From IMG/VR virus record IMGVR_UViG_3300037307_000721: 64,000 nucleotides of DNA, one strand, 5' to 3'. The DNA comes from a virus. Made by a program: the position numbers and the translations under genes. Under the pieces are notes generated by a model. The model saw only the letters and a list, made by a program, of their open reading frames with translations, was not told the DNA's origin and did not search any database. Shown here piece by piece: positions 1 to 64,000 of the stretch. How positions within the stretch are numbered: the first letter of the stretch is position 1; every line of letters starts with the position of its first letter.

Positions 1-411
1 CATCTTGGCGCCCTGCTCCTCGAGAGCCTTGGCGATGGAGAGCGCCTTCTCGGCGACCTCGCGGAACGCCGCGGCGGCCGCGCCCGCCTTCTCGATGTCG
101 ACGGCCTGGGGCTCGCCGGCGCCGGTGGTGTCCTTCTGCAGCTCCGTGACCAGAGCCCCGATCTGGGTCGTCATGCTCTCCAGAGCCGCCGCAGCCCTCT
201 CGAGCTCAGACGCCGTCTCGGGGGTGTGAAGCCCACCTTCGCCTTCGATGAGCTCCGGCCCCATGTTCTCGTTCGACATTGCGTCCTCCTTAAAGACGAT
301 GAACCTCCGCTTGTTAGCGGCTCTGTCGACTAGATCGACCTTGTAGGGTTCGATTTCACTCAGCCGTCGCTGCTTTCGACCGTCCGGCACTTTACGCGAG
401 TCAAACGGCAT
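1..411 (-). CDS. capsid scaffold-type protein, runs off window edge (partial)
   Basis: Open frame ATG411 to edge, missing from ORF track. MPFDSRKVPDGRKQRRLSEIEPYKVDLVDRAANKRRFIVFK resembles the 'V(S/D)LVDRAANKRRF' N-terminal motif of scaffold-type proteins that follow XkdF proteases; acidic Ala/Glu helical body follows. Confidence 0.7.
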   Translation of the reverse strand, partial: MPFDSRKVPDGRKQRRLSEIEPYKVDLVDRAANKRRFIVFKEDAMSNENMGPELIEGEGGLHTPETASELERAAAALESMTTQIGALVTELQKDTTGAGEPQAVDIEKAGAAAAAFREVAEKALSIAKALEEQGAKM

Positions 412-588
412 CGTCAACCACGGCCTCGTTCAGCGCAGTATAATAGAAGTGGAGGGACATTGCTAGGGTTTCTGATTACACCAATTGGCCGAGGCCGTCA
501 AGAACCTTCTGCGACTAATTCTACAGATGTCGCCGACGTCGGCTAAAGCGTCCTAAGTAGTGACGCACACTGAAGAATTACACGGAGC

Positions 589-3500
589 CTAGTCGAGGTT
601 GGCGGCGAGCGCGAAGCCCTCGATGCTCCAACCGGTGAGCCGGCCATCCTTGACAGCCTGCCAGAGCGCATCGTCCAGGACGCGCGCGGCCAGGAGCCAG
701 GTGCCCTTCTTGACGAAGTGCCCGTCGAGGTGCAAGTCCGTCGGGGCGATGTAGCTCTCCAGCACGCGGACCTTGTCCCGGGCGAGCGTGCGCTGGTGCA
801 TGAGCCCGAGACGCTGCGTCTCCTCCATGAAGTAGAACGCCGCCTTGCGCACCGATTCAGCGTCGTAGATGTCGCCCTGGCTGTCGAACTCGTCCGGGAC
901 GAGCACGACTCCGAGAACGTAGCGCTCGTCTTCCTGCTTCACGAGCTCGACCCGATGCGAGCACGCGCCGAACGACTTCGCCAGCGCGTCCGAGTACTCG
1001 TCTGCCGACTTCTTCAGCTCGCCTGAGCCGAGCATCTCGTGCACGTCCTTCAACGACGAAGGACCGCCGTCGGCCTTGTCGACGACGACGGGCGTGAAGC
1101 CACGTAGGCGCTTCTTCTCCGCGTTGGACTCGTCCCAGAGGATCTCGGTCACCTCGATTCGGATGACGTCGCCGACCTTGGCCGCGACCTTCGTGTTGAA
1201 CGTGCGGCCCGCCTTCACGTAGGTCTTCCCCGCGACCTCGACGGTCTCGGCCCAGGACCCTGCCTCCTTGCCCGACACGGGGCCAACCGCATAGAAGAAG
1301 TTGTGCACACCGGGCGAACCCTTGACCGGGTGCGCGTCCCAGATGATGCCGCGGATCTCGCGAATCATCTTGAGCTTGGCCCACGAGTCGGTCTCGCGCA
1401 GCGTGACCGTGCTCTGGCTGCTCTTGAACATGGCGCCCTCGGACCCAATGTACCGACGAGCCCATTCGATCGCCGAGCGCAGCTCCTCCTTGTTGCGGAC
1501 GAGCTTGTGCGGCACGTAGACGAGCCGTGTGAAGTCGTGCCCGCGCAGGAAGTCGCGAAGCAGCGCGTTGCGCTCCTCGAGAGGCTTCGCAACCACGTTG
1601 CCCTTCTTCGGGTGGTACAGGATGTCGAACACACGCACTCTGGCGCCCTTGTCCTCGGCCGGGGTCCGGCCGCGAAAGGTGGCCAGCTCGCGACGAGGTA
1701 CCGGGCCACCGCCCGGCTCGAGCGCCGTGAACTCGGCATCGAGGATGAATGGTCCGGGCAGCTTGTCGAGCTCCTCCTTCAATCCAGGGAGCTGGTCGAT
1801 CATGTTGGTGATCGGCGTCTTGCGATCCCAGATGTCCTCGGTGATCATCAGGTAGCGGCCGTCCTCGGTCTTCTGGATCGAGGAGCGGAAGCCGTTGAAC
1901 TTGGGCTCGACTAGGATGCCGCTCTTGAGCATCTCCGGCGTGGCGAAATCGGTGAACAGCCTATCGAGCTCGTTGGAACGGAACTCGTTCGACTCTCTGC
2001 TCGCCGTCTTCATCGGCTTGTAGATCGCGAAGGGGCGCAGCCGTTCGCGATCGTGAGTCTTGTCGTCGCCCGGCTTGATGGTCTTCGGATCCCACACCTG
2101 CACGTCGGCGATCTTCTTGCCCGAGGCCAAGGTGATGGTCTCGAGCTTCTCCGCCTTCTCGATGCCCGCGGGAAGCTCGTGCGTGTGACCCTCGGGCTTG
2201 TCGTGCGCGTGCCCACGCGCGGGCTTGACCTTGCGCCCGGAGATCTCGTGCGTGTGGTCGTCCGCCCGGCGCTCCGACCCCTCGCTGATGACGGTGTCGG
2301 TCGTCTTGCCATTGCCCTGCGCATCGACATGGAAATGGTGCGCATGTCGATGGCTTCGCCCGGCCTCACCCGTCATCGGGGCCGCCGCGCGCTGCACGGG
2401 CTCGCCCACGCCCTCGCTCTTCTCCCAGATCCAGATGGAACCCTCACCAGTCTCCTTCGTCTCGGCACGAAGCACGAGCAGGCCAGAGAGGCCCTTGGGC
2501 AAGTCCTTGCCCTTGAGCTTGAACTTCTTGAACGCCGGCCCGTCCTCGAGGAACTCGATCGAACCACGAGCCAGGACGGAGATGGACGACGGCGTGTCCT
2601 TGGTCGGATTGAGCTCGAGGCCGCCATAGGACTTGCCCGGCTCCACGTCGCCATCGAGCTTCAAGAGCTCGCCGGCGCCCGCGCCTGTCGCCATCCGATG
2701 CACACCGGAGACGCGCTGGCCCGAGCTCGGGTCCTCCAAGAGCTGGAAGTCCTCGACCTTACCTCCTCGGTCGATGAAGAGGTGGTAGAGCATCCGGCTC
2801 GGTGCGGCCCGGATGACCTGCTGGCCCTTCCAGCGCTGCCAGGACAACGTGAACGGCGCCGAGCTCACGCCCTCCGCTTTTTCTTGACAGGTGAGAGTCT
2901 CACCTGTATCGTGGATGGCGGTGGGCGGGCGAGGCATGTTGCTAGGGCTATGCCCTGTCGCCTCGGTCGGCTCGTAGAGGTAGTACTTCGTCACCACCCG
3001 GCGGAACTCGTGGTCGACCAGCTTCACGTTGCTCGGCGTGAAGAAGTGCTCGGCGACAAGGGCATCGCGAATCTGCTTGCGCTCCTTCTCGTCCTTGGCG
3101 TGCCAGTACTGGAACTCCTTGGGCACGACGGCCTTGAGCTTGGGTGGTAGGTAGGAATAGCCCTGGGGCGGGATGCGTCCGACCTCGACGGCGCGTGGCT
3201 TGAGCACCGAAGGCACCAGGTCCTTGGCGAACATGGCGACCCAGAAGGGCACGCCCTTGGGCATCTTGCGGCCGGCCTCGACCTCGGGGTCCGAGGGCTT
3301 GCCAGCCTCGGAGACCAGGAGCCGGAAGGTGAGCAGCCCGGAGAACTTGGGGTCCTTCTCGAGGAAGTACTCGTGGAAGTAGGGCGTCCGCTCGCCCCAG
3401 GTGACCCGCGGCTCGGCGAGGATCACCATGACGCCCGCCTCTTCGCGAGTCGCGCCCACGGTCCCGGGCTCGAAGGCTTCCTCTACGCCCAGCCATTGCT

Positions 3501-5982
3501 TGGGCTCGGGAGCCTTCGTGGCCGCGTAGACCCGGTTGGGCGCGTTGAAAGGCTTGTTCCAGGACGAGCCCTCGACGCTGAAGGTGGCACCGATCTTCTT
3601 GGCCTCGGGCAGGGTGTTCACGTCGGGGACCTTGCCGGCGACCTGCATGGCGAGCGTGTAGCCGATGAGATAGCCGTTGGCGGCGATGCGGAAATCGCCG
3701 TGCACGCTCTTGCCCCGGAAGTGCGCCTGCAGCACAGAGCGCATCGGCTTCTCGCTGTGCGGCGGCTTGAGGAACGGGTCCTCCTTGGCCATGAGCTCGG
3801 CGATCGGTTCGACAGGGAGGTCCGCCTCTCGCATCTCCACGATCGTCTGGTAGTCGTCGCGCCGGCGCACGACGAGGTCGTAGATGGGCACGTTGGCGGT
3901 GAAGGGACCGGCCAGGCCGCTCGCCACATCGTCATCGTCTTTGCCGATGACGCCGCCGTGGAAGGACATGCGCTGCGAGATCTCCTCCGGCATCATGCGG
4001 CCGATGCGAAACTTCACGATGTGGCTCGTGGCTGGATCGAGCGGGCCGCGAACGAGCATGTCGACGTCGTTCTTGGTCACACCGTTGTTGGCCGTCGAGC
4101 CCACGATGTAGACAAAGGGGCTGCGGAGCAGGAACTCCTTGTGAAAGTGCGGCAGGAGCTCCTTGAGCGTGAGCTCGGGGAACTCGCCGTCGCTGCCCGG
4201 ATGCACCGGGGCGTAGCGGTCGCTGGGCCCGGCCTTGTAGAGCGAGGCGAGCTGGGCCGGGTTCGGGATGGCGATGCCGCGACGCTTCAGCTCCTCCTCG
4301 ATGAAGACGATGCCGTTCTCCACGTCCTCGCGAGAGAGGCCGCCGCCCGCGGTCGTCTTGCCCTCGGCGAAGACCGTCTCGAGCAACTGCTTCGCCTGCG
4401 CGTAGAGAGCCAGCAGCACGCCATCGTCCATGCCCTTGAGCGCGTTGGGCGTGAGCCCGCGGAAGCTCATCCAGGGCTCCTCGTCCTCCGCGGGCGGGTC
4501 TTCGGCCTTCTTGAGTGCGGCGGGCAGCTCGATGACGGGACCGTAGCGACGCGAGAGGAGAGGCTTGGCGAGCTGCAGCGGCGGATCGTAGGCCGCCACG
4601 AGGTGCATCTTCATGTAGAAGACGGGGCCCTCGGTCGAGAACTCCTCCCGGGAGAACTTGTCGATGCCGGCGAGGACTTCCGCTGGCAGCTTGCTCATGT
4701 CCTCGTACTCGGCGCCCTCATTCAGGGTGATCACGCCCCAGACGTACTGGGCGCCCGCCTTGGTGGGCTGCACCTCGTTGAGCAAGAACTGGCGCTGGCC
4801 CACGCGGCCAGTGCGGCGCAGGCGAGAAAGGACGCCCGTCTCCTCGTCCGCCTTGAGTCGGCGCAGGTTGAACGCCGGGTCGGGCAGCTTCAGAGTCGGC
4901 AGTTTGCCCTTGGGCTGCTCGGCCATGGCCACCTCGACGAACGTCTCGTCCTCCCGAATGGGCTTGAGGCCCTGAGCATCCAAGATGTAGAGCGCATCGG
5001 GGGCGAGGCCGGACGGCGCCCAGTCCTTGCCGATCGTGGCGCCCTCCTGGCCGAAGCTCTCCTCGAGCTCGAGGAAGGCCTCCAGGTAGTCGATGGCGTC
5101 CTCGGTGAGAGCGAGCGCCCGGGTCTTCTCGGGCAACGAGCCGACCGTGCGATGCAGCTGCTCGAGCAGGCGCTCGGCCAGGATGAACGGGTTGCCCATG
5201 TTCACGGGCGCCGGCGCCGCGACGCCGAGCATGTCGGCGACCTCGCTGTAGGCGGCGGTCAGCATGGGCCCGATCTGCCCCAGGGCTTTGAGCAGGCGCT
5301 GGGCGTGGCCGACGGGCTCCATGAGCCTTTCGGCCTGCTCGCAGATGTCCGGCATGCGCTGGGCGAAGGCCTGCGCCAGGCCGAGCGCGCGCTGGACGGC
5401 AGCCTTCTGGGGCCGGGTCATGCCGGCGAGCTCTTCGGCCTTGGGCGAACGCTTGAAGCGCGGCTCGAGCACGAAGGTCTGTGCACCCTGCGGGGCTTCC
5501 CATGCCTTCGGCTTGTCGAAGGGCTCGAGCTCCTCGATGCGATAGGCATAGAGACGACGAGCCTTCGGCCACCACTTCTTGCGCTCCTCCTCGGTGATCT
5601 TGTGCTGCGAGCGGAGCCGACGGAATTCGGCGAGCGAGATGGGCTTGGGCTTGGCCAGCGACATCACGCCGTACACGAACTCCTTGTCGCCGAAGTAGAG
5701 CTTCTCGCCGACGACGTTGTAGACGCGCGCGTGCACGATGAGCTTCTTCGCTCCCTCCCACACGAGCTTGGCATGCGGCTCGACCAGGATACGAAGGCGC
5801 CTCGGCTTGTCGTCTGAGACCTGAGAAGTCGCCGCCAGGGGCACGTCGGCCGTCGTGATCTCGTCCTTGGCAATCTCCGCCTTGATGGCGGCCGTGCGCA
5901 CGAGCCGGGAAAGGCCTTGCAGGCCAGTCGCCAGCTGCTCCAGGCGCTTGCGAACGTCGTCTCTGCTGTTCCGTTCCATCAT
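589..5982 (-). CDS. 1797-aa polyvalent head protein: ASCH-like x2, pol-beta nucleotidyltransferase, LigD-type 3'-phosphoesterase, His-rich module, ATP-dependent ligase (adenylation+OB), XkdF prohead serine protease
   Basis: Motifs: IVGSTANNGVTKNDVD (NTase); VLQAHFRGKSVHGDFRI (LigD PE); EPKFNGFR / ILDAEF / VFDIL / EGAMFK / WAKLK (ligase motifs I, III, IIIa, IV, V); RYVLGVVLVPDEFDSQGD...GLMH...LTGWSIEG (XkdF/S78_2). Lies between portal and scaffold. Confidence 0.88.
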   Translation of the reverse strand: MMERNSRDDVRKRLEQLATGLQGLSRLVRTAAIKAEIAKDEITTADVPLAATSQVSDDKPRRLRILVEPHAKLVWEGAKKLIVHARVYNVVGEKLYFGDKEFVYGVMSLAKPKPISLAEFRRLRSQHKITEEERKKWWPKARRLYAYRIEELEPFDKPKAWEAPQGAQTFVLEPRFKRSPKAEELAGMTRPQKAAVQRALGLAQAFAQRMPDICEQAERLMEPVGHAQRLLKALGQIGPMLTAAYSEVADMLGVAAPAPVNMGNPFILAERLLEQLHRTVGSLPEKTRALALTEDAIDYLEAFLELEESFGQEGATIGKDWAPSGLAPDALYILDAQGLKPIREDETFVEVAMAEQPKGKLPTLKLPDPAFNLRRLKADEETGVLSRLRRTGRVGQRQFLLNEVQPTKAGAQYVWGVITLNEGAEYEDMSKLPAEVLAGIDKFSREEFSTEGPVFYMKMHLVAAYDPPLQLAKPLLSRRYGPVIELPAALKKAEDPPAEDEEPWMSFRGLTPNALKGMDDGVLLALYAQAKQLLETVFAEGKTTAGGGLSREDVENGIVFIEEELKRRGIAIPNPAQLASLYKAGPSDRYAPVHPGSDGEFPELTLKELLPHFHKEFLLRSPFVYIVGSTANNGVTKNDVDMLVRGPLDPATSHIVKFRIGRMMPEEISQRMSFHGGVIGKDDDDVASGLAGPFTANVPIYDLVVRRRDDYQTIVEMREADLPVEPIAELMAKEDPFLKPPHSEKPMRSVLQAHFRGKSVHGDFRIAANGYLIGYTLAMQVAGKVPDVNTLPEAKKIGATFSVEGSSWNKPFNAPNRVYAATKAPEPKQWLGVEEAFEPGTVGATREEAGVMVILAEPRVTWGERTPYFHEYFLEKDPKFSGLLTFRLLVSEAGKPSDPEVEAGRKMPKGVPFWVAMFAKDLVPSVLKPRAVEVGRIPPQGYSYLPPKLKAVVPKEFQYWHAKDEKERKQIRDALVAEHFFTPSNVKLVDHEFRRVVTKYYLYEPTEATGHSPSNMPRPPTAIHDTGETLTCQEKAEGVSSAPFTLSWQRWKGQQVIRAAPSRMLYHLFIDRGGKVEDFQLLEDPSSGQRVSGVHRMATGAGAGELLKLDGDVEPGKSYGGLELNPTKDTPSSISVLARGSIEFLEDGPAFKKFKLKGKDLPKGLSGLLVLRAETKETGEGSIWIWEKSEGVGEPVQRAAAPMTGEAGRSHRHAHHFHVDAQGNGKTTDTVISEGSERRADDHTHEISGRKVKPARGHAHDKPEGHTHELPAGIEKAEKLETITLASGKKIADVQVWDPKTIKPGDDKTHDRERLRPFAIYKPMKTASRESNEFRSNELDRLFTDFATPEMLKSGILVEPKFNGFRSSIQKTEDGRYLMITEDIWDRKTPITNMIDQLPGLKEELDKLPGPFILDAEFTALEPGGGPVPRRELATFRGRTPAEDKGARVRVFDILYHPKKGNVVAKPLEERNALLRDFLRGHDFTRLVYVPHKLVRNKEELRSAIEWARRYIGSEGAMFKSSQSTVTLRETDSWAKLKMIREIRGIIWDAHPVKGSPGVHNFFYAVGPVSGKEAGSWAETVEVAGKTYVKAGRTFNTKVAAKVGDVIRIEVTEILWDESNAEKKRLRGFTPVVVDKADGGPSSLKDVHEMLGSGELKKSADEYSDALAKSFGACSHRVELVKQEDERYVLGVVLVPDEFDSQGDIYDAESVRKAAFYFMEETQRLGLMHQRTLARDKVRVLESYIAPTDLHLDGHFVKKGTWLLAARVLDDALWQAVKDGRLTGWSIEGFALAANLD

Positions 5983-6040
5983 GAGCCCTTTTCGCAGGAT
6001 TGGCTTTCGGGGAAGAGGTGTCGCCGCATGACTCGTGCCG

Positions 6041-6481
6041 CTAGGTCGGGGTCCAGATGCGAGAGCCAGGCTTCGGTGGATCGAAGGCCTTGCCGTCGAG
6101 CTCGGCGCGAAGCGCGTGGCCCATCAGGTCGAGGGTCTGCTCGAGCGAGTAGCCGACGTCTCCACGTGCGTGCCTGATCCAGTTCTCGCAGATCTTGAAG
6201 CGGCGCTTGACCTCGCTGACGGTCGGCTTGGTGTAGCCGAACGGGTTGCGCCGGACGTCTTCGGCGAAGCTTCGCCAGATCACGCCCTCGAGCGTCTCGA
6301 AAACCCGGCGTAGGTCATCGTCGCTCTTGACCAGCGCGGCGAACGGCTTGCGGTCGAACTCGAGCTGCGGGACTCCGTCCTCGGCCAGCTTCTTGGTGAT
6401 CTCGACGCGCTCGTCCACCTTCTTCGCGCTCTCCACCTCACTCTCGACGAATTGCTCTACTGCTTCCTTTACCTCGCTCAT
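6041..6481 (-). CDS. hypothetical head-module protein (146 aa)
   Basis: ATG6481 overlaps portal stop (ATGA); C-terminal part of track ORF 6041..7366. Confidence 0.7.
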   Translation of the reverse strand: MSEVKEAVEQFVESEVESAKKVDERVEITKKLAEDGVPQLEFDRKPFAALVKSDDDLRRVFETLEGVIWRSFAEDVRRNPFGYTKPTVSEVKRRFKICENWIRHARGDVGYSLEQTLDLMGHALRAELDGKAFDPPKPGSRIWTPT

Positions 6482-8346
6482 TGAGCATCCTCCTCGGTCA
6501 GGCCGCCGCCGATGGCTTGCAACGGCGTGCCGGCCCGACGGATCTGGAGCGGCGCGGGCGCGGGCCCGCGGTTCATGTCCGCCTCGGGTGGCACGGACTC
6601 CTCCGGTTTCACCGGCACGGGGCTCGTGCCGATGCCAAGCTGATCTGGACTCGTCGCAGTGTGCAGCTGCGCCAGGATGTAGGGCAGCGGCTTGTTCGTC
6701 CACTCCTCTGCGAGGTCCTCGAACGTGCGGTTGAAGATGTCTGCGCAGAGCTCGCGCGCCTCGGAGATCATCAACACGCCGGCCTTGACCAGGTTGACGA
6801 CCATCTCGGCCATGGCCTCTGGGTCGCGCACGATCGGCGAGTTCGAGCGGAAGATCCAGAACGTGATGTCGAGCTCGGGGAAGAGCTCGCGGTTGATGAA
6901 CGAGTCGAAGTGCTCGCGCTCCGGCTCGAAGACCTGCTCCTCGGCGAACTTGAGCGCGGCGTAGGCCGTGGCGCGGTTCATCTGCTTGTCGTCGCCGCGC
7001 AAGATGCGTGGCAGGCGGAAGGCACGCGCCACCTTCTCCTCGTTGCGCACGTCGTAGTTCTGGAACAGCGCGTCCTGCAGCTGCGCGTCGCGCAGCGGTA
7101 CGAACATGACCTTGGGCACCGTGCGTGGCCCGACGTCCCCGGCGCCCTTCTGGCTCTCCGCCTCGAGGACCAGGATGCGGTGCACGCTCTTCTTGCCCTT
7201 GAGGTGCTCCTCGATGAACTCCTCGATCTTGGTGGCCACGCCCTTGCCGAGACGGCCACCGGATACGAGCAGCGCCAGTGGAGGCACGACGTTGTTCTTG
7301 AAGTAGTTGAGGTTGACCTCGTCGAGCTCGCGGCTGCCCATGACGCCGGGCAGGTTGGAGATCCACCGCGGCACACCGTAGGGCGTGTCCGGGGTGAAGA
7401 TCGCGAAGTGCGCGATCTCCGTCGCCGGCGCGACGCCGGGCTCTTTCGCCTCGAGGTCCTCGATGGACTCGTAGTACTTGCCGCTCTTCTGCGAGACCAC
7501 GCGCGGGTCGCCGAACTGCTTGAAGTAGACCGTCTTGCCGCGCGGCGCGAGCTTGACGTACCGGCGGAAGTGCTTGCGTACCTTGTAGCTCCGCCAGGTG
7601 ATGTCGGTGACCTTGGCCTTCTCCTCGACGACGATGGGCTCCTCGTCTTCCTTGAGGAGGCGCATGTTCATCGGGTTCGCGTAGTAGATGCGCGAGACCT
7701 CGCCGAGGGCGTTGCGCACGATCTCCCAGAAGGCATTGCCCAGGACTTCGTAGTCCTGGCGCGTGCGCCGTCGGAGCTCGATGAAGGAGAAGGTGGGACA
7801 GACGTAGGAGAAGAAGGCCTTGAGCCGCGAGTACTCGATGCGCGCGACGCGCCGGAGCTCCTCGATCTTGGCCCCCACCTCCTTCGGGTCCGGCGGCATG
7901 CCTGAGGCGGACGCCCCGCCCCGGTCGTGCGCGTCGAGCGCGTCCTCGTAAAGCATTGCGTCTGAGACGCGCTCGGGCGCCCCCTTGCCGGCGAGGTCGA
8001 TCGAGGGCACCAGATGGTGCCCAAACGAGTCGATGTTCGTCACGTAGGCGTCGATGTTGGGACGCAGGATGGTCGACTGCTCGTAGAGCGTGTACAACTT
8101 CTTGAAATCGTAGGGAGGAGCGAGCGCACCGCCTGGCAGGTTGCCCTCCTTCGACGCGAGGAAGTCGAGCAGCTCCGTTGTCCGGCGCTCGCCACTCCCC
8201 AGAATCTCGGCCTTGACGATGGGCGCCGGGGCCCCTCTCTTGCGAACCACTCTTCGGGTTTTAGTCGCCACCTGATAGTTCTCCCGCATTCTGGAAGGAA
8301 GTTCTGCGGCTATGATAGTTAGAGTGCTCTGGACAGTCAAACCCAT
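6478..8346 (-). CDS. phage portal protein (PBSX/HK97-like); start may be ATG8289
   Basis: LYEQS...IDAYVTNIDSFG, QDYEVLGNAFWEIVRN, GVPRWIS, NLNYFKNNVVPP motifs; head-module position. Confidence 0.92.
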   Translation of the reverse strand: MGLTVQSTLTIIAAELPSRMRENYQVATKTRRVVRKRGAPAPIVKAEILGSGERRTTELLDFLASKEGNLPGGALAPPYDFKKLYTLYEQSTILRPNIDAYVTNIDSFGHHLVPSIDLAGKGAPERVSDAMLYEDALDAHDRGGASASGMPPDPKEVGAKIEELRRVARIEYSRLKAFFSYVCPTFSFIELRRRTRQDYEVLGNAFWEIVRNALGEVSRIYYANPMNMRLLKEDEEPIVVEEKAKVTDITWRSYKVRKHFRRYVKLAPRGKTVYFKQFGDPRVVSQKSGKYYESIEDLEAKEPGVAPATEIAHFAIFTPDTPYGVPRWISNLPGVMGSRELDEVNLNYFKNNVVPPLALLVSGGRLGKGVATKIEEFIEEHLKGKKSVHRILVLEAESQKGAGDVGPRTVPKVMFVPLRDAQLQDALFQNYDVRNEEKVARAFRLPRILRGDDKQMNRATAYAALKFAEEQVFEPEREHFDSFINRELFPELDITFWIFRSNSPIVRDPEAMAEMVVNLVKAGVLMISEARELCADIFNRTFEDLAEEWTNKPLPYILAQLHTATSPDQLGIGTSPVPVKPEESVPPEADMNRGPAPAPLQIRRAGTPLQAIGGGLTEEDAQ

Positions 8347-8410
8347 TTCGTGGCAGCATGTGGACGTCTAAGTCGCAAGCTCGACTTGCCCAAACTGCGG
8401 AGGATCTTCC

Positions 8411-8887
8411 ATGACAACGATGCTTGCCCACGTCCACAAGCCGTGCGCCATCCGGCAGCAAATCAAGGCGGGCAGCCAGTTCGACGGTCTGGCGCCGGCG
8501 GACGGGGCCACCGCTCTGGACCCGGCAGCCAGCCTGGACTACTTCAACTTCGACCCGGGCACGCACGGGGGGCTCTTCGACCCCACGGCGAGCTACTACA
8601 GCTTCTACGAGCGGGACGCCTTGAACCTGCTCGGGATGGACTTCAAGAGCGGGGGCCAGTCAAGCTGGAGTCTCTCGCTCGTCGACAAGTTCGGCACCGA
8701 GTACGTCATCTGGAGTGGGACCACCGGGGACACGGTGCAGGGACCCTCGGCCGCGAGCGGACCCGTCATCCTCATCTGGGGGACCAAGCTGAAGTTCGTC
8801 ACCGTCGGTGCCTCAGCCGCCATGGTGTGCACCATCAAGCTCGGGCCGCAGGAGTGGTGCATCGAAGACTCAGACCGTGCCGTGTAG
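8411..8887 (+). CDS. hypothetical virion-module protein
   Basis: 158-aa ORF with GGAGGA RBS, divergent from portal. Confidence 0.6.
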   Translation: MTTMLAHVHKPCAIRQQIKAGSQFDGLAPADGATALDPAASLDYFNFDPGTHGGLFDPTASYYSFYERDALNLLGMDFKSGGQSSWSLSLVDKFGTEYVIWSGTTGDTVQGPSAASGPVILIWGTKLKFVTVGASAAMVCTIKLGPQEWCIEDSDRAV

Positions 8888-8963
8888 TGACGGAAAAGGC
8901 GTAGCGGGTCGGGCGCTTGTGACGTAGACTGCACGGAAGTACTTGAGTCGCTGGCCGAAATTC

Positions 8964-8992
8964 TTGGCAGCAAACGCTTTTTCGGGTATGCT
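8964..8992 (+). promoter_or_regulatory. sigma70-like promoter
   Basis: TTGGCA-17-TATGCT upstream of 9021. Confidence 0.45.
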
Positions 8993-9020
8993 GCCGGCTG
9001 GCGGCTGTTAGGAAGACGGG

Positions 9021-9323
9021 ATGATCCTTCAACCGGCGGCCGCCACTGGTGCGGGTATTTCAGCGAGGTTCCGATGGAACAAGCCGCTCGTCGGTGCGAA
9101 GGATGGCGTGAACCTCACGTTCCACACGCCCGAGCCGTTCCTGCAGGTCGAGGCGACGGCTATCCGTGTGCACCGGAACGGCGTGCTGCTGGAGATGGGC
9201 TCGGGCGCGGACTACACCATCGACGAGAGCGGTGGTCCAGGTACAGGCTGGGACACAATCGTGCTCGAGGCTTTCGCGCCTCGGAGCTGGGAAAAGCTGA
9301 CCGCGGACTACGTCGCGGCCTAG
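9021..9323 (+). CDS. small beta-rich virion structural protein
   Basis: G-x-DG-x-N-x-F...VHRNG...DY...AP...L-x-ADY pattern typical of structural modules in large phages. Confidence 0.6.
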   Translation: MILQPAAATGAGISARFRWNKPLVGAKDGVNLTFHTPEPFLQVEATAIRVHRNGVLLEMGSGADYTIDESGGPGTGWDTIVLEAFAPRSWEKLTADYVAA

Positions 9324-9362
9324 ATAGCTAACACGGCCCCGAGGCCGAGGGAGAGAACAGCA

Positions 9363-10982
9363 ATGTCAAGGACGTTCATTCGGCAGGACGCACAGATCGC
9401 GCAGTCGTTCTCGTACGACGACACTCGGGCGCCGACCGAGGCCAACTACGAGACCAACGCAACCGACATCGAGTACGATCTCAACAGCATCCGGTCGGCG
9501 CTGCAGAGCGCGCTGAACCGGACCGGCGACAGCATGCCGTCGGGCAACTGGTGGGACAACATCGTCCAGCCGACCACGCTCGAGAACGGCACCCGGCGCG
9601 GCGTCTCGGCGCTCAACAGCGCCCTGCACCTCGTCGAGAAGAAGCGCGTTCTGCGCGACCGCTATCGCCCCGGCAACGACGTGGCGGTCACCGCCGCGCA
9701 GAACTGGGAAGTGCTGGCCGCCGGAGAACTGCCGACCAACACCACCGCTGCCGTCGGTTCGGTCACGACGTTGGGCACGGTTGCGGCGTTCCACACGGGA
9801 ACTTTCGGCACCCACTCGCTCGACGAGGTTTCGGGAACGAACAGCCTCAACCCGAAGAACCTCTGCATCGTCACCGACGCCGCTTCCGGCGACCCGATCC
9901 TCTCCAGCGGTCGGACGATCTACGCGCTCTTCCAGACGGAGATCGCCACGGACGGGCACGTGATGAACGGCACGGACCAGCGTGCGCAGCTCTCGTTCGT
10001 CCGGCCGAACGCGACCTTCGACGACCTCGAGGCCTGCCCGGTCGCCGACATCGCCGGCAAGACCATCAACTACGCCACCCGTGAGCGCGTCCGGCTCGAA
10101 GACCTCAACGAGCAGGACTTCCTCAAGGGCGCCGTCGTCGACGTGCCGGCCGGCTCGACCCCGACCCGGCAGACCATCTACGACAACCAGGGCACGACGC
10201 CGGTCGACCTCACGACCAACGCGATCCTCGACCTCGAAGGCGCTGGCCTCGAGTGGCAGATTCGCGATGACCTGGAAGCCATCCTCTTCCGCATCATCGA
10301 GGGCTCGGCGGGCGGCACCTCCAAGGTCGCGATCGAGGACGACGTCGATGAGTTCGACGTCGACGCGGTGGTCTCCGACTTCCTCAACGGCATCAAGGTC
10401 GACACCGGAGCGGCCGGCACCACGATCCAGATCGGCGTGACGGCGAACCAGATCGACAGCGGCGGTGCGCTCACCATCGCGACCGGAGCCACCGGCGATC
10501 TGAAGCTCGACTCCGTGGCCGGCGAGATCCTCTTCGACGACGTGAACCGCACCGGGTCCACCTGGGCAGCCACGGCGATCAAGCTCTCCGAGACCACCCA
10601 GGAGTGGGACGACTACGAGACCTACTTCGGCGAGGTCTCCCTCATGAACGCCATCGTCCAGGCGAGCAAGAAGGCGCGGCGCTGGAAGGCCTACGCCAAG
10701 CTCACCGCGGATGTGCCGGCGGACACCAACGTCACGGGCGCGGGCGGCACGCCCAACCTCGACGCGCAGCTGCCGGACTACGACCTCGTGGGGCTCACGT
10801 TCGTCGAGGACGTGGACGTCTACCTGAACGGCGAGCTTCTGCGCAACGGCGCGGACGCCTCGGCGAACCATGACGTCTACCCGGGCACGACGCGCGCCAA
10901 CGGCGACCTCATGTTCGAGTTCGCCCTCAAGGGCACCGGTTCCAAGCCGGACCAGCTCTGCATGGTCGTCTACGGCAGCTAG
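9363..10982 (+). CDS. virion structural protein, 539 aa (tail/fibre-like)
   Basis: Acidic Thr/Gly/Asp-rich; C-terminal VDVYLNG...DVY module like the 9021 protein; strong RBS. Confidence 0.65.
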   Translation: MSRTFIRQDAQIAQSFSYDDTRAPTEANYETNATDIEYDLNSIRSALQSALNRTGDSMPSGNWWDNIVQPTTLENGTRRGVSALNSALHLVEKKRVLRDRYRPGNDVAVTAAQNWEVLAAGELPTNTTAAVGSVTTLGTVAAFHTGTFGTHSLDEVSGTNSLNPKNLCIVTDAASGDPILSSGRTIYALFQTEIATDGHVMNGTDQRAQLSFVRPNATFDDLEACPVADIAGKTINYATRERVRLEDLNEQDFLKGAVVDVPAGSTPTRQTIYDNQGTTPVDLTTNAILDLEGAGLEWQIRDDLEAILFRIIEGSAGGTSKVAIEDDVDEFDVDAVVSDFLNGIKVDTGAAGTTIQIGVTANQIDSGGALTIATGATGDLKLDSVAGEILFDDVNRTGSTWAATAIKLSETTQEWDDYETYFGEVSLMNAIVQASKKARRWKAYAKLTADVPADTNVTGAGGTPNLDAQLPDYDLVGLTFVEDVDVYLNGELLRNGADASANHDVYPGTTRANGDLMFEFALKGTGSKPDQLCMVVYGS

Positions 10983-11063
10983 TAGCCCCGGCGAGGTGGG
11001 CCGGAGGGGCCTCGCGCTCCTCCGGCCCACGCAGCCGCTATAGGTACAGAAAGGTACAGCGAA

Positions 11064-11693
11064 ATGGCGATCGACAAGGCTCAACTGAAAATCCTGATCG
11101 CGAACGACCTGGGGGCCACGATCGAGGACCGTCTGGAAGGCGAGCGCAAGAGCCAGTACGAGCTCCAGGGCGCAGCGGTTGCCCTCAAGCAGGCGGCGCA
11201 GAAGGTCCCTCGGGACTTGATCGCAAAGCTCGAGCGCGAGCAGACCGAGGGCACGAACGTCATCAAGGACGGGCTCGAGGCGCACCACGTCATCGGGCTC
11301 ATCAAGCTCTGGCTGACCAAGGCCAGCGACTACCTCGGGCACCTGGCCGACGTGGAACAGCAGAAGGCCATCATCCAGGGCGGTCGAGCCGCGGGGCTCG
11401 AGGACGCCATGAAGATCGTGCAGCGCATGCGCGATGAAACCGTCCAGCGCGTGCAGGAGATCGCGGCGGCTGCCGATTCAGACGCGCCGCCGCCGCTCGT
11501 GGACCGCCGGTCCGAGGCGGCTGCCGCACGCGCCGAACACGGGAGCGTCGCCGAGCGTCGCGCGGCGGCGGAGGCTGGCCGGAAGAGCGAGCCGCCGGCG
11601 CAAGACATTCCCGCGCCGACGCCTCCACCTCCGGCACCCGAGCCCGCGCAGGCGCCGGCCAGGCCGAAGCGCAAGAGGAAGAAGGCAAGCTGA
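11064..11693 (+). CDS. hypothetical coiled-coil protein with Pro-rich/basic tail
   Basis: 209-aa ORF in co-directional cluster. Confidence 0.65.
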   Translation: MAIDKAQLKILIANDLGATIEDRLEGERKSQYELQGAAVALKQAAQKVPRDLIAKLEREQTEGTNVIKDGLEAHHVIGLIKLWLTKASDYLGHLADVEQQKAIIQGGRAAGLEDAMKIVQRMRDETVQRVQEIAAAADSDAPPPLVDRRSEAAAARAEHGSVAERRAAAEAGRKSEPPAQDIPAPTPPPPAPEPAQAPARPKRKRKKAS

Positions 11694-12151
11694 TGGCAGA
11701 CGACGGGTCCGGAGTTCGTGGCGAGACCGTAGACGAGGTCCTCTGGCTCGACCAGACAGCGGACCCGTCCGAGCTCGGCATGACCCGGATGGTCAACGGC
11801 GTCTTCAGGTTCGTCGACAAGGACGGAGTCTTCAATCTGCGCACGGGCGGCTCGGGCATCACCGAGGCCCAGCACGAGGCGCTCGACACGCTGGTCCACT
11901 GGATCGACGAGACCAACTGGCAGGAGATCGTGCGGAGCGGAGGCAAGGTCACCAACGTCATCAACTGGGAGACCGATGCCAAGCTGAAGAAGGTTCGCGA
12001 GTGCATCATCACCCGATCTGGCGGCAAAGTGTCGCAGCTCGATGCCATCCAGTACGACGGGGCTGGCGTGGAGAAGATGCGGTTGACCGGCGTGATCACC
12101 AGGGCAGGTGGCAAAGTGGCGTCCATCGCATGGACTAAGACGGTGGCCTGA
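11693..12151 (+). CDS. hypothetical structural protein
   Basis: 152 aa, stop/start overlap; internal repeat I(T/V)RSGGKV x3. Confidence 0.65.
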   Translation: MADDGSGVRGETVDEVLWLDQTADPSELGMTRMVNGVFRFVDKDGVFNLRTGGSGITEAQHEALDTLVHWIDETNWQEIVRSGGKVTNVINWETDAKLKKVRECIITRSGGKVSQLDAIQYDGAGVEKMRLTGVITRAGGKVASIAWTKTVA

Positions 12152-12939
12152 TGTTCTTCGTCATCGAAGTCGACAATGATGGGTTCAAGGTCTACGACTC
12201 CGCCGGGAATCTGATCGACCCCGCCAAGGACTCGTCCGTTCAGTCCGTGCTGACCACGCTCGCTGCCATCAAGGACACGGACGGTATCAAGAAGATCGTA
12301 GATGCTCTACCCGTTGGTGACAACGGCATTGGCCGAGTGAAGATCTGGGACGGTACGACGGTCGCGGATGTTCTGAATTACGCCAACATCCGAAGACTAC
12401 GTGTGGAGTCGCAGGAGTATGAGCTGAACACCTTTGTCGCCACAGCTCAGGGTGTCGTTCTGGGCAATGGCAAGTCGCTGCTGTCTCTCGTCAACGCGAC
12501 TGGCAGCCCGGTAGTGGCGAGGGTGCGGGAGATCTGGATCTCTAATGCAGCGACCACAGCGGTGACCGGCATTGCTGCATTGTTTGAGGGACGGAGAATC
12601 ACGGGACATTCAGGCGGTACGGTTGTTACGCCACTCTCTCACGATACCGTTGACTCCTTGAGCGTTAGTCTGAGTGCTCGGACAGCGGCGACTGTTACGG
12701 GCGAAGATACCTCGGGGCTGTTTGCTCGTCGGGTGTCCACCGACGAGTGGGGACCTGGTACGCTGGATGTCGAGGGTCTGGCTCAAGGGTTGTTCACAAT
12801 GGGCCCGGTGTGGCGCGTGGCCCCGCCCTTGAAGCCCATCGTGTTGAGGGCAAACGAGGGGGTCAGTCTCAAGTGCGTCTCCAATACGACCGCTGGATCG
12901 TTTGATGTGACCTTCATCTTCACACAGGAAACCCCATGA
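12151..12939 (+). CDS. tail fibre/baseplate-like beta protein
   Basis: 262 aa, coupled start; visibly less GC-biased codons. Confidence 0.5.
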   Translation: MFFVIEVDNDGFKVYDSAGNLIDPAKDSSVQSVLTTLAAIKDTDGIKKIVDALPVGDNGIGRVKIWDGTTVADVLNYANIRRLRVESQEYELNTFVATAQGVVLGNGKSLLSLVNATGSPVVARVREIWISNAATTAVTGIAALFEGRRITGHSGGTVVTPLSHDTVDSLSVSLSARTAATVTGEDTSGLFARRVSTDEWGPGTLDVEGLAQGLFTMGPVWRVAPPLKPIVLRANEGVSLKCVSNTTAGSFDVTFIFTQETP

Positions 12940-13262
12940 GATGGCTGTTCTGGAGAAAACGCATGCACGTCAAAGAACTCCTCAAGACCGACAAGGACAC
13001 CGAGGGCAAAGCGATCAACGTCGAGGACTCGCAGGATTTGACCGTCCAGGTGGCTTCGACCGACAAGGCCAAGCCCTTCTCCGGGTCCGTGATCATCGAA
13101 GGGACGCAGGATGACCCAGAGCATCCCGTTCGCTGGTCTACGGTGGCCACGATCAGCAAGGCTGACCTGGTTCGTTTATCGGGCTACACGCTGCGAGCCG
13201 TTCGGGCAGTGACCACTCTGATGGTTGCTGGTGAAGTGCATGTGACGGCTGCCTGGAGGTAG
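12936..13262 (+). CDS. hypothetical structural protein
   Basis: 108 aa, ATGA overlap. Confidence 0.55.
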   Translation: MRWLFWRKRMHVKELLKTDKDTEGKAINVEDSQDLTVQVASTDKAKPFSGSVIIEGTQDDPEHPVRWSTVATISKADLVRLSGYTLRAVRAVTTLMVAGEVHVTAAWR

Positions 13263-13266
13263 ACCT

Positions 13267-14136
13267 GTGGGCGTCCCGAAGACACCAGATGGAAAGCCGA
13301 TCATAGCGCAGATCAAACCATCTGCGCCCAAGCTCACGTTCATCACACCCAACTGGTGTGATCGGACAAGCTGGTATCCTAGCTCTGTCTACGTCGAAGA
13401 GGAAGTTGCCGCCGACAGTGGCGACCACACGACCTACAACCTCACGCATCAGGATGTGATCGATACCTTTCACGGCAAGGTCACATTCGAGGACTTCCTG
13501 AAGGATTCGCAGGGTCGCAGCTACCGCGTAACGGTGAAGGTTGACGACGAACTCCAGTTCGAGCAGGACCCGCACACAGGGTCCGGCGGCGACTTCACTG
13601 TGAACTACGCTGCGGGGACTATCACCTTCCTCACCCTGCTCCAAGGGACAGAGGTGGTGAAGGTCACCTACCACTATGCCAACGGCAGTTCCTTCACCGT
13701 GGCCCCGATTGCAGGCAAGACGCTCGTGATCGAGAAGGTGGAAGTCCAGTGCTCGGACGACCTGGTGATGAACGACACGTTCGTCTTCCAGGCGTACGGG
13801 CTGGTGGACGTGTTCGCGCCCCAGCTCATGGAGCCGCCGTACAACCTGCCATCGGGGACCAAGATCCCTCTCGGCGACCCACTGAAGTACAAGACGATCA
13901 ACGACATCATCAACGACAGCAACCACAGCTACCCGGCATACCCTGCCCTCGGCGGCAGTGGGTGGCGGGCGAACAAGAAGCCGCTCTGGATCTTCGCCTG
14001 GGACTACGACGTGGGCTCGACTCTGCTCCACTCCAGCTACGGGATGGAGGTCAGGATCAGCCTGGAGCACGAGGCAAAGAGTGGCGGAACCAGTGCCACT
14101 GCAACTCTATACTGCACGAGCGAGGACGAGGCGTGA
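13267..14136 (+). CDS. virion structural protein (baseplate/neck-like)
   Basis: 289 aa; DFTVNYAAGTITF...VTYHY motif seen in structural proteins. Confidence 0.6.
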   Translation: MGVPKTPDGKPIIAQIKPSAPKLTFITPNWCDRTSWYPSSVYVEEEVAADSGDHTTYNLTHQDVIDTFHGKVTFEDFLKDSQGRSYRVTVKVDDELQFEQDPHTGSGGDFTVNYAAGTITFLTLLQGTEVVKVTYHYANGSSFTVAPIAGKTLVIEKVEVQCSDDLVMNDTFVFQAYGLVDVFAPQLMEPPYNLPSGTKIPLGDPLKYKTINDIINDSNHSYPAYPALGGSGWRANKKPLWIFAWDYDVGSTLLHSSYGMEVRISLEHEAKSGGTSATATLYCTSEDEA

Positions 14137-14468
14137 CCGGACAGCTTCCGAAGATCACCATCGCTCCGATTGCTGACCTGTGGTCGCTCATCCACTTCGG
14201 TTTCTGGGCGTTCATCTCGAGCTCCGTCGGTGCGATGTGGGAGCCGCCCCTCTGGGTGCATCTGCTCTACACGCTCGTCGGAAGCTACGTCTGGGAGGGA
14301 GTTGAATACCCGCTCCAGCGGAAGTATCCGGCGAGGTGGAGCTACCGGTTGGAGGGCAAGCTCAACGCCTTCGTGGGCGATCCGATCTCCAACTTGCTGG
14401 GCGCCGCCTTCGGCTGGTTCGTCGTGGCCTACTACCGGAAGCACTTCTGGGTCTGGAGGCGGAAGTGA
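14133..14468 (+). CDS. integral membrane protein (about 3 TM)
   Basis: GTG14133 overlapping previous stop; Trp-rich hydrophobic helices; SLIHF...WEGVE...GDPISN. Confidence 0.6.
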   Translation: MTGQLPKITIAPIADLWSLIHFGFWAFISSSVGAMWEPPLWVHLLYTLVGSYVWEGVEYPLQRKYPARWSYRLEGKLNAFVGDPISNLLGAAFGWFVVAYYRKHFWVWRRK

Positions 14469-14596
14469 GCCGTGACCCGAAAACGCATCATCCGACGAAC
14501 CCTTTGGGAGTGCCCCTTCTGTCATCGGGTGAGCCTGAAGATGCTCCAACCCCGGTCGAGCTGCCCAACCTGTGGGGCCCTGGTCGAGGACAGGGG

Positions 14597-15118
14597 TTGG
14601 ATGTCACGGCTGGATACTCCACCACCAACCGGCTCATCTCCAGGATCATCCGGTTCATCACCCGCGGAAGGGTGAGCCACGCCTGGATCGCGTTCCACGA
14701 CGACGTTCTCGACACTCGCCTGGTCATGCAGGCCGAGTGGTGGGGCTTCGAACTTCGCCCATGGCCGCGCTGGGCGCGAGAGAACATCCTCGTCGCGGAG
14801 TTTCAGCTCCTCGTTCCCGCCGAGATGCAGCTCCGGGCGGTGCGGCGCATGCGCGATCACCTGGGCGAGAAGTACGACAAGATCGGCGCGCTGTGGGCCG
14901 GTTTCACCGCCTGGCTCAAGCGCTGGTGGCGCGCGCGGCTCACCATCCGTCCGCGCAGAACCCCGCACAAGCTCATGTGTGCCGAGGCCCAGCTCGTGTG
15001 CCTGAAAGCAGCCGGCATCGAGGTGGTGGCGGACTGCTACGAGGAAACCGTGGACCCGCAGACGCTCCTCGAGCGACTGTCGTCGAGCGGGCAAGTGACG
15101 CGAGTCTACCCGAGGTGA
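14597..15118 (+). CDS. permuted papain-like NlpC/P60 amidase (YaeF/YiiX-type)
   Basis: SRIIRFIT...SHAWI (His) precedes KYD...LMCAE (Cys); probable TTG start at 14597, alternative GTG14465. Confidence 0.75.
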   Translation: MDVTAGYSTTNRLISRIIRFITRGRVSHAWIAFHDDVLDTRLVMQAEWWGFELRPWPRWARENILVAEFQLLVPAEMQLRAVRRMRDHLGEKYDKIGALWAGFTAWLKRWWRARLTIRPRRTPHKLMCAEAQLVCLKAAGIEVVADCYEETVDPQTLLERLSSSGQVTRVYPR

Positions 15119-15121
15119 GTC

Positions 15122-15583
15122 ATGGCTGAGATGATCGAAGCGCAGGGAAACGCCTTCTTCGCCAAGTGCAAGGGCGCCGCCGTCATCATCACGGCGCTCA
15201 CTGGCCTGGTGCTCGGCGTCCTGAACTGGTTCAAGGACGTCAGGGACCCACGGGTGAAGGTCGGCTACGAGGAGCTCTCGAAGCAGGTGGTGGGCCTGTC
15301 GAGTGACGTGCAGAAGCTGGCCACGGCCGTACGCCTGCAAGCGGAGGAGATCTCGACCATCCAGAACTGGATCATCTCCGAGCAGCACAAGCCAGCTCCG
15401 CCCGTGCGGCCGATTCGACCCGGGACGGGCCCTGGCACGGACGCGGCCAGGCCGAGTCCGGAGGTCGCGAAGATCATGAAGTCGGTCAAGGCAGCCAAGG
15501 CGGCGAAGCCCGCGCCGGCGCCGCCTACGCGCAAGCCGGCGAGCTGGGAACAGGTACAGACCCAGGTGCCCAAAGGCCTCTGA
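15122..15583 (+). CDS. membrane-anchored coiled-coil protein
   Basis: One N-terminal TM, heptad region, Pro-rich tail. Confidence 0.6.
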   Translation: MAEMIEAQGNAFFAKCKGAAVIITALTGLVLGVLNWFKDVRDPRVKVGYEELSKQVVGLSSDVQKLATAVRLQAEEISTIQNWIISEQHKPAPPVRPIRPGTGPGTDAARPSPEVAKIMKSVKAAKAAKPAPAPPTRKPASWEQVQTQVPKGL

Positions 15584-15595
15584 GAGGAGAACACC

Positions 15596-16378
15596 ATGAG
15601 ACGCGCGCTGTGCATCGGCATCAACAACTACCCGGGGTCGCAGAACGACCTCACGGGTTGCGTCAACGACATGATCGACTGGGCCAAGCTCTTTCGGGAC
15701 CGTGGCTTCGACGAGGTCGTGACGCTGCAGGACAGCCAGGCGACCAAGAAGAACATCCTGGATGCCATGGAGCACGGCATCACGCAGACCGGGGCGAAGG
15801 ACCTCTTCGCCACAACCTTCAGCGGGCACGGCACCTGGGTGCCCGACGAGGACCACGACGAGGCGGACGGCCGCGACGAGTGCCTGTGCCCGCACGACTT
15901 CGACAAGAACCTCATCACCGATGACGAGCTCTTCGAGCTCTTCTCCACCCGCCACTTCGGCTCACGCATCGTGATGCTCTCCGACTCGTGTCACTCGGGC
16001 TCGGTCGCCCGCATGGCTCCGGCGCTCGGAACCTCTCGCCGCCTCGTTCGCTTCATGCCGCCGTCGATCTTCCTGCCGGACCGTCGCATCGCGGTGGCCA
16101 AACGCCTCGAGAAGGCGCCGTCCAAGGGCAAGATGCGCTCGACGTGCCTGCTCATCTCGGGCTGCAAGGACACCGAGTACTCCTACGACGCCTGCTTCAA
16201 CAACCGGCCCAACGGCGCCTTCACCTACGCGGCGTTGCAGGCCCTCCAGCACAACCCCGCGACCTACCGGGACTGGTACCTGTGCGTTCGCCAGGCACTG
16301 CCCTCGGTGTCGCATCCGCAGACGCCGCAGTTCACCGCGACGAGCTCGCAGAAGAAGTGGAAGATCCTGGAGGACTAG
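15596..16378 (+). CDS. metacaspase (peptidase C14)
   Basis: RALCIGINNY..LTGCVND, FSGHG (His), DSCHSG (Cys), GAFTYA. Confidence 0.93.
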   Translation: MRRALCIGINNYPGSQNDLTGCVNDMIDWAKLFRDRGFDEVVTLQDSQATKKNILDAMEHGITQTGAKDLFATTFSGHGTWVPDEDHDEADGRDECLCPHDFDKNLITDDELFELFSTRHFGSRIVMLSDSCHSGSVARMAPALGTSRRLVRFMPPSIFLPDRRIAVAKRLEKAPSKGKMRSTCLLISGCKDTEYSYDACFNNRPNGAFTYAALQALQHNPATYRDWYLCVRQALPSVSHPQTPQFTATSSQKKWKILED

Positions 16379-16381
16379 AAG

Positions 16382-17200
16382 GTGCAGGCCGAGCGCATAC
16401 AGACCGGATCGACCGAGCCCATCATCGCCATGGTGCTCGACCAACTAGGTGCGCCCCTGACGGGCAAGACGGACATCGTGCTCTCGATGCGCCGCCAGTC
16501 TGACGGCAAGTACCTCGACTGGTCCGACATGCGCTTCAAGAACGGCGGCCCGATCGTCCAGCTCTACCAGGTGATGACGGAGGTGAACCCGACACGCTCG
16601 CCCGGTGAGTACCAGCTCAGCCTCGACACCTCGGCGATCGTGAATGCCATCGACGACGACATCTACGAGACCAGGGCTGAGCAGTTGGGCGGCACGGACG
16701 CAGGCAACCTGCCCCAGATCGGCGAGCTCAAGGTCGACGCCTGGCTGCAGAAGATCTCCGAGGGCGAGCAGATCGTCCGGGACTTCGGCCTCGACCACCT
16801 GGTCTCGGTGAACCCCGGCATCGTGCCGCCCGCAGCGAACACGTACATCCGCCAGATCCTGGACAAGGAGGACCGGCTGCTCATCGGCGGGGACGTCTGC
16901 GTCGTCAAGCAGAGCTACGCCTACGACGCGGTCGCCGACAAGGTCACGGGTCAGGTCTGGGTAGAGAAGAACAACCAAGTCGCGACCGATGCGCTGGCTG
17001 TGACCGTCACCTGGTACAACGAGGACGGGACGGCGCTCTTCGCCATGACGGACTCGGCACCCGACGCACAGGGCGTCTTCAAGGTGAGCAAGCAGACCCC
17101 GGGGCTGGTTCGCAATCGGTCCTACTACATGGTGGCCCTGGTGAACATGGCCACGCTCGGGCTGATCACGTCGGCCAAGGGCACCTTCACGATCGGATAG
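16382..17200 (+). CDS. virion structural protein
   Basis: 272 aa, GTG start, beta-rich. Confidence 0.55.
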   Translation: MQAERIQTGSTEPIIAMVLDQLGAPLTGKTDIVLSMRRQSDGKYLDWSDMRFKNGGPIVQLYQVMTEVNPTRSPGEYQLSLDTSAIVNAIDDDIYETRAEQLGGTDAGNLPQIGELKVDAWLQKISEGEQIVRDFGLDHLVSVNPGIVPPAANTYIRQILDKEDRLLIGGDVCVVKQSYAYDAVADKVTGQVWVEKNNQVATDALAVTVTWYNEDGTALFAMTDSAPDAQGVFKVSKQTPGLVRNRSYYMVALVNMATLGLITSAKGTFTIG

Positions 17201-17207
17201 GTTTCGG

Positions 17208-17732
17208 ATGGAGCTACGCACCTACAGCGATCGAACGTCCCAGGCTCTGCACCTGAGTCCAGCTCTGTGGGGCGACACGCTCATCACGACGTGCGACCGT
17301 GAGACCCAGCCACTCTGGCTGCAGGTCGTCATCACCGTCTACTACCCGGATGCGTGCCGCACGCTCCGGTTCGGCCCGGACGCCACGCTCCTCATCGACC
17401 TCCTGCCGGAGATGCTGCAGGACCTGCGCATCGGTCCCGATGCGGTCCGCCAGCTACAGGACGAAGGCTACGCGAGCGTCGAGCTGGCCATCGGACCCGA
17501 CGCCAACGTCACGGTGGAGCTCAGCACGACGGCCCCGGGCTTCGCCGAGCGCAAGCTGGTCATCGGCGCCCAGGTCGAGGCGCACCTGCAGCTTCTGGCG
17601 GACGGCTCGGCCCAGATCTGCATCGAACCGGATGCGTTGGCCAAGCTGGAAGCCGGAGGCGGCAGCCGAACGCTCCGAATCGGCCCCGACGCCGAGCTGA
17701 AGATCATCCTCGACATCTGTGGAGACGAATAG
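17208..17732 (+). CDS. hypothetical protein with internal IGPDA repeats
   Basis: (L/I)xIGP(D/N)A repeated about 5 times. Confidence 0.55.
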   Translation: MELRTYSDRTSQALHLSPALWGDTLITTCDRETQPLWLQVVITVYYPDACRTLRFGPDATLLIDLLPEMLQDLRIGPDAVRQLQDEGYASVELAIGPDANVTVELSTTAPGFAERKLVIGAQVEAHLQLLADGSAQICIEPDALAKLEAGGGSRTLRIGPDAELKIILDICGDE

Positions 17733-18125
17733 ATGAGCGCGCAATACGACATCACCGCCGACTTCCTGATCAAGTCAGGCTACCGGCCCATCCACGCCGG
17801 CGACGACTACGACCATTCCTTCACCGTCGAGCGCGCTGGCCTCCCGCTGAACAACATGGCCAAGATCTGGTTCACGGTGAAGGAAGACTTCGTCGACCCG
17901 GACTCCGAGGCCAAGCTGCAGTACTCGACGGACGATACGTCGGAGATCGAGATCACGGATCCGGCCAACGGCGCCTTCGTCGTCCACCTGCAGGCGGCGG
18001 ATACCGACGAGCTGGCTGGCACCTGGCAGTACGACCTGCAGGCCCGGCTGAACACCGGCAAGATCATCACCCTCGCCAGAGGCGTCGTGGAGTTCCTGCC
18101 CCACGTCACCCAGGCGCGGACCTAG
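17733..18125 (+). CDS. BppU-N-like Ig-fold baseplate/tail protein
   Basis: GDD...F.V...IWFTVK...ITDPANG.F.V.L...DT..L.GTWQYDLQ pattern. Confidence 0.6.
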   Translation: MSAQYDITADFLIKSGYRPIHAGDDYDHSFTVERAGLPLNNMAKIWFTVKEDFVDPDSEAKLQYSTDDTSEIEITDPANGAFVVHLQAADTDELAGTWQYDLQARLNTGKIITLARGVVEFLPHVTQART

Positions 18126-18140
18126 GAGAGGAGAATAGCC

Positions 18141-18752
18141 ATGAGGACCAAGCACATCGCATTGCTGCTGGCGCTCACGTTGGGCGCCGGAACCGCGTTC
18201 GCGCAAGAGACCAAGAAGACCGAGCCGGCGAAGGTCAAGGTCAAGAAGGAGGAGGCCAAGCCGGCGCCCGCGCCCACGCCCGCGCCCGTCGCCGCCCCAG
18301 CGGCGCCGAAGGCCAAGGAGGCCGCAGCCAGCCAGCCGGTGGCCTCGCAGCCCGCGGCGCAGCCCGACATCGCCCCGGTCAAGCCGCCGGCGGGCGTGAC
18401 GCAGGTCGACCCGGACGACATCGGTTCGCTCATCAAGGCCATCATCGAGTCGGCCAAGACGGGCAAATGGGCGCTCCTCGTCGGCTTCATCATGATGCTG
18501 CTGACCTGGCTCGTGAACAAGGTGCTCAAGAGCAAGATCCCGACGAAGGTGCTGCCCTGGCTTGCCATCGGCCTGTCGACCGTGACCGCGGTCGCCTTCG
18601 CCTTGGGCACAGGAGTCGGCTGGATCAACGCGCTCGTCGTGGGCGTACAAACGGGGCTCATGGCGGCCGGTAGCTGGAGCGCCCTCGGCAAGTACCTGCC
18701 GGGGATCGCCAAGAAGGCCGAGCCCGCGCCGGCTGAAGAGGCCAAGCCATGA
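18141..18752 (+). CDS. signal peptide + Pro/Ala linker + 3 TM protein (holin-like)
   Basis: AFA|QE signal peptide; three hydrophobic helices in the C-terminal half. Confidence 0.55.
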   Translation: MRTKHIALLLALTLGAGTAFAQETKKTEPAKVKVKKEEAKPAPAPTPAPVAAPAAPKAKEAAASQPVASQPAAQPDIAPVKPPAGVTQVDPDDIGSLIKAIIESAKTGKWALLVGFIMMLLTWLVNKVLKSKIPTKVLPWLAIGLSTVTAVAFALGTGVGWINALVVGVQTGLMAAGSWSALGKYLPGIAKKAEPAPAEEAKP

Positions 18753-19084
18753 GCTGGTGGCGACAGCACTGGAGACTCGGGCTGGCGCTCATCGCCACCG
18801 GGCTGGGCCTCGTGCTCCTGCTCGTCCTCTACGCGCTGCACAAGCGCAAAGAGGCCGAGGAACTCAAGACCCAGCTCGGGCTGATGAACACGACGGTGAA
18901 GGTGGCCGGCCTGGAGGCCGACAAGAAGGCCCGAGAGAAGGAGCTCCAGGCCAACGCGGAGGAGGCGGCCAAGCTCGATGCAGCCATCCTCCAGGCGAAG
19001 AAGGACACCGTCGCTGTGGTACAATCGGTCAAGGAGATGTCCGATGAGGAAGTCCTCGAGGCATTCAAGAAGCTGGGCTACTAG
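18749..19084 (+). CDS. i-spanin-like protein
   Basis: N-terminal TM then coiled coil. Confidence 0.55.
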   Translation: MSWWRQHWRLGLALIATGLGLVLLLVLYALHKRKEAEELKTQLGLMNTTVKVAGLEADKKAREKELQANAEEAAKLDAAILQAKKDTVAVVQSVKEMSDEEVLEAFKKLGY

Positions 19085-19487
19085 CCTGGCGCTGGTGTGC
19101 TTGCTGGCCGCGCCCGTGCGCGCCCAGACCGCGCCGGACACCCAGCTCCTGGAGGTCGGCGGGCAAAAGGGCATGTGGTTCCCCATGGCCAAGGCCAAGC
19201 AGCTCCTCTCGGACGTCTCGGAGCTGCCCAAGATCAAGGACCAACTGGCCCTCATCGAGAAGCGCCTCGAGCTCGAGAAGTCGCGCTCGGAGCTCCTCGA
19301 CCGGAACGTCAAGACCGTCGAGCAGATCGCGGTGAACTGGAAGACCACCGCGGAGGGCCAGGCCAAGCTCTTGGCCAACAAGGACCCCTGGTGGCGGCAC
19401 CCCTACCTCTGGACAGCGGTGGGCCTGGTCGTGGGCGTCGGGACAACCGTCGGCATCACCTATGCCGTCAAGCACGGGACGAACTGA
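19044..19487 (+). CDS. spanin-partner-like protein (signal peptide, coiled coil, C-terminal TM)
   Basis: ATG19044 with AAGGAG RBS inside previous gene; VRA|QT signal; hydrophobic C-terminus; no canonical lipobox. Confidence 0.55.
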   Translation: MRKSSRHSRSWATSLALVCLLAAPVRAQTAPDTQLLEVGGQKGMWFPMAKAKQLLSDVSELPKIKDQLALIEKRLELEKSRSELLDRNVKTVEQIAVNWKTTAEGQAKLLANKDPWWRHPYLWTAVGLVVGVGTTVGITYAVKHGTN

Positions 19488-20135
19488 ATGGCCTACGATG
19501 ACGACGACGAGAACGGCGATCTCGCGAAGACGGACCGGCTGGCGGCCATCCTGGTCCACGTGGGCGCCACGCGGAAGGGGATTCGCCGTCTCGAGGGGGA
19601 CGTCAAGGAGGTCAAGGACAAGCTCGAGGACCTTCGAAGCAAGTCCGTCGACAAGGCGCATTGCACCAGCGAGCACGCCAAGGTAGACCAGAGCCTGCGT
19701 GACCTATCGCAAGAGCTTCGCAAGAAGGCGACCGGCACCGCGCACCCGGCGGTAGGCTCGCCCGCGGCGCAGCACATGGCCCAGCAGATGGCCCAAGGCA
19801 ACACCGGCCAGATGCAGATCCCCAAGTCGGCCGAGGAGGTCATCGAGGAGCAGCGCGAGAAGACACGCCGCAGTCTCAGCTTCTGGATCGGTCTCATCGC
19901 CACGGCGAGTGGTCTGCTCGGCGGAGCGGTCTTCGGCCTGATGAAGCTCGGGCGCTACTTCGACCGCATGGACCAGGTTGTCGAGGAGTCCGAGGCGCGC
20001 ACACGCAAGCTCCGGGAGCAGATCCGGGAGGAGCTCAAGGAGCCCAAGATCATCTACGTCAAAGTACCTGTGGCGCCGGACGGCGGAACCACGCCGCCAG
20101 CAAACCGATACGCTCCGCGACGACCGAAACGATAG
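19488..20135 (+). CDS. coiled-coil + TM protein (XhlA/holin-like)
   Basis: Heptads then SFWIGLIATASGLLGGAVFGL TM. Confidence 0.5.
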   Translation: MAYDDDDENGDLAKTDRLAAILVHVGATRKGIRRLEGDVKEVKDKLEDLRSKSVDKAHCTSEHAKVDQSLRDLSQELRKKATGTAHPAVGSPAAQHMAQQMAQGNTGQMQIPKSAEEVIEEQREKTRRSLSFWIGLIATASGLLGGAVFGLMKLGRYFDRMDQVVEESEARTRKLREQIREELKEPKIIYVKVPVAPDGGTTPPANRYAPRRPKR

Positions 20136-20631
20136 ACGGCCTGGTCGGCCGGCGCCGAATCCGCTCCCGCCTGGGCAGGAAGAGCAGGGAGACGTGGGAC
20201 AGGCCCCGCGGCCGGCCCAGCTTGCGCCAGAGCCCCACGGAGAGGTCGACGACCGCGCGATAGCGCCAGCCCTTGGGCGGCCGGCCCGGGCCCGTGAAGA
20301 CCTTCCAGCGGCCCTCCCGGTAGGCGTTCTTGAGCGGCCCGGTGTAGATGCCGAACGGACCGGCGTCCTGCACCGTGGCCATGACGCATCGCGACGTGTC
20401 CCGGGCGCAGACCAGCACGCGCCGCCCGCAGCCCACCTTCCGCCACTTCCGGTAGGCGATGTGGACCTGGTCCTGCGTGAATCGCCCACCGCACGCTAGC
20501 TCGCCGGCATTCCAGCCGTCCCCCGGGTAGTACATGGACAGCGGCCCGGCGTCGTACAGCGCACCCTTGGCGCCCTCGGCCGGCACCAAAGATACAAGTG
20601 CTGCCACCAGAATCCCAAGCAAGTACTCCAC
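20059..20631 (-). CDS. RlpA-like double-psi beta-barrel lytic transglycosylase, signal peptide
   Basis: SMYYPG...LACG..F...AYR...CG..V.V...VQDAGPF...VVDLS. Confidence 0.75.
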   Translation of the reverse strand: MEYLLGILVAALVSLVPAEGAKGALYDAGPLSMYYPGDGWNAGELACGGRFTQDQVHIAYRKWRKVGCGRRVLVCARDTSRCVMATVQDAGPFGIYTGPLKNAYREGRWKVFTGPGRPPKGWRYRAVVDLSVGLWRKLGRPRGLSHVSLLFLPRRERIRRRPTRPSIVSVVAERIGLLAAWFRRPAPQVL

Positions 20632-20700
20632 TTTGCCCTCCTTCGGCGCGAGTCGGGAGGTTCGATCGTATCGAGGATCTGGGCTGCTTGCAACCCGAAA

Positions 20701-21273
20701 TCAGGTGGTCGAGCTTACGATCGCCTGTACCTTCTGCGCGAGCTGGTCGACGGTGCCGTCGTTCAAGATGACCGCGTCCCAGCCGTCGTAGCCGTCGAGC
20801 GCCGTCTCGGACAGGTGCGTGTCCTCATCCGGGCTGGTAGCCGGCGGCAGCAGGTGCGCCGGGCGCTCGACCTTGATGGCCAAGCCGCCGATCCGGTGGA
20901 TGGCTTCCGCCTCGTTGGGAAACCGGAGGTCGCAGACCACCACCGAGGTCTCAGGGTTCGCCAGAGCGCGCCGCTCGAGCGTCTTGACCCAGATGTCTTC
21001 GCCGAACACGCGGCGCATGGCCTCCGTGCCACCCACCTGCAGCGCCCAGCGCGGGGTGAAGCCCCAGAAGGGGTCCACCTCGAACTTCCGGTCGCCATAG
21101 AGCTGGTCCTGGTCGAAGCCGAAGACGACGCGCGCCATCTCCTTCAACGAGGCGGCGAACCAGTCCTGGCGGACAGGTCGACCCTGCTCACGCAGCAGCC
21201 GACAGGCGATCTCGCCGCACAGGTCCTTGCCGCGACGTCTCTTGTGCCCGAAACCGATGATGAGCCTGGCCAT
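20701..21273 (-). CDS. deoxynucleoside monophosphate kinase
   Basis: GFGHKRRRGKD, FAASLKE, RWALQVGGTE, DLRFPNE, HLSETALD. Confidence 0.92.
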   Translation of the reverse strand: MARLIIGFGHKRRRGKDLCGEIACRLLREQGRPVRQDWFAASLKEMARVVFGFDQDQLYGDRKFEVDPFWGFTPRWALQVGGTEAMRRVFGEDIWVKTLERRALANPETSVVVCDLRFPNEAEAIHRIGGLAIKVERPAHLLPPATSPDEDTHLSETALDGYDGWDAVILNDGTVDQLAQKVQAIVSSTT

Positions 21274-21282
21274 GGCTCACCT

Positions 21283-21549
21283 CTACGGCGCGGGTGGGAT
21301 GTCGAGTGCCACGGTGCCCTTGGCCTTCGTGTCCACGTAGACCCGGCCACCACCCTTGATGTGAGCCATGAGCTCGGCGATCTTGCGCACCGAGTATCGC
21401 ACCGCCTCGGAGGCCGTGGTCGCCCGGATCGCCTGCTTCACCAGGCCGGCCTCGCGCTCGGTGTCTTCGTCGAACATGAACGTACGTCGTCGGTATCGCA
21501 CCTCCGCCTTCTTGTTGTTCTTGGGCTTGCGCTTTCTCGGTGTGGCCAT
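21283..21549 (-). CDS. ribbon-helix-helix-like DNA-binding protein
   Basis: ATG21549; RRTFMFD strand then helix-helix with TASEAVR. Confidence 0.55.
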   Translation of the reverse strand: MATPRKRKPKNNKKAEVRYRRRTFMFDEDTEREAGLVKQAIRATTASEAVRYSVRKIAELMAHIKGGGRVYVDTKAKGTVALDIPPAP

Positions 21550-21592
21550 TCTTCGTCTCCATCGCAAGACTGCTCGGAGCGCATCGCGGAGA

Positions 21593-21621
21593 AATCTAGT
21601 ATATGATTCTGCGCGAGTCAA
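21593..21621 (-). promoter_or_regulatory. sigma70-like promoter (leftward)
   Basis: TTGACT-17-TAGATT in AT-rich divergent gap. Confidence 0.6.
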
Positions 21622-21676
21622 GCTCGATTCAAATTCGACAGCGAAAAACAGTTGCAAAAAATTCGCACCTGGGGTA

Positions 21677-21705
21677 TTGACAAAGAGGCTGGTCTCGCGT
21701 ATATC
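21677..21705 (+). promoter_or_regulatory. sigma70-like promoter (rightward)
   Basis: TTGACA-17-TATATC; AAGGAGG downstream. Confidence 0.55.
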
Positions 21706-21735
21706 TTTACGCAAGGAGGCGCAAAGAAGAACGCC

Positions 21736-22143
21736 ATGAAACCTACGCTACCACCACCACAGAGGGGACCCGAAGCCCTGCCGAAACTCGAGGACATTCC
21801 CGGTGCTTTGCCGGAGAACGCCCGCCTGCGCCGGCAGAAGAAGCTGCCCACCCGCGTGTCCAAGCGCGCAGAGGAGAACGAGCCCTCGGCCGACTACATC
21901 GCCCGGATGGAAAAGCTCGGCCCCCGGCCGGGCGAGAGCTTCCTGGCCTTTCGGAAGCGGATGTGCATGATTACCGGCATCCGGGCGCTCTGGGTCGAGA
22001 CCTGGCGCAAGTTCGGCGGCAATCGGGTCGACGCGGCACGGGCTCTGGGCATCCCGACGAACAACATCGCGTTCGAGCTGCGTGCGGTCGGTCTCTCCGT
22101 GCCCATGCTCAACGACATGCTCCTCGGGAAGGTGAAGCTGTGA
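21736..22143 (+). CDS. Fis-type HTH regulator
   Basis: GGNRVDAARALGIP...L; ATG21736. Confidence 0.75.
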   Translation: MKPTLPPPQRGPEALPKLEDIPGALPENARLRRQKKLPTRVSKRAEENEPSADYIARMEKLGPRPGESFLAFRKRMCMITGIRALWVETWRKFGGNRVDAARALGIPTNNIAFELRAVGLSVPMLNDMLLGKVKL

Positions 22144-22409
22144 AGAAGGAAAGTCGCAAGCCCCAGGTCTCCATCCGCGGCGAGACCTACGCCAAGGTCA
22201 AGGCCTACGTCGAGAGGCTCAAGAAGGGCAACCCCGACCTCGAGCACCTGTCCATCGCGGGCTTCATCGAGAACCTGTGCACGGGCTTCTTCGCTCGCGG
22301 CGAGAAGAACTCGCACGCGAGTCGGGCCCGGGCCGCGAAGAAGGCGCCGAGCAAGGGCAACGGAGCAGCGCATCACGAGGACCTGGACGTCCGTTCGTTC
22401 AGATTCTGA
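22140..22409 (+). CDS. small DNA-binding protein (RHH-like)
   Basis: GTG22140; PQVSIRGETYAKVK...SIAGFIE. Confidence 0.5.
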   Translation: MKKESRKPQVSIRGETYAKVKAYVERLKKGNPDLEHLSIAGFIENLCTGFFARGEKNSHASRARAAKKAPSKGNGAAHHEDLDVRSFRF

Positions 22410-22421
22410 GGAGAACCAGCC

Positions 22422-22565
22422 ATGGCACAGCGAGAGCTCACAACCCTGAACGACGTCGCCGACCGAATGGTCGAGCTCGAGAGCGAAAATCGCCTCCTGC
22501 GCATCTTCCTCGGCATCGCCATCGTCGCTGACGTCTGTTTCGTGCTGGCCAAGCTGCTCGGCTAG
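22422..22565 (+). CDS. 47-aa membrane peptide
   Basis: GAGGAG RBS; C-terminal TM; below the ORF-track cutoff. Confidence 0.5.
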   Translation: MAQRELTTLNDVADRMVELESENRLLRIFLGIAIVADVCFVLAKLLG

Positions 22566-22605
22566 AGCCAGCCCTTCATCTGAGGTATAGAGGAGAACCA
22601 CGCTC

Positions 22606-23457
22606 ATGCAGCTCGCCATCGAAATCGTCCAGCCGTCCGCCAAGCTCATCACGCCTCCCGAGTACTTCGACGGCATGATCAAGATCGCCGAGTACTTCGG
22701 CCGTCTCGCGCACAAGAGCGAGGACAAGCAGACCGAGGAGTCCGCCTCGATCTTCTTGCACAAGTGGTGCCTCGACGGTGAGCGCAAGCAGGAGCGGCAC
22801 GAGTCCGTCCTCGAGCACATGGGCCAGGTGAGCTTCCACATGGTCATGTCGCGCGCGGCGAGCCACCAGCTCGTACGGCACCGCCTCTGCGCCTTCACCC
22901 AGGAGTCGCAACGCTACTGCGACTACTCCAAGCCCAAGTTCGGCCAGACCCTGCGGGTCATCTGCCCGCCGTCCATCTTCGCGCCCGGTGAAGGCGACGC
23001 GCGCGTGCCGCATGGCTTGATGGTCGTCGCCGAGACGACCCCGACCAGCCAAGGCACGACCTGGAACGGCATGGGCGACCCGCGCGCCTGGGAGGACAAC
23101 CTCGACTACACCTACAAGCTCGTGGCGCCGGACGCGATGGCCGCGGCTGACCGGCTCATCAACATCGAGCCCTTCCGGCGCTGGGCCTTCGCCATCATCC
23201 GGGCCTATGGGCGCTACCTCTGGCTGCGCGAGCAGCGCGTACCGGCCGAGGACGCTCGCTTCGTCCTGCCCAACGCGGCGAAGACCGAGATCGGCGTGAC
23301 CGCCAACGCGCGCCAGTGGCTCCACATGTTCGACATGCGCCTGGACAAGCACGCGCAATGGGAGATCAAGAAGGTGATGCGCGAGGCCTGGGTCGCGCTC
23401 TGCGCGGTCTGCCCCATCGTCTTCGACAACCCCCGGACGCGCGAGCTGCAGGGATGA
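22606..23457 (+). CDS. thyX: FAD-dependent thymidylate synthase
   Basis: HESVLEH, SRAASHQLVRHR...FTQESQRY, HAQWEI. Confidence 0.96.
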   Translation: MQLAIEIVQPSAKLITPPEYFDGMIKIAEYFGRLAHKSEDKQTEESASIFLHKWCLDGERKQERHESVLEHMGQVSFHMVMSRAASHQLVRHRLCAFTQESQRYCDYSKPKFGQTLRVICPPSIFAPGEGDARVPHGLMVVAETTPTSQGTTWNGMGDPRAWEDNLDYTYKLVAPDAMAAADRLINIEPFRRWAFAIIRAYGRYLWLREQRVPAEDARFVLPNAAKTEIGVTANARQWLHMFDMRLDKHAQWEIKKVMREAWVALCAVCPIVFDNPRTRELQG

Positions 23458-24284
23458 TCGAGCCAAGCAAGGAGAGCTGGGACTGCCTGGTCCTCGTCGG
23501 TGACTGCCTGGCGTGGCTGCCTCAGCTGGCGCCGGGCAGCGTCCACCTGACCGTCACGGATCCACCCTACGAGTCCCTCGAGCGGCATCGGGCGGTCGGA
23601 ACCACGACCAGGCTCAAGGAGTCGAAGGCTTCCTCCAACCCCTGGTTCGCGTGCTTTCCCAACACGGGCTACTTCCGCCTGTTCCGAGAGCTGCACCAGG
23701 CCCACGCGACGAACTCGCACTGCTACGTCTTCTGCGACTCGGAGACCGAGCACGTCATCCTGAGCGGTCGCAACCCCTACGACAAGCGGCTCGACGAGAG
23801 CCTGGTGGCGTTCACGCTCGAAGCGAAGACCTCTCGCGAGCCCAAGGGGCCGTGGACCGCGTGGCCCACGCTCTCCTGGCTCAAGACCAAACGCGGCATC
23901 GAGACCCAGGACGGCGACGAGGCCGAGTACGACATGCTCTCGCCGGGCATGGGCTACCACTGGCGCAGGACCGGCGAGCGCATCCTCTTCCTCGAGAAGG
24001 GCAAGCGCAAGCTCAACAACCTGGGCTGGCCCGACGCGCTCCTCGGACAGAAGGCCGGCCGCGCGGACTTCCCGACGACCAAGCCGGACAAGGTCCTGAC
24101 GCGGCTCATCGCGAACTCGAGCGAGGAGCACGAAGTCGTGCTCGACCCCTTCGCGGGCAGCGGCAGCACCGGCAGAATCGCCTGCCAGATCGGGCGGCGC
24201 GCCATTCTCATCGAGAAGCATCCCACCGACTGGCTCAAGCGCGCCGTCGAGCATCTGGGGCAAGTCGAATGGCGGGAGCTGTAA
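23454..24284 (+). CDS. DNA N6-adenine/N4-cytosine methyltransferase (beta class)
   Basis: GDCL, TDPPY, FPTTKP, VLDPFAGSGST. Confidence 0.93.
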   Translation: MIEPSKESWDCLVLVGDCLAWLPQLAPGSVHLTVTDPPYESLERHRAVGTTTRLKESKASSNPWFACFPNTGYFRLFRELHQAHATNSHCYVFCDSETEHVILSGRNPYDKRLDESLVAFTLEAKTSREPKGPWTAWPTLSWLKTKRGIETQDGDEAEYDMLSPGMGYHWRRTGERILFLEKGKRKLNNLGWPDALLGQKAGRADFPTTKPDKVLTRLIANSSEEHEVVLDPFAGSGSTGRIACQIGRRAILIEKHPTDWLKRAVEHLGQVEWREL

Positions 24285-24289
24285 CAGCG

Positions 24290-24712
24290 ATGGGTTTCAA
24301 CGTCGGACCGGCGCCTCGTGGGATTCCGGGCGGCATGCCCCGGCGATGCCTCATCGAGATGGATGATGGGCGTTGGATCGAAGGCTACGTGCAGCGCATG
24401 GACTGGATGCAGCGCCCGCGCATCTACGACTACGTGCTCGACGACAGAGAAGGGGCGCGCTTCGCGGTGCCCGGTCGTACCCCACCCATCGAGATCGAGC
24501 TGCGACTCTTCGTCGCGAACATGGACGGCCCCGAGCCGACCGATCTGAGCGCAGCGCTCGAGGCGGTGAAGACCGACTACCGGATCCCCGTGCCCGTGCC
24601 GCCCCCGGGGATGAGCCCCGAACCGGTCCCGGAGCCTGAGCCTGAACCCGAGCCTGAGCCGGCGCTGCGTCGCTTCAGCGAACTCGAGATCGACGAGGAG
24701 CCCAAGAAGTGA
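24290..24712 (+). CDS. hypothetical protein with PE-repeat linker
   Basis: ATG24290; (PE)n tract. Confidence 0.55.
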   Translation: MGFNVGPAPRGIPGGMPRRCLIEMDDGRWIEGYVQRMDWMQRPRIYDYVLDDREGARFAVPGRTPPIEIELRLFVANMDGPEPTDLSAALEAVKTDYRIPVPVPPPGMSPEPVPEPEPEPEPEPALRRFSELEIDEEPKK

Positions 24713-25247
24713 CCGGCGCGCAGGAACAGCGGCGAGAGGAGCTCGCCATCGTGATGCACCAGCACTGGACGCTCGCGGTGCGCACGGCACTCACGGCCCT
24801 CGAGCCTCTCATCCGAACCGTGCCGAGGTGTGCGACCTTCCGTGGGGCCTGGCAGGAATTCGACCGCCTGCTCCTGCTCTCGACCAAGAAGTTCGAGTGC
24901 CTCAAGGGCAACGAGTCCTTCCTCGCACTGGCTCAGGCCGACGAGGTCATCAAGCTCCTACAGGAGCTGGGAGAGCTGACATGAACGACCTGAAGCACGT
25001 GCCCCAGTGCCAGGGGAGCCACCTTCGGCCGAACTCCATCATGGAGCGCAAGCTCCTGTTCGATGGGGTCATGGCCTTCTGCAAGAAGATCAAGGCCTGT
25101 CCGGCCTGCGCCACCGCGGCCATCCTCTACGCGGCCACGCTGCCGGCCATCAAGGGCCTGAACATGTCGAAGGAGGCCTTTCTCGACGCGGCCCGGGAGA
25201 TCTACGAGGACGCGGAGAAACAGCTTCAGCATCGGGTGCTCTCGTGA
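24709..25247 (+). CDS. two small hypothetical ORFs (24709-24984, 24981-25247)
   Basis: Coupled GTGA/ATGA overlaps. Confidence 0.55.
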
Positions 25248-25870
25248 AAAAGCCGACCATCATCGTGTCGGACCTCGACGGCACGCTCACCAACACGATG
25301 GACGAGGTCTGCGCCATCATGTGGGATCGACTTCGCGTCGCGCTCTGCGAGAAGGATGTCGCGCAATACGACGTGGCCGCCTCGTTCTGGCAAAACCACG
25401 GCGTGCGCTACTTCTTCCAGCACCTCGAGGCGCTGACCGAGTTTCTCGAGCTCAACATCTGGAGCAATCCGGACGTGTATGCCCGGGTCAAGCCCTACTT
25501 CAACTGGCATCAGGAGCTGCAGCACGCCATCCGCTCGACGGACGTCGAGGTGATCTTGCTCACCTCGCGCCCGCCGGTCCCGCGCATCACGCAGGCCACC
25601 GAGCTGTGGTGCTCGCTCTGGGGCTACGACGACTGCAAGCTCCTCTTCGCCAAGGCCTACGAGCGCGGCAAGCTTGAGGCACTGCAGGAAATCCTCGCCG
25701 CGTCGCACGAGGAGGCCTTCATCTGGTTCGTCGACGACGACCCAGCCTTGTGCGACCACGTGCGCCAGAACCTGCCGCCGGACAAGGTCTGGGTCGCCTC
25801 GCCCGTGCGCCCCTGGACAGGGAGCGCGCTGAACTTCCTCAACAACCTGTCGCCGATGAGCCTGCTATGA
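25244..25870 (+). CDS. HAD-family 5'(3')-deoxyribonucleotidase-like
   Basis: SDLDGTL motif I, LTSR motif II, K, FVDDD motif IV. Confidence 0.82.
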   Translation: MKKPTIIVSDLDGTLTNTMDEVCAIMWDRLRVALCEKDVAQYDVAASFWQNHGVRYFFQHLEALTEFLELNIWSNPDVYARVKPYFNWHQELQHAIRSTDVEVILLTSRPPVPRITQATELWCSLWGYDDCKLLFAKAYERGKLEALQEILAASHEEAFIWFVDDDPALCDHVRQNLPPDKVWVASPVRPWTGSALNFLNNLSPMSLL

Positions 25871-26328
25871 CCGAGACCGAGCCCATGCGCCCCGAGACCA
25901 TCTACTACCGCCGCGAGGCGATCAAGCCGCCCGCGGGCGCCGCGTCCGGCGAATGGGTGCGCGTGCAGGCAGGCTGCAACGCCTGCCGCTACGGGAACAC
26001 GTCCGAAGGCCTGGTGCGCAAGGACTTCAACCACGAGGCCGGCGTGCTCGAGATGCTCTTCTTCGGCGCGGCGAGTGCGCATTGCGCGCACCTCGAACCC
26101 TTCTTGAGAAAGCAGAAAGAACTTGGCGGCCAGCCCGCCGACCACTGGATTGACCTACTGCGGAGACGACAACGTGAGCACGATGACGCTAGAAAAGCTG
26201 AGGCCGGTAGCCGATCACGCAAGCGAGCTCGACGAGTTCGACAAAAAGAACCTGGCAAGCGCGCTGGCCAAGGCGTACCAGGACGAGACCGGAAGCAACC
26301 TCGACGTCCTCGCCGAGAAGATCGGTGA
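25867..26328 (+). CDS. hypothetical protein
   Basis: ATGA overlap; 3' part overlaps next gene. Confidence 0.45.
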   Translation: MTETEPMRPETIYYRREAIKPPAGAASGEWVRVQAGCNACRYGNTSEGLVRKDFNHEAGVLEMLFFGAASAHCAHLEPFLRKQKELGGQPADHWIDLLRRRQREHDDARKAEAGSRSRKRARRVRQKEPGKRAGQGVPGRDRKQPRRPRREDR

Positions 26329-26656
26329 GTGGCGCCGGCGCAAGCAGTTCGACACGTCCTGGTTCATCGTGCCGGAGAAGCTGATGCTCGTCGTCTCCGA
26401 GCTCGGCGAGGCGATGGAGGCGTTTCGGCACCTGCCCAAGCCCATCGTGCGCTGGCTCGACGCAGGCCCGGGTCAGGAGCCTCCCGAGTCGGGCGAGTGG
26501 TGCGTCTGGGAGGAGAACTTCGAGGAGGAGATCGCCGACACGTTCATTCGCCTCTTCGACCTGTGCGACGCGCTCAGGATTCCGATCTCCACCCGCATCT
26601 TCGCCAAGATGGCCAAGAACGAGATGCGACCGATCAAGCACGGGAAGGAGTGCTGA
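26183..26656 (+). CDS. MazG-like NTP pyrophosphohydrolase
   Basis: KLMLVVSELGEAMEA...EEEIADTFIRLFDL. Confidence 0.88.
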   Translation: MTLEKLRPVADHASELDEFDKKNLASALAKAYQDETGSNLDVLAEKIGEWRRRKQFDTSWFIVPEKLMLVVSELGEAMEAFRHLPKPIVRWLDAGPGQEPPESGEWCVWEENFEEEIADTFIRLFDLCDALRIPISTRIFAKMAKNEMRPIKHGKEC

Positions 26657-27191
26657 TGCAGTCCCAACCGCCGCTGAGCTGGAAGAGTGTCGTACTGGAC
26701 CTCGTCGCGGAGCCGCACCGCGCGCGGTTGGGGCAGCTGCTCGACGCGCTCGACCCGCCCTCGGACACGGAGCTCAGCGACTTCCACAAGGAGCTCGAGC
26801 TCGCCCGAGCGCGGGTCATCACCAGCAAGACGTTCCTGCACCCTTCCTTCGTGCACCTGCTTGGCGACCTCGCCGGAGTGGCTGGCGTCGTCGCCGTGCT
26901 CCGCGGCATCACGCTCGTCGCACCACGGCGAGAGGGAGAACCACCATGACGGGTAGCAATGGGAAGGGGGCGCTGGAGCCACGAGAGACCATCGTAGAGT
27001 TCCTCGACGACGAGGACGCCCAGGACTTTCCCTTGGCCTTCAAGGCCGCGGGGTACCGAGGGCCGGGGTGGTACTACTGGAATCGCGAATGGACGCAGTG
27101 CCACGGTCCATTCACCGACGAGCTGGGCTGCGAAGCCGCGTGGAAGGTGTACGCGGCCGCGGCAGAAAGGCCGACGTGCGATATGCCTTGA
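26656..27191 (+). CDS. two small hypothetical ORFs (26656-26949, 26946-27191)
   Basis: Coupled overlaps. Confidence 0.55.
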
Positions 27192-27415
27192 CGGCGCTCC
27201 TACTGGCCGGCTGCTGCGCCTCGGATGTCCATGACGCGCGCCGGGCACTGGAGCTCCGAGGTTGGCGAGTGGTCTCGACGTGGTCCGAAACCTGGACCTT
27301 GCCGGCCCTGTGCCGGACCCGGACCCTCGCACGCTTGAGCCTGCGTCGCGGGACGCAGAGGACCACGGCCTACGTGTGTGAAGGCCGAACGATCGCCATG
27401 AGGAATGAGGAATGA
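27176..27415 (+). CDS. small lipoprotein
   Basis: MRYALTALLLAG|C lipobox. Confidence 0.6.
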   Translation: MRYALTALLLAGCCASDVHDARRALELRGWRVVSTWSETWTLPALCRTRTLARLSLRRGTQRTTAYVCEGRTIAMRNEE

Positions 27416-27903
27416 AATCGCTGAATGAAGTGGGCGCCGCCTTCGCCTGGCAGGCGAATGCCATCGAGCGACTCGCCGCCCTGGCGCACGAGCAGTGGTC
27501 CGGTTGGATGCGCTACCTTTTCTCGAAGTGCGTCGGCGTCATTCCGCACCCCGAGCAACAGCCAGGCGTTCCGGAGGTCGCGGCCATCCCGCCCGACCTC
27601 GAGAAGCGATGGCAGCGCCAGCTCTCCACGCCCTACGCGGACCTGCCCGAGCACGAGAAGGAGAGCGACCGCATCGAGGCGCGCAAAGTCCTCGCCTTGC
27701 TGGTGGAGCTCCTGAACGCCACGGACACGCCCCGGTTCGACATCAAGGTGCACGCGATCGGCGGCGCGACGATCACATGCGACTGCCCGCCGCCCGCGAG
27801 CTGGGAGACCGGACCCGACGGCCTCTCCACCTGTACGTGCTGTGGCAGCAAGCTCGTCGTAGGCGAGCGCCACATCTCCATCATCCCAGGGAAGCGCGCA
27901 TGA
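27412..27903 (+). CDS. hypothetical protein with C-terminal Zn ribbon
   Basis: HEQWSGW...ESDRIEA; CxC...CxCC. Confidence 0.55.
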   Translation: MKSLNEVGAAFAWQANAIERLAALAHEQWSGWMRYLFSKCVGVIPHPEQQPGVPEVAAIPPDLEKRWQRQLSTPYADLPEHEKESDRIEARKVLALLVELLNATDTPRFDIKVHAIGGATITCDCPPPASWETGPDGLSTCTCCGSKLVVGERHISIIPGKRA

Positions 27904-28412
27904 AAAGCGTCAAGGGCGACATCTGGACGGTAGCGACCAAGGACGACGCCATCGTCGTCACGACGAACGTGGGCTGGCGCAAGAACGGCACGGGTGTCCT
28001 GGGCGCCGGCCTGGCGCGCCAGGCCGCGCGTCGCTTTCTGTGGCTCTCGGAGAAGTGGGGGCAGTACTGTCAACAGGAGGGCGCGAACACTGGTCCCGTC
28101 GCCTGGCGCGTCGACTCGAAGTGGTGCCGCTACTTGATCCCGTTCCCGACCAAGGCGCTCAATGAGACCGAGCCCTGGCTGTCCTGGCGCGCGGACTCCT
28201 CTCTCGAGCTCATCGAGCGCTGCCTTGAGCTCCTCGCTGGTCTGGCGCCGGCGCTCTGCGCCTACGCGACCCAGAAGGGCGAGAAGAAGCCCCTCATCCT
28301 GGTGCCAAGTCTCGGCTGCCAGAACGGAAACCTACTCGAGAAGGACGTGGTGCCGGTGATGCAGAAGCACCTCACGCACCCGGCCTTCGTCCACGTGAGG
28401 TATGGAACATGA
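27900..28412 (+). CDS. macro domain protein (ADP-ribosyl hydrolase-like)
   Basis: KGDIW, IVVTTN, GVLGAGLA, FPTK, PSLGCQNG. Confidence 0.85.
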   Translation: MKSVKGDIWTVATKDDAIVVTTNVGWRKNGTGVLGAGLARQAARRFLWLSEKWGQYCQQEGANTGPVAWRVDSKWCRYLIPFPTKALNETEPWLSWRADSSLELIERCLELLAGLAPALCAYATQKGEKKPLILVPSLGCQNGNLLEKDVVPVMQKHLTHPAFVHVRYGT

Positions 28413-28717
28413 TCGAAATCACCGTCACCCACGAGGCGATGGGCGTGAAGGTCTCGGCGAGCGCCAAGATCGGCCCGCACGACGTCGATGGCATCGCCGA
28501 GATGGTCCGGCAGCTCAACGACGCCCTGCGCGAGAAGTCGAAGGTCAAGCGCTGCGCGCTGTGCCTTCGCGCGCTCAAGGACGTTGCGATGCTGGTGACC
28601 TCGTCGACGGGCAACTACGTCTGCGACGACTGCGCCGAGGAAGCCATGAGGCTCGTCACCGAGGACCGCGAGCGCAAGAACAACGCCCTGAAGGAGAACG
28701 CCGATGAACCCGGATAG
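28409..28717 (+). CDS. ClpX-type C4 zinc-finger protein
   Basis: CALC...YVCDDC. Confidence 0.65.
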   Translation: MIEITVTHEAMGVKVSASAKIGPHDVDGIAEMVRQLNDALREKSKVKRCALCLRALKDVAMLVTSSTGNYVCDDCAEEAMRLVTEDRERKNNALKENADEPG

Positions 28718-29448
28718 TGGCAAGCTGCACGGAGTCGATGAGACATTCAAGGCTCTCTACGGGCGCGTGAACCCGCGCCCCGAGGAGTCCATCGCGGAGC
28801 GTCTCGAGCGTGCCAAGAAGCGGCACGCAGAACTCGCCGACGGTGAGCCGGCCCCGGGCTCGCCGGTCCCCGCGGGCTGGCCCATCCTGGTCGTCGGCCA
28901 GGAGCTCAAGCAGGTCAAGGGCTGGAAGATGGTCATCGAGTCCGTCGACCTCGAGAAGCAGGTCATCATCGTCAAGCCCGTGCGGAGGTAGGGTCGTGGC
29001 CGAGACCGAGAAAGAGCTTCCGTTCGGAGCCCATGGGTTCCAACCACCGCCGTGGACGCCGACGCCCTCGGTGCTTGGCGACCACCTCATCGACATCCTG
29101 CCGTCAGGGCGACCCGGCGTCGTGCTCTACGGCGTGCCGAAGAAGCTCGCGCGCAAGTTGATCTTGACGGCCAACAGCTTCAGCAGGTGACCCATGCCCA
29201 AGTGCTTGCTCACACCGACGCAGAAGGCGAAGTACACCAAGACGTTCTTCATCCGCGTTCAGCTCTGGACACCCGAGGGCAATCGCATCGAGATGGAGAT
29301 GCCCTGGGTCTCGAAGCGCGAGGGTGGCCAGCTCCTGAAGCGCATGACCCTGATCTGCGGCGCGACCCACGAGGGCCGGACCAACGAGGACTGGGAAGCC
29401 CTCGCGATGGAGGGACTCGCCCGGGACAAGAAAGCGAGAGCGAAATGA
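28704..29448 (+). CDS. three small hypothetical ORFs (28704-28991, 28996-29190, 29194-29448)
   Basis: Tight co-directional spacing. Confidence 0.55.
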
Positions 29449-30392
29449 ACGACAAACCGATCGTCTTCTACCACAGCGCGGACCTCGACGGGAAGGGCTC
29501 GGCGGCCATCGTCGCCTACCACGAGAAGAAGCTCTGGGACCGCGAGTGCGAGTTCTACGGGATCAACTACGGAGACCCCTTCCCGTGGGACAAGATCACC
29601 GAGGGCCGCAAGGTCTACATGGTGGACTTCTCGCTCCAGCCCTACCCCGAGATGATCAAGCTGGGAGAGCTCTGCGACCGACTCGGCGGCGAGCTCCACT
29701 GGATCGACCATCACCGCTCCGCCATCGTCGAGATGGAGAAGCTCGGCAGGCCCAAGGCCTTCACCGCGGTCGAGGAGGGCAAGGCCGGCTGCGAGCTGAC
29801 CTGGCTCTACTTCAACCAGGACAAGGAGCTCAAGGACATTCCACACCCGGTCATGCTGCTCGGCCGCTACGACGTCTGGGACGAGAAGTGCGCCATCGTC
29901 CCCTGGGACCACATTCTGGCCTTCCAGTACGGCATGCGCCTGCAGGAGACGGAGCCCGAGAGCGAGCTCTGGCCGTGGCTCTTCGGCGCGCATGGCATCG
30001 ACGCCGAGGTCGACCGGACCAAGGCCATCGTCGCTGGAGGCCACGCGGTCCTCAAGTATGAGGCCAAGCAGAACGAGATCGCGATGTCGGCCCTGTCCTT
30101 CGAGACCGAGTTCGAGGGCCTGCGCGCCCTTGCCGCCAACCGCGGCCCTACCAACTCGAAGCTCTTCGACTCGAAGTGGGACCCCGAGCGGCACGACATC
30201 ATGATCAGCTTCTACTGGTCGCATCGCGGCGAGTGGAAGCTCTCGCTCTACACCACCAAGGAAGGAATCGACTGCGGAGACATCTGCAAGAAGCACGGCG
30301 GCGGTGGGCACCCCAAGGCCGCGGGCTTCCAGTGCAAGACGCTCCCCTTTGCCATGGAGAAGAGAGATGCAAGTGCCCAGACTGCCCTCTGA
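29445..30392 (+). CDS. DHH/DHHA1 phosphoesterase
   Basis: YHSADLDG, VDFS, WIDHH, HGGGGHPKAAGF. Confidence 0.92.
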   Translation: MNDKPIVFYHSADLDGKGSAAIVAYHEKKLWDRECEFYGINYGDPFPWDKITEGRKVYMVDFSLQPYPEMIKLGELCDRLGGELHWIDHHRSAIVEMEKLGRPKAFTAVEEGKAGCELTWLYFNQDKELKDIPHPVMLLGRYDVWDEKCAIVPWDHILAFQYGMRLQETEPESELWPWLFGAHGIDAEVDRTKAIVAGGHAVLKYEAKQNEIAMSALSFETEFEGLRALAANRGPTNSKLFDSKWDPERHDIMISFYWSHRGEWKLSLYTTKEGIDCGDICKKHGGGGHPKAAGFQCKTLPFAMEKRDASAQTAL

Positions 30393-32143
30393 TCAGCTTC
30401 TGAAGCTGAAGGCGATGATCGAGCAGGGCCCGCCACCGGAGCCCGGTCCGGAGAAGCCCGGACGCCTGATGCAGATGATGACGGCCTTCGAGCAGCGCTA
30501 CAAGCAGGGCAACAACGGCCGCGACCCCACGCCCATGGAGTACATGGGCTACCTGGTGCACATCCTCGACCACAAGGCCTGGGAAGAGGCCATGATCAAC
30601 TACCAGCAGATGAAGGCGGTCTGCGAGGCGCACGAGAAGCCGCTCATCGAGCGCCCAGGCTTCATCCCGCCCAAGGACCTCAAGCTCGTCGGACCGGAAG
30701 GGAAGTGAACGCCATGCAGATCGAGAAGAGCATGATCCCGACCCTCTGGTACGAGAACGAGAAGGGCGAGCGCTTCGTCCCACCCGAAGGGGGCGAGCCC
30801 GCGCCCGAGGGCTTCATCTACCAGCACACGCAGTTCCCGCGCTCGCTGCACCACCTCGTTCTCCGCGCGGTCTTGCGCGAGGAGGTGGACGCCTGCGAGC
30901 ACCCCGACGAGGACGTGCACGCGACCGGTGGCTGGATCGACGGCGTCGAGGGCCGCGAGTGCAAGCGCTGCAACGGCACGCAGACGCGCAAGACCGGCGA
31001 GCCCTGGCCTGACGACTGGGAGGCCGACGGCGCGCGCCAGCTCGTCCACGGCGAAAACAGCTGGCCGGAGAGCCTCGCGCTCGCCATGGCCAACTCCGGC
31101 AAGTGGACTCTGAGCGAGGCCATCCTCATCGCGGCCAATAGCTGTGAGCGCTGCATGAACGCGCTCGCGCACGAGTACGGCCTCGACTGGGGCTACCCTC
31201 TGCACAGCGAGGACTGGCAGAAGGCGAACACCTCCTGCGCGTTCTGTGCCGATGAAGCACCACCTGTCCGAGGGAGCAACCGCCATGACCTTGCCCGAGC
31301 TGCTCCAGAGGGCGCTTCGGGAGCTACCGAGCCTGCTGCCTAGCTTCCTCGTCGAGGAGCTGGGTGGCCGAGAGCGCATCGCCGAGCGACTCAGTGACGA
31401 GGGAACGCGGGCGAACATGCTCGTCCTGGCCACCCTGAAGATCGCGCACGACGCGACCTTCGGGGAGCAGGAGTACGTGCTCGCCGAGCTCGAGACGCTG
31501 GCGAAGACCTGCCCCGGCGCCGGGGCCGACGGCCTGACGCCGGTGCAGGCGGCCAGCGCGGCCTACAAGACGGCCATGCGGGTCGTGCGCCACGGGAGAG
31601 GCTGATGCCCATCGAAGCCGTGCGGCTCGCCAACGAGCCCCCGTCCCTCGAGCAGTGCCCCAAGTGTGGGGCGCAGCCCTTCTCACCCTTCATGCGAGGA
31701 CAGGTCCAGAAGTCGGGCCTGGGCTTGCTCCTCGAGTTCTGGCGGGCCTGGCGGCAGAAGCGCGCTCCGCGCTACTGCGCCGTCATCTGCTGGGCCTGCA
31801 AGGAGATCGTGGGGTACGAATGAGCGCCAGCTACGACCACCACAAGGCCGAGACGTGGTTCTACGACGCCGACGAGGAGTGCAAACCGCACGAGATGCTC
31901 GTCCTCGCCAGTCTCATCGCGCACCCGGACCTCGAGGAGCTCGTGGCCCACGAGGGCATGGGTGGCATCGAAGCGGTGCTTGTCAGCGAAGGTGCCCGTG
32001 CAGCACTCTCTCGCTGGCACGAGATGCCGCACTGGGAACGCGGCAACGCCCTCGTCGCCTTCGCCGAGCAGATGAAAGAGACCGTCATGAACGTGGCGCG
32101 CCGCGAGTGGGCTCGGGCCCGGCGCGAGGATGGCGAGACATGA
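30367..32143 (+). CDS. five hypothetical ORFs (30367-30708, 30705-31343 Cys-rich, 31285-31605, 31605-31823 Zn ribbon, 31820-32143)
   Basis: Coupled overlaps and coding-like composition. Confidence 0.55.
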
Positions 32144-32685
32144 GCGCCGAATCCCCAGCTGTTGCCTGCATCGGACGCCGAGAGGTGTACCTGCAATCCA
32201 TGCGGGCCTACCTCGAGTTCGTCGGCGCCCACTACGTCGAGCGCGGTTTCATCCTCACCACGGGGAACGCACCCGGCTCCGACCAGCTCTACGCGCTCGG
32301 CGCCATGATGGTCGACCCGACGAAGGTCGAGCTCTATCTGCCCTGGAAGAACTTCGAGAAGCGCGCGGTGGTCGACGGCAACAAGGTCTGGGTGGCCTCG
32401 CAGGCCTGGGAGAAGCACATCGAGCTCGCCGCCTCGGCTTCGCCTGGCTGGGACTACGGCATCCGAGAGACGGTCAAGCCCCTGATGATCCGCAACGCCA
32501 TGATCATCTATCGCTGGGGCCAGCCCGTCGACCTAGTCCTGGCCTACCCGAGCTACCACAAGCACGGGTGGTCCGGGACAGGCCACGGGATGCGCGTCGC
32601 CGCGGCGCTCGGGATTCCGGTCTGGCTGATCGATCGTGGTTGTTTCTGGAATCCAGCCGACGGAATGCCGCAAGAAGCGCCCTGA
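32140..32685 (+). CDS. SLOG-superfamily (DprA/YpsA-like) protein
   Basis: ACIGRR, TGNAPGSD, YLPW, RNA.II, SGTGHGMRVA..LGIPV. Confidence 0.78.
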   Translation: MSAESPAVACIGRREVYLQSMRAYLEFVGAHYVERGFILTTGNAPGSDQLYALGAMMVDPTKVELYLPWKNFEKRAVVDGNKVWVASQAWEKHIELAASASPGWDYGIRETVKPLMIRNAMIIYRWGQPVDLVLAYPSYHKHGWSGTGHGMRVAAALGIPVWLIDRGCFWNPADGMPQEAP

Positions 32686-32710
32686 TCAGCAAAATTCCAG
32701 ATGATAAAAA

Positions 32711-32740
32711 TTGACGAGCGATCTTCGCGTGGCGTATGAT
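32711..32740 (+). promoter_or_regulatory. sigma70-like promoter
   Basis: TTGACG-18-TATGAT. Confidence 0.65.
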
Positions 32741-32772
32741 GCGGCTTCCAACCTCACACAGGAGCGTCCGCC

Positions 32773-33459
32773 GTGAACCTACTCTGGGCCAAACCGCTCG
32801 TCATGATAGAGGGAAACATCGGCAGTGGCAAGAGCACCGCCGGCAAGAAGCTCTCCTCGATTCTCAACCTTCGACTCCTCGACGAGCCCGTCGACGAAGA
32901 ACTCCTCGACCTCTTCTACAACGACAAGGACCGCTGGTCCTTTCCCTTTCAGATCGAGATGCTGCACGCCCGCTGGGCCATGCAGATGAGCGCCGCGTCC
33001 GAGACCATGGTGGCTGGCGGCTACGATGGCTCCATCCTGGACCGGTCGCTCTGGGGCGATCTCGTCTTCGCTCGGGCGTTGTTCGAGGCCGGCAAGATGC
33101 ACAAGAAGGAGTTCGAGATCTACCTCAAGGCCGTCCGGAACATGGCCCTGGTTCTCTACCCGCCGACCGTCCTATTGTACCTGAACGCTCGCCCGGAGAC
33201 CTGCCTCGAGCGCATCCGGCAGCGCGCCCGGCCGCAAGAGCAGGGCATCACCCTCGAGTACCTGCAGACCATCCACAACGGCTACCAGCAGCTCGTGGCC
33301 GAGTCCCAGAGCGGCGCCTTCCCCTGGTCGCATGCAGTGCGCTGTCTGGTCGTCCCCTGGGATCCCCGCACCGTATCGGACGTGGAGTGGTCGCGCACCG
33401 CCGAGATGCTGCGCGAGACCTGGGAGAGCACCCTGCAGCGCGGCGGGCGCTCACGGTGA
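32773..33459 (+). CDS. deoxynucleoside kinase
   Basis: IEGNIGSGKST, EP, FQ, DRS motifs. Confidence 0.93.
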   Translation: MNLLWAKPLVMIEGNIGSGKSTAGKKLSSILNLRLLDEPVDEELLDLFYNDKDRWSFPFQIEMLHARWAMQMSAASETMVAGGYDGSILDRSLWGDLVFARALFEAGKMHKKEFEIYLKAVRNMALVLYPPTVLLYLNARPETCLERIRQRARPQEQGITLEYLQTIHNGYQQLVAESQSGAFPWSHAVRCLVVPWDPRTVSDVEWSRTAEMLRETWESTLQRGGRSR

Positions 33460-34124
33460 GCGGCCCAGACAATCTGGTGCCCGAGCTCGAAGGGTTGCGC
33501 GCTCTCTTCGAGAAGGAATTCGGACACGACCACGAAATCGGAGAGCGCGAGCGCAACCTCCTCGTCGCCTGGGAGCGCCGGGTCCGCGAGCGCGTGCTCG
33601 CCGGCGCACCTTCGCCCATCGCCGAGCCCCACCGGTGGCGACTGCCTGACGAGCGCCTGAGCCTCACCCATTGCTTCGCGATGACGGACCCGGAGGGCTT
33701 CATCGCACGATGCCCCAAGTGCGACTGGGGCTGGCAGGAGGCCATCGAGTACAAGGCCTACCTCACGATGGGCATGTACGACGACGGTCGCCTGGGCGAG
33801 CTCTTCTGCACGATCTCGAAGGAGGGTTCCTTCGTCTCGGGCATCATGGACGCCCTGACCTTCGTGCTGAGCGTGGCGCTCCAGCACGGCGTGCCGCTCG
33901 AGAGCTTCACGCGCCGCATGCGCTTCACACGCTTTCAGCCCTCCGGCATGGTCGTCGGCGCGCCAACAGAGCTCCGCGGCTTCTTCAGCTCGCTGCTCGA
34001 CTACCTGGCGCGATTCCTCGAGCACCGCTTCCCCGAGGGCGTCGAGAGCTCGAGGCACCCCAGGCCCGAGCCCGAGCCCGAGCCCGTGGAGATCGAGGCC
34101 GAGCCCCCGGAGAAGTCGTCATGA
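33456..34124 (+). CDS. stand-alone TSCPD-domain protein (class II RNR C-terminal-like)
   Basis: YLTMGMYDDGRLGELF...KEGS.VSGIMD...SVALQHGVPLE..F..F.PSG...SSLLDYL. Confidence 0.82.
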   Translation: MSGPDNLVPELEGLRALFEKEFGHDHEIGERERNLLVAWERRVRERVLAGAPSPIAEPHRWRLPDERLSLTHCFAMTDPEGFIARCPKCDWGWQEAIEYKAYLTMGMYDDGRLGELFCTISKEGSFVSGIMDALTFVLSVALQHGVPLESFTRRMRFTRFQPSGMVVGAPTELRGFFSSLLDYLARFLEHRFPEGVESSRHPRPEPEPEPVEIEAEPPEKSS

Positions 34125-34732
34125 GTCGAAGCGAGATGCACCATACGGAGCTGCAGAGCAAGTTCATCTACTCGCTCATCGTCGCGGGCAAGTCCGCGGG
34201 CTTCGCCAACGATGCCCTCCAGCGCCTCTTCGAGCGCCTCACGCCCTGGCCGGTCTTCCCCTACCCCGAGGCCATCCACGGGCCCTGCTCGCCCTTCGAG
34301 GCCGTACGCACCTGGATCCATCGGGGCGAGCTGCTCGAGCGCCTGCAGCGAGCCCGCACAGGCAACTACCGCAAGCTCGACAGGGCGCTTCGAGAGGCCA
34401 TCCGGCTCTGGCAGGGCCGCGTCCTCGATCTCGCCAGCTGCACACCGGCCGAGCTCGAGCGCATCCCGGGCGTCGGGCCGAAGACCTCGCGCTTCTTCAT
34501 CGTCTGGACGCGCCCCGAGGAGAACCTGGCGGTCCTCGATGTGCACGTGCTCCGCTGGATGCGCGGCCTGGGCTACGAGGCGCCCGCGAGTACGCCGGGC
34601 ACGAAGCGCTACGCCGAGCTGGAGAAGGCCTTCATATCCGAGGCGAGCAAACGTGGATTGACACCCCGCCAGCTCGATCTGAGAATCTGGGAGGCCGCGT
34701 CCACCGCGGCCAACATCATACCTGGAGGATGA
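34121..34732 (+). CDS. HhH-GPD DNA glycosylase (OGG/EndoIII-like)
   Basis: LERIPGVGPKTSRFF, VLDVHVLRW, LDLRIW. Confidence 0.83.
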   Translation: MSRSEMHHTELQSKFIYSLIVAGKSAGFANDALQRLFERLTPWPVFPYPEAIHGPCSPFEAVRTWIHRGELLERLQRARTGNYRKLDRALREAIRLWQGRVLDLASCTPAELERIPGVGPKTSRFFIVWTRPEENLAVLDVHVLRWMRGLGYEAPASTPGTKRYAELEKAFISEASKRGLTPRQLDLRIWEAASTAANIIPGG

Positions 34733-35184
34733 CCATGGAAGAGAAGGAAGTCACGGCCGGCTCCGAGCTGGCCCGTCGTTTTCAGGAGAGCTGCCGCAGC
34801 ATCTACGCGGCGCATCGCTACGTCGTGACCGTGCCCGAGACGCCCGACAAGGACGGCATGCTGCCGACGATGAGCGTCTACAACGACCCCTTCACCGATG
34901 AGCTCTGGGTTGGCCGGGCGCACATCGAGGGAGAGCGAACCCTCGCCCAGCGCCTGGTGGAGGAGCGTGCCATCGACGTCTGGATGCTCCCGCGTGGCAA
35001 CGGACTGGCCCGGCGCGTCCACGTCGACTTCGAGGGCCTGCGCTCGCTGCCGCTCGAGCTCGACACGTCGCGAGACGCTGTCGCCCTCGAGTGGGTCGCG
35101 CTCAAGAGCGCTCGCTGCTCGACGCCGACCGATGTCCCCTTCGACGAGATGCCCGAGAACATCCGCAACCTGCGACCCCGATAG
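34729..35184 (+). CDS. hypothetical protein
   Basis: 151 aa, coupled. Confidence 0.55.
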   Translation: MTMEEKEVTAGSELARRFQESCRSIYAAHRYVVTVPETPDKDGMLPTMSVYNDPFTDELWVGRAHIEGERTLAQRLVEERAIDVWMLPRGNGLARRVHVDFEGLRSLPLELDTSRDAVALEWVALKSARCSTPTDVPFDEMPENIRNLRPR

Positions 35185-35199
35185 AACAAGGAGACGAAC

Positions 35200-35700
35200 A
35201 TGACCCACACCCTCAGCTGCATCATGGCGGCGGTTCTGCTGACCGCCTGCCCCCACAACACGCCCGACCCCAACACGCCCCAGAAGGACCCCTACGCCAT
35301 CGCCCGGGCCGTCATCCAGGGCGCCCAGCTCACGCTGCTCGGCGCCGACGGCGTCTTCGAGATCACCGTCGCCTTCATGGACCCGGCCAAGGTGCCCGAC
35401 ATCCGCAAGGACTACCTGCGCATCCGCGCCGCGGTGGTTGCCGGGCTGAAGATCGCCTCGGATGGCGTGGACGTCGCCGAAAGCCAGAAGGCCGGCTTCG
35501 ACATCGTGAAGCTCCTGGCCCAGGCCGAGACCGCCTACCAGGACATCCTCAAGTTCCTCGGCGACCTGAAGGCGCCCGCCGGCCCGACCTCGCGCGCGGT
35601 CTACGGCGTGGCGAAGTACGGCACCAGCAAGTGGGGCGAGAAGTACAAGGACCCCGAGCTCGAGAAGTTGCCCAAGACCCTCCTGCCCGCCGCGAAGTAG
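35200..35700 (+). CDS. lipoprotein
   Basis: AVLLTA|C lipobox; AAGGAG RBS. Confidence 0.7.
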   Translation: MTHTLSCIMAAVLLTACPHNTPDPNTPQKDPYAIARAVIQGAQLTLLGADGVFEITVAFMDPAKVPDIRKDYLRIRAAVVAGLKIASDGVDVAESQKAGFDIVKLLAQAETAYQDILKFLGDLKAPAGPTSRAVYGVAKYGTSKWGEKYKDPELEKLPKTLLPAAK

Positions 35701-35739
35701 CTCTCCCCGTTTCCCACTCGTTGCTGCAGAACCTCTTGC

Positions 35740-35760
35740 GATTCGCCTAGCTGGCGAGTC
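35740..35760. terminator. hairpin at convergence of gene blocks
   Basis: GATTCGCC-TAGCT-GGCGAGTC; no clear U-tract. Confidence 0.35.
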
Positions 35761-35826
35761 GATGGCCCATCTCGTTTCCCGCTCGCTGCATAGCCATCAA
35801 CATGCCTCCCCCCCGACCCGACGTCC

Positions 35827-35856
35827 AGTGTACACGAGATATGCCTTACTTGTCAA
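35827..35856 (-). promoter_or_regulatory. sigma70-like promoter
   Basis: TTGACA-18-TACACT. Confidence 0.55.
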
Positions 35857-35875
35857 CACAAGTCGCACTCGATAG

Positions 35876-35950
35876 CACGCGCGACAGGGTTCGAACCTGC
35901 GACCTCCCAGATCCTTGGTCTGAGTGCTCTGCCAGCTGAGCTACGCGCGT
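35876..35950 (-). tRNA. atypical tRNA, anticodon undetermined (9-nt loop ACCAAGGAT)
   Basis: ACGCGCG/CGCGCGT acceptor; canonical D and T arms. Confidence 0.6.
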
Positions 35951-35961
35951 ATGAGGTCAAC

Positions 35962-35991
35962 TTATCCACAGATTCCACAGCTTTGTCCACA
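35962..35991 (+). promoter_or_regulatory. DnaA-box cluster
   Basis: TTATCCACA (35962), GATTCCACA (35971), TTGTCCACA (35983). Confidence 0.6.
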
Positions 35992-35992
35992 G

Positions 35993-36075
35993 TGGGGCGG
36001 GGAGGACTCGAACACTCCGACCCTCCCGGGGCGCCAAGGCGCCGGCGGGATGCTCTACCGCTGAGCTACCGCCCC
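35993..36075 (-). ncRNA. tRNA-like RNA with anticodon loop replaced by GC hairpin
   Basis: GGGGCGG/CCGCCCC acceptor; D arm; TCCCG-[CCGGCGCCTTGGCGCCC]-CGGGA; TTCGA T loop. Confidence 0.6.
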
Positions 36076-36089
36076 GAAAACCTAATCAT

Positions 36090-36383
36090 TCAGCGCAAGA
36101 GGGGCAACCTCCTCACGTGCCTTTTCACGACGCTCCGCAGTGCGGGCTCGAGGCCCAGGGCCATGAGCTCGCCGGCGAAGGGCTCGTCGTTCTCGCGGAC
36201 CTGAACGTGCCTGATCCCGGCGCGAGAAAGGCCCCTGGAGAGCTCCTCGAGCTCGCCAGGGCCGCTCGCGGCCAGGATGACGGCGTAGGTGCCTGCCGGC
36301 AGCCGGCCGGGGCTAGACTCGCCTGCAGCGTGACAGATCTGGGCCGCCAGCATCCCGCGAGGCAGGTCGCTCCGGACGATCAC
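36090..36383 (-). CDS. peptidyl-tRNA hydrolase 2 (PTH2)-like
   Basis: (HY)VIVRSDLPRG..AAQICHA...ALGLEP...LPLL; true start unclear. Confidence 0.8.
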   Translation of the reverse strand: MIVRSDLPRGMLAAQICHAAGESSPGRLPAGTYAVILAASGPGELEELSRGLSRAGIRHVQVRENDEPFAGELMALGLEPALRSVVKRHVRRLPLLR

Positions 36384-36637
36384 GTAGTGGGTGAGGGGAT
36401 TGAAGGGCTCGGTTCGAAGGGCCAGATTAAGGCTGCATTTTCCGCTTCCCGGTTGGTGACGTACTCCAGGATGAGTCTGGTGAAGGCCCCTGTCAAGGCC
36501 TCAGCCACCTGTTCTTGCTTTTCGCGGGACGCAACAACCTCAGTCGCGCAGGCCCAGCAGAGGGCCTGCGTTACGCCGGTGAGATGACCGGTGGCGGGGT
36601 GCGAGGCACCCCGACATTTGGTGCACGGAAGAAACAA
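36380..36637 (-). CDS. hypothetical Zn-finger-like protein
   Basis: CTKC...CWAC; TTG start. Confidence 0.35.
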   Translation of the reverse strand: MFLPCTKCRGASHPATGHLTGVTQALCWACATEVVASREKQEQVAEALTGAFTRLILEYVTNREAENAALIWPFEPSPSIPSPTT

Positions 36638-36723
36638 AGTAGTTGCGCGTTGATGGACATGCTCTGAGCCTAATATGATGGCTCAGGCTGAAATGTCAAG
36701 GGAAAAGTGGGAAGTAGGGGCGA

Positions 36724-37548
36724 CTACCTGGTCCAGTCGCGCGGCGGTCGGCAGAACTTCTGGCCAGGGAAGGCATTGGGCGTGCCCACGATGGGCTTCT
36801 TGCGCGTGTCCACGCCGCGCTTCTGCAGGCCCTCCTTGGAGTCGTAGTGGAGCTCGACGACCTCCTCAGGCGAGTCGCTGGCGCGCTCGAAGGGGACCTC
36901 GTGGACCCGATGGCTGGCCTTGTCGCCGAAGCCCGTGCCCAGGCTGGGCTGGACCTGGTTGAAGTAGACCGACTGCGGCTGGTCCGGCGAGGGCGCCGCG
37001 TTCTGGACTGAGCAGGTCGTCCCGGACGCGCCGGAGTCGACGAGCTGGCTGGCGTTGAGCTCGGAGCTCACGTCGCAGTCGAAGGTGGCCCCGCGGTAGG
37101 TCACCGGGTCTCCGCCCTTGAGCAGAGAGTCACCCATGGGGCAGCTGCGCAGGATGCGCCACATGGGGTCCTGGCGTTCCATGAAGAGCGCGCAACCGAT
37201 GACGCCCACGTTGCGCGGCTTGCCGGTCTTGGCTGCATAGGACTGGCCCGGGGTGCTGAAGAAGAACTTGGCGATCTCGTCCAGGTTGAGCCGCCAGCCC
37301 GGGATGTCGATGAAGTCGTGCGCGTCCAGGATGTACCCGCTCGAGTCGAAGCTCGCCTCCTTGCCGTCCATGACGGAGAGGCCATCGACCGAGGGCACGA
37401 CGAGGACCCTCCGGTCGGTCCTGTTCCGGATGCGCAGCGTGAACTCGCTGCCCTTCCGTCCTTCGATGTAGGTCTTGCCTTCGTGACGGTACTCGCGCAC
37501 GGGCTTGCCGTGCACGCGCACCTCGAGCTCGAGATGCTTCGCTTCCAT
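36724..37548 (-). CDS. conserved hypothetical beta-sandwich protein
   Basis: YIEGRKGSEF.LRIRN...SVDGLSVMDG...GY...IPGWR...GVIG.A.F pattern. Confidence 0.7.
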   Translation of the reverse strand: MEAKHLELEVRVHGKPVREYRHEGKTYIEGRKGSEFTLRIRNRTDRRVLVVPSVDGLSVMDGKEASFDSSGYILDAHDFIDIPGWRLNLDEIAKFFFSTPGQSYAAKTGKPRNVGVIGCALFMERQDPMWRILRSCPMGDSLLKGGDPVTYRGATFDCDVSSELNASQLVDSGASGTTCSVQNAAPSPDQPQSVYFNQVQPSLGTGFGDKASHRVHEVPFERASDSPEEVVELHYDSKEGLQKRGVDTRKKPIVGTPNAFPGQKFCRPPRDWTR

Positions 37549-37672
37549 GATCTTGTCCTCCTGGGCCGCATTTCGCCGAGCCCCGCGCTCGGACTTCTCG
37601 GCCCCTTCGGGGCCGAGAATACCGCGGGGCCGTTCGGGGCTGCAAGGGCGAAGATTCTTGACTAGGCCCGAT

Positions 37673-38674
37673 CTACTCGCTAGGCTCGACGGCAGGGTCG
37701 GGAGGGACGATGTTGCTTGTGGACTGTGGCAGGAAGCGCTCGGCCTCGCACAGCACCGGGCCCGTCTTGTCGACCGCCTTGTGAAGAAGGCGCGCAGCCT
37801 TCGCGCCGAAGAAGGCCCCCATCAAGTCCTCGAAGGACGAGAACGTGTCCAGGCGTTGCTCGATGAGCCGCTGGTGCGGACAACCGGCAATCGTGAGATC
37901 TGGATTGACGTAGATGGCGTCGCAGAGATGTACCTCCGGGTCCACGATCGAGTACTTCTCAGGCCGCAGCTCCTCCAGCTCCGCGAGCGAAATGAAGCCC
38001 TCGGGCAGTGGGCAATCGAACTGGACGACGATACCCCGGGCGCGAAGCCGTCGTGCCACCCCGAGGAGCTTGCCCTTGAACGTGGCGGCTTGCGCCCAAG
38101 ACACGTGCCGATTCCGCCTGAGGATCGACGCCCGGGCCAGGTCGAGACGCACCCTGGCGATTCCGAACTCCTCGCAGTAGCGAAATAGGTGCTCCTCCGG
38201 CTGGTCCAACCGCCAGATGGTGTAGGAGAGCGTCACGCAGTTGTCGCGCCCGCTCACGACTTTCAGATTACGACGAAAGGTCTGCAGCTCCTCCTCGCTG
38301 TACTGATCGAGTGAGTCCGCGTTGGCAAGAATGGTCACGCCGCGAAACGCCTCGAGCTTGGCCTCGTCGCACAGGAGGTTGGAGATGATCCGGAGCCGGG
38401 GATTGAGCCGCAATCGTTTCAATCGCTCGGCGCACGCGACGAAATCCGGGTGCATGGTGGGCTCGCCGCCGGCTAGCGACACGAAGTCGAGCCTCTCGCG
38501 CTCGGCCCAGGCGAAGAAGATGTCCACATCCTCGAGGGAGATCATGGCACGCTGCGGGTAATCGTGGCGTCGAAAGCAGAACTCGCAATGACGGTTGCAG
38601 GCGTTGGTCAGGTACAGGCCGAGAAACCGCCCTCCCAGATATGGGTACCCATCGACCACAATTTTGGTGAGCAT
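37673..38674 (-). CDS. radical SAM protein with SPASM/Twitch-like tail
   Basis: CNRHCEFC, GGEPTMHPDF, C-terminal C..I.VNPDL...GC. Confidence 0.9.
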   Translation of the reverse strand: MLTKIVVDGYPYLGGRFLGLYLTNACNRHCEFCFRRHDYPQRAMISLEDVDIFFAWAERERLDFVSLAGGEPTMHPDFVACAERLKRLRLNPRLRIISNLLCDEAKLEAFRGVTILANADSLDQYSEEELQTFRRNLKVVSGRDNCVTLSYTIWRLDQPEEHLFRYCEEFGIARVRLDLARASILRRNRHVSWAQAATFKGKLLGVARRLRARGIVVQFDCPLPEGFISLAELEELRPEKYSIVDPEVHLCDAIYVNPDLTIAGCPHQRLIEQRLDTFSSFEDLMGAFFGAKAARLLHKAVDKTGPVLCEAERFLPQSTSNIVPPDPAVEPSE

Positions 38675-38717
38675 TTTTCGCCTCCGATTCGCATGCTACT
38701 CGGAGGCACCTGGCTCG

Positions 38718-38980
38718 TCAAGCCTGCTCCTCCTGCCGCGACTTCTTGCCGAAGTGTCGCCGAGGGTTGCCGCAGCCCGGACAGGAGCAGGGCTTGCAAT
38801 GGGTCGAGGCCATCGTGCCGACCCACACGGGCTGGGCTCCTCAACGGACCCGGGGATCGACCAGGCCGCGCCGGGGAGCTTCACGCGGGACTTCACCTGC
38901 CAGACGCGGACGTAGAGATTGCGTGCGCGCTGCTTCGCCTTGGCGAGCTGCGCTCGACGGAACGAACGAGAACGGGACAT
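38718..38980 (-). pseudogene. small basic/Cys-rich protein split by a frameshift (or two ORFs)
   Basis: Frame 0 MSRSRSFRRAQ...; shifted frame 38828-38718 WVGTMASTHCKPCSCPGCGNPRRHFG. Confidence 0.5.
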
Positions 38981-39053
38981 GGCGATGCCTCCTTGATTCA
39001 GGTTGGCATCGTGTCCTCCTCTCCGTTCGCTCCTGGGGGGGCGAGTGGGGCTC

Positions 39054-39326
39054 TTAGCCCTTGAGGGTCTTGAGCGAGACGCCGGCGTTCGTGTTGATGA
39101 TGCCCTTGAGCTCGTTGACCAGGTCGACGAGGGCGTCGTACTCCGCCGCCGTGGGGGCGGCGCCGGCGGCGTGCACGCCGTTCGCGATCACCGCGGTGAC
39201 CGGCTGGATTCCGCCGAGATCATCGGCGATGTCCCGCAGGACCTCGGCCAGTGCCGGCTGGCTGTCGTGCCCGAAGGGGGCCATGTGCCCCCCGCCCGAA
39301 CCGTAGTTGACGGTGATGGTTGCCAT
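39054..39326 (-). CDS. head-fibre/decoration-like protein
   Basis: APTAAEYDALVDLVNELK motif; own promoter. Confidence 0.55.
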   Translation of the reverse strand: MATITVNYGSGGGHMAPFGHDSQPALAEVLRDIADDLGGIQPVTAVIANGVHAAGAAPTAAEYDALVDLVNELKGIINTNAGVSLKTLKG

Positions 39327-39373
39327 GATGTTGTCCTCTCTGCAGAATCCCTGGGTACCAATCAGCGCCCTGC

Positions 39374-39402
39374 AGTATAGGATCGGGCGGGGGCGGGGTC
39401 AA
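39374..39402 (-). promoter_or_regulatory. sigma70-like promoter
   Basis: TTGACC-17-TATACT. Confidence 0.7.
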
Positions 39403-39408
39403 GCAAGA

Positions 39409-39930
39409 TCACGCTCTTGCGCCGAGGTAGAGCTTCCAGGCCTCGGGGAGGGTCAGGGGCTCCCGGGAGAGCTCCAGGGTCAAGACCGGCACCCAGTCCG
39501 GCCGGTAGGGCTTGGACCGCAGACGCATCTTGGCCTGGACCGGCGTCCGGTCGGCCTTCGTGCTGTTGCAGTCCTTGCAGCTCGTGGTCACGTTCTCCCA
39601 CGCGGTCCGACCGCCCTGGGCCCTGGGCACGACGTGGTCCACCGTCAGCTCCGCGGCCGGCTTGCGCACGCCGCAGTACTGGCAGGTCCACCGGTCCCTG
39701 GCGAAGACGTTCTGCTTCCGGTACCGCACCCGCTGCTTCGAGCGCCGGAACACGTTCACCAGGCGCACCACGGCCGGCATCTTCAGGACCAGGCTGGAGG
39801 TCTTGATCTGCTGGTCGTCGTACTCCTCCACCACCTCCACCTTGCCTAGCGTGAGGAGGCAAATGGCGCGCTTCCAACTGATCGTGTTCAGGGGTTCGTA
39901 GCCCGCGCTGAGTAGGAGTGTCCGCTGCAT
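39409..39930 (-). CDS. HNH endonuclease (McrA/HNH_5-type)
   Basis: RD..TCQYCG...TVDHVVPR..GG...WENV..SC..CN..K. Confidence 0.92.
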   Translation of the reverse strand: MQRTLLLSAGYEPLNTISWKRAICLLTLGKVEVVEEYDDQQIKTSSLVLKMPAVVRLVNVFRRSKQRVRYRKQNVFARDRWTCQYCGVRKPAAELTVDHVVPRAQGGRTAWENVTTSCKDCNSTKADRTPVQAKMRLRSKPYRPDWVPVLTLELSREPLTLPEAWKLYLGARA

Positions 39931-40026
39931 GGTAGTTTTCCTATTGCACCCAGGTCATGGTTTCTTCCTCGAGGGATCGCACCCCTCACCGCAGAATAGT
40001 GCAGGTCGTGGCCACTTGTGAAGGAG

Positions 40027-40100
40027 TGCCCAGCGAGGGATTCGAACCCTCACTTGCCGGGGTTTGAAGCCGGTGCCTCTACCGATTGGACTAGCTGGGC
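40027..40100 (-). tRNA. tRNA-Leu(CAA), short variable loop
   Basis: Hand-folded cloverleaf; loop TT-CAA-AC. Confidence 0.8.
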
Positions 40101-40106
40101 GTGAAG

Positions 40107-40190
40107 TGCACGGGAGGGGATTCGAACCCCTACGACCTTTCGATCGCCAGCCCCTCAAGCTGGTGCGGCTACCAATTACGCCACCCGTGC
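40107..40190 (-). tRNA. tRNA-Leu(GAG), long variable arm
   Basis: Cloverleaf; TT-GAG-GG. Confidence 0.9.
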
Positions 40191-40191
40191 G

Positions 40192-40267
40192 TGGTCGGGC
40201 AGGCGGGGGTCGAACCCGCAGCCTCTCGGCCCCCAGCCGAGCGAGCTACCACATGCTCCTCTGCCCG
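40192..40267 (-). tRNA. tRNA-Pro(GGG)
   Basis: Cloverleaf; CCA encoded. Confidence 0.9.
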
Positions 40268-40271
40268 TTGA

Positions 40272-40345
40272 TGCCCCCGGCGAGATTCGAACTCGCAACT
40301 CGCGGGGTTTAGGCCCGCCGCTTCTTCCATTTGCGCTACGAGGGC
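40272..40345 (-). tRNA. tRNA-Leu(TAA), short variable loop
   Basis: Cloverleaf; CC-TAA-AC. Confidence 0.8.
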
Positions 40346-40346
40346 C

Positions 40347-40420
40347 TGGTAGCAGCGTCCGGACTCGAACCGGAGCGACGTCGGTTATGGGCCGACTCGG
40401 GGAGCCCGTCCCTCGCTGCC
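40347..40420 (-). tRNA. tRNA-CAT (Met or Ile2), short D arm
   Basis: CC-CAT-AA; CCA encoded. Confidence 0.75.
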
Positions 40421-40424
40421 AGGA

Positions 40425-40507
40425 TGCCGGAGACAGGAATCGAACCTGCACGGTCTCGCGACCACCGGGTCCTAGGCCCAGCGCGGCTGCCGTTTCGCCA
40501 CTCCGGC
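40425..40507 (-). tRNA. tRNA-Leu(TAG), long variable arm
   Basis: Cloverleaf. Confidence 0.9.
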
Positions 40508-40515
40508 GAGGCGAA

Positions 40516-40809
40516 TCAGGCCTGGGGCCTGCGTAGCGGAATGACCGCGCCCTCGCCCACGAGGCCAAGCTTGGGCGGGTGCACGTCGAAGATGAAGCGG
40601 TCGCTCATCACGCGGTCCTGTGTCACCGTGACGGTGAAGCTCGCGAAGGCGGGCTCGTAGACGGCCATCTCGGCGAGCTTCTTGCGAAGCGCCGTCTGGA
40701 CCTCTTCCTTGAGCTGACCTCCGACGTCGATCTCTCGGCCCTTGAACTGCTCGAGCACGGAGCCGAACTCCTCCTCGAGCACACGCTGCTGGAACTTGCT
40801 GAATGGCAT
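40516..40809 (-). CDS. hypothetical protein
   Basis: 97 aa, AAGGAGG RBS, between tRNAs. Confidence 0.65.
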   Translation of the reverse strand: MPFSKFQQRVLEEEFGSVLEQFKGREIDVGGQLKEEVQTALRKKLAEMAVYEPAFASFTVTVTQDRVMSDRFIFDVHPPKLGLVGEGAVIPLRRPQA

Positions 40810-40828
40810 CGCTCTGTACCTCCTTCGG

Positions 40829-40904
40829 TACCCCCAGCAGGACTCGAACCTGCGACCTTCCGGTCCGTAGCCGGACGCTCTGGTTCCAACTGAGCTATGG
40901 GGGC
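40829..40904 (-). tRNA. tRNA-Arg(ACG)
   Basis: Cloverleaf. Confidence 0.92.
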
Positions 40905-40912
40905 ATTTGCTT

Positions 40913-41524
40913 CTACTTGTAGGCCTCCCTGAGGATCTTCTTGTCGAAGTCCGACGGGAGGACGAACTTCATCTCCTCGGTTTGCCCGGGCTGCACCGGA
41001 TACATGATGCTGCGCGGGGCCTCATCGTGTGCGAGACCGAGCACGTGCCCGAGCTCGTGTGCCGCGTAGCGCATGACGGCATGGACATCGGATGGCTCGC
41101 TGATCTCAACGGCGGCCGAGGTCGGACCGTCGGGCCCACCCTTGTGACTCGTGTTGCCGCCCGCCTCACTGCCCGGCGTCTTGCTGCCCCAGGAGACGAC
41201 GACCTTCGCCTTGGCCTTGTCCGCCTCGAGCTTGAAGACCTCGCCGATCTCCTGGTTCCACATCTTGAGCGCGCCGATGATGCTCTCGCGGTAGTTCGCC
41301 TCGGCGTGCTTGTCGAGGTCGAGCGCGACGGTGAGCGGGATGTCACTCTTCTTCCACTTGAGCTCGACCTTCGGCTGGCAGTCGGGAGCGTAGTTGGCCT
41401 GCCCGTTCGCCCAGCAGACCTGCATGAAGCCCGGCTCCTTGTGCGTGAGGACGCCGTAGAGAACGCCCGCGCCCGCGCCAACGAAGACGATGATGCCGAT
41501 GACGTACCAAACCCACTTCTTCAT
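40913..41524 (-). CDS. matrixin-type metzincin metalloprotease, membrane-anchored
   Basis: HELGHVLGLAH + SIMYP Met-turn; N-terminal TM. Confidence 0.9.
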   Translation of the reverse strand: MKKWVWYVIGIIVFVGAGAGVLYGVLTHKEPGFMQVCWANGQANYAPDCQPKVELKWKKSDIPLTVALDLDKHAEANYRESIIGALKMWNQEIGEVFKLEADKAKAKVVVSWGSKTPGSEAGGNTSHKGGPDGPTSAAVEISEPSDVHAVMRYAAHELGHVLGLAHDEAPRSIMYPVQPGQTEEMKFVLPSDFDKKILREAYK

Positions 41525-41569
41525 GGATGTGCCTCCTGGTTGAGTCATCGGAGACTACCACAAGTGGGG

Positions 41570-41646
41570 TGGTGCTCGCAGCAGGGATCGAACCTGCGAC
41601 CTCCTGGTTGTGATCCAGGCGCTCGTTCCAACTGAGCTATGCGAGC
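41570..41646 (-). tRNA. tRNA-Val(CAC)
   Basis: Cloverleaf; CCA. Confidence 0.92.
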
Positions 41647-41648
41647 GT

Positions 41649-41721
41649 TGGGCGAGACAGGCATCGAACCTGCGACCCTCTGTGTGTAAGACAGGCGCTC
41701 TTCCGACTGAGCTACTCGCCC
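41649..41721 (-). tRNA. tRNA-Val(TAC)
   Basis: Cloverleaf. Confidence 0.92.
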
Positions 41722-41722
41722 T

Positions 41723-41798
41723 TGGTACCGCCAGAAGGACTCGAACCTTCATCCCAGGCTCCGGAGGCCTGTGCCCTGTTCCCTTGGACCATGGCGGC
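41723..41798 (-). tRNA. tRNA-Arg(CCG)
   Basis: Cloverleaf; CCA. Confidence 0.92.
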
Positions 41799-41802
41799 GT
41801 AG

Positions 41803-41874
41803 TACCCCGACCCAGAATCGAACTGGAGCCTTCAGCTTAGGAGGCTGACGTGATGTCCACTTCACCATCGGGGC
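41803..41874 (-). tRNA. tRNA-Arg(CCT)
   Basis: Cloverleaf. Confidence 0.88.
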
Positions 41875-41877
41875 AAG

Positions 41878-41953
41878 CACCCCCGGCGCGACTCGAACGC
41901 GCATCGTCCCGGGTAGAAGCCGGGCGCCCTGATTCCGATTGGACCACGGGGGT
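41878..41953 (-). tRNA. tRNA-Arg(TCT)
   Basis: Cloverleaf. Confidence 0.9.
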
Positions 41954-41957
41954 TCAG

Positions 41958-42028
41958 AGGCACCGCCCGGAGTCGAACCGGGCTCTCGCGGTTTGCAGCC
42001 GCGCGCCTAGCCGCTTGGCTACGGTGCC
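41958..42028 (-). tRNA. tRNA-Cys(GCA)
   Basis: Cloverleaf; U73. Confidence 0.9.
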
Positions 42029-42031
42029 GAG

Positions 42032-42100
42032 CGGGCCAGGAAGGAATCGAACCCTCGCCTCACGGTTTGGAGCCGTGGTGGTCGCCATGACCTCTGACCC
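42032..42100 (-). tRNA. tRNA-Trp(CCA), short D arm
   Basis: CT-CCA-AA. Confidence 0.82.
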
Positions 42101-42103
42101 ATC

Positions 42104-42178
42104 GGAGCCGTCAGCCGGAATCGAACCGGCGACCTCTTCCTTACCAAGGAAGTGCTCTGCCGACTGAGCTATGACGGC
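42104..42178 (-). tRNA. tRNA-Thr(GGT)
   Basis: Cloverleaf. Confidence 0.93.
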
Positions 42179-42187
42179 GATTTCGAT

Positions 42188-42496
42188 CTATCCGCACCCG
42201 GGGCGCGGGAGACCGCCGAACTTGCAGGCCAGGCTCAGGCCCGCGGGGAAGAGCGCGTAGAGCTCGCGAATGCTGGTCGGGAGGTCGACACAGAGCTCGC
42301 GAACTCGAGGGAGCTTGCCGTTCATCGCGTAGAAGGCGCGTAGGAAGCGGATGAGCTGCATGTGCCGCGGCGTCAGCGTGACGCCCGGGCCCTTGGCGAG
42401 AGCGTGCGCGACGCCGTCGGACCACTTCGTGTGGTCTTTGAAGAAGCCGTTGCCGTCGACCTCGTAGCGCGTCTTGCCTATCTCGATGAAGGGCAT
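42188..42496 (-). CDS. dsrC: DsrC/TusE-family sulfur-relay protein
   Basis: VDGNGF....WS...A..LA....LT..H..I.FLR.FY...LY.LFP...ACK.GGLPRPGCG; two C-terminal Cys. Confidence 0.88.
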   Translation of the reverse strand: MPFIEIGKTRYEVDGNGFFKDHTKWSDGVAHALAKGPGVTLTPRHMQLIRFLRAFYAMNGKLPRVRELCVDLPTSIRELYALFPAGLSLACKFGGLPRPGCG

Positions 42497-42497
42497 C

Positions 42498-42573
42498 TGG
42501 TGGGCTGCGCCGGAATCGAACCGACGACCTCTTGCGTGTCGAGCAAGCGCTCTTCCTTCTGAGCTAGCAGCCC
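42498..42573 (-). tRNA. tRNA-Val(GAC)
   Basis: Cloverleaf; CCA. Confidence 0.92.
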
Positions 42574-42578
42574 GTTCT

Positions 42579-42652
42579 TGCTCTCAGCGGGAGTCGAACC
42601 CGCACTTCCAGAGTGAAAGTCTGGCGTCCAGAATCCGCTAGACCATGAGAGC
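42579..42652 (-). tRNA. tRNA-Glu(TTC)
   Basis: Cloverleaf. Confidence 0.9.
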
Positions 42653-42663
42653 TCGTCAAGGTT

Positions 42664-42736
42664 TGTTCCCGACCGGACTCGAACCGGCGTCTCCGGGTTG
42701 AGGGCCCGGGATCCTAGGCCACTAGACGACGGGAAC
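42664..42736 (-). tRNA. tRNA-Glu(CTC)
   Basis: Cloverleaf. Confidence 0.9.
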
Positions 42737-42738
42737 AT

Positions 42739-43125
42739 TCAACGCCGCGCATGCCGGCCGCGATGCACCGACTTGCCAGCGCACGATCGCGAGCAGAAGA
42801 AGATCCTCTGCCCGACCTTTCGCTTCGTGTTCACTTGCCGCGCCTCACGAGTGAAGCACTTGCCGCAATGCCCGCAGTGCAACTCGATGAGCGTTCGCGG
42901 CCTGCTGTGATGCCGCGTGTGTTGCCCGCGGCCCATGAGCTTGAGGTTCTTGCCGACGTTGTCGTGCGGGTCGGTGTTGTCGTGATGCACCACCTCCCCG
43001 CACTGCGGCAAGCGCCGATGCTTTCGCCAGAACACCAGGTGATGCTCGTAGCAATAGCGCCCGCGGTATTTCTTGCCCGGGTAGTCGTCAGGCGCGACGA
43101 CCAGGATGTACTTGCCGTTTCGCAT
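42739..43125 (-). mobile_element. free-standing HNH homing endonuclease
   Basis: YEHHLV...VVHHDNTDPHDN..KNL; own promoter TTGCCA-17-TAGGAT (43160-43132). Confidence 0.85.
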
Positions 43126-43167
43126 GACGCAATCCTACACACCAGTTAACAGCTTGGCAAGCTCTAG

Positions 43168-43238
43168 CTCCGAGACCGGGACTCGAACCCGGAATAAGCG
43201 GTTAACAGCCGCCCGTGATGCCATTTCACCATCTCGGA
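43168..43238 (-). tRNA. tRNA-Asn(GTT)
   Basis: Cloverleaf. Confidence 0.9.
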
Positions 43239-43239
43239 A

Positions 43240-43275
43240 GGAACCAGCCGCTCTACCTGACTGAGCTACGCTGGA
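43240..43275 (-). pseudogene. orphan tRNA 5' half
   Basis: TCCAGCG-TA-GCTC-AGTCAGGTA-GAGC-G-GCTGG, then directly tRNA-Asn. Confidence 0.6.
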
Positions 43276-43287
43276 ATGGAATGCTGG

Positions 43288-43488
43288 CTACTGCGTGGGA
43301 AGCGCATCGGAGGCGGCAGACGCCTCCTTGGGTGTGCTGGCCTCGACCGGAGTTGAGGCCTCCTTGACGCCGACCTCCTGCGCCACGGCGGCTTCCTGGA
43401 CCACCTTGGCGTCGACGGTTGGCGGCTTGGAATCATCGCTGCACGCGACGAAGAGCAGGGCCAATGCTAGGGCTAAGAACAGTCGCAT
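43288..43488 (-). CDS. small low-complexity lipoprotein
   Basis: LALLFVA|C lipobox. Confidence 0.65.
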   Translation of the reverse strand: MRLFLALALALLFVACSDDSKPPTVDAKVVQEAAVAQEVGVKEASTPVEASTPKEASAASDALPTQ

Positions 43489-43553
43489 GATCTTCTTCCT
43501 CCTGTGGAGTCCTTCCCACCCTACACGAGGCGAGGAAGATGGGCAACCAGGCC

Positions 43554-44177
43554 CTAGGCGATGCGAATCAACGAGGAGGGCGTGAGCTGCCAGCTCCGCT
43601 TCTTGCCCTGCTCGAGGAAGGTCTGCGCCACCTGGGCGATGAGCGCGCCGGCCATCGCGTGGAAGGGCAGGTTCTGCCCGTCCTCGCAGGTCGCCGCGCC
43701 GTCGCCGCCGGAGTCGGCGTTGAAGTCCTCGGTCCAGACCGCCCGGGCCACCGTGCCGTCGCCGGACAGGCACCCGTGCAGGCAGGGAACGATGGACTCG
43801 AGAGGCTTGCGCGGGTCGGTGTGCTGGTCTACATGGCAGCGTCCGCAGTGCAGCTGGATGAGCCTCCGCGCCTCGTAGTTGTCCGTGCAGTCGATGACGA
43901 GCGACCCGCCGAGGATGTCGAGGTTGCTCTCGAGCAGCTTGTGCGGGATCGCGTTGACCCGGCACTTGAACATCCCCGACAGGGCCTGCTGCACGGCCAG
44001 CGCCTTGTTCTTGCCCTTGCCGAGCTCGGTGTGAAACTGGCTCTGGATGTTCTTGGCCTCGACCCGATCGAAGTCGACCAGGTTGAGGCTCACGCCCGAC
44101 CAGTTCCGCGCGAAGAGCGCGACGTGGGAGCCCAAGGCGCCCATGCCGACGATGACGACTCGTCTTGGGGCTTCCAT
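43554..44177 (-). CDS. ThiF/E1-like adenylating enzyme
   Basis: VVIVGMGALGS, VDFDRVE.KN..SQ, GKNKA, VIDCTDN..AR, C-terminal TCE. Confidence 0.93.
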   Translation of the reverse strand: MEAPRRVVIVGMGALGSHVALFARNWSGVSLNLVDFDRVEAKNIQSQFHTELGKGKNKALAVQQALSGMFKCRVNAIPHKLLESNLDILGGSLVIDCTDNYEARRLIQLHCGRCHVDQHTDPRKPLESIVPCLHGCLSGDGTVARAVWTEDFNADSGGDGAATCEDGQNLPFHAMAGALIAQVAQTFLEQGKKRSWQLTPSSLIRIA

Positions 44178-44187
44178 GCTGTACCTC

Positions 44188-44793
44188 CTATCGCGAGACC
44201 ACGTGCAGCTTGCGCGGGATCTGGTCCAGCGTCGCGGCGAGAGCTGCGTTGTCCTCCTGGACCTTGCCGGGCAGGTTGCGCTTGACCTTCGCGTAGAACG
44301 GGCTCTCGAGCCACTCGGCGTACTGCATGCGACCGCGGGCCTTGTTGCACTTGCGGCAGCACGCGACGAGGTTGGCTTCGATGCTCGGGCCGCCCTCCTC
44401 CCAGAGCACCAGGTGGTCGACCGTGAGCGGGACCTTGTCGTTCCAGCAGTAACGGCAGCGGTAGCCGTCGCGCCGGTAGACGTTCCAGGAGACGCCCTGT
44501 TCGATCTGGCGCGTCGACTTCCTGATGATGACCTTGGCGAGCTTGCCGTCGCTCGCCTTGGCCAGCACCTCGGTCTCGAGGAGGTCGGTCTGCTTGACGA
44601 TCTGCTCCCAATCGCCCTGGGTCAGGTTGAGGGTGAAGAGCTTGCGCCCATCGAGATGATCATCTGGCAGCAAGCACAGGTAGAGCTTCTCCGAGTCCCC
44701 GTAGATGACGCCGGCGACCTGGATGGTGTGCCCGAACTTCTGGAGCTCGAGCGTGAGAAAATCGATCGAGAGTGGCGGGTTGTCGACAAGCAT
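44188..44793 (-). CDS. HNH nuclease with N-terminal extension
   Basis: RRDGYRCRYC...TVDH...GG....NLVACC..CN..RG. Confidence 0.88.
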   Translation of the reverse strand: MLVDNPPLSIDFLTLELQKFGHTIQVAGVIYGDSEKLYLCLLPDDHLDGRKLFTLNLTQGDWEQIVKQTDLLETEVLAKASDGKLAKVIIRKSTRQIEQGVSWNVYRRDGYRCRYCWNDKVPLTVDHLVLWEEGGPSIEANLVACCRKCNKARGRMQYAEWLESPFYAKVKRNLPGKVQEDNAALAATLDQIPRKLHVVSR

Positions 44794-44799
44794 CGCCGG

Positions 44800-45075
44800 T
44801 CACCCACCGAACTCGGTCTTCGGCCGGAGGAAGATGCGCGGGGGCAGGTCGCCCGTCGCGTCGAAGCGCTCGACGACGAAGTCCCGGAAGTTGACATTCG
44901 GGTCGGCGTCGATGCCCTGGATGTAGCCGGTTCGCACCGCCTCGGAGGCGATCGTCTTCACGTCGCCCTCGGTGGTGTCGATGCCGACCATGTCGGGGAG
45001 GTCCCCGTTCTGGCCGCGCCAGGTCACGTTGAGCCTCGCCTGGTTCCTGTTGAAGACCACGATTTCGTCTGCCAT
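44800..45075 (-). CDS. ubiquitin-like beta-grasp protein ending in -GG
   Basis: 91 aa, ends IFLRPKTEFGG; sits between JAB and E1. Confidence 0.75.
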   Translation of the reverse strand: MADEIVVFNRNQARLNVTWRGQNGDLPDMVGIDTTEGDVKTIASEAVRTGYIQGIDADPNVNFRDFVVERFDATGDLPPRIFLRPKTEFGG

Positions 45076-45096
45076 GGTTGATACCCCTTCCTTTCT

Positions 45097-45471
45097 TTAC
45101 CTCGAGAGGTCTCGTAGTTCCTCGATGCTCTCCTTCGGTATCCTGAAGCGCCGCTGCGTGAGCGGTGCGTAGTCCGTTCGTTCCGGCCCCACCCACTCGA
45201 AGTAGCCCACCTCCGAGAAGGTGACGATCGGCCAGACCAGTCTCTGACCGAGAGCCTCCTCGATCGCGGCGAAGGTCGTCACGTCGATGGAAGATGGGCT
45301 GGCAGCGCCGTGCCAAGGGTGCGTGTGCGCGACGCCACCCAGGTGCTCCCGGTTCTCCCAGAGCACCTCCCAGAGTGACCGACTGTCGGGCAGGTAGCCC
45401 TGGGAGCGATCTGCCGGCACGTGCCAGTGAATGACGCCGCCGTACTTGCTGAAGACGAGTCCAGTTTCCAT
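45097..45471 (-). CDS. JAB/MPN+ metallo-isopeptidase
   Basis: METGLV (Glu)...AHTHP...SPSSID (JAMM motif). Confidence 0.88.
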   Translation of the reverse strand: METGLVFSKYGGVIHWHVPADRSQGYLPDSRSLWEVLWENREHLGGVAHTHPWHGAASPSSIDVTTFAAIEEALGQRLVWPIVTFSEVGYFEWVGPERTDYAPLTQRRFRIPKESIEELRDLSR

Positions 45472-45886
45472 CAGAACGTGCCCTTGCTCTTGCACGAGCG
45501 CTTGCGCTTGCCGCACTCGAAGCACTCGAGCTCGACCCCGTCGCGCACCCGCTGCCGGTATTCCCAGTCGTGCCGTCCGAGCCTGCAGAGCAAACGGCGA
45601 AGGCCCGGGAGCCGATGCCAGTTGTCGACGTGTCGGAAGAAGCCGAGCGCGCCGATGAGATTCTCGATCTTCTTCATCGCTACCCCGCGTCGAACATGCG
45701 AATGAAGGCGCCGCAGTTGGTGCAGTGGATGTCGCCCTCGTGCCACATCATGGAGTAGTTGCGCATCTCCCGATGCTCCGGGTCATCGTCCCCGCACTTG
45801 GGACACGGGATGGCTGCGCGGCCATCCTTCGCTCGCACGCTCATGACGCCGCACTCAACGCCTCGCTCGTCGTACGCCGTTGGCAT
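45471..45886 (-). CDS. two small Zn-ribbon ORFs (45471-45677, 45680-45886)
   Basis: LC.LGRHDW...CFECG; CPKC...CTNC. Confidence 0.55.
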
Positions 45887-46840
45887 TCAGTCGTCCTCCC
45901 ACTCGTTTGGCTCGTCGCCTTCGACGTGCCGCCAGACCACCAGCCGGCCCTCGCGGATGGCCTGTCGGATGACGCCCGGGAGCGTCTCCAGGTTGAACTC
46001 GGTGTCGTACTTCCTGCCTGTCCGGTGGTCGGTCAGGCAGACACCCGCGTCGATGATGTTGAGCGTGCGCCGGTCGCAGGTGCACTCGAGCCGCCTGTTC
46101 TCGAACCGGTACTGCACGATCATCTCGCCGTGGTTGAAGGCCGGCCGCACCGCGATGAGCTCGGCGCCGCCAGCCCGAAGCGCGGCTGCCGCGGCCGCGC
46201 TGAAGTCCGTCTGGGCCAGCAGTCGGCGCCCATGCCCCGTGCCGATGAGCCGCAGGGCCTGCTCGCGAAGCGCCTCTTCCTGGCGCCGGCGCTCGGTCTC
46301 CGCGCGCCGACGCTCGACCTCGAGACGCTGTCGGCTCATGAAGCGAAAGGCCAGGTCCAGGGCTGGCGTCACGTCCTTGACGCGGGCGACAGAGTCCTGG
46401 CGGTCCACGAAGGCCCTCCGCACGGCCACCTCCGCCCCACCTTCGAAGAGCGGCATGGCGAAGATGGCTCGGTGTTCCTCGTCGAATGCGACCAGCACCG
46501 GGATGAAGAGGTCCAGACCGCGATCGACGAGGAACACCGGCACGGTCTGGTCCACGAGCTTGTCCGGGTCGGGGTCGACACGGGCCTTCTCGGGGATGAA
46601 GCGGTCGCCGGCGAGGTAGCCTCTCGCCGTGACCTTGTTGTCCTGGAAGTCCGCCGGCCGGTCCGCCTCGCCCTTGAGCGTGGCGACTCGGCCTGCGAGC
46701 TCGAAGAGGTACCATCCGAACTCGCGCGGGAGGGGGTTGGTTGCTCTCCAGGTACGACCGTCGCGGTGGACCTTCCGTCCGCCGAGCCACGGCAGCACCT
46801 GGCTTTCCGTGGTCGGCTGAAGAAGGTCTTGCCAGGTCAT
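45887..46840 (-). CDS. conserved hypothetical protein, candidate E2-like Cys carrier
   Basis: 317 aa; central coiled coil; C-terminal IIDAGVCL...DT.F.LE.LP motif; operon context only. Confidence 0.5.
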   Translation of the reverse strand: MTWQDLLQPTTESQVLPWLGGRKVHRDGRTWRATNPLPREFGWYLFELAGRVATLKGEADRPADFQDNKVTARGYLAGDRFIPEKARVDPDPDKLVDQTVPVFLVDRGLDLFIPVLVAFDEEHRAIFAMPLFEGGAEVAVRRAFVDRQDSVARVKDVTPALDLAFRFMSRQRLEVERRRAETERRRQEEALREQALRLIGTGHGRRLLAQTDFSAAAAAALRAGGAELIAVRPAFNHGEMIVQYRFENRRLECTCDRRTLNIIDAGVCLTDHRTGRKYDTEFNLETLPGVIRQAIREGRLVVWRHVEGDEPNEWEDD

Positions 46841-46853
46841 GCGCTGGTCTCCT

Positions 46854-48767
46854 CTATGCCCAGGCGGGCTTCTGAAGAAGAGGCGTCTTCAAGATCTGCT
46901 CGATGAGCGAGACCCGCGTCGGCACCGGAGCTGCCGGGCCGGTGACCTTGCGAACCGGCGTGGCAGTGATCAGGTTCCTCAGCGTGCGACTCACCGCGTA
47001 CGGATCGTTGAAGATCTCCTCGTCGATCGGGAAGCAGGGCACGTTGAGACGCCCCGCCGCCTGGTGGATGAGCGAGTCGGGTCTGCCCGGCGCGCCCATC
47101 GAGTCGATGTGAAGCAGGCCGAAAGCAACCGGCTCGACGCCGGACTGCTGGATGGCCCGCACCAGGTAGTCGATCCCCGGGCCGAGGCCCGAAGAGTCCT
47201 GCTCGTCGCCGACGAAGAAGAGGAGCGCGTCCTCGGTCGCCGCCGGCTTGTGCCGCTCGAGCAAGCAGCGGGCTCCCGCCGCGTAGCTCGTCCCGCCGCC
47301 CGCGTTGTGACCCCTGAAGGCCTGGGCCACACCCACCGCCGAGGGGACCTTGATCTCGACTTCGCGCCCCTCGGTGTTGAAGACGCACACGTGCAACCGG
47401 TCGAGCGGGAAGGCCGAGACGAGCCGAGCGAGACACTCCTTCGCCCGCTCGATGGCCCCTTGCATGGACCCGCTCTTGTCGACGATGACGTAGATCCGGA
47501 AGTCCTTCGCGACCTCCGCCACCGCCTTCTGCGCGGCCTGGTCGGCCGCCTGCTCGAGCTGCTCCTTGACCGCGACGTCCTTGACGTTGCGGGCGATGTT
47601 CGCCGCCCGCTGGTTCTCGGCCTTCTCCGTCGCCGCCTTCCACCGCTTGGCGATCTGCTCCACCTGGAGAAGCCCGAGCTCCTCGAGCGTCGGGGTCAGG
47701 ATGATGAGGTCAGCGTCGCTGAGCCCACCGCCCTCGATCGCCGCCGCCATGATGGCCGGCGTCAGCCCGGGGTCCGTCGGGAGCATGCCCACGATGCGCT
47801 TCCACGACAGCCTGCCCACCACGATGCGCTCGCAGATCTGCTTCTCGCTCAGGCCCTTCCAGCTCTCGGCCGCGGCGACTTCCTTGCCGATGGCCAGCCC
47901 TCGCCGCCCGTCCTTGGCCTGCACCTGCTTCCAGCGCAGGAGCTCAAAGAAGCGCTCGGCCTGCGGCTTGTAGCCCACCTTGCGAGCGAGCTGCATGACC
48001 GCCTGGCGAAAGCCCTCCTTGAGCACCTTCTCGAGCAGCTTGATGTTCGCCTCGTGATGCGCGAGCCACTTCTCCACGGCCTTGTAGTACCGGCCGGTCG
48101 GAGCGGTCCGCGCCGACTGCCCGAAGCCAAGCTTCCGGTTGATCTCGACGACCGCCGGGAGCTCGAGCACCTCGCCAACCCGGAGCAGGAGCTTCGGGTT
48201 GAACGTCCCGCCCTTCTTCCTGGACCGGATGAGGCACATGGCCTCGCCCACCGCGCGGTAGTCGTCGTCGAGCAAGGTGGCGTCGCCATCCTTGATCGGT
48301 TCCCCGTAGCGGTTCTGCACCAGGAGGAACGCGGCGAGCAGCACCTTGAGGTCCCGGTTCTCCTCGTGCTCGAAGGCGTAGGACGCCCACTTCGCGGCGA
48401 ACTCGTTGTCGATCCGCCAGACGTCGGCGATCTGCGAGTAGAGATGCGCCACGACCTCGGGGAAGAGGCCCGGCGCACGGAACTCCGCGACCACCCGACC
48501 GGCCTCGATGACCCGAGCGGAGCCCGGCTCGCCGATTCCGATGCGGGTCTTGTGCTGCTTCTTGCCGACCTTCTTGACGGTGTAGACGACCTTCTGCTCG
48601 CCCTCCTTGACCCAGGTCGCCTGCTCCCAGCGCTTGCCCCAGGGCTGACGCTGGTCGTCGAAGACGACGCCGGGCCGGTTGTGGACGGCGTGGTCGGTGA
48701 AACGGGTGATGGTCTGGATGATTCGCTCGGCGGGGCCGAGCGCCTCGAGGCGCTCTTGCGCGTTCAT
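46854..48767 (-). CDS. TROVE/Ro60-like helical protein with C-terminal vWA domain
   Basis: Long helical N-terminal region; IVDKSGSM MIDAS, GGTS, FVGDE; preceded by tRNA-like RNAs. Confidence 0.75.
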   Translation of the reverse strand: MNAQERLEALGPAERIIQTITRFTDHAVHNRPGVVFDDQRQPWGKRWEQATWVKEGEQKVVYTVKKVGKKQHKTRIGIGEPGSARVIEAGRVVAEFRAPGLFPEVVAHLYSQIADVWRIDNEFAAKWASYAFEHEENRDLKVLLAAFLLVQNRYGEPIKDGDATLLDDDYRAVGEAMCLIRSRKKGGTFNPKLLLRVGEVLELPAVVEINRKLGFGQSARTAPTGRYYKAVEKWLAHHEANIKLLEKVLKEGFRQAVMQLARKVGYKPQAERFFELLRWKQVQAKDGRRGLAIGKEVAAAESWKGLSEKQICERIVVGRLSWKRIVGMLPTDPGLTPAIMAAAIEGGGLSDADLIILTPTLEELGLLQVEQIAKRWKAATEKAENQRAANIARNVKDVAVKEQLEQAADQAAQKAVAEVAKDFRIYVIVDKSGSMQGAIERAKECLARLVSAFPLDRLHVCVFNTEGREVEIKVPSAVGVAQAFRGHNAGGGTSYAAGARCLLERHKPAATEDALLFFVGDEQDSSGLGPGIDYLVRAIQQSGVEPVAFGLLHIDSMGAPGRPDSLIHQAAGRLNVPCFPIDEEIFNDPYAVSRTLRNLITATPVRKVTGPAAPVPTRVSLIEQILKTPLLQKPAWA

Positions 48768-48862
48768 TGGACGGCCTCCTGTTAGTGAGAGCCGGCGGAC
48801 CGACCCTCGAGTTCAGGCAGATGCCTATGTAGTGGAGAAGATCAGAGCGCGCGAGTTGCTGA

Positions 48863-48960
48863 AGCGGACTTGGGTTTGTGTAGCAGGACTTGAACCTGCG
48901 ACCTCATGGGTATCAACCATGCGCTCAACCAACTGAGCTGTACACTTGTGTGCTTCCGCT
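48863..48960 (-). ncRNA. degenerate tRNA-Ile(GAT) core inside an outer stem
   Basis: D, anticodon and T arms intact; acceptor only 5 bp (GTGTA/TACAC); outer AGCGGA/TCCGCT helix. Confidence 0.55.
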
Positions 48961-48981
48961 GTTGCACGCTCGACTTCTCGG

Positions 48982-49098
48982 TGGAGGAGCAGGGAGTCGA
49001 ACCCTGGCTAACGTGTAGGCTTGGACTTGGGGAGGCCGGTCACCCGACCCCGAGTCGCCAAGCTGTGACTCGTATCCGCAACCCGTGCGGACTCCTCC
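48982..49098 (-). ncRNA. tRNA/Y-RNA-like chimera 4
   Basis: GGAGGAG/CTCCTCC acceptor; T arm CAGGG-TTCGACT-CCCTG; insert ends CCAAGC-CTACACGT. Confidence 0.65.
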
Positions 49099-49103
49099 AG
49101 TAG

Positions 49104-49248
49104 CGGGGCGCCCAGGATTCGAACCTGGATGACTTGTAGGCTGAAGCTGTTGGGCCTGAGCAGCAAGCTGCCCGCGCTCGAGACCTCCAGCGGGAGTGTG
49201 TTGTGCTGGTCCCAAAAACCAGTGCCTTTTCCGTTAGGCTAGCGCCCC
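49104..49248 (-). ncRNA. tRNA/Y-RNA-like chimera 3 (Gln-TTG core, about 77-nt variable-loop insert)
   Basis: Full cloverleaf plus insert GCTGGAG...CTTCAGC-CTACAAGTCAT. Confidence 0.75.
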
Positions 49249-49288
49249 GATGACGCTTCGTTCTCACTCCTCTTACCAACAACTGCAG

Positions 49289-49419
49289 AGCCGGGGGACG
49301 GAGTCGAACCGTCTGACTTGTAGGCTTGAGCTCGATGGGTCCGACTGCTCGGACCCGAGACGCTCAGGCTGGGATGGACTGGTTGGAAGCCAGTTGCCCT
49401 GCCGTTGGGCGTCCCCGGC
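49289..49419 (-). ncRNA. tRNA/Y-RNA-like chimera 2 (Gly-TCC core, about 65-nt insert)
   Basis: Cloverleaf, U73; insert GCCTGAGC...GCTCAAGC-CTACAAGTCA. Confidence 0.75.
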
Positions 49420-49424
49420 GATAT

Positions 49425-49586
49425 TCAATTTTTGCCCCGAGGGGCTTCTTGCTTTCCTTCCCTGGCCCGCTGAGCCGCCTTCCTGATTCGTTCGGCGTAC
49501 TCGCGAGCCCACTCCCCGAGCGTTTGTGTGCGGCCCGTCTTCGGGTCCGTCAGCAGCTTGTTCTCGGGCAGCTCGTCATCTTCCAT
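49425..49586 (-). CDS. 53-aa hypothetical protein
   Basis: MEDDELPENKLLTDPKTGRTQTLGEWAREY... Confidence 0.4.
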   Translation of the reverse strand: MEDDELPENKLLTDPKTGRTQTLGEWAREYAERIRKAAQRAREGKQEAPRGKN

Positions 49587-49590
49587 CTTC

Positions 49591-49730
49591 GGTGCCGGCG
49601 CGAGGATTCGAACCTCGATTCACTTGTAGGCTTGAGCTGTGAAGCTCTTGCGAGCTCGAGTACCCCAAGCGGGTTGTGGTTGTTCTTGGTTTAGGAGTCC
49701 AAGTGCCTTTTCCAATTCGGCCACGCCGGC
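49591..49730 (-). ncRNA. tRNA/Y-RNA-like chimera 1 (9-nt anticodon loop, about 70-nt insert)
   Basis: GCCGGCG/CGCCGGC acceptor; insert GCTTGGG...CTCAAGC-CTACAAGTG. Confidence 0.75.
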
Positions 49731-49752
49731 AGATTCCTTCTATCGAGCCCTC

Positions 49753-49781
49753 AAGCTAGCAGCTCGCTTTCAGCCTGTCAA
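49753..49781 (-). promoter_or_regulatory. sigma70-like promoter of the chimeric-RNA/TROVE/Ubl operon
   Basis: TTGACA-17-TAGCTT about 20 nt upstream of chimera 1. Confidence 0.7.
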
Positions 49782-49823
49782 CATATTTTTCGCACAATCT
49801 AGTCGAGTGAAATTAGACCGTCG

Positions 49824-49896
49824 AGCTGGCGGCGGGAATCGAACCCGCAGCCTGCTGCTTACAAGGCAGCTGCTCTGCCGATTGAGCTACGCCAGC
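49824..49896 (-). tRNA. tRNA-Thr(TGT)
   Basis: Cloverleaf. Confidence 0.93.
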
Positions 49897-50096
49897 TTCT
49901 TGTTGAGCTCGAGGACAAGACCTGTCGCATCGAGGCCGTGCTCGCTCGCGCGGAAGTACCAGTCGATGAAACTGCGCTTCGCCTCAACGACCGGCTCCTC
50001 GTACTCCCGATCAGGGCCCGGCTCGAACGCCGCCTTGGCCTTGACCAGCTTCGCGTGCGCACTGCGCAACCCCTTCAGAATTTCTCCCTGTTTCAC
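49887..50096 (-). CDS. small hypothetical protein
   Basis: GTG start with AAGGAGG RBS. Confidence 0.55.
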   Translation of the reverse strand: MKQGEILKGLRSAHAKLVKAKAAFEPGPDREYEEPVVEAKRSFIDWYFRASEHGLDATGLVLELNKKLA

Positions 50097-50111
50097 TGGT
50101 GCCTCCTTGTC

Positions 50112-50185
50112 GGAGCCCCCGCCCGGAATCGAACCGGGTCCTCTGGGATACGAAGCCAGCGCGGCACCATGTCCGCCTCGGGGGC
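50112..50185 (-). tRNA. tRNA-Thr(CGT)
   Basis: Cloverleaf. Confidence 0.85.
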
Positions 50186-50229
50186 AGAAATTCTGGCGGG
50201 GGGCCACCGCCTCAGCTATGATCGCCTCC

Positions 50230-50613
50230 ATGCCGTCGGACGAACACGAGCCTATCGACCCCAACGAGAGCGACGTTCAGCGCATCCTCCGCGTCGTGCA
50301 GCGCCTCGATCGAAAACAGACCATCCTGAACGCCGACTTCAACGGCCTCTATCAAACCGTCCTGCAGCTCCAGCGCGATGTCAACTTCTTCACTCGTCGC
50401 TGCGAAGAGCGCGGCAATCTGATCCGTGAGTTCGTTGCGCAGGTTCAGGAGAACGGCTCCGTCGAGAAGGACGCCGCTCTCGAGTTCCTGCATCAGCTCG
50501 AGTGCGCCGGCACGCCGACGAGGCCGCCCTCCGGGACGCATCCCTCGGTGAAGTCCGTGCACGAGGAGTTCGACGTCGACGAGCCGACCGATCCGAACAA
50601 GCGGTTGCCGTGA
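50230..50613 (+). CDS. coiled-coil hypothetical protein, antisense to the array
   Basis: 127 aa, heptad pattern, fills the gap between tRNAs. Confidence 0.6.
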   Translation: MPSDEHEPIDPNESDVQRILRVVQRLDRKQTILNADFNGLYQTVLQLQRDVNFFTRRCEERGNLIREFVAQVQENGSVEKDAALEFLHQLECAGTPTRPPSGTHPSVKSVHEEFDVDEPTDPNKRLP

Positions 50614-50681
50614 AAGGGATTCGAACCCTCACTGGCTGGACTCTCAGTCCAGTGCCTCTACCGAAGTTGGGCTATCACGGC
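50606..50681 (-). tRNA. tRNA-Leu(GAG), short variable loop
   Basis: Cloverleaf. Confidence 0.82.
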
Positions 50682-50682
50682 G

Positions 50683-50760
50683 TGGTGCCACGGGCGGGAT
50701 TCGAACCCGCACTGTCTGGTTCCTGAAACCAGCGCCTCCTTCCAGTTGCGCTACCGTGGC
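50683..50760 (-). tRNA. tRNA-Leu(CAG), short variable loop
   Basis: Cloverleaf; CCA. Confidence 0.82.
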
Positions 50761-50764
50761 GTAG

Positions 50765-50837
50765 TCGGGGTGGACAGAATCGAACTGTCTCCCTCTCGGT
50801 CCCGAACCGAGCGTGCACCCGTATGCACCTCACCCCG
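50765..50837 (-). tRNA. tRNA-Pro(CGG)
   Basis: Cloverleaf. Confidence 0.88.
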
Positions 50838-50841
50838 GAAG

Positions 50842-50914
50842 AGCGAGTGGCGGGACTCGAACCCGCTACATCCAGCTTGGAAGGCTGGCGCTCTGCCTGT
50901 TAAGCTTCACTCGC
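50842..50914 (-). tRNA. tRNA-Gly(TCC)
   Basis: Cloverleaf. Confidence 0.9.
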
Positions 50915-51224
50915 AGAAGGTGATGTTGCCGTCGGTGACGAAGCCGTGCCAGCAACCATGATTCAGAATCGACGGGCTGATCGTCAGGTCTTCGAAGCTC
51001 GTGCCCTTGACCGCCCAACGAGGCGGTGGGTTCCACGAGGCGGGAGCGCCCTTGCCTTCGAACCAGATGAGGATCGAGTGCGTTCCGACCGGCCCGCCGT
51101 TCGATCGAAAGCAGTGCGGACAGAGGAACATGATGCCCTGCGCTTCGGCGAGCGTCTCGACGCTCGTCATCTTTCGATCGTCGAGGGTCTTCATGAAGGA
51201 TGGCTCGAGGTCGGTCAGGCGCAT
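50907..51224 (-). CDS. DUF6527-like protein
   Basis: FLCPHC...W...G...LTISPSI...CWHGFVTDG.I. Confidence 0.65.
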   Translation of the reverse strand: MRLTDLEPSFMKTLDDRKMTSVETLAEAQGIMFLCPHCFRSNGGPVGTHSILIWFEGKGAPASWNPPPRWAVKGTSFEDLTISPSILNHGCWHGFVTDGNITFCE

Positions 51225-51238
51225 CGCGAACCTCCTGT

Positions 51239-51280
51239 TGGAGTGCCCAGCGGGAGTCGAACCCGCTACTCAACCTTGGC
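51239..51280 (-). pseudogene. orphan 3' half of tRNA-Gly(GCC)
   Basis: GCCAA-GGTTG-AGTA-GCGGG-TTCGACT-CCCGC-TGGGCAC-T-CCA. Confidence 0.65.
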
Positions 51281-51294
51281 GCCTGCACAGCCGA

Positions 51295-51573
51295 TCATTT
51301 CTGCGATAGGAGTCGCCTCGCCAGGCGAGACTTCAACTCCCATCTCTTGCAGAACCGCCGAGCCCCAACCTTGTCCACGAGTCGACTTTTGCGACTCGTC
51401 GTGTAGTACTCGTGGACAACTCCAGCGGTCACACCATGATACTCCATGATCCAGGAGATACGGTACACCTCTCCTGGGACGATCTCCTCCACCTTGTGCC
51501 CACCACCAGCTCTCCAGCATTGATGACTGACACTACCTTGGTATGGGATGTCGTCAGGCCACACATCACTCAT
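51295..51573 (-). CDS. hypothetical protein
   Basis: 92 aa between tRNA-Gly and the orphan Gly half. Confidence 0.45.
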   Translation of the reverse strand: MSDVWPDDIPYQGSVSHQCWRAGGGHKVEEIVPGEVYRISWIMEYHGVTAGVVHEYYTTSRKSRLVDKVGARRFCKRWELKSRLARRLLSQK

Positions 51574-51587
51574 GTCCGAACTCCTAG

Positions 51588-51660
51588 AGCGAACGACCGG
51601 GTACGATCCGGCGACCTCCGCCTTGGCAAGGCGGCGCTCTGCCAACTGAGCTACGTTCGC
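51588..51660 (-). tRNA. tRNA-Gly(GCC)
   Basis: Cloverleaf; atypical T loop ATCGTAC. Confidence 0.85.
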
Positions 51661-52259
51661 AGTTTGTCCCACCTCTCCGCTACATCTGGCGTGACCGTGA
51701 TAGTCCTCTTGTGCTTTTCGACCTCTTTCCATGACCACACGTAAGCAACATCCGCCACCAGATCATAGCCCACGATGAAATCGAACTCGCCCTCCTGATA
51801 GCGTCTCCGTGTGTTGTGCCCCTCGACACAGATCAAACTCACATTGGGTAGACCACTGTTCTGAGGTCTCGCCCACTTCACTTGCACCTTCACGATGCGC
51901 TTTCCTACGTCCACCATCCAATCAGTCTTCTCTCCATCGAAAGCCGCACCGAAAGGGATGAACCCGTGCAGTGCCAGCCGGAATAGAACAGCGGCTTCTG
52001 CCACCCTCGCTTTCTGGCTGCGCGTCATGCTCTGCCCCCGTACCACCAAATAAAACTTTGAGGGCGCAAGACGGGGCTTCCTCGTCTGCTTCAAATACGC
52101 CAGGCGGTCATCCTTCTCGTCATCTGTGAGTGGATGATCACGTAGCCACAGGGAGAGAGAACCGCGAGAGGCGCCCGTCTTCCTCTCGATCTCTTTATAC
52201 GACAGGCGCTCCTCTACTCTGAGTCGAACGCACTCAGCCCGCAGATCCGGCTTGGCCAT
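51651..52259 (-). mobile_element. HTH + PD-(D/E)XK homing-type endonuclease
   Basis: AEAAV...G..P....D...D..VD...KVQVK...Y...EFDF; lower GC; promoter TTGAAC-17-TAAATT (52308-52280). Confidence 0.82.
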
Positions 52260-52424
52260 TCTGAACCTCCACAGGGTTCAATTTAGCACAAAGCTGAACC
52301 GGGTTCAAGGTAGCATGTCACCGTGTACACCCTGGGCACAAGAGCGGCGAGCGCGCACTTCAGCAGCCCGGTTCGAAGACGCTCCTTGGGGACCTGAACC
52401 GTTCTCCGTGCTGACCGACTCGCC

Positions 52425-52510
52425 TGGCGGAAGACCGGGGAGTTGAACCCCGCTGGCCTCGCGACCGCACCGCGCTTCCAACGCGGCTGTGCACCTCGCA
52501 CTCGTCTTCC
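52425..52510 (-). tRNA. tRNA-Ser(GGA)
   Basis: Long variable arm, G73, CCA. Confidence 0.85.
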
Positions 52511-52520
52511 AAGATCGAAA

Positions 52521-52655
52521 CCGCGCCCGAGATGTCAGACCTGGATCTTGCTCGATTTTCCGTCGAGTGCCTTCCCGTTAGGCTAGCTCCCCGTAGAGTG
52601 GGGAGCCCAGGGGTCGAACCTGGATGACTTGTCGGGTCTATCTGGTTGGACGCGG
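52521..52655 (-). ncRNA. circularly permuted tRNA-like RNA (YrlA-type topology)
   Basis: Terminal stem CCGCGTCC/GGGCGCGG; order T arm, looped acceptor stem, D arm, anticodon-like arm. Confidence 0.75.
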
Positions 52656-52661
52656 AATCGG

Positions 52662-52745
52662 CGGAGAGCCGGGGAGTCGAACCCCGCTGGCCTTTCGACC
52701 GCACCCGGGTAGCAACCGGGCCGCGCGCCATCGCACACGCTCTCC
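52662..52745 (-). tRNA. tRNA-Ser(GCT)
   Basis: Long variable arm, G73. Confidence 0.85.
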
Positions 52746-52750
52746 AGGGG

Positions 52751-52804
52751 TGGCCTCTCTGCTCGCGCTTGCTCCCTTCCGGGCCTGGACGCAGCTTCGA
52801 GACC
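52751..52804 (-). ncRNA. ffs: minimal SRP (4.5S-like) RNA domain IV
   Basis: CCAGG-CCC-GGAA-GGG-AGCA helix-8 signature inside GGTCTC/GAGGCC hairpin. Confidence 0.72.
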
Positions 52805-52879
52805 GGAGCGACCAGAGGGAGTCGAACCCTCTCCTCAGGCTTGGGAAGCCCGCATGCAGCCGTTCAACACCTTGGTCGC
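52805..52879 (-). tRNA. tRNA-Gly(CCC)
   Basis: Cloverleaf. Confidence 0.85.
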
Positions 52880-52882
52880 AGA

Positions 52883-52954
52883 TAGCGGGAGGAGGGGTTG
52901 AACCTCATCCTCCGGGTTATGAGCCCAGTGTGCGGCCACTACACCACTCCCGCA
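52883..52954 (-). tRNA. tRNA-fMet(CAT)
   Basis: GGG/CCC anticodon stem; 1:72 mismatch. Confidence 0.82.
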
Positions 52955-52955
52955 G

Positions 52956-53030
52956 CGCCTCCGATGGGATTTGAACCCACGTTCTCCTGCGTGACAGGCA
53001 GGCGACCGTTCCAGACCGGTCCGCGGAGGC
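52956..53030 (-). tRNA. tRNA-Asp(GTC)
   Basis: Cloverleaf, G73. Confidence 0.9.
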
Positions 53031-53179
53031 AGTCGTTCTTCGGATCGAGCTCGCGCACGCGCTCTCGCACGGCGTCGCGCATCTTGTTGCTGCCAGCGCC
53101 CGTGAAGCCCAGCGCCAGCGCCACCATCACCTCTTCTAGTTGTCTGCGTTCTTCTTCCATGATCAATCTCGAATCTGAG

Positions 53180-53270
53180 CGGAAGGTGGGAGAGTCGAAC
53201 TCCCAGCGTCCCTTGTCAAGAGGCGCGTCCGCTTTCGAGGCGGGTGGGCCTTCCAATGCCCAAACCTTCC
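53180..53270 (-). tRNA. tRNA-Ser(CGA)
   Basis: Long variable arm. Confidence 0.87.
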
Positions 53271-53275
53271 AGTAG

Positions 53276-53358
53276 CGGAGAGAGAGGGATTCGAACCCCC
53301 GGGGCTTGCACCCTCCGGTTTTCAAGACCGGCGCCTTCAGCCGCTCGGCCATCTCTCC
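53276..53358 (-). tRNA. tRNA-Ser(TGA)
   Basis: Long variable arm. Confidence 0.93.
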
Positions 53359-53359
53359 C

Positions 53360-53435
<76 letters not shown>

Positions 53436-53566
53436 GAGATGCACCGCGCGTCCGTCAAGGGGTGCGACCCCAGAGGTGCGTAACCTCGGCGCGCCGATAG
53501 TTCGTCATCGGGTTCGGGCTGCAGGCCCTTCTCCAACGAACCTGCGTCACGAGACGCGCAGTGCAG

Positions 53567-53639
53567 TGGAACCAGCGAGGGTCGAACTCGCAACCTCCTG
53601 CGTGCAAGGCAGGCGCTCTCCCAGTTGAGCTATGGCCCC
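53567..53639 (-). tRNA. tRNA-Ala(TGC)
   Basis: G3:U70. Confidence 0.93.
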
Positions 53640-53742
53640 GAAGGCGGGTGCTTGCGCACCCGCCAGCCAGTTTGCTGCCGCGAGGACAGGACCAGGTCAA
53701 CTGAACCTCGTAGCAGCTCAACAGAGGTTGGCCAGACCTCGG

Positions 53743-53815
53743 TGGACGCGGCGGGAGTCGAACCCGCGACCTCATCCGTGCGAGGGATGCGCTCTCCCAA
53801 CTGAGCCACGCGCCC
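53743..53815 (-). tRNA. tRNA-Ala(CGC)
   Basis: G3:U70. Confidence 0.93.
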
Positions 53816-53818
53816 GAA

Positions 53819-53893
53819 GGGTGAGCGATGGGGATCGAACCCACCTATACCAGGGCCACAACCTGGCGCCCTCACCAGAAGGCGACGCTCACC
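53819..53893 (-). tRNA. tRNA-His(GTG)
   Basis: G-1:C73 extra pair. Confidence 0.88.
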
Positions 53894-53894
53894 A

Positions 53895-54182
53895 TCACTC
53901 TGTCATCATGAAGACCGGCGTGTTCTCGCCCATCCAGGCCCCGACGACGTTGAACTCCATGTACTCGACGGCCATCTCCGCGCGCTCGTCGAGGTCGAGA
54001 CCGACTTCGTCTCCGTCCAGCTGGCCCGCGATGATCTCCACGCACTTCTTGTAGTCGTAGAGCGCCAAGTGCCGGTTGAACTGCCTGGCGATACCGACCA
54101 GGGCGTCATCGAAACCATCCGCAAAGAGCGCCCCCGGGTTGAGCTCGGCGAGTTGCTCTCGGACTTCTTGCGCCCGGCTCAC
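53895..54182 (-). CDS. conserved phage hypothetical protein
   Basis: ADGFDDALVG...YD...A.EY.EFN..GAW.GE.TP.F. Confidence 0.7.
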   Translation of the reverse strand: MSRAQEVREQLAELNPGALFADGFDDALVGIARQFNRHLALYDYKKCVEIIAGQLDGDEVGLDLDERAEMAVEYMEFNVVGAWMGENTPVFMMTE

Positions 54183-54364
54183 CGTCGGAACCACTTTCTG
54201 ACTGCGGCGATGAGCTCGGCGACCGCCTTCTTGAGCCGCTGGGCCTGCGCGTGCAGAATCGCCTGCTCCTGGGCTATGGCCTCTTCCTTCGAATCGTGCG
54301 TGCCGAGGACGCGCTTGCCGTCCCGCGTGTAGAGCACCCACTTGCCATCTTCGTGTCGGATCAT
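54179..54364 (-). CDS. small phage protein
   Basis: MIRHEDGKWVLY...GKRVLGTH.SKEEA.AQ..AI. Confidence 0.65.
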   Translation of the reverse strand: MIRHEDGKWVLYTRDGKRVLGTHDSKEEAIAQEQAILHAQAQRLKKAVAELIAAVRKWFRR

Positions 54365-54406
54365 GTCTCAGCCACCTCGCTGCCCGATCCTATCAGATGG
54401 CTGTCT

Positions 54407-54481
54407 TGGTCCACCAGGTGAGATTCGAACTCACGACCTGTCGGTTATCAGCCGACCGCTCTGCCTCTGAGCCTCTGGTGG
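54407..54481 (-). tRNA. tRNA-Ile(GAT)
   Basis: Cloverleaf; CCA. Confidence 0.9.
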
Positions 54482-54482
54482 A

Positions 54483-54559
54483 TGGTCGAGGTGGAGGGAT
54501 TCGAACCCCCGATCTCCTGCTCCCAAAGCAGGCGCCCTACCAGACTGGGCTACACCTCG
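54483..54559 (-). tRNA. tRNA-Pro(TGG)
   Basis: Cloverleaf; CCA. Confidence 0.93.
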
Positions 54560-54560
54560 A

Positions 54561-54632
54561 TTCGCGCGGAAGGAATCGAACCTTCGTTCTCCGGGTCAAA
54601 GCCGGGTGCCCTGGCCGTTGGACGACGCGCGA
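54561..54632 (-). tRNA. tRNA-Gln(TTG)
   Basis: U1:A72; cloverleaf. Confidence 0.88.
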
Positions 54633-54653
54633 ATGACGCGAGTGAATCGTCTG

Positions 54654-55265
54654 CTACGTCTCGGGCTCCAGGTCCGTCTTGCGCAGGCCACAACGGACGC
54701 ACGAGCCTTCGACCCAGGTGTGCCGGCATTCCGCCTGCTGCTCGGCGAGTCGCCGCGCCGCCCGATCGGAGCAATTCGGCTTCGAGCCCTCGATGAGCGT
54801 GTCGAGCCGGAGCTTCGCGCGCGCTTGCCCATCGACGGCCGCTTCGACGGCCGCGCGCGGGTCGGGTGCGATGTCCTCGATGACCGAGGCGGCGTCCTGC
54901 ACCGCGGCGACGATTTCCTCGGCGTGCTCCTTGAGCGCGTCGAGCAGCATCGGGAACTGCTTCATGGCCAGCGCCCGAATGCGCAGCGGGCAGACCTGCA
55001 AGCGCCTGACCGGCGCGTTCTCGGGTGCGGTGTTCGCATCGGGCACGTCGCGCACGAGCAGACACCAGCGGTCCTGGCCGGGCGGCTTGGCCCACCCCAG
55101 CTCGCAAACGCCGCCGTCGACCTTGAACGAGACCCAGGCCGCGAGTCCCATTCGAAGGGCGGCGAGTCGGCCCTCGACGATCTTGATGAAATCGTTGTTG
55201 CGCTCGATCTGCTCGACGAGTCCACTCGTGAGCGTCGCGAGCTCGGTAAGTCTGGCACCGATCAT
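54654..55265 (-). CDS. coiled-coil hypothetical protein with C-terminal Zn motif
   Basis: ATG55265 with GGAGG RBS; CRH...CVRCG. Confidence 0.6.
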   Translation of the reverse strand: MIGARLTELATLTSGLVEQIERNNDFIKIVEGRLAALRMGLAAWVSFKVDGGVCELGWAKPPGQDRWCLLVRDVPDANTAPENAPVRRLQVCPLRIRALAMKQFPMLLDALKEHAEEIVAAVQDAASVIEDIAPDPRAAVEAAVDGQARAKLRLDTLIEGSKPNCSDRAARRLAEQQAECRHTWVEGSCVRCGLRKTDLEPET

Positions 55266-55307
55266 TGGATTCCTCCATCTGTCTAGGGTTGGATCTGCCA
55301 GGGCTAG

Positions 55308-55380
55308 TGGAGAGAGGCGGAATCGAACCGCCATGTCCGGATTTTCAGTCCGGCGCCTTGACCACGTAGGCTATCTCTCC
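55308..55380 (-). tRNA. tRNA-Phe(GAA)
   Basis: Cloverleaf. Confidence 0.9.
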
Positions 55381-55396
55381 AAGGTGGTGAAGTCGG

Positions 55397-55468
55397 TGGA
55401 CGTGGCGGGAATCGAACCCGCTCCTCCCGGTTATGAGCCGGTGGCTCGGGCCTTCGAGCTACACGTCC
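55397..55468 (-). tRNA. tRNA-CAT (Ile2 or Met)
   Basis: Cloverleaf. Confidence 0.85.
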
Positions 55469-55618
55469 ATCGTCACCACGTTGTGAGGGACCGTCATCGC
55501 CCTCGCGGGCTCTTGTCTCTCACGTGGCCACGACCACACTATTCAGTTGCCAAAGTCAAGCGCAGCGCCGCGGAACGGCCGCAGCTCCCGCCCGAGACAT
55601 CATGCTCGGACGCTGCCT

Positions 55619-55696
55619 TGGTTCGGGTGGGAGGGGTCGAACCTCCAACAGACGCAGGGTCAGAGCCTGCCGCTCTGCCAGTTGAGCTACACCCGA
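55619..55696 (-). tRNA. tRNA-Gln(CTG)
   Basis: U1:A72; CCA. Confidence 0.9.
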
Positions 55697-55729
55697 ATGA
55701 CCTCTACTTCTTCACCTTCAGCTCCTCAG

Positions 55730-55807
55730 TGCGCCCGGAAGGATTCGAACCTTCAACCACCCGGGTCTCTTCAGTGAGGCCACAGAGATTCGAACTCTGT
55801 GCCTCGC
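55730..55807 (-). pseudogene. orphan tRNA 3' half (55730-55765) and minihelix (55774-55807)
   Basis: GAAGG-TTCGAAT-CCTTC-CGGGCGC-A; GCGAGGC-ACAGAG-TTCGAAT-CTCTGT-G-GCCTCAC. Confidence 0.6.
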
Positions 55808-55809
55808 AG

Positions 55810-55884
55810 TGGGTGTGAGAGGAATTGAACCTCCAACCTGCCGGTTAAGAGCCGGCTGCTGCTACCTAGTTGAGCTACACACCC
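55810..55884 (-). tRNA. tRNA-Lys(CTT)
   Basis: Cloverleaf; 5' strand overlaps HNH stop. Confidence 0.85.
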
Positions 55885-56284
55885 GTCGTTTTTCAGTCCG
55901 TAGCCTATGACAGACAGCACAGACTACTTCGCACTTCTTGATCTCCTCCAAGATCCTCTCAAGTGGCGCTCCTCCCGCTATCGCCGTGGCTATCTCGAAC
56001 TTCTTCTCTCCCCGTACATGATCGAAATCCATGGCCACCGGAGGAAAGCTACGTCCACAGTCGGCACATGATCCTTTCTTGTACTCGTCCGTCACCTCTC
56101 GAATCTTCGCAATCCGCTGTAGCTTGTTCTCCCGCACCTTCTGGTAATGCCCGTCTCGATCCGCCTCGTAGTACCCCTTGAAGCGCTCATGCTGGCACAT
56201 CCTACAGAACGCTTGGAGCCTTTTGCCCTTCTTGTTGAACGCGCTGTCCTTCTTTCTTCGATGGCACATTGAGTATGTCTTCAT
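55862..56284 (-). mobile_element. HNH homing endonuclease
   Basis: CADCG...MDFDHV...KKF.I...E..KCEVVCA.CHR.RT; lower GC. Confidence 0.88.
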
Positions 56285-56314
56285 GCCATCAGTTTATCTT
56301 AATCCAAGCCGAAA

Positions 56315-56352
56315 GTTAAGAGCCCGGTGCATCTCCGGCTATGCTTTGGCCC
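56315..56352 (-). pseudogene. orphan 5' half of tRNA-Lys(CTT)
   Basis: GGGCCAA-AG-CAT-AGCCGGAG-ATG-C-A-CCGGG-CTCTTAA. Confidence 0.6.
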
Positions 56353-56753
56353 CGTTTCCTCTCAAGGTATTCTCGTTGCTGCTTGCTCTTCGCTTTCCGG
56401 CATAGGTCGCATCGACAACCGTATCTGTAGTTTCCTGCCGTTCCGTGAACCCCTTTCGACTTCTTGAACCCTCGTTCCTTGAGTGACTTCTCGTTGTGGC
56501 AGTCGAAGCAGAGCAACTGGCACTTTTCAACCTCGGCCCAAAATCGCCTCTCTGACCAAGCCCACATCTTTGCAATCCTGTGCAGCTTGATCTTCCGATC
56601 ACGGTGGTCAAACTCTAGCTTCTTCCGTGATCCACACCTTGCGCACTTGCCTCCCAGATGCTTCTTAGCCTCCATCCTCCTTCGTCTGATCCGGGTCCGC
56701 ATGTAGACCCGCATGTGCTCGTTGTACTCTTCCCTAGTCATCTTCCGTGGCAT
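56316..56753 (-). mobile_element. HNH homing endonuclease
   Basis: LGGKCARCG...LEFDH...KCQLLC.DCH..K; HGT..Y..GCRC..C. Confidence 0.88.
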
Positions 56754-56799
56754 GGCAGCTCCAGGTTAAAGCTGCACTACTCTACCACGAAACTTGGGG

Positions 56800-56871
56800 T
56801 GCCTCCAGAGGGATTTGAACCCCCAACTCGACGGGTAAAAGCCGTGTGCGATCCCATTTCGCCATGGAGGC
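56800..56871 (-). tRNA. tRNA-Lys(TTT)
   Basis: Cloverleaf. Confidence 0.87.
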
Positions 56872-56966
56872 TCATGCCTCCCTTGCTCGAGCCGCTGAGC
56901 GACGGAGGCGTAGCAATAGCTCTCGCGCTGTCCTGCCTGTTTGAGCTTGTCCACGCTGCACCTCCG

Positions 56967-57053
56967 TGGGCGGTGAAGGAGTTGAACCTCTCGCCCGTTG
57001 GGACCCGGTTTACAGCCGGGCGCTGGCACCGGCCAGCCTTATGCACACCGCCC
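56967..57053 (-). tRNA. tRNA-Tyr(GTA), atypical D arm
   Basis: CT-GTA-AA; variable arm; D region GCTGGC-CGGT-GCCAGC. Confidence 0.8.
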
Positions 57054-57060
57054 AGAAACG

Positions 57061-57095
57061 CCGAAAGCCGCCAGGTTTCCCGTGGCGGCTTTCGG
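57061..57095. terminator. 13-bp perfect hairpin (terminator or processing site)
   Basis: CCGAAAGCCGCCA-N9-TGGCGGCTTTCGG. Confidence 0.55.
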
Positions 57096-57426
57096 TTCGT
57101 CCAGTGCTACAAGAACCTATCAGCCGCCCGGGCCTCCCACTGGGATGGCCTGCTCGGGGTTCGTGGTACCGTAAAGCTTCTCCCCGAACAGGCCGGTCGC
57201 CGGCAGGACGCACGAATCCCAGCGGAAGGAGCGATGCAACCGCATCGCTTTCGGCTGGGATGACATGCGACTGAGGGACCTTGTCTGCACTTGTTGATTC
57301 TCCTCTCTCACAGGTAGCGGAAGTCGCATCGTCTGTCAAGACGGAAAAATGAGAGGTGCGAAAAATTGTTGAGCAGCGGTCGCAAGGCCTGTCCTCTTAT
57401 ATGCGTTTTACTCGAGCAATTTTCAC

Positions 57427-57456
57427 TTGACTAGGGACTGGACTCCGGCCTAGGCT
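57427..57456 (+). promoter_or_regulatory. sigma70-like promoter
   Basis: TTGACT-18-TAGGCT. Confidence 0.55.
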
Positions 57457-57480
57457 CACGGGTCGACTGCGGGAGCACCC

Positions 57481-58086
57481 ATGCCACGACCCAGACTGTG
57501 CCTGCGCTGCGAGCTGTCCTTCGTCGGTGACGAGCCGATCTGCCCAAGCTGTGCACGGCAGGAGTACCGCGACGGCACGCCCTGGCCCTTCGGCCGATTC
57601 GACAAGGAACAGGCCCGCGAGGCGCACGACGACGTGCTTCGCCACGAGGAAGACGCGCTCATGGCAGAGGTGCAGGTGGCCGGTCCGCAGGAAGTGCGCC
57701 TTCGCCGCTTCGCGGCCGCGCTCGAGACCGCGGTGGGCTCTGAGGTTCTCGATCCCGAATGCCGCGTCCGGACGGAGGACCTTCTCGACGTCCTCGGACG
57801 CTCCGTGCGCTTCCAGGTCCGCGGCTTCATCTGGGCCGAGGACGACTGCGTGCGTCGGTTCGAGTTCAAGGTCCCAGCGACCTGGTGGCAGCACTTCAAG
57901 GAGCGCTTCTTCCGGGGCTGGATGCGCAGGCGCTGGCCAGTGCGCTACCAGGTGCACAGCGTCGACGTCGAGGCGATCTACCCCGAGTTCAAGCAGCAGA
58001 TGCCCCGGCGCGAGGCCGGCCTCGCCGTCCTCATGCTGAGCCATCCGCAGACCTCGTTCTGGACGGAAGGCGGGAGTAGGAACTGA
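57481..58086 (+). CDS. hypothetical protein with N-terminal Zn ribbon
   Basis: CLRC...CPSC..YRDGTPW. Confidence 0.6.
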   Translation: MPRPRLCLRCELSFVGDEPICPSCARQEYRDGTPWPFGRFDKEQAREAHDDVLRHEEDALMAEVQVAGPQEVRLRRFAAALETAVGSEVLDPECRVRTEDLLDVLGRSVRFQVRGFIWAEDDCVRRFEFKVPATWWQHFKERFFRGWMRRRWPVRYQVHSVDVEAIYPEFKQQMPRREAGLAVLMLSHPQTSFWTEGGSRN

Positions 58087-58091
58087 TCTTC

Positions 58092-58121
58092 TTGACAAAG
58101 CAGCCCACTCGCACGTACCCT
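58092..58121 (+). promoter_or_regulatory. sigma70-like promoter
   Basis: TTGACA-18-TACCCT. Confidence 0.55.
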
Positions 58122-58183
58122 GGATGGCGGGTGGGTGGGCGAAGCAGATGCTATGCTATGCTGTGCTATCACGAGGTGACCTG

Positions 58184-58411
58184 ATGAGGACGCTGCTGAT
58201 TTCGATCTTCCTGCTGGGTGGTTGCGGCTCGCCGTGCCAGCAGGTCAAGGCCACACGTTGCAACGGCTCGGTCGTCGAGCTCTGCGGCTCGAACCAGAAG
58301 TGGCAGCGCGTGCTGGACTGCGCCGCAGCGAAGCCCATCAAGGACGGGGCGCCGGCGAAGATGACCTGCGGCGAGCTGAATGGCCGCTGCACCTGCATGC
58401 CGGCGAAGTAG
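58184..58411 (+). CDS. Cys-rich lipoprotein
   Basis: IFLLGG|C lipobox; 8 Cys. Confidence 0.7.
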   Translation: MRTLLISIFLLGGCGSPCQQVKATRCNGSVVELCGSNQKWQRVLDCAAAKPIKDGAPAKMTCGELNGRCTCMPAK

Positions 58412-58415
58412 ACCG

Positions 58416-58640
58416 ATGCCAATCCTCCAGGCCACGACCCGCTTGCGCGTCCTCGAGCGCTACTGGAAGGACCCGGCCGGCGACAAGAGCGGCGGCACCT
58501 TCGTCCCACGGCTCATCGACCGCACGATCCAGCAGTGCTGGGTCGACCAGTCGACCGGTGAGGAAGTCTGGCAACCGCTCGAGGTGCGCAAGGAGTTCGT
58601 CGAGAACCCGGGCGTCGAAGCGCCGCGGTACCAGGTATGA
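58416..58640 (+). CDS. hypothetical protein
   Basis: 74 aa, coupled. Confidence 0.5.
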   Translation: MPILQATTRLRVLERYWKDPAGDKSGGTFVPRLIDRTIQQCWVDQSTGEEVWQPLEVRKEFVENPGVEAPRYQV

Positions 58641-59323
58641 GAGAAGAAGACCAACATCCGGAGCTCCTCGAGGCCTATCTGACGGGTCGCTTCGGGAAGA
58701 AAGGAACGAAGACGATGGGCTTGACCCCGATGGACGTGCAGGCCTTCTGGAACCACATGCGGCACGAGTTCGGCTCGGCCTGGGAGGCGAAGAACGAGTC
58801 GAAGCTGATGCAGGTGGCGGGCTCGCTGCTCGAGGCGCTCGACATCCAGAGCAAGGAGACGTTCCTCAAGAACTTCGTCACGACGATCGGCAAGACGATC
58901 TACATCCCCTTCACCGTGGGCGTGGAACAGGGGGACGAGGGCCGCATCTGGCCGCTCTGGAACCAAGTCCGCGTCTGCGTGCACGAGCACGTCCACGTCG
59001 TGCAGGGCGACCGGGAGGGTTGGGCCACCTTCGACGCGCGCTACTTGAGCTCCTCGTCCTACCGCGCCGGCTACGAGGCCGAGGCCTACGGCTCGGAGGT
59101 CGAGATGGAGTTCTGGCGCACGGGCCAGATCATGGACTACGTCTCGCGGCTGCAGACGCTCAAGACCGGCTACGGCTGCTCGGACGACGACGTCGCGCAG
59201 GCGGTGGCGATGGTCGAGATCCGTGCGGGCGTCGTGGCCCAGGGCGTGGTGGAGTCGCGACCGGCGCAGGTCGCCATCGAGTGGCTCGAGAAGAACGTGA
59301 AGGGCCTGCGCATCGCGGGCTGA
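58637..59323 (+). CDS. zincin-like HExxH metallopeptidase
   Basis: CVHEHVHVVQ...YEAEAY. Confidence 0.7.
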   Translation: MREEDQHPELLEAYLTGRFGKKGTKTMGLTPMDVQAFWNHMRHEFGSAWEAKNESKLMQVAGSLLEALDIQSKETFLKNFVTTIGKTIYIPFTVGVEQGDEGRIWPLWNQVRVCVHEHVHVVQGDREGWATFDARYLSSSSYRAGYEAEAYGSEVEMEFWRTGQIMDYVSRLQTLKTGYGCSDDDVAQAVAMVEIRAGVVAQGVVESRPAQVAIEWLEKNVKGLRIAG

Positions 59324-59349
59324 AGCAAGCGACGACAAGGAGCTTTCCC

Positions 59350-61548
59350 ATGAAGATCGAAAAGTACGAGCTGTCGAACGCCGAGGGTCTGCAGGAGCTC
59401 AAGATACCCGCGCAGGCCCGGCCCCTGAAGGTCGGCCTCGAAGACACGACGCTCTACCTCTACGCGCTGACGCTCCTCGAGGACGAAGCGGTCAACAGTA
59501 TGGAGAAGAACACCAGTGTCGACCAGCTTGTCTTCCTGGCAACCGTGGGAGCCGAAGCGGTGAACGTGCCCATCACGGCCGGCAACCAGCAGAGCGTCTT
59601 CCTCGGTGAGGCGGGCGGCAAGTGGGCCTTCCACCTGGGTCCGAAGCCCAAGCCGCCAACGGTCTGAGCCATGCAGGTCAAGATACCGCCGATTGGCTCC
59701 GAGACCACGCCGCGGGAGCGCGGCGGCACCGACTGCTACCAGGACCGCTGCGAGAACATCCCCTTCGCCTCGGTGGGCGGCCTCGAGGCGAGGACCGCCA
59801 TGCGGCGTCCGAAGTGGATCACCGAGGAGGACGAGGCCGAGTACCTCGCCGGCTACCGAGAGATGGCGGAGTCGCTCTATGGCGCGGACTGGCAGACCTG
59901 CTCCTTCGGCTGGACGCCCGCGCTCGAGCTCCCCAACCGGGAGGCCGAGCAGCAAGTGCTCAACCTCATCGCGGGCGGATGTACACCAGAGGGCGCGGCT
60001 CGCCGCGCGGGTCTGATGCTCGGCACGGTAGAGACCATCATCGCCCACGACCTCGAGCGGAGGCGAGCTTGATGGTTCTCGCCTACCGCTACCGCTGGTT
60101 CTTCCGCTCCTGGTACGCGCTCATGTTCATCTGGAACGTGAGCGACTTCATCCGCCGGCGCACCTGGGACAACAAGTTCGCCGCGCTCTCCGTGGCCTTC
60201 GCCATCGTGGTCTGGCTGCTGCTCGAGCTCCGCTACCTGCGGCGCGCGTGCGGCATCTTGTGCGTGACGGGGCGGCCGGGCTTCAGCATCTCGCGGGGCG
60301 CGCTCTTCACCGCGATCGGCGAGCCCCAGTACCGCTCGCTGCACAAGGCTTGGGCGAACAGCGAGGGCAAGGCCGAGGTGCTCATCGAGGAGGTGCACGA
60401 TGGCTGACCGACGAACCTTCAAGCAGACCGAGGACGGAGAGGTCGAGATCGTCTTCGAGGAGCTCCACGAGGGCGACGTCTTCCGGCTCGAGAACCCGGA
60501 CGGCGAGCGCATCGAAGGGCTCTGGCGCGCGGTCGAGGAACCCAAGCCGGTCACGAACGAGAGCGGGGTCAACACGTGGGGCGTGAGGGTCGAGCCCGCG
60601 TGAAGGTCTACCTCGAGTTCAAGCCCGAGGACCTGTGGATCGGCGTCTTCTGGCGCCGGCGGAGGCTGTGGGAGGAGCTCCAGGGCGGCGCGACGCTGGA
60701 CGTGTGGATCTGCCTCGTGCCCTGCTTCCCCATCCACATCGTGCTCTGAGGAGAAGCCATGACGACGATCGTGCAGAGACGGAAGCCCGTCGGCGACTCG
60801 CTGCGGCCCGAGCTGCAGGTGGCGATGCTCGCCGCGGCTGACCGGCTGATGAACGAGGGGCTCGAGCCCATCGCTGCCTTGCGAGAGCTCACGGACCTTC
60901 TCGGCGGCAACTTCGACTACCGGGGCCACATGCTGCACAACCACACAGCGGCCGAGGACGCCGTCTTCCAGCTGCTGATGTGCCTGCACGCCACGCTCGA
61001 ACCGCCGGCGAGGCCCAACTGATGCGCTACTTCCTCTCCCGGGACAACTCCTCGCACTGGTACCTCGTGCCGGCCGACAAGCGGGCCGAGTGGAACGCCT
61101 GGTGCGACCTCGACGAGGACGATGAACGCAGCTGGGACACGCCGGAGTGGGCGCGCCGACTGAGCGGTTCGCCCTCGCGCATCACCTTCACAGACCCGCA
61201 GGAGGAGTCATGAACGCCGTTCGCACCGTCGGGGACCTGCGCAAGGCGCTCAAGGGCCTGCCCCAGGACGAACCCGTCTCGGTCGTCCAGCTCGTCAACA
61301 TGCCCTCGGCCTCGTTCGGCTACCGACTGCTGGGCGAGCTCATCGCCGTCTCGGACTGGGAGAAGAAGCCGGCGCTCGTCTGCCGTCCACCGGAGGGGCT
61401 GGTGCTCTGCCCGGCCTGCGCCGGGGCCGGGGACATGCGCATTGCCACCTTCCGGGACAGCTGCGGCCTCTGTGGGGGTGACGGCCGCGTGACCGCGGAG
61501 AAGGCGGCCGGCTGGGTAGCCAACCGCCAGGGCCACGTGCAGCGATGA
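59350..61548 (+). CDS. run of small hypothetical ORFs (59350-59667, 59671-60072, 60072-60407 membrane, 60400-60603, 60600-60749, 60759-61022, 61022-61213, 61210-61548)
   Basis: Coupled stop/start overlaps; typical early-gene block. Confidence 0.6.
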
Positions 61549-62363
61549 GCGGCCCGGAGGCGCCCAACCTCTGCCGCGTCTGCGGCCTGCCAGTGCCCCG
61601 CCCCTCCATGGGTGGGCCGGACCTCTGCCCAGCGTGCGACTGCGGCGTCTACCGGGACGGCACGCCGTGGGACTTCAAGGAAGCGACGAACCCAGAGCTC
61701 GTCCGGGAGCGCGCCCAGCTCCGCGAGGAGGACGGCTTCGGGTTCCTGGCGCCGGCGCGCGCCCGGCCGCTCAGGCCCCAGGCGCTGGCGACGCTCAAGA
61801 GCATGCTCGAGCGCGCCCAGGCCGCCGGCCAGCGAGGACGCCCGGGCGCTGTGCGTCGCCATCGAGTGCATCGAGCAGCTGCCCAGGCTGCGCAACGCCA
61901 CCGAGCCGGCCGAGCCCTACCGCCGCGGCGCGAACTGGACGCCGCCGGCGGAGGAGCGCCTGCGCTGCTTCTTCGGGCGGGGCGAGGTCTGCGCCCTGTG
62001 CGGCAAGCACATCCGCGAGCACTTCGGCGGCACCGAGTACCGCTGCGATCCCCACCCATGAGTGCCCGACGCTTCCCCGTCCTCTCGCCCACCAGCCGCA
62101 AGCAGCGTGAGCTCCGCGAGCAGCTCGGGTGCCCCACCTCGGTCCCCTGGGAGATGCTCGCGCCCCACGAGGAGCGCGCCCGGCGCAACCACGACCAGAG
62201 CCTCGAGCGCCTCGCCGAGCGCGGAGGCCTGTCCCCGATGGAGATGGTCTGCGTGCTGGGGGACAAGCGCTGGGTGCCTACCGAGCCAGCCTGGGCCATC
62301 CTCCGGCTCAAGGAGCTGGTGGCGGAGTGGGAGCTGCGCACTCGAGCTCTCGGAGCGACCTAA
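61545..62363 (+). CDS. Zn-ribbon ORF from 61545 (probable frameshift near 61830 into frame ending 62061) and separate ORF 62058-62363
   Basis: Coding-like sequence switches frame; ATGA overlap at 62058. Confidence 0.45.
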   Translation: MSGPEAPNLCRVCGLPVPRPSMGGPDLCPACDCGVYRDGTPWDFKEATNPELVRERAQLREEDGFGFLAPARARPLRPQALATLKSMLERAQAAGQRGRPGAVRRHRVHRAAAQAAQRHRAGRALPPRRELDAAGGGAPALLLRAGRGLRPVRQAHPRALRRHRVPLRSPPMSARRFPVLSPTSRKQRELREQLGCPTSVPWEMLAPHEERARRNHDQSLERLAERGGLSPMEMVCVLGDKRWVPTEPAWAILRLKELVAEWELRTRALGAT

Positions 62364-62398
62364 GCGACTTATCACGCGCGCGGCGCGCGTGAGTGCGA

Positions 62399-62866
62399 TC
62401 AGATCAGGCCCCGGGCCAGGTGCCGGGATGCTTCAGGCCGAGGCGGCAAGCACCGCGGCTCCGGCACGCGCGGCGACTCGCGCTCGTCCCTCCAGTCGCA
62501 GCCGGCCGAGCAGTCGGTGACCTGGAGCTCGGACGCACCAAGCGTACCTCGGACGAGCTGGATGATAGCCTGGGCGTCGAACTCGCGGCAGGAGTAGAGG
62601 TCCATGTGGAACTCGCCGCGGGCGGGCCAGGTGTGGATGGCGACGTGGGACGTGGAGAGGCAGCCCAGGACCGAGATGCCGCCCTCATCCTCGAAGGGCT
62701 CCCGGTTCATCTTCCTCAGGTCCAGCTCTACCCGGTGAAGCTGCGGTTCGCCGAGCAGGGTCATGCCGGCGGACCTGACGCTCGCCTGGACCAGCCCGGT
62801 CACCAGCTTGTCCGAGTCGAGCACCGCGGGGCTCGCGCCCCGCCCGAGGATCTTGATGTGCTTCAT
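62399..62866 (-). CDS. speD: S-adenosylmethionine decarboxylase proenzyme (class I)
   Basis: GGISV...LST|SHVAIHTWP...DLYSCREFD. Confidence 0.88.
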   Translation of the reverse strand: MKHIKILGRGASPAVLDSDKLVTGLVQASVRSAGMTLLGEPQLHRVELDLRKMNREPFEDEGGISVLGCLSTSHVAIHTWPARGEFHMDLYSCREFDAQAIIQLVRGTLGASELQVTDCSAGCDWRDERESPRVPEPRCLPPRPEASRHLARGLI

Positions 62867-63540
62867 CGACTTGCCCTCCCGCGCGAAGAGCAGGTTTAAC
62901 CCATGGTCGCTCCAGGCCTATCCCTGAGAAACAGAAGCACAGGATGACGAAGTGCGCGCGGGATTGCAAGAGGAAAGTGTGAGACGCGCCCACAGCCCAT
63001 ATAAGAGGACAAGCGAACGCCCCGCCCGGGAGGGGAACCGGGCGGGGAGCTCAGGAACGGGTTGCCCTTGGAGACCCGTGGTCGGGGAGGGACCGACCCC
63101 GGGCGCGTCGGGTTCCGGCTGTCAGCCACCCGACCAGAGGCACAGAGGAGGAACCGGCCAGCACTGAGCAGGATAGCAAGGTTGCGCCGGTGGGTCAAGC
63201 CCAAGCGGGCTCGAGTGTGCCCACGGTGTGCCTTTCGGTGTGCCGTTCCGTGCCTCGCGGGTCCGCGGAGGCCCATCGTGTGCCCGCCTGTGCACGGCAC
63301 CCCCGCTCCCAGCAGCTATGACGCAGTGCGTCATGAATGCTGCAGTGCGTCATGAAAAAGTGGAGCGAGAGGGGGGAGTAGGTGATAGGAGGTCTCGTTA
63401 TCTGGGGCCCCGCTCGCGAATCGCGAGCACGTGCCCCCCCGGGGCACGAGCTCGCGCTCCGCTCGCGGTGCGAGCGGAGGTGCGTGCTCCGCACGCACCG
63501 CAGGTGCTCCGCACCACGCACCTGCGGTGCATGGTGCGTA

Positions 63541-63601
63541 GTGCGGGACACGCTGCGCGTGTCCCGCACGAGGGGACCCCTACCAGGGGTAGGGGTCCCC
63601 T
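63541..63601. repeat. two adjacent perfect inverted repeats
   Basis: GTGCGGGACACGC-tgc-GCGTGTCCCGCAC; AGGGGACCCCTACC-agg-GGTAGGGGTCCCCT. Confidence 0.85.
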
Positions 63602-63639
63602 GAATCGCGCGGGCGCGATTGTCCGGGGGTACCCCTTGT

Positions 63640-64000
63640 CCCGGACGCGCGCGCGCGAAACGCGCGCGCGATGGTCCGGGACACGCGGGGTACTGCGTAC
63701 CCCGGGTGCGCGCGTGCGCGCGATCCCGAGACACGCGGAGATCGCGGGCGCGCGCAGGCGCGCGCAGGCGCGCGTGCGCGCGGGCGATCCCCCCAGAGAT
63801 CGCGCACGCGCGCGGGCGCGTGCGCGCGGGCGCATGCGCGTGCGATCCCCTCGAGTCCCAGAGATCGCGGGCGCGCGCGCGCGGGCGCGCACGCATGCGC
63901 GCGGGCGCGATGGCACGCACCACGAACCACGGACCACCAGAGATCGCAGGCGCGTGCGCGTGCGCGTGCGCGTGCGCGTGGCGCGTGCTCCGCGGGATCG
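63640..64000. repeat. GAGATCGC-(CG)n-GCGATCCC repeat units
   Basis: GAGATCGC at 63738, 63796, 63861, 63940; GCGATCCC at 63720, 63784, 63842; alternating purine-pyrimidine spacers. Confidence 0.8.

Follow-up and report, generated by a model that had tools for sequence, protein, structure and literature searches.

Why should a phage make its prohead protease as the last domain of a chain that also carries a DNA ligase and a LigD-type 3'-phosphoesterase fold? The question is raised by one gene in the 64,000-nucleotide stretch of viral DNA analysed here (the window), from an 82-kb record of an uncultured phage whose host is probably a myxobacterium. The gene, P0001, is a single open reading frame (589..5982, minus strand) with an ATG start, no stop codons along its 1797 residues and a GC3 of 0.90. 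Our analysis suggests that the enzymes are most likely built into the capsid and then delivered, together with the DNA, to the next host.

The polyprotein gene and its surroundings

The head gene region around P0001 contains the following features (window positions).

6478..8346, minus strand: portal protein gene (phrog_12, E 2e-38)
6041..6481, minus strand: 146-aa gene in the interval between portal and polyprotein genes
589..5982, minus strand: whole polyprotein gene P0001, 1797 aa, with an identical copy on a second, 162-kb contig and 17 homologues of the same layout
1..417, minus strand: start of a scaffold-like gene (546 aa, Ala/Glu-rich), continuing beyond the window edge

Of about 80 related viral loci, nearly all preserve the order portal, 146-aa gene, P0001, scaffold-like gene, major capsid gene. 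Neither the 146-aa gene nor the scaffold-like gene has a PHROG match. A second head protease of the HK97 type (S78) was not found in the 82-kb record, and the ligase of P0001 is the only one there. A reading made earlier from the sequence alone had described one uninterrupted frame at the head-protease position; such a frame does lie between the portal and the scaffold and capsid genes, and each of the domain positions given in that reading lands on a real module. The synteny search that it had proposed showed that fusions of XkdF and ligase recur. An assembly artefact, which it had named as a risk, was ruled out, because the same architecture is repeated on many independent contigs, besides the identical protein on the 162-kb contig. 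Full-length homologues number about 18, and those used to compare residue conservation are 36–64% identical. Megablast with 20 kb of the sequence matched nothing among deposited phages, and phmmer with the whole of P0001 against the PDB returned nothing useful.

Modules of the chain

From the amino-terminus to the carboxy-terminus, the chain contains the following modules.

5857..5979, minus strand: long N-terminal helix (aa 2–42), from AF2 secondary structure
5476..5820, minus strand: ASCH-fold domain (aa 55–169), from a structure search (Foldseek E 4e-5)
5020..5436, minus strand: four-helix bundle (aa 183–321; AF2 pLDDT >90)
4513..4920, minus strand: second beta-rich domain (aa 355–490; AF2 pLDDT >90), possibly PUA/ASCH-like
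4228..4470, minus strand: small helical domain (aa 505–585; AF2), usually upstream of the nucleotidyltransferase
3808..4170, minus strand: putative minimal pol-beta-type nucleotidyltransferase (NTase; aa ~605–725), with G628 S629, D639, D641 and D702
3214..3759, minus strand: PE1, a LigD-type 3'-phosphoesterase fold, with H754, H761, D763, R765, H870 (and Y872)
2968..3213, minus strand: LNK, the PE1-linked extension (aa 924–1005; AF2 pLDDT 90–97)
2407..2862, minus strand: PE2, a second LigD-PE fold, with the catalytic His/Asp replaced (WQRWKGQQVIR)
2167..2370, minus strand: variable His-rich insert with four [RDG]H[AT]H motifs (aa ~1205–1272)
1348..1980, minus strand: ATP-dependent DNA ligase adenylation domain, with motif I K1361-F-N-G (KxNG) and motifs III, IV and V
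1063..1347, minus strand: beta-rich stretch downstream of the ligase (aa 1546–1640), presumed OB domain, aligning to the C-terminal region of the ANMV-1 ligase
610..942, minus strand: XkdF-type prohead protease domain, with invariant H1729 and S1786, matched in Pfam

The ligase matches DNA_ligase_A_M (PF01068) over residues 1350–1538 (E 6e-13, 49.3 bits against a cut-off of 26.2). A profile of the region finds solved ATP-dependent DNA ligases in the PDB at 2e-22, the matches comprising archaeal ligases (2e-22), LIG1 (2e-16) and Mtu LigD (1.5e-11), with no RNA ligase among them. The adenylation domain has motifs I, III, IIIa, IV and V, with conserved K1361 in motif I, D1415/E1417 in motif III, VFDILY, E1515...K1520 in motif IV and K1536/K1538 in motif V; throughout the family motif I reads KxNG, not KxDG. 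A ligase with OB domain had been proposed earlier: the ligase is confirmed by Pfam and by the PDB profile, but the OB domain, which would carry motif VI, is presumed, since the PDB profile matches stop near its start and DNA_ligase_A_C (PF04679) is not matched, also in a family search of the whole genome.

Two domains in the centre of the chain share the fold of the LigD 3'-phosphoesterase. In structure searches with the AF2 model of residues 590–1200 (pLDDT 79.8), PE1 (residues 742–923) is matched by 3p4h (Z 14.6, r.m.s.d. 1.9 over 117 residues) and 3n9b (Z 13.0), and PE2 (residues 1041–1192) by 3p43 (Z 15.1, r.m.s.d. 2.3 over 121 residues), 3n9d (Z 13.2) and another structure (Z 12.2). The best unrelated chain after these folds has a Z of 4.3, and all seven of the top seven Foldseek matches for the region are phosphoesterases. 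The active site of the LigD enzyme, which takes off 3'-ribonucleotides and 3'-phosphates, consists of two histidines and an aspartate (binding Mn), an arginine and a histidine (binding phosphate) and a tyrosine; the set H-x5-H-x-D-x-R...H is essential in CkoPE and MbaPE (PMC3082917). In PE1, H754, H761, D763, R765 and H870 are conserved and fit this set by sequence pattern, with tyrosine Y872 at +2 from the histidine and not at +4. PE2 is without the catalytic His and Asp residues and is presumably non-catalytic. The phosphoesterase and second, degenerate copy reported earlier are therefore two folds of one kind, with the His-His-Asp-Arg-His set intact only in the first.

PE1 carries an insert of about 55 residues and is extended by the roughly 80 residues of LNK, where conservation across the family is highest (P924, P938, P939, P946, P954, W960 and R972). 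Pfam LigD_N (PF13298) has no match in P0001 or in the genome at E<=10, and in relatives its matches, on PE1 and on PE2, are below threshold (18–29 bits against a cut-off of 31.1). A profile of PE1+LNK gave chance matches to FGF1 only (E ~0.1) among PDB sequences, while one of PE2 weakly matched 3p4h, 3p43 and 5dmp. Aligned by hhalign, PE1 and PE2 do not match significantly, despite their common fold.

The nucleotidyltransferase motif, G628-S629...D639-x-D641...D702 (hG[GS]-x9-13-DxD plus a third carboxylate), is invariant in eight sequences including ANMV-1. Fold matches are weak (MNT antitoxins at Z 4.3, 3.4 and 2.9, in a part of the model with pLDDT 57–78); the profile finds AadA alone in the PDB, at E 1.5 and aligned at the motif, and language-model leads point to NTP_transf_2/Polbeta clusters at 0.93–0.95. 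The invariant motif and these weak matches suggest that residues ~605–725 are a minimal pol-beta nucleotidyltransferase, as assigned earlier; Pfam gives no match to the module. The small helical domain at residues 505–585 co-occurs with this module among relatives.

The amino-terminal part was examined in a second AF2 model (residues 1–600, pLDDT 84.3). Its domain at residues 55–169 is matched by 2dp9 (Z 14.1, r.m.s.d. 2.0 over 104 residues), the ZmASCH structure 5guq (Z 11.8) and YqfB (Z 10.7). AlphaFold domain parsing, one of the checks suggested earlier, has thus recovered the PE1, PE2 and N-terminal ASCH folds (Z 10.7–15.1). Pfam ASCH (PF04266) is matched neither in P0001 nor in the family search of the whole genome. 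Of the two ASCH-like domains claimed earlier, the first is confirmed by this fold search, and for the second (residues 355–490) there are leads alone: language-model leads to PUA-like/EVE clusters at 0.84–0.87, and Atlas models with ASCH that align over residues 167–496 (TM 0.36–0.44). An hhalign comparison of the first ASCH domain with residues 355–490 was not significant (E 0.024). A ferritin/Dps-like identity for the four-helix bundle was set aside, its Z of 10–11 lying in the range of generic helical bundles. The His-rich insert, noted earlier as a module, is real but restricted to four of about 20 homologues; it has grown to nine motifs in one of them (P0012).

When the whole of P0001 and eight cut segments were compared with Pfam at E<=10, no ASCH, NTase or LigD_N was found. 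Failure in profile searches had been named as grounds for giving up the domain assignments: the ligase and XkdF match Pfam, whereas the phosphoesterases, the nucleotidyltransferase and ASCH do not. Pfam being blind to both ASCH and PE, these two assignments rest on folds.

That all of these extra domains are inert filler or extended scaffold is extremely unlikely. Filler would fit the loss of the catalytic residues in PE2, the variability of the His-rich insert and the several modules to which a function could not be assigned; against this, across homologues of 36–64% identity the ligase, PE1 and the nucleotidyltransferase keep their catalytic residues invariant or nearly so. Catalytic activity of these three modules is suggested by their conserved residues.

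The substrate could be RNA instead of DNA. In such a scheme, the kit would mend tRNAs of the host after anticodon nucleases have cut them, or other RNA targets, much as T4 Pnkp/Rnl1 does, with the ASCH domains and a KxNG ligase, the phosphoesterase as 3' healer and the nucleotidyltransferase as a CCA-like adder. The confirmed ASCH fold fits, its closest solved relatives ZmASCH and YqfB acting on RNA or modified cytidine, as do the family-wide KxNG and the removal of 3'-ribonucleotides and 3'-phosphates by LigD PE (PMC3082917). However, a 5' kinase domain was not found in P0001, and without one an ATP-dependent ligase could not join the 5'-OH ends that anticodon nucleases leave; the profile of the ligase region finds DNA ligases and zero RNA ligases, and ANMV-1, with the same module set, has the canonical KxDG. 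RNA repair is therefore a very improbable role. The tRNA option offered by the sequence-only reading is weakened by the missing kinase and by a ligase of the ATP-dependent DNA-ligase family, and its term "complete" for the toolkit was an overstatement, as no 5' kinase is present.

Relatives and known systems

Among 164 relatives tallied, LNK is present in all, PE1 in 154 and the ligase in 83. The nucleotidyltransferase, PE2 and the ligase are strongly associated: the first two are found in 73 and 72 of the 83 relatives with ligase, and in 27 and 22 of the 81 without. About half of the relatives sampled thus have PE1+LNK and no ligase, so the role of PE1 is not only to serve the ligase. In some relatives (L014, L015 and L054) PE1 is degenerate, having lost the His motif and kept LNK, and together these patterns may indicate a structural or other role. 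PE1+LNK could serve mainly as an anchoring hub for cargo in the head, or could be a phosphodiesterase in its own right that acts on host signalling nucleotides, the ligase and nucleotidyltransferase being just one of many interchangeable cargos and not end-healing partners. A Pfam tally of 56 relatives is in line with this (XkdF in 39, ligase in 12), as is neighbouring cargo that includes InPase, 2H and Tad3. On the other hand, the metal and phosphate site is complete in most PE1 copies, and relatives without the protease keep the modules together, permuted to NT-LIG-OB-PE1-LNK-PE2 and encoded directly behind the portal gene. This permuted set is found in ANMV-1 and L083; in L084 it is split across two genes, with the PE1-LNK-PE2 part adjoining the ligase gene. 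We consider the hub or signalling role improbable.

ANMV-1 is the only one of 50,697 deposited phage genomes that shares the NTase/PE region with P0001, and the only deposited virus with its nucleotidyltransferase, ligase, PE1+LNK and PE2 modules. These are 28–34% identical to those of P0001 and belong to a protein annotated as "ATP-dependent DNA ligase" (AJP62006.1, KP703175), the gene of which directly follows the portal gene. Unlike P0001, the ANMV-1 protein has the order NT-LIG-PE1-LNK-PE2, lacks XkdF and the ASCH/helical amino-terminus, has KxDG as motif I and comes from a virus of an archaeal host.

Comparison with bacterial LigD (POL-PE-LIG) and with the stand-alone archaeal phosphoesterases (PDB entries 3n9b, 3p43, 3p4h and 5dmp) reveals a 3'-phosphoesterase of the same fold (Z 13–15), an ATP-dependent ligase and a nucleotide-adding module; judged by their positions in the motif, the metal and phosphate ligands of PE1 would be those of LigD PE. 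The differences are that P0001 has a minimal pol-beta nucleotidyltransferase of about 120 residues where LigD has an AEP primase-polymerase, two PE copies of which the second is presumably inactive, the PE1 insert and LNK extension, KxNG as motif I, and a position as a head gene fused to a protease. No Pfam or NCBIfam match to an AEP polymerase is present in P0001, and TIGR02776 covers the ligase part only (32 bits against a cut-off of 373). Bacterial LigD works with Ku in non-homologous end joining; a Ku partner was not found with P0001, there being no Ku (PF02735) match in the 82-kb record, which is about 55% complete (CheckV).

Polyvalent proteins combine many unrelated effector domains in one chain encoded among head genes, with an assemblin-like peptidase that is always carboxy-terminal and is predicted to process the protein during virion assembly (PMC5512222). 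A link to this class had been made earlier, and the class fits: P0001 has several unrelated domains, lies among the head genes and ends in a processing peptidase, and the InPase, 2H and Dam modules of its relatives are typical of polyvalent proteins (PMC5512222). Cargo carried by XkdF in relatives comprises Dam methylase (21 of 56), InPase, 2H, metallo-beta-lactamase and, in one, Tad3, which favours the polyvalent reading. The architecture is a variant of this published theme. ATP-dependent DNA ligase, LigD-PE and ASCH cargo are not mentioned for the published set, pol-beta nucleotidyltransferases occur there only in proteins of conjugative elements, and neither the name XkdF nor docking through a scaffold peptide is found in that description (PMC5512222).

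XkdF fusions also occur in cultured phages (the "DNA methyltransferase" of Pseudomonas phages PPSC2, VCM and phiPsa374, the "RNA ligase" PHROG 14859, and PHROG 1530), with a carboxy-terminal XkdF at 35–38% identity and an enzyme domain ahead of it. The cargo of these fusions is a methylase or 2H-type domain, and tblastn found no PE, nucleotidyltransferase or DNA ligase in them. Related head modules are also present in cultured strains of Myxococcus and Corallococcus, one example being an ASCH-XkdF gene of Corallococcus exercitus SDU142. The T4 internal proteins, Alt and the P1 Dar system go into the prohead, where the head protease trims them, or are processed ahead of packaging, and they accompany the injected DNA to protect it or to reprogramme the host; each is a small protein of its own with a targeting peptide, and not a protease fusion. 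To our knowledge, none of them is a ligase or end-healing enzyme.

Proposed entry into the prohead and possible role

The carboxy-terminal domain matches XkdF/Peptidase_S78_2 (PF14550) over residues 1681–1791 (E 3e-25, 89.1 bits against a cut-off of 24), and PHROGs of head maturation proteases match at 4e-32. H1729 and S1786, invariant across 18 sequences and again across 47, are the presumed catalytic pair. A carboxy-terminal XkdF protease, as proposed earlier, is thereby supported by a Pfam match above the curated cut-off and by the conserved His and Ser. The gene immediately downstream supplies a candidate partner.

289..378, minus strand: conserved N-terminal peptide of the scaffold-like gene (aa 14–43), YKVDLVDRAANKRRFIVFK, a predicted docking partner of the XkdF domain

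The motif of this peptide is found downstream of XkdF in 55 of about 80 loci. The predicted complex of XkdF and peptide has an ipSAE of 0.86 (runs 0.85–0.87), against 0.00 for the best of three controls, a figure that expresses model confidence from self-made alignments with a poorly folded partner (pLDDT only 47–49). In calibration, 58 of 80 solved complexes attain this ipSAE mark, as do 2 of 110 mismatched pairs. At least 59% of the contacts are common to the runs, and the interface takes in S1786 and H1729; the peptide is thus predicted to dock in the active-site region, which suggests a route of P0001 into proheads. An HMM of the peptide finds zero copies within the polyproteins, and therefore it is not a general cleavage motif of the linkers.

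On balance, we favour P0001 as a polyvalent head protein of phage type, which would be packaged, cleaved and ejected with the DNA as an end-repair kit; its packaging, cleavage, ejection and substrate we infer from the analysis as a whole. The XkdF domain is proposed, with the same modest preference that we give the whole explanation, to be the prohead protease of the phage. It would dock on the amino-terminal peptide of the scaffold, which may complete or activate it, and docking would build the whole 1797-residue chain into the procapsid. The protease would mature the head and cut the chain at disordered linkers, after which the freed modules would stay in the capsid and exit with the DNA upon infection. 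The cargo would amount to a LigD analogue made from different parts. The minimal pol-beta nucleotidyltransferase, replacing the AEP polymerase of LigD, would extend or tag 3' ends; PE1, as an active Mn-type 3'-phosphoesterase, would strip 3'-phosphates or 3'-ribonucleotides; the non-catalytic PE2 and the ASCH/PUA-like modules would hold nucleic acid; and the ATP-dependent DNA ligase would seal. Such a kit could close nicks, join genome ends or reseal breaks made by host nucleases before phage genes are expressed. Terminase-cut ends carry a 3'-OH, so a phosphoesterase is not needed there, which counts against the end-repair reading.

The same enzymes could instead do their work in the cell that produces the phage, at the prohead or within it and not in the next host, as DNA quality control in packaging that heals and seals nicks or blocked 3' ends of the concatemer or genome termini. 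A portal-adjacent gene in the late head operon, a place kept in the protease-less forms, suits work on DNA entering the head. Still, a protein fused to a prohead protease and predicted to be tethered to the scaffold would lie inside the shell before the DNA, where the ATP supply is doubtful, and the cargo of sister fusions (Dam methylase, InPase, 2H and a Thoeris inhibitor domain) fits the new host only. We judge action in the producing cell to be unlikely, and return to delivery with the DNA.

In a wider form, which we advance tentatively and consider a possibility short of probable, tailed phages of bacteria and archaea would carry in the virion a Ku-independent LigD analogue (pol-beta nucleotidyltransferase, active PE, inactive PE and ligase), loaded through a prohead protease that binds the scaffold's first strands or gains its missing part from them. 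It would reseal or circularise the incoming genome, blunting restriction, CRISPR or nicking defences before phage genes are read.

PE1 and its linker form an unnamed branch of the LigD-PE superfamily. The module is present in at least 1124 protein clusters at 50% identity, mostly XkdF-terminated, and a large body of phage biology is therefore unannotated. The predicted contact of protease and scaffold offers a general, testable rule for prohead entry of XkdF-type proteases and their fused partners, with a possible use in loading cargo into capsids. Should packaging and injection of P0001 be borne out, it would be the first virion-borne system for DNA end healing and ligation in tailed phages, and would provide a counter to host nucleases that precedes expression, or a host-independent closure of the genome.

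Gene setting and domain structure

The polyprotein gene is located on the minus strand (589–5982) and is an unbroken open reading frame (1797 codons, GC3 0.90) that begins at an ATG. The window is derived from an IMG/VR virus record of 82,418 bp (CheckV completeness around 55%). The minus-strand gene order is portal, a 146-residue gene, polyprotein, a scaffold-like gene (546 residues, Ala/Glu-rich), the major capsid protein gene (phrog_1623, E 3e-75) and adaptor and sheath genes. This order puts the polyprotein gene where a prohead protease is expected, between portal and scaffold and capsid genes, as the sequence-only reading had proposed for this single frame.

Genes upstream of the polyprotein gene
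6478–8346, minus strand: portal gene (phrog_12, E 2e-38)
6041–6481, minus strand: 146-residue gene without a PHROG match; its start overlaps the portal stop, GC3 0.86, GAGGAGGA ahead of the ATG

The 146-residue gene is obscured in the default ORF list by a spurious 441-residue frame. An antisense promoter-like site, TTGACA-17-TATCGT (2884–2912, plus strand), lies in the PE1–PE2 linker region of the polyprotein gene; it scores 10/12 and is one of three such sites, with shuffled sequences giving 0.7. Eighteen full-length homologues (36–64% identity) share the polyprotein layout and an identical protein is present on a separate 162-kb contig, ruling out an assembly artefact as the origin of the fusion.

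Above curated cut-offs, Pfam recognises only two domains in the polyprotein, ligase and protease, and PHROGs are consistent with this. ASCH, NTase (the minimal nucleotidyltransferase) and LigD_N gave no Pfam match in the polyprotein, even when segments of it were searched separately at E ≤ 10 or the whole genome was scanned. Two parts, residues 1–600 (pLDDT 84.3) and 590–1200 (pLDDT 79.8), were modelled with homologue alignments.

Domains of the polyprotein (residue numbers)
55–169: ASCH fold (2dp9, Z 14.1; ZmASCH, Z 11.8; YqfB, Z 10.7)
183–321: generic four-helix bundle, in the model of residues 1–600
355–490: confidently folded beta-rich domain, weak leads only (PUA-like, EVE or ASCH)
about 605–725: likely NTase, with an invariant G-S ... 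D-x-D ... D signature
742–923: PE1, phosphoesterase fold (3p4h, Z 14.6, r.m.s.d. 1.9 over 117 residues; 3n9b, Z 13.0)
1041–1192: PE2, phosphoesterase fold (3p43, Z 15.1, r.m.s.d. 2.3 over 121 residues; 3n9d, Z 13.2; 5dmp, Z 12.2)
1350–1538: DNA_ligase_A_M (Pfam, E 6e-13)
1681–1791: XkdF/Peptidase_S78_2 (Pfam, E 3e-25)

Foldseek's seven top matches to the model of residues 590–1200 come exclusively from LigD phosphoesterases (E 2e-6 to 2e-3). With a second structural aligner, the LigD phosphoesterases fall on two separate regions, PE1 and PE2, while the best unrelated chain has a Z of 4.3. Sub-threshold LigD_N matches in relatives (4e-6 to 3e-3 for PE1, 1e-6 for PE2) link the two copies to the family at the sequence level too. 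In PE1, residues H754, H761, D763, R765 and H870, invariant or nearly so in the 18 homologues, form the pattern of the essential residues of the archaeal enzymes, in which two histidines and the aspartate are on manganese and the arginine and another histidine on phosphate (PMC3082917). The sixth active-site residue, a tyrosine, is at +2, not +4. PE2 has WQRWKGQQVIR at the equivalent place, without catalytic-type residues, and is for this reason probably a binding module. The phosphoesterase with its second, degenerate copy and the N-terminal ASCH-like domain read from the sequence are thus recovered as folds when the models are parsed, and the C-terminal XkdF protease by Pfam.

The pol-beta-type NTase is likely rather than proven: its signature is invariant, but the fold resembles MNT antitoxins weakly (Z 4.3 to 2.9) and AadA gives a single motif-on-motif alignment (E 1.5). 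Its language-model neighbours bear NTP_transf_2 and Polbeta (0.93–0.95). From the proposed ligase plus OB domain, the adenylation domain stands, with motifs I, III, IIIa, IV and V kept in all homologues (motif I is KxNG, K1361), whereas the OB domain, which Pfam does not recognise, is putative. The ligase-region profile matches solved ATP-dependent DNA ligases (3gde, 2e-22; LIG1, 2e-16; M. tuberculosis LigD, 1.5e-11). The stretch described as a His-rich module exists, but as a variable insert, in four homologues. In the metagenomic homologue P0012 (2164 residues), the ligase domain has given way to an enlarged array with nine copies of GH[ASTK]H; the same motif, present four times in the polyprotein, may form a metal-binding module.

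Repair of RNA, or of host-nicked tRNA as once suggested for the kit, is a weak reading: a 5' kinase is missing from the polyprotein, all matches of the ligase are to DNA ligases, and the archaeal virus ANMV-1 has KxDG in the same module set.

The protease end and the scaffold peptide

289–378, minus strand: conserved N-terminal peptide of the scaffold-like gene, within its first ~40 residues (consensus rL.d..v.EVSLVDRAANKRrFLvVKR)

This peptide is kept after XkdF in 55 of about 80 related loci (for instance L008:14525–14719 and L013:3103–3297), whereas the rest of the scaffold-like protein is divergent and far less conserved. A complex of the XkdF domain (47-row alignment) with scaffold residues 1–66 was predicted from self-made alignments. 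Its ipSAE is 0.86 (0.85–0.87 between runs), against 0.00 for the highest-scoring of three controls. In the calibration of the method, 58 of 80 solved complexes attained this mark, as did 2 of 110 mismatched pairs. The runs have at least 59% of contacts in common, with a partner pLDDT of only 47–49. Scaffold residues 14–33 are placed on the presumed active-site region of the protease, against the last XkdF strand (including S1786) and the loop with H1729. The prediction supports, but does not show, binding of the peptide by XkdF; the peptide could serve as a docking strand, complete the protease fold or be a substrate.

No copies of the peptide were found within the polyprotein. A pattern picked post hoc, hydrophobic-x-K-[A/K/S/E/Q]-[E/D/A], has 8 of its 13 matches in low-confidence inter-domain linkers (around residues 37, 490, 731, 1033, 1274, 1634, 1655 and 1680; window 590–5900, minus strand), such as LKKAED, MAKEDP, QEKAEG, IEKAEK and LKKSAD, which may be cleavage sites.

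Relatives and rearranged forms

An IMG/VR search gave 80 loci with XkdF proteins of diverse N-terminal parts. Among the 56 scanned with Pfam, the cargo comprises Dam methylase (21), DNA ligase (10) and InPase (4), besides SAM methylases, metallo-beta-lactamase, AdoMet decarboxylase, 2H phosphoesterase and a portal domain. LNK, the stretch of about 80 residues after PE1, is the most conserved part of the polyprotein. A PE1+LNK profile, searched against 1.84 billion cluster representatives, found 1124 clusters at E 1e-3, 903 at 1e-10 and 445 at 1e-30. One such relative has a Tad3 (type I Thoeris inhibitor) domain, and others have LAGLIDADG/Hint inteins within their own polyproteins. In species-representative genomes the nearest kin are nearly all Myxococcota: one Myxococcales MAG encodes the entire toolkit in a 2175-residue protein, and in prophages of cultured Myxococcus and Corallococcus the XkdF end is joined to different cargo.

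Modules in 164 relatives (HMMs built from polyprotein modules; sample biased towards its own relatives)
LNK: 164/164
PE1: 154/164
XkdF: 125/164
NTase: 100/164
PE2: 94/164
ligase: 83/164

In this sample, which leans to polyprotein kin, the 83 ligase-bearing relatives contain NTase in 73 and PE2 in 72 cases, and the 81 ligase-less ones in 27 and 22. PE1+LNK may serve independently, as a hub or a phosphodiesterase, since the ligase is absent from half of the sampled relatives and LNK is retained in some where PE1 is degenerate.

ANMV-1 is the sole deposited virus with the NTase/PE region. Its 'ATP-dependent DNA ligase' (866 residues) has the order NTase, ligase, PE1+LNK, PE2 and, unlike the polyprotein, no protease. 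The preceding gene (KP703175, 1913–3193) bears the annotation 'MutT-like phage hydrolase'; it matches Phage_portal_3 (PF06381, E 3e-22) and probably encodes a portal. The permuted order recurs in about 20 metagenomic proteins, some of which have an ASCH domain ahead of it, and the gene for one lies between a portal-sized gene and scaffold and capsid genes. On an archaeal-virus-like contig (L084:4865–9179), the kit is divided over two overlapping genes, for metallo-beta-lactamase plus ligase (1051 residues) and PE1–LNK–PE2 (392 residues), again after a portal-sized gene. That the modules keep co-occurring when permuted or split is an argument for joint action of NTase, PE1, PE2 and ligase, and their unchanging position behind the portal gene is one for a task tied to the head. 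The kit may also act in the producer cell, during packaging.

Proposed role

The polyprotein is most likely a polyvalent protein of the phage type, as defined by Iyer et al. 2017 (PMC5512222). In such proteins they describe C-terminal peptidases that are assemblin-like, and they predict processing during assembly; DNA ligase, LigD-PE and ASCH, present here, are not among their listed cargo. The cargo shares the logic of LigD (add, trim, seal), but a minimal pol-beta NTase stands where LigD has an AEP polymerase, there is an additional inactive PE copy and Pfam LigD_N does not match. Ku, a second ATP ligase and an HK97-type protease were not found in the 82,418-bp record (~55% complete). The polyprotein is thus LigD-like in its working and outside the LigD family.

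Beyond the presence of the kit in the head module and its intact active sites, we infer each step: the XkdF end would bind the scaffold peptide, the chain would be co-assembled into the procapsid, its disordered linkers would be cut and the pieces would exit with the DNA at infection, the likely targets being nicks, the ends of the genome or breaks that host nucleases introduce. The family is widespread and unannotated.

What the first reader, a model, noticed from the sequence alone, without database searches (positions are those of the whole stretch)
43554..49781. Phage operon coupling a Ro60-like RNP to a ubiquitin-like conjugation system
Seen, under one sigma70 promoter (49781-49753) and in this order: four tRNA-chimeric RNAs, a degenerate tRNA, TROVE-like/vWA, a 317-aa Cys protein, two Zn ribbons, JAB (E...HxH...SxxD), Ubl ending -GG, HNH, and ThiF/E1. 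Established: E1+Ubl+JAB form prokaryotic conjugation or sulfur-transfer systems (Bil, CBASS Cap2/3, SAMP, TtuB); Ro60/Rsr binds Y RNAs and acts in RNA quality control. Inference: an apparently undescribed phage system in which the Ubl is ligated to an RNP-selected target (host defence protein, ribosome, or the TROVE protein itself), or acts as a thiocarboxylated sulfur donor for tRNA. Bil-type systems are host defences, so a phage-encoded one suggests counter-defence or inter-phage exclusion.
Basis: partly seen in the sequence, partly recalled or inferred. Interest (0 to 1): 0.92.

Follow-up and report, generated by a model that had tools for sequence, protein, structure and literature searches.

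The report
Ro60-like particle with ubiquitin-like module
This uncultured large phage carries a gene set, shared with other huge phages and with myxobacterial chromosomes, that joins a Ro60-type RNA-binding protein and tRNA-shaped small RNAs to a tiny ubiquitin-like protein with its activating and trimming enzymes; I found no paper describing this link between RNA surveillance and protein tagging.

Summary
The single sigma-70 promoter is not supported.

Five protein families form a conserved module in fixed order:
- a 637-aa Ro60-like vWA protein
- an orphan 317-aa protein with one invariant Cys
- a JAB peptidase
- a 91-aa Ubl
- a minimal ThiF-type E1

All five occur in 10 of 11 huge-phage loci (11th cut before E1) and in 35 of 80 bacterial or MAG loci, including Myxococcus and Archangium isolates. 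The HNH gene and the two Zn-ribbon ORFs are local insertions.

A family of tRNA-shaped RNAs with a covarying extra arm flanks the module on the same strand in about 40 of 84 loci searched. It comes in normal and circularly permuted (YrlA-like) forms.

The Ubl has one invariant C-terminal Gly. All 12 loci lacking JAB encode a Ubl ending exactly there, so JAB is its processing peptidase.

Best reading (about 0.45): an RNP-linked Ubl thioester relay, E1 Cys164 to p317 Cys268. A sulfur-carrier role is the main rival. It is not a Bil or CBASS member, and not phage-specific.

This scan has already flagged the same module on other DNA, in at least 21 genomes. I found no publication.

The parts
49593..49730 (-). 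R1: tRNA-shaped RNA (138 nt) with acceptor stem, D arm, anticodon-like arm, a roughly 60-nt extra arm (H1, internal loop, H2) and a T arm
   Evidence: Rfam tRNA 47 bits with a large insertion. Fold z -3.2. Own model R1 100.7 bits, R2 93.7 bits.
49289..49419 (-). R2: tRNA-shaped RNA (131 nt), same design; anticodon-like loop CUUCCAA
   Evidence: (z -5.0).
49104..49248 (-). R3: tRNA-shaped RNA (145 nt), same design; anticodon-like loop UUUUGGG
48982..49098 (-). R4: shorter family member (about 117 nt) with acceptor stem, one 5' hairpin, extra arm and T arm; no clear anticodon arm
   Evidence: Model R1 91 bits, R2 73 bits.
48873..48947 (-). tRNA-Ile(gat)-like gene with a shortened (5-bp) acceptor stem, directly upstream of the Ro60-like gene
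   Evidence: ARAGORN. Rfam tRNA 51.7 bits with acceptor-stem gaps. Fold.
46854..48767 (-). 637-aa Ro60-like protein: helical N-terminal region plus a C-terminal vWA domain with an invariant MIDAS (D430, S432, S434, T493, D521)
   Evidence: Pfam vWA only. AF2 model, pLDDT 84.7. Foldseek top PDB hits are TROVE/Ro60 over 530-580 columns. BFVD hits include a Gordonia phage Ro-like protein. ESM Atlas neighbours of residues 1-420 are TROVE clusters. MIDAS conservation.
45887..46840 (-). 317-aa orphan protein (p317): tandem OB-like barrels, long coiled coil, small alpha/beta C-domain with a single invariant Cys268 in D-x-G-[IV]-C-L; candidate E2-like Ubl carrier
   Evidence: No Pfam family. AF2 model, pLDDT 90. 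Weak fold hits: Mpa OB domains Z 5.0, RWD Z 4.2. C268 present in 88/88 homologs.
45680..45886 (-). 68-aa CxxC...CxxC zinc-ribbon ORF; local insertion, not part of the conserved set
   Evidence: Weak Zn-ribbon/Lar matches. No homolog in the other loci.
45471..45746 (-). Second small Cys-containing ORF (likely starts at Met24, about 45677); local insertion
   Evidence: Weak PHROG hits only. Not conserved.
45097..45525 (-). JAB/JAMM metallopeptidase; the true start is probably Met19 at 45471. Motif E20, H67-x-H69, S78-x-x-D81.
   Evidence: Prok-JAB 3e-5. Motif conserved in 77-78 homologs. Its presence correlates with Ubl C-terminal extensions.
44800..45075 (-). 91-aa ubiquitin-like protein; invariant tail R-P-K-x-x-F-G90 followed here by one extra Gly
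   Evidence: G90 present in 63/63 homologs. Tails of 0 to 61 residues. Atlas structural neighbours are Ub-RnfH, PB1, ubiquitin and Multi_ubiq, TM about 0.5.
44188..44793 (-). HNH endonuclease (201 aa) inserted between Ubl and E1; a mobile element, not part of the module
   Evidence: Pfam HNH 1e-9. Many PHROG HNH families. Ubl and E1 are adjacent in other loci.
43554..44177 (-). Minimal ThiF-type E1 (207 aa): GxGxxG at 11-16, D96/D99/N100/R104, and a single invariant Cys164
   Evidence: Pfam ThiF 8e-18. NCBIfam ThiF/MoeB partial hits. Conservation in 60 homologs.
52511..52659 (-). Circularly permuted member of the RNA family, lying between two tRNA-Ser genes. The ends pair in H2 and the acceptor stem is closed by a 7-nt loop (YrlA-like topology).
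   Evidence: Fold (z -3.0). Model R3 105.6 bits. The Rfam YrlA model does not match it.
49753..49781 (-). Promoter-like site: TTGACA, 17 nt, TAGCTT. Weak -10; unverified.
   Evidence: Sequence. Not reported by the consensus scan.

Best explanation
The region encodes a conserved ribonucleoprotein-linked ubiquitin-like (Ubl) system of five proteins plus tRNA-shaped small RNAs.

Shown here by computation:
- the co-conservation of the parts;
- the catalytic motifs;
- the invariant Ubl C-terminal Gly90;
- the RNA structure.

Inferred mechanism:
1. The RNAs are released from the tRNA-array transcript by tRNA-processing enzymes. Their extra arm (helix H1, conserved internal loop with CUCGG, helix H2) is held by the Ro60-like ring, as Y RNAs are held by Ro60.
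2. The JAB peptidase trims the Ubl precursor to expose Gly90.
3. The minimal E1 adenylates Gly90 and takes it as a thioester on Cys164.
4. The Ubl passes to Cys268 of the 317-aa protein, which acts as a non-canonical E2-like carrier. Its OB-like domains and coiled coil dock it on the RNA or the ring.
5. The Ubl is finally attached to a lysine of a protein held by the particle: either a subunit of the particle itself or a protein bound to its RNA clients.

In phages the module rides inside the tRNA array. In myxobacteria it is an ordinary chromosomal operon. Its basic job is therefore more likely RNA or tRNA metabolism or surveillance than a phage-only weapon.
For: Co-conservation.
- The order vWA637, p317, JAB, Ubl, E1 holds in all 11 IMG/VR loci (E1 lies beyond the flank in one) and in Virus Rctr197k.
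- These are the only families shared by the loci.
- All five are found in 35 of 80 genome loci, including isolates.

Ro60-like protein.
- Foldseek's best PDB hits are the TROVE domain 9kop (E 9e-8), Thermus phage Ro60 9l5y, and 9nfa, 1yvp and 2nvo, over 530-580 columns. These rank ahead of the vWA-only hits.
- BFVD gives the same picture.
- The ESM Atlas neighbours of residues 1-420 are TROVE/DUF2828 clusters.
- The MIDAS is invariant.

Ubl, JAB and E1.
- G90 is present in 63/63 homologs.
- All 12 of 12 JAB-less loci encode a Ubl ending at G90, whereas 44 of 51 JAB-containing loci carry extensions (Fisher p 2e-8).
- The JAMM motif is intact.
- The E1 adenylation motifs and a single invariant Cys164 are conserved.

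p317. There is a single invariant Cys268 in G-[IV]-C-L, which resembles the UBC active-site signature (my own knowledge). It follows a four-strand meander and precedes a helix.

RNAs.
- 23 of 27 pairs show compensatory changes; 89.5% of cells are paired against 64.6% in shuffles.
- Family members lie on the module's strand within about 0.1-1.5 kb in most cases, in phage, MAG and Myxococcus/Corallococcus loci.
Against: - No experiment of any kind supports the mechanism.
- The Pfam TROVE model and a PDB sequence profile do not see Ro60. TM-scores to Ro60 are only 0.2-0.3, and the Atlas score of 0.79 is lead-level.
- No E2/UBC fold or family was recovered for p317. The best fold matches have Z of 5 or less, and there is no Pfam or PDB profile hit.
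- E1 + Ubl + JAB without a recognisable E2 is also the make-up of sulfur-carrier systems.
- The Ubl has one conserved Gly, not GG.
- RNAs were not detected near the module in about half of the loci, including Archangium isolates and five phage loci.
- The JAB/tail correlation is not corrected for phylogeny; the 12 JAB-less loci may be a single clade.
- The target of the Ubl is unknown.
Confidence: 0.45

Rival explanations
1. Sulfur-relay reading. The Ubl is thiocarboxylated by the ThiF-type E1 and donates sulfur for thiolation of the tRNA-like RNAs or of the phage's tRNAs. p317 would act as an RNA-binding persulfide/sulfur transferase through Cys268, and the Ro60-like ring would present the RNA.
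For: - The E1 is closest to ThiF/MoeB-type adenylyltransferases.
- No recognisable E2 was found.
- In phages the module lies inside tRNA arrays.
- p317 has OB-like domains, and one invariant Cys is compatible with a persulfide carrier.
- JAB-processed sulfur carriers are known, for example CysO/Mec+ and QbsE/QbsD (Iyer et al. 2006, PMC1779556).
- Ubl sulfur carriers serve tRNA thiolation in Urm1/Uba4 and TtuB/TtuC (papers listed).
Against: - None of the conserved genes is a PP-loop ATPase (TtuA/Ncs6/MnmA/ThiI type), a rhodanese or a cysteine desulfurase. Only five families are shared.
- The Ubl lacks the GG end typical of ThiS/MoaD/Urm1/TtuB; it has one invariant Gly after Phe.
- The myxobacterial copies have no tRNA array nearby.
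- The motif around Cys268 looks like an E2 signature, not a rhodanese or TusA loop (the motif comparison rests on my own knowledge).
Confidence: 0.17
2. Phage counter-defence reading. The tRNA-shaped RNAs act as decoys that attract host tRNA-directed defence proteins. The Ro60-like particle holds these proteins and the Ubl cascade tags or inactivates them, or the system excludes rival phages.
For: - The module is very common in huge phages and sits in their tRNA arrays.
- tRNA mimicry is extensive, and several RNA copies occur per locus.
- Bacterial Ubl systems such as Bil and CBASS Cap2 act in the phage-host conflict (papers listed).
Against: - The same module with the same RNA occurs in chromosomes of cultured Myxococcota and of an actinomycete. 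In Archangium gephyra its neighbours are ordinary genes: a histidine kinase, a GH31 glycosidase and DUF1684.
- No PADLOC defence family matches apart from the generic ThiF domain.
- Nothing in the sequence identifies a host target.
Confidence: 0.12
3. Two neighbouring but independent systems: a Ro60-like protein with its Y-like RNAs, and a separate small Ubl system. They travel together without working on each other.
For: - In Archangium the Ubl-E1 pair lies about 7 kb from vWA-p317-JAB, with unrelated genes between.
- In 25 loci Ubl and E1 were not found within 9 kb.
- Two loci (L063, L093) have p317 and JAB without a detectable vWA gene.
Against: - JAB, the Ubl-processing enzyme, stays with vWA and p317 even when Ubl-E1 is displaced. 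This ties the two halves together.
- The order is fixed across proteins that are only 27-60% identical, in both phages and bacteria.
- No other family is shared.
Confidence: 0.1

Closest known systems
Bacterial and phage Ro60 (Rsr) with Y RNAs: Salmonella/M. smegmatis YrlA (Rfam RF02553; Chen et al. 2014, PMC4201824), Deinococcus Rsr-Y RNA-PNPase, Thermus phage phiLo Ro60 (PMC12135203; PDB 9l5y)
   Same: - A helical region plus a vWA domain with MIDAS; the best fold matches are Ro60 proteins.
- Small RNAs on the same strand, close to the gene, that combine a terminal stem with a tRNA-like domain.
- The permuted members have the YrlA order (T arm, closed acceptor stem, D arm).
- Many loop sequences encode ACCA. 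[quoted passage not shown]
   Different: - The Pfam TROVE model does not match.
- The protein is about 100 residues longer, with a beta-rich insert at residues 33-97.
- The Rfam YrlA model does not match the RNAs.
- The conserved RNA motifs are CUCGG and C(U)ACA(A/C)G, not GNCGAAG.
- Many phage copies have normal tRNA topology, with the handle in the variable-arm position.
- No known Ro60 locus carries a Ubl, E1 and JAB; none is mentioned in PMC4201824 or PMC12135203.
E2-less prokaryotic Ubl systems: archaeal SAMP/UbaA/HvJAMM1 and Thermus TtuB/TtuC with a JAMM peptidase
   Same: - A small beta-grasp-like protein with a C-terminal Gly.
- A ThiF/MoeB-type E1 with one catalytic Cys.
- A JAMM peptidase.
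- No canonical E2 or E3.
- A link to tRNA biology.
   Different: - The Ubl ends -FG, not -GG, and belongs to an unannotated family.
- The E1 has only about 200 residues and no rhodanese domain.
- An extra Cys protein (p317) and a Ro60-like protein are obligatory partners.
- No TtuA/Ncs6-type thiolase is linked.
Bacterial Ubl-conjugation defence operons: Bil (BilABCD) and CBASS type II Cap2/Cap3
   Same: - Ubl or Ubl-like C-terminal activation by an E1.
- A JAB/JAMM peptidase.
- A thioester relay is plausible.
- PADLOC E1-E2 (Cap2) models match the ThiF domain weakly (E about 3e-9).
   Different: - No UBC-type E2 is recognisable and there is no E1-E2 fusion.
- There is no CD-NTase or effector.
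- No Bil model hit.
- The genomic context is tRNA arrays or ordinary chromosomal genes, not a defence island.
Phage lambda/T1 tail-assembly Ubl (TAPI) with JAB-containing TAPK (Iyer et al. 2006, PMC1779556)
   Same: A phage-borne Ubl with a conserved C-terminal Gly next to a JAB peptidase predicted to cleave after that Gly.
   Different: - That system has no E1, whereas here an E1 is always present.
- This module is not in a tail gene cluster. The only PHROG 'tail' match of the JAB is weak (E 0.007).
Circularly permuted tRNA-like genes (two-piece tmRNA; permuted tRNA genes of red algae)
   Same: The 3' half (T arm, acceptor 3' strand, often ACCA) precedes the 5' half in one gene.
   Different: - There is no mRNA-like tag region, and the tmRNA models do not match.
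- The ends pair in a conserved 'handle' stem that tmRNA and permuted tRNAs lack.

Membership tests
Ro60/Rsr (TROVE + vWA) | TROVE HEAT-repeat ring recognisable by sequence (Pfam PF05731) | tested here: not met
   No PF05731 hit at E up to 0.1 for the protein. None at E up to 1 in the whole 82-kb record or in five related phage records. The control genomes Deinococcus and Bacteroides did match. A profile of 73 homologs finds only vWA chains in the PDB.
Ro60/Rsr (TROVE + vWA) | Ro60-type fold: helical ring closed by a vWA domain | tested here: inconclusive
   Foldseek's best PDB and BFVD hits are Ro60/TROVE proteins aligned over 530-616 columns (E 9e-8 to 1e-4). However, TM is 0.2-0.3 and rmsd 16-20 A. 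The VIA second look lists only vWA domains. Atlas neighbours of residues 1-420 are TROVE clusters at 0.79, which is lead level.
Ro60/Rsr (TROVE + vWA) | C-terminal vWA domain with a MIDAS motif | tested here: met
   vWA Z 16, rmsd 3.1 A over 163 residues. D430, S432, S434, T493 and D521 are invariant in 79-81 homologs.
Ro60/Rsr (TROVE + vWA) | Binds Y RNA and misfolded RNA | not testable with these tools
   Only co-location of the RNAs is shown.
YrlA Y RNA (Rfam RF02553) | Match to the Rfam covariance model | tested here: not met
   The only YrlA row is 15.9 bits (gathering score 69), and it lies on a true tRNA. The permuted RNA gives no hit at E up to 10.
YrlA Y RNA (Rfam RF02553) | Terminal stem plus tRNA-like domain in the order T arm, closed acceptor-like stem, D arm; encoded near and on the strand of the Ro60 gene | tested here: met
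   This holds for the permuted form: window 52511-52659 and 20 further loci. The four RNAs inside the finding have normal tRNA order instead.
YrlA Y RNA (Rfam RF02553) | GNCGAA(N)G motif in the 5' strand of the Ro60-binding stem (PMC4201824) | tested here: inconclusive
   The conserved columns of alignments A5, A7 and A9 show CUCGG and C(U)ACA(A/C)G instead. I made no systematic search for the motif.
Bil (BilABCD) / CBASS Cap2-Cap3 | UBC-type E2, free or fused to the E1 | tested here: not met
   No E2 family appears in Pfam, NCBIfam or PADLOC for any of the eight proteins. The E1 has 207 aa with the ThiF domain only. p317 gives no E2 fold or profile hit.
Bil (BilABCD) / CBASS Cap2-Cap3 | E1 adenylation domain, Ubl-type C-terminal Gly, JAB peptidase | tested here: met
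ThiS/MoaD-type sulfur carriers with ThiF/MoeB | Carrier ends in Gly-Gly | tested here: not met
   The invariant end is F89-G90. The next residue is absent or variable: A, G, S, V, M and others.
ThiS/MoaD-type sulfur carriers with ThiF/MoeB | Linked sulfur donor or acceptor enzyme (rhodanese, desulfurase, PP-loop thiolase, ThiG/MoaE) | tested here: not met
   Only five protein families are shared among the loci, and none is of these kinds. Enzymes encoded elsewhere were not searched for.
E2-less Ubl conjugation (SAMP/UbaA/JAMM type) | ThiF-type E1 with a catalytic Cys, beta-grasp Ubl with a C-terminal Gly, JAMM peptidase, no canonical E2 | tested here: met
   E1 Cys164 is present in 60/60 homologs. 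The Ubl's neighbours are beta-grasp families at TM about 0.5. The JAMM motif is intact. Whether conjugates actually form cannot be tested here.

The most novel reading that the evidence does not exclude
An RNA-particle-guided protein-tagging system. A Ro60-like ring and its tRNA-shaped RNAs would choose what a minimal E1 / E2-like / Ubl cascade modifies. This would be the first direct coupling of non-coding-RNA surveillance to ubiquitin-like tagging outside eukaryotes, and it is shared by huge phages and bacteria.

A bolder sub-variant, which the evidence does not exclude, is that the activated Ubl C-terminus is esterified to the CCA end of the tRNA-like RNA, in the manner of aminoacylation. 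Supporting this, many permuted copies encode ACCA in the acceptor loop. Against it, the window's permuted copy has a closed acceptor stem without CCA.
Probability: 0.35. Interest if true: 0.9.

Novelty: new variant of a known kind. Interest (0 to 1): 0.8.

Why it matters
- The role of Ro60's MIDAS site is called unclear in the Thermus phage study (PMC12135203). What bacterial Y RNAs tether Ro60 to is likewise still open. A Ro60-like family that always travels with a Ubl, an E1, a JAB and a cysteine protein gives a concrete, testable partner set.
- The module adds a widespread Ubl system with two unannotated protein families and a new RNA class. More than 2,100 homologs of the ring protein were scored.
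- It occurs in cultivable Myxococcus, Corallococcus and Archangium strains, so genetics is possible without the uncultured phage.
- For phage biology, it may explain a recurrent non-tRNA cargo of huge-phage tRNA arrays.

Tried and rejected
- **Pfam TROVE.** The model was run on the protein, the whole record and five related phage records: no hit.
- **PDB sequence profiles.** The profile of the ring protein gave vWA chains only. The Ubl profile gave nothing. The p317 C-domain profile gave only a chance-level PRORP hit.
- **PADLOC.** Nothing matched apart from generic HNH and ThiF hits.
- **p317 as a zinc-binding protein.** C253, H272 and H305 looked like a zinc site in the phage-only alignment. 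They are not conserved in the bacterial homologs, so I dropped this reading.
- **The acidic tail of p317 as a MIDAS ligand.** The tail occurs in only some of the phage-type sequences. I dropped this as a general feature.
- **p317 as an E2.** The E2 fold for p317 was not recovered by Foldseek or by the wide VIA search.
- **VIA second look at the ring protein.** vWA domains filled the list, so it says nothing about the N-terminal region.
- **Obtaining a canonical Ro60 sequence for a profile-profile test.** This failed. No supplements were held, relatives cannot be drawn for a virus record, and tblastn of the vWA part found no annotated Ro protein.
- **Rfam YrlA.** The model does not match the RNAs.
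- **One paper search failed** on a term that was too short.

Full report
**Setting.** The window lies in an 82-kb IMG/VR virus record estimated at 55% complete. It carries 47 tRNA genes, all on the minus strand. The finding sits inside this tRNA array.

**What is in the region.** Eight ORFs lie head to tail on the minus strand, with gaps of -67 to +21 nt:

| ORF | Coordinates |
|---|---|
| 637-aa vWA protein | 46854-48767 |
| 317-aa protein (p317) | 45887-46840 |
| Cys-rich ORF 1 | 45680-45886 |
| Cys-rich ORF 2 | 45471-45746 |
| JAB peptidase | 45097-45525 |
| 91-aa Ubl ending FGG | 44800-45075 |
| HNH endonuclease | 44188-44793 |
| 207-aa ThiF-type E1 | 43554-44177 |

- Library matches are ThiF 8e-18, HNH 1e-9, and vWA and Prok-JAB just under their cut-offs. 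p317 and the Ubl match nothing.
- Upstream lie four tRNA-like RNAs, R1-R4, between 49730 and 48982. Then comes a tRNA-Ile(gat)-like gene with a short acceptor stem.
- The proposed promoter has a perfect -35 but a 3-of-6 -10. It is not found by the consensus scan, which reports no promoter in 43200-50000. Terminator-like sites occur at the shuffle expectation.
- So co-transcription is plausible from the packing, but a single dedicated promoter is not shown.

**Which parts belong together.**
- tblastn of the eight proteins against 11 related huge-phage loci (contigs up to 416 kb, one complete at 398 kb) finds vWA637, p317, JAB, Ubl and E1 in that order in every locus. In one locus E1 lies beyond the fetched flank.
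- All-against-all clustering of the ORFs shows these are the only families shared by the loci.
- HNH and the Zn-ribbon ORFs have no counterparts, so they are local insertions.
- The only GenBank phage with the module is Virus Rctr197k. There the ring protein follows 35 tRNA genes and is annotated only as 'similar to conserved hypothetical protein'.

**The module is not phage-only.**
- A scan of one genome per prokaryotic species with the p317 alignment returned 80 loci. Most are Myxococcota MAGs. Isolates are also present: the complete chromosome of Archangium gephyra, A. violaceum, A. lansingense, two Myxococcus species, Corallococcus terminator, Hyalangium versicolor and the actinomycete Virgisporangium ochraceum.
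- HMMs of the five families find all five in 35 loci. They find vWA-p317-JAB in 25 more. In Archangium, Ubl-E1 lies about 7 kb further on.
- In A. gephyra the neighbours are a hybrid histidine kinase, a GH31 glycosidase and a DUF1684 protein, which is ordinary chromosomal context.

**The 637-aa protein.**
- The ring protein has more than 2,100 homologs at E up to 0.001. These are nearly all 620-650 aa long and unnamed.
- An AlphaFold model built from 73 homologs has pLDDT 84.7 and pTM 0.54. It shows a helical region (103-363), two long helices, and a vWA domain at 423-602.
- Foldseek's best PDB hits are TROVE/Ro60 structures aligned over 530-580 columns: 9kop at E 9e-8, Thermus phage phiLo Ro60 (9l5y), human Ro60 complexes, Xenopus Ro (1yvp) and Deinococcus Rsr (2nvo). 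These rank ahead of the vWA-only hits, but TM is only 0.2-0.3.
- The viral library gives the same kind of hits, including a Gordonia phage 'Ro-like RNA binding protein' and DUF2828/TROVE proteins.
- The ESM Atlas feature search with residues 1-420 alone returns TROVE and DUF2828 clusters, at a lead-level score of 0.79.
- Sequence models do not see TROVE.
- The MIDAS residues are invariant in about 80 homologs from phages and bacteria.
- My reading: a very divergent Ro60-type protein. This is probable but not proven.

**Ubl, JAB and E1.**
- *Ubl.* The Atlas model of the Ubl has pTM 0.75. Outside its own family, its neighbours include Ub-RnfH, PB1, ubiquitin and Multi_ubiq. All are beta-grasp families, at TM about 0.5.
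- Across 63 homologs the tail R-P-K-x-x-F-G is conserved and G90 is invariant. What follows ranges from nothing to 61 residues.
- *JAB.* All 12 loci that truly lack a JAB gene encode a Ubl that stops exactly at G90. By contrast, 44 of 51 loci with JAB carry at least one extra residue (Fisher p 2e-8).
- This test is not corrected for phylogeny, and the JAB-less loci may be a single clade.
- It still argues that G90 is the mature end, that JAB is the processing peptidase, and that deconjugation is dispensable.
- JAB keeps the full JAMM motif, with the Glu at the second to fifth residue of the real protein.
- *E1.* The E1 keeps the nucleotide-binding and Mg/ATP motifs of ThiF/MoeB. It has one invariant Cys (C164), 65 residues after D99, where E1 catalytic cysteines lie. 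Its other cysteines are not conserved.

**p317.**
- The model has pLDDT 90. It shows two OB-like barrels (10-140), a 40-residue helix, and a small alpha/beta domain made of four strands, a loop and a helix.
- Fold searches give only weak matches: the Mpa tandem OB domains (Z 5.0, rmsd 4.5 A, 109 residues) and an RWD domain for the C-domain (Z 4.2).
- No Pfam family or PDB profile matches.
- Including the bacterial homologs at 27-36% identity, only one Cys survives: C268, in 88 of 88 sequences, within D264-x-G266-[IV]-C268-L269 and followed by D279 and L-E-S-L-P.
- From my own knowledge, G-x-[IV]-C-L is the UBC active-site signature. So an E2-like carrier is the most economical reading, but membership is not established.

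**The RNAs.**
- R1-R4 share a tRNA frame: a 7-bp acceptor stem, D arm, T arm and usually an anticodon-like arm. In the variable-arm position they carry an insert of helix H1, an internal loop with CUCGG, hairpin H2, and C(U)ACA(A/C)G before the T arm.
- A covariance model built from seven copies, then one from 16, finds full-length members on the module's strand. They lie just upstream of the ring gene or just downstream of E1, in many phage and MAG loci.
- On the 16-sequence alignment, 23 of 27 pairs show compensatory changes, including 7 of 7 in H1 and 5 of 6 in H2. Pairing is 89.5%, against 64.6% in shuffles and 55% or less when the partner is slid. The alignment was fitted to the model, which favours it.
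- At 52511-52659, between two tRNA-Ser genes, lies a circularly permuted copy. Its ends form H2 and its acceptor stem is closed by a 7-nt loop.
- A simple structural scan, followed by a third model built from 21 such copies, finds permuted members in many further loci. These include Myxococcus, Corallococcus and Hyalangium isolates, 60-400 nt upstream of the ring gene (or of p317 in Hyalangium), all on the module's strand.
- Many acceptor loops read ACCA. [quoted passage not shown]
- The Rfam YrlA model does not match any of these RNAs.
- About 40 of 84 sources searched have at least one detected family member. Archangium, Virgisporangium and five phage loci have none at my thresholds.

**Mechanism.**
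- Shown here: the parts list, its conservation, the catalytic motifs, the mature Ubl end and the RNA structure.
- Inferred: the relay given under Best explanation, with the Ro60-like ring and its RNAs supplying the context or the target.
- The main rival is a sulfur-carrier role, which shares the E1/Ubl/JAB core. It lacks a linked thiolase or sulfur donor, and the Ubl has no GG end.
- The counter-defence reading is weakened by the chromosomal myxobacterial copies.

**Comparison with known systems, and novelty.**
- The module works most like two known things joined together: Rsr/Ro60 with YrlA-type RNAs, and small E1/Ubl/JAMM systems of the SAMP or TtuB type.
- It fails the sequence definitions of TROVE and YrlA, and the E2 requirement of Bil and CBASS.
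- Full-text searches for this combination found nothing. The Thermus phage Ro60 paper does not mention ubiquitin-like genes.
- Earlier notes of this scan describe the same module in at least 21 other genomes. I used them as leads and re-tested the main points here.

**Limits.**
- There is no expression or biochemical evidence.
- The fold assignments for the ring's N-terminal region and for the p317 C-domain remain open.

Noticed in passing
window 52511-52659 (-): A circularly permuted copy of the tRNA-shaped RNA lies between tRNA-Ser(gct) and tRNA-Ser(gga). Processing of the two flanking tRNAs would release it with paired ends. L022 has the same arrangement between two tRNA-Ser genes (11243-11389).
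   Followed up: yes
window 40923 (-); L006:5515-5535 (+): The motif GCCUACAAGU / GUCUACAAGC, which precedes the T arm in the RNA family, also lies about 10 nt upstream of ordinary tRNA genes: tRNA-Arg(acg) in the window and tRNA-His(atg) in L006. It may be a shared processing or recognition signal.
   Followed up: no
L016, L021, L022, L024, L026, L028, L029, L032-L035, L039: A group of Myxococcota-type MAG loci has lost the JAB gene. All of them encode the Ubl in mature form, with the stop codon right after the invariant Gly.
   Followed up: yes
L063 (Hyalangium versicolor), L093: p317 and JAB are present with a permuted RNA upstream, but no ring (vWA637) gene was detected in the 9 kb upstream. 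Either the gene was lost or it is broken.
   Followed up: no
L064, L065, L071, L090 (Archangium isolates): The module is split. vWA-p317-JAB is separated from an overlapping Ubl-E1 pair by 5-7 kb. In A. gephyra this stretch holds a GH31 glycosidase on the opposite strand and a DUF1684 gene. No family RNA was detected here.
   Followed up: partly
L007:13239-13562, L010:13157-13540: In two phage loci the Ubl reading frame continues past the invariant Gly into a short CxxC-containing tail. In the window, separate small CxxC ORFs lie elsewhere in the module.
   Followed up: no
window 44188-44793 (-): The inserted HNH protein matches the HNH region of the IscB and Cas9d models (NCBIfam 7e-13 and 5e-6). 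It has only that domain and looks like a free-standing homing endonuclease.
   Followed up: no
L006:5533-5607, L014:12873-12947: ARAGORN calls tRNA-His genes with the unusual anticodon ATG next to the module in two related loci.
   Followed up: no
L072:5976-6104, L073:5993-6123, L089:6001-6131: Myxococcus and Corallococcus isolates carry a second, weaker match to the permuted RNA model (52-58 bits), about 1 kb upstream of the first.
   Followed up: no
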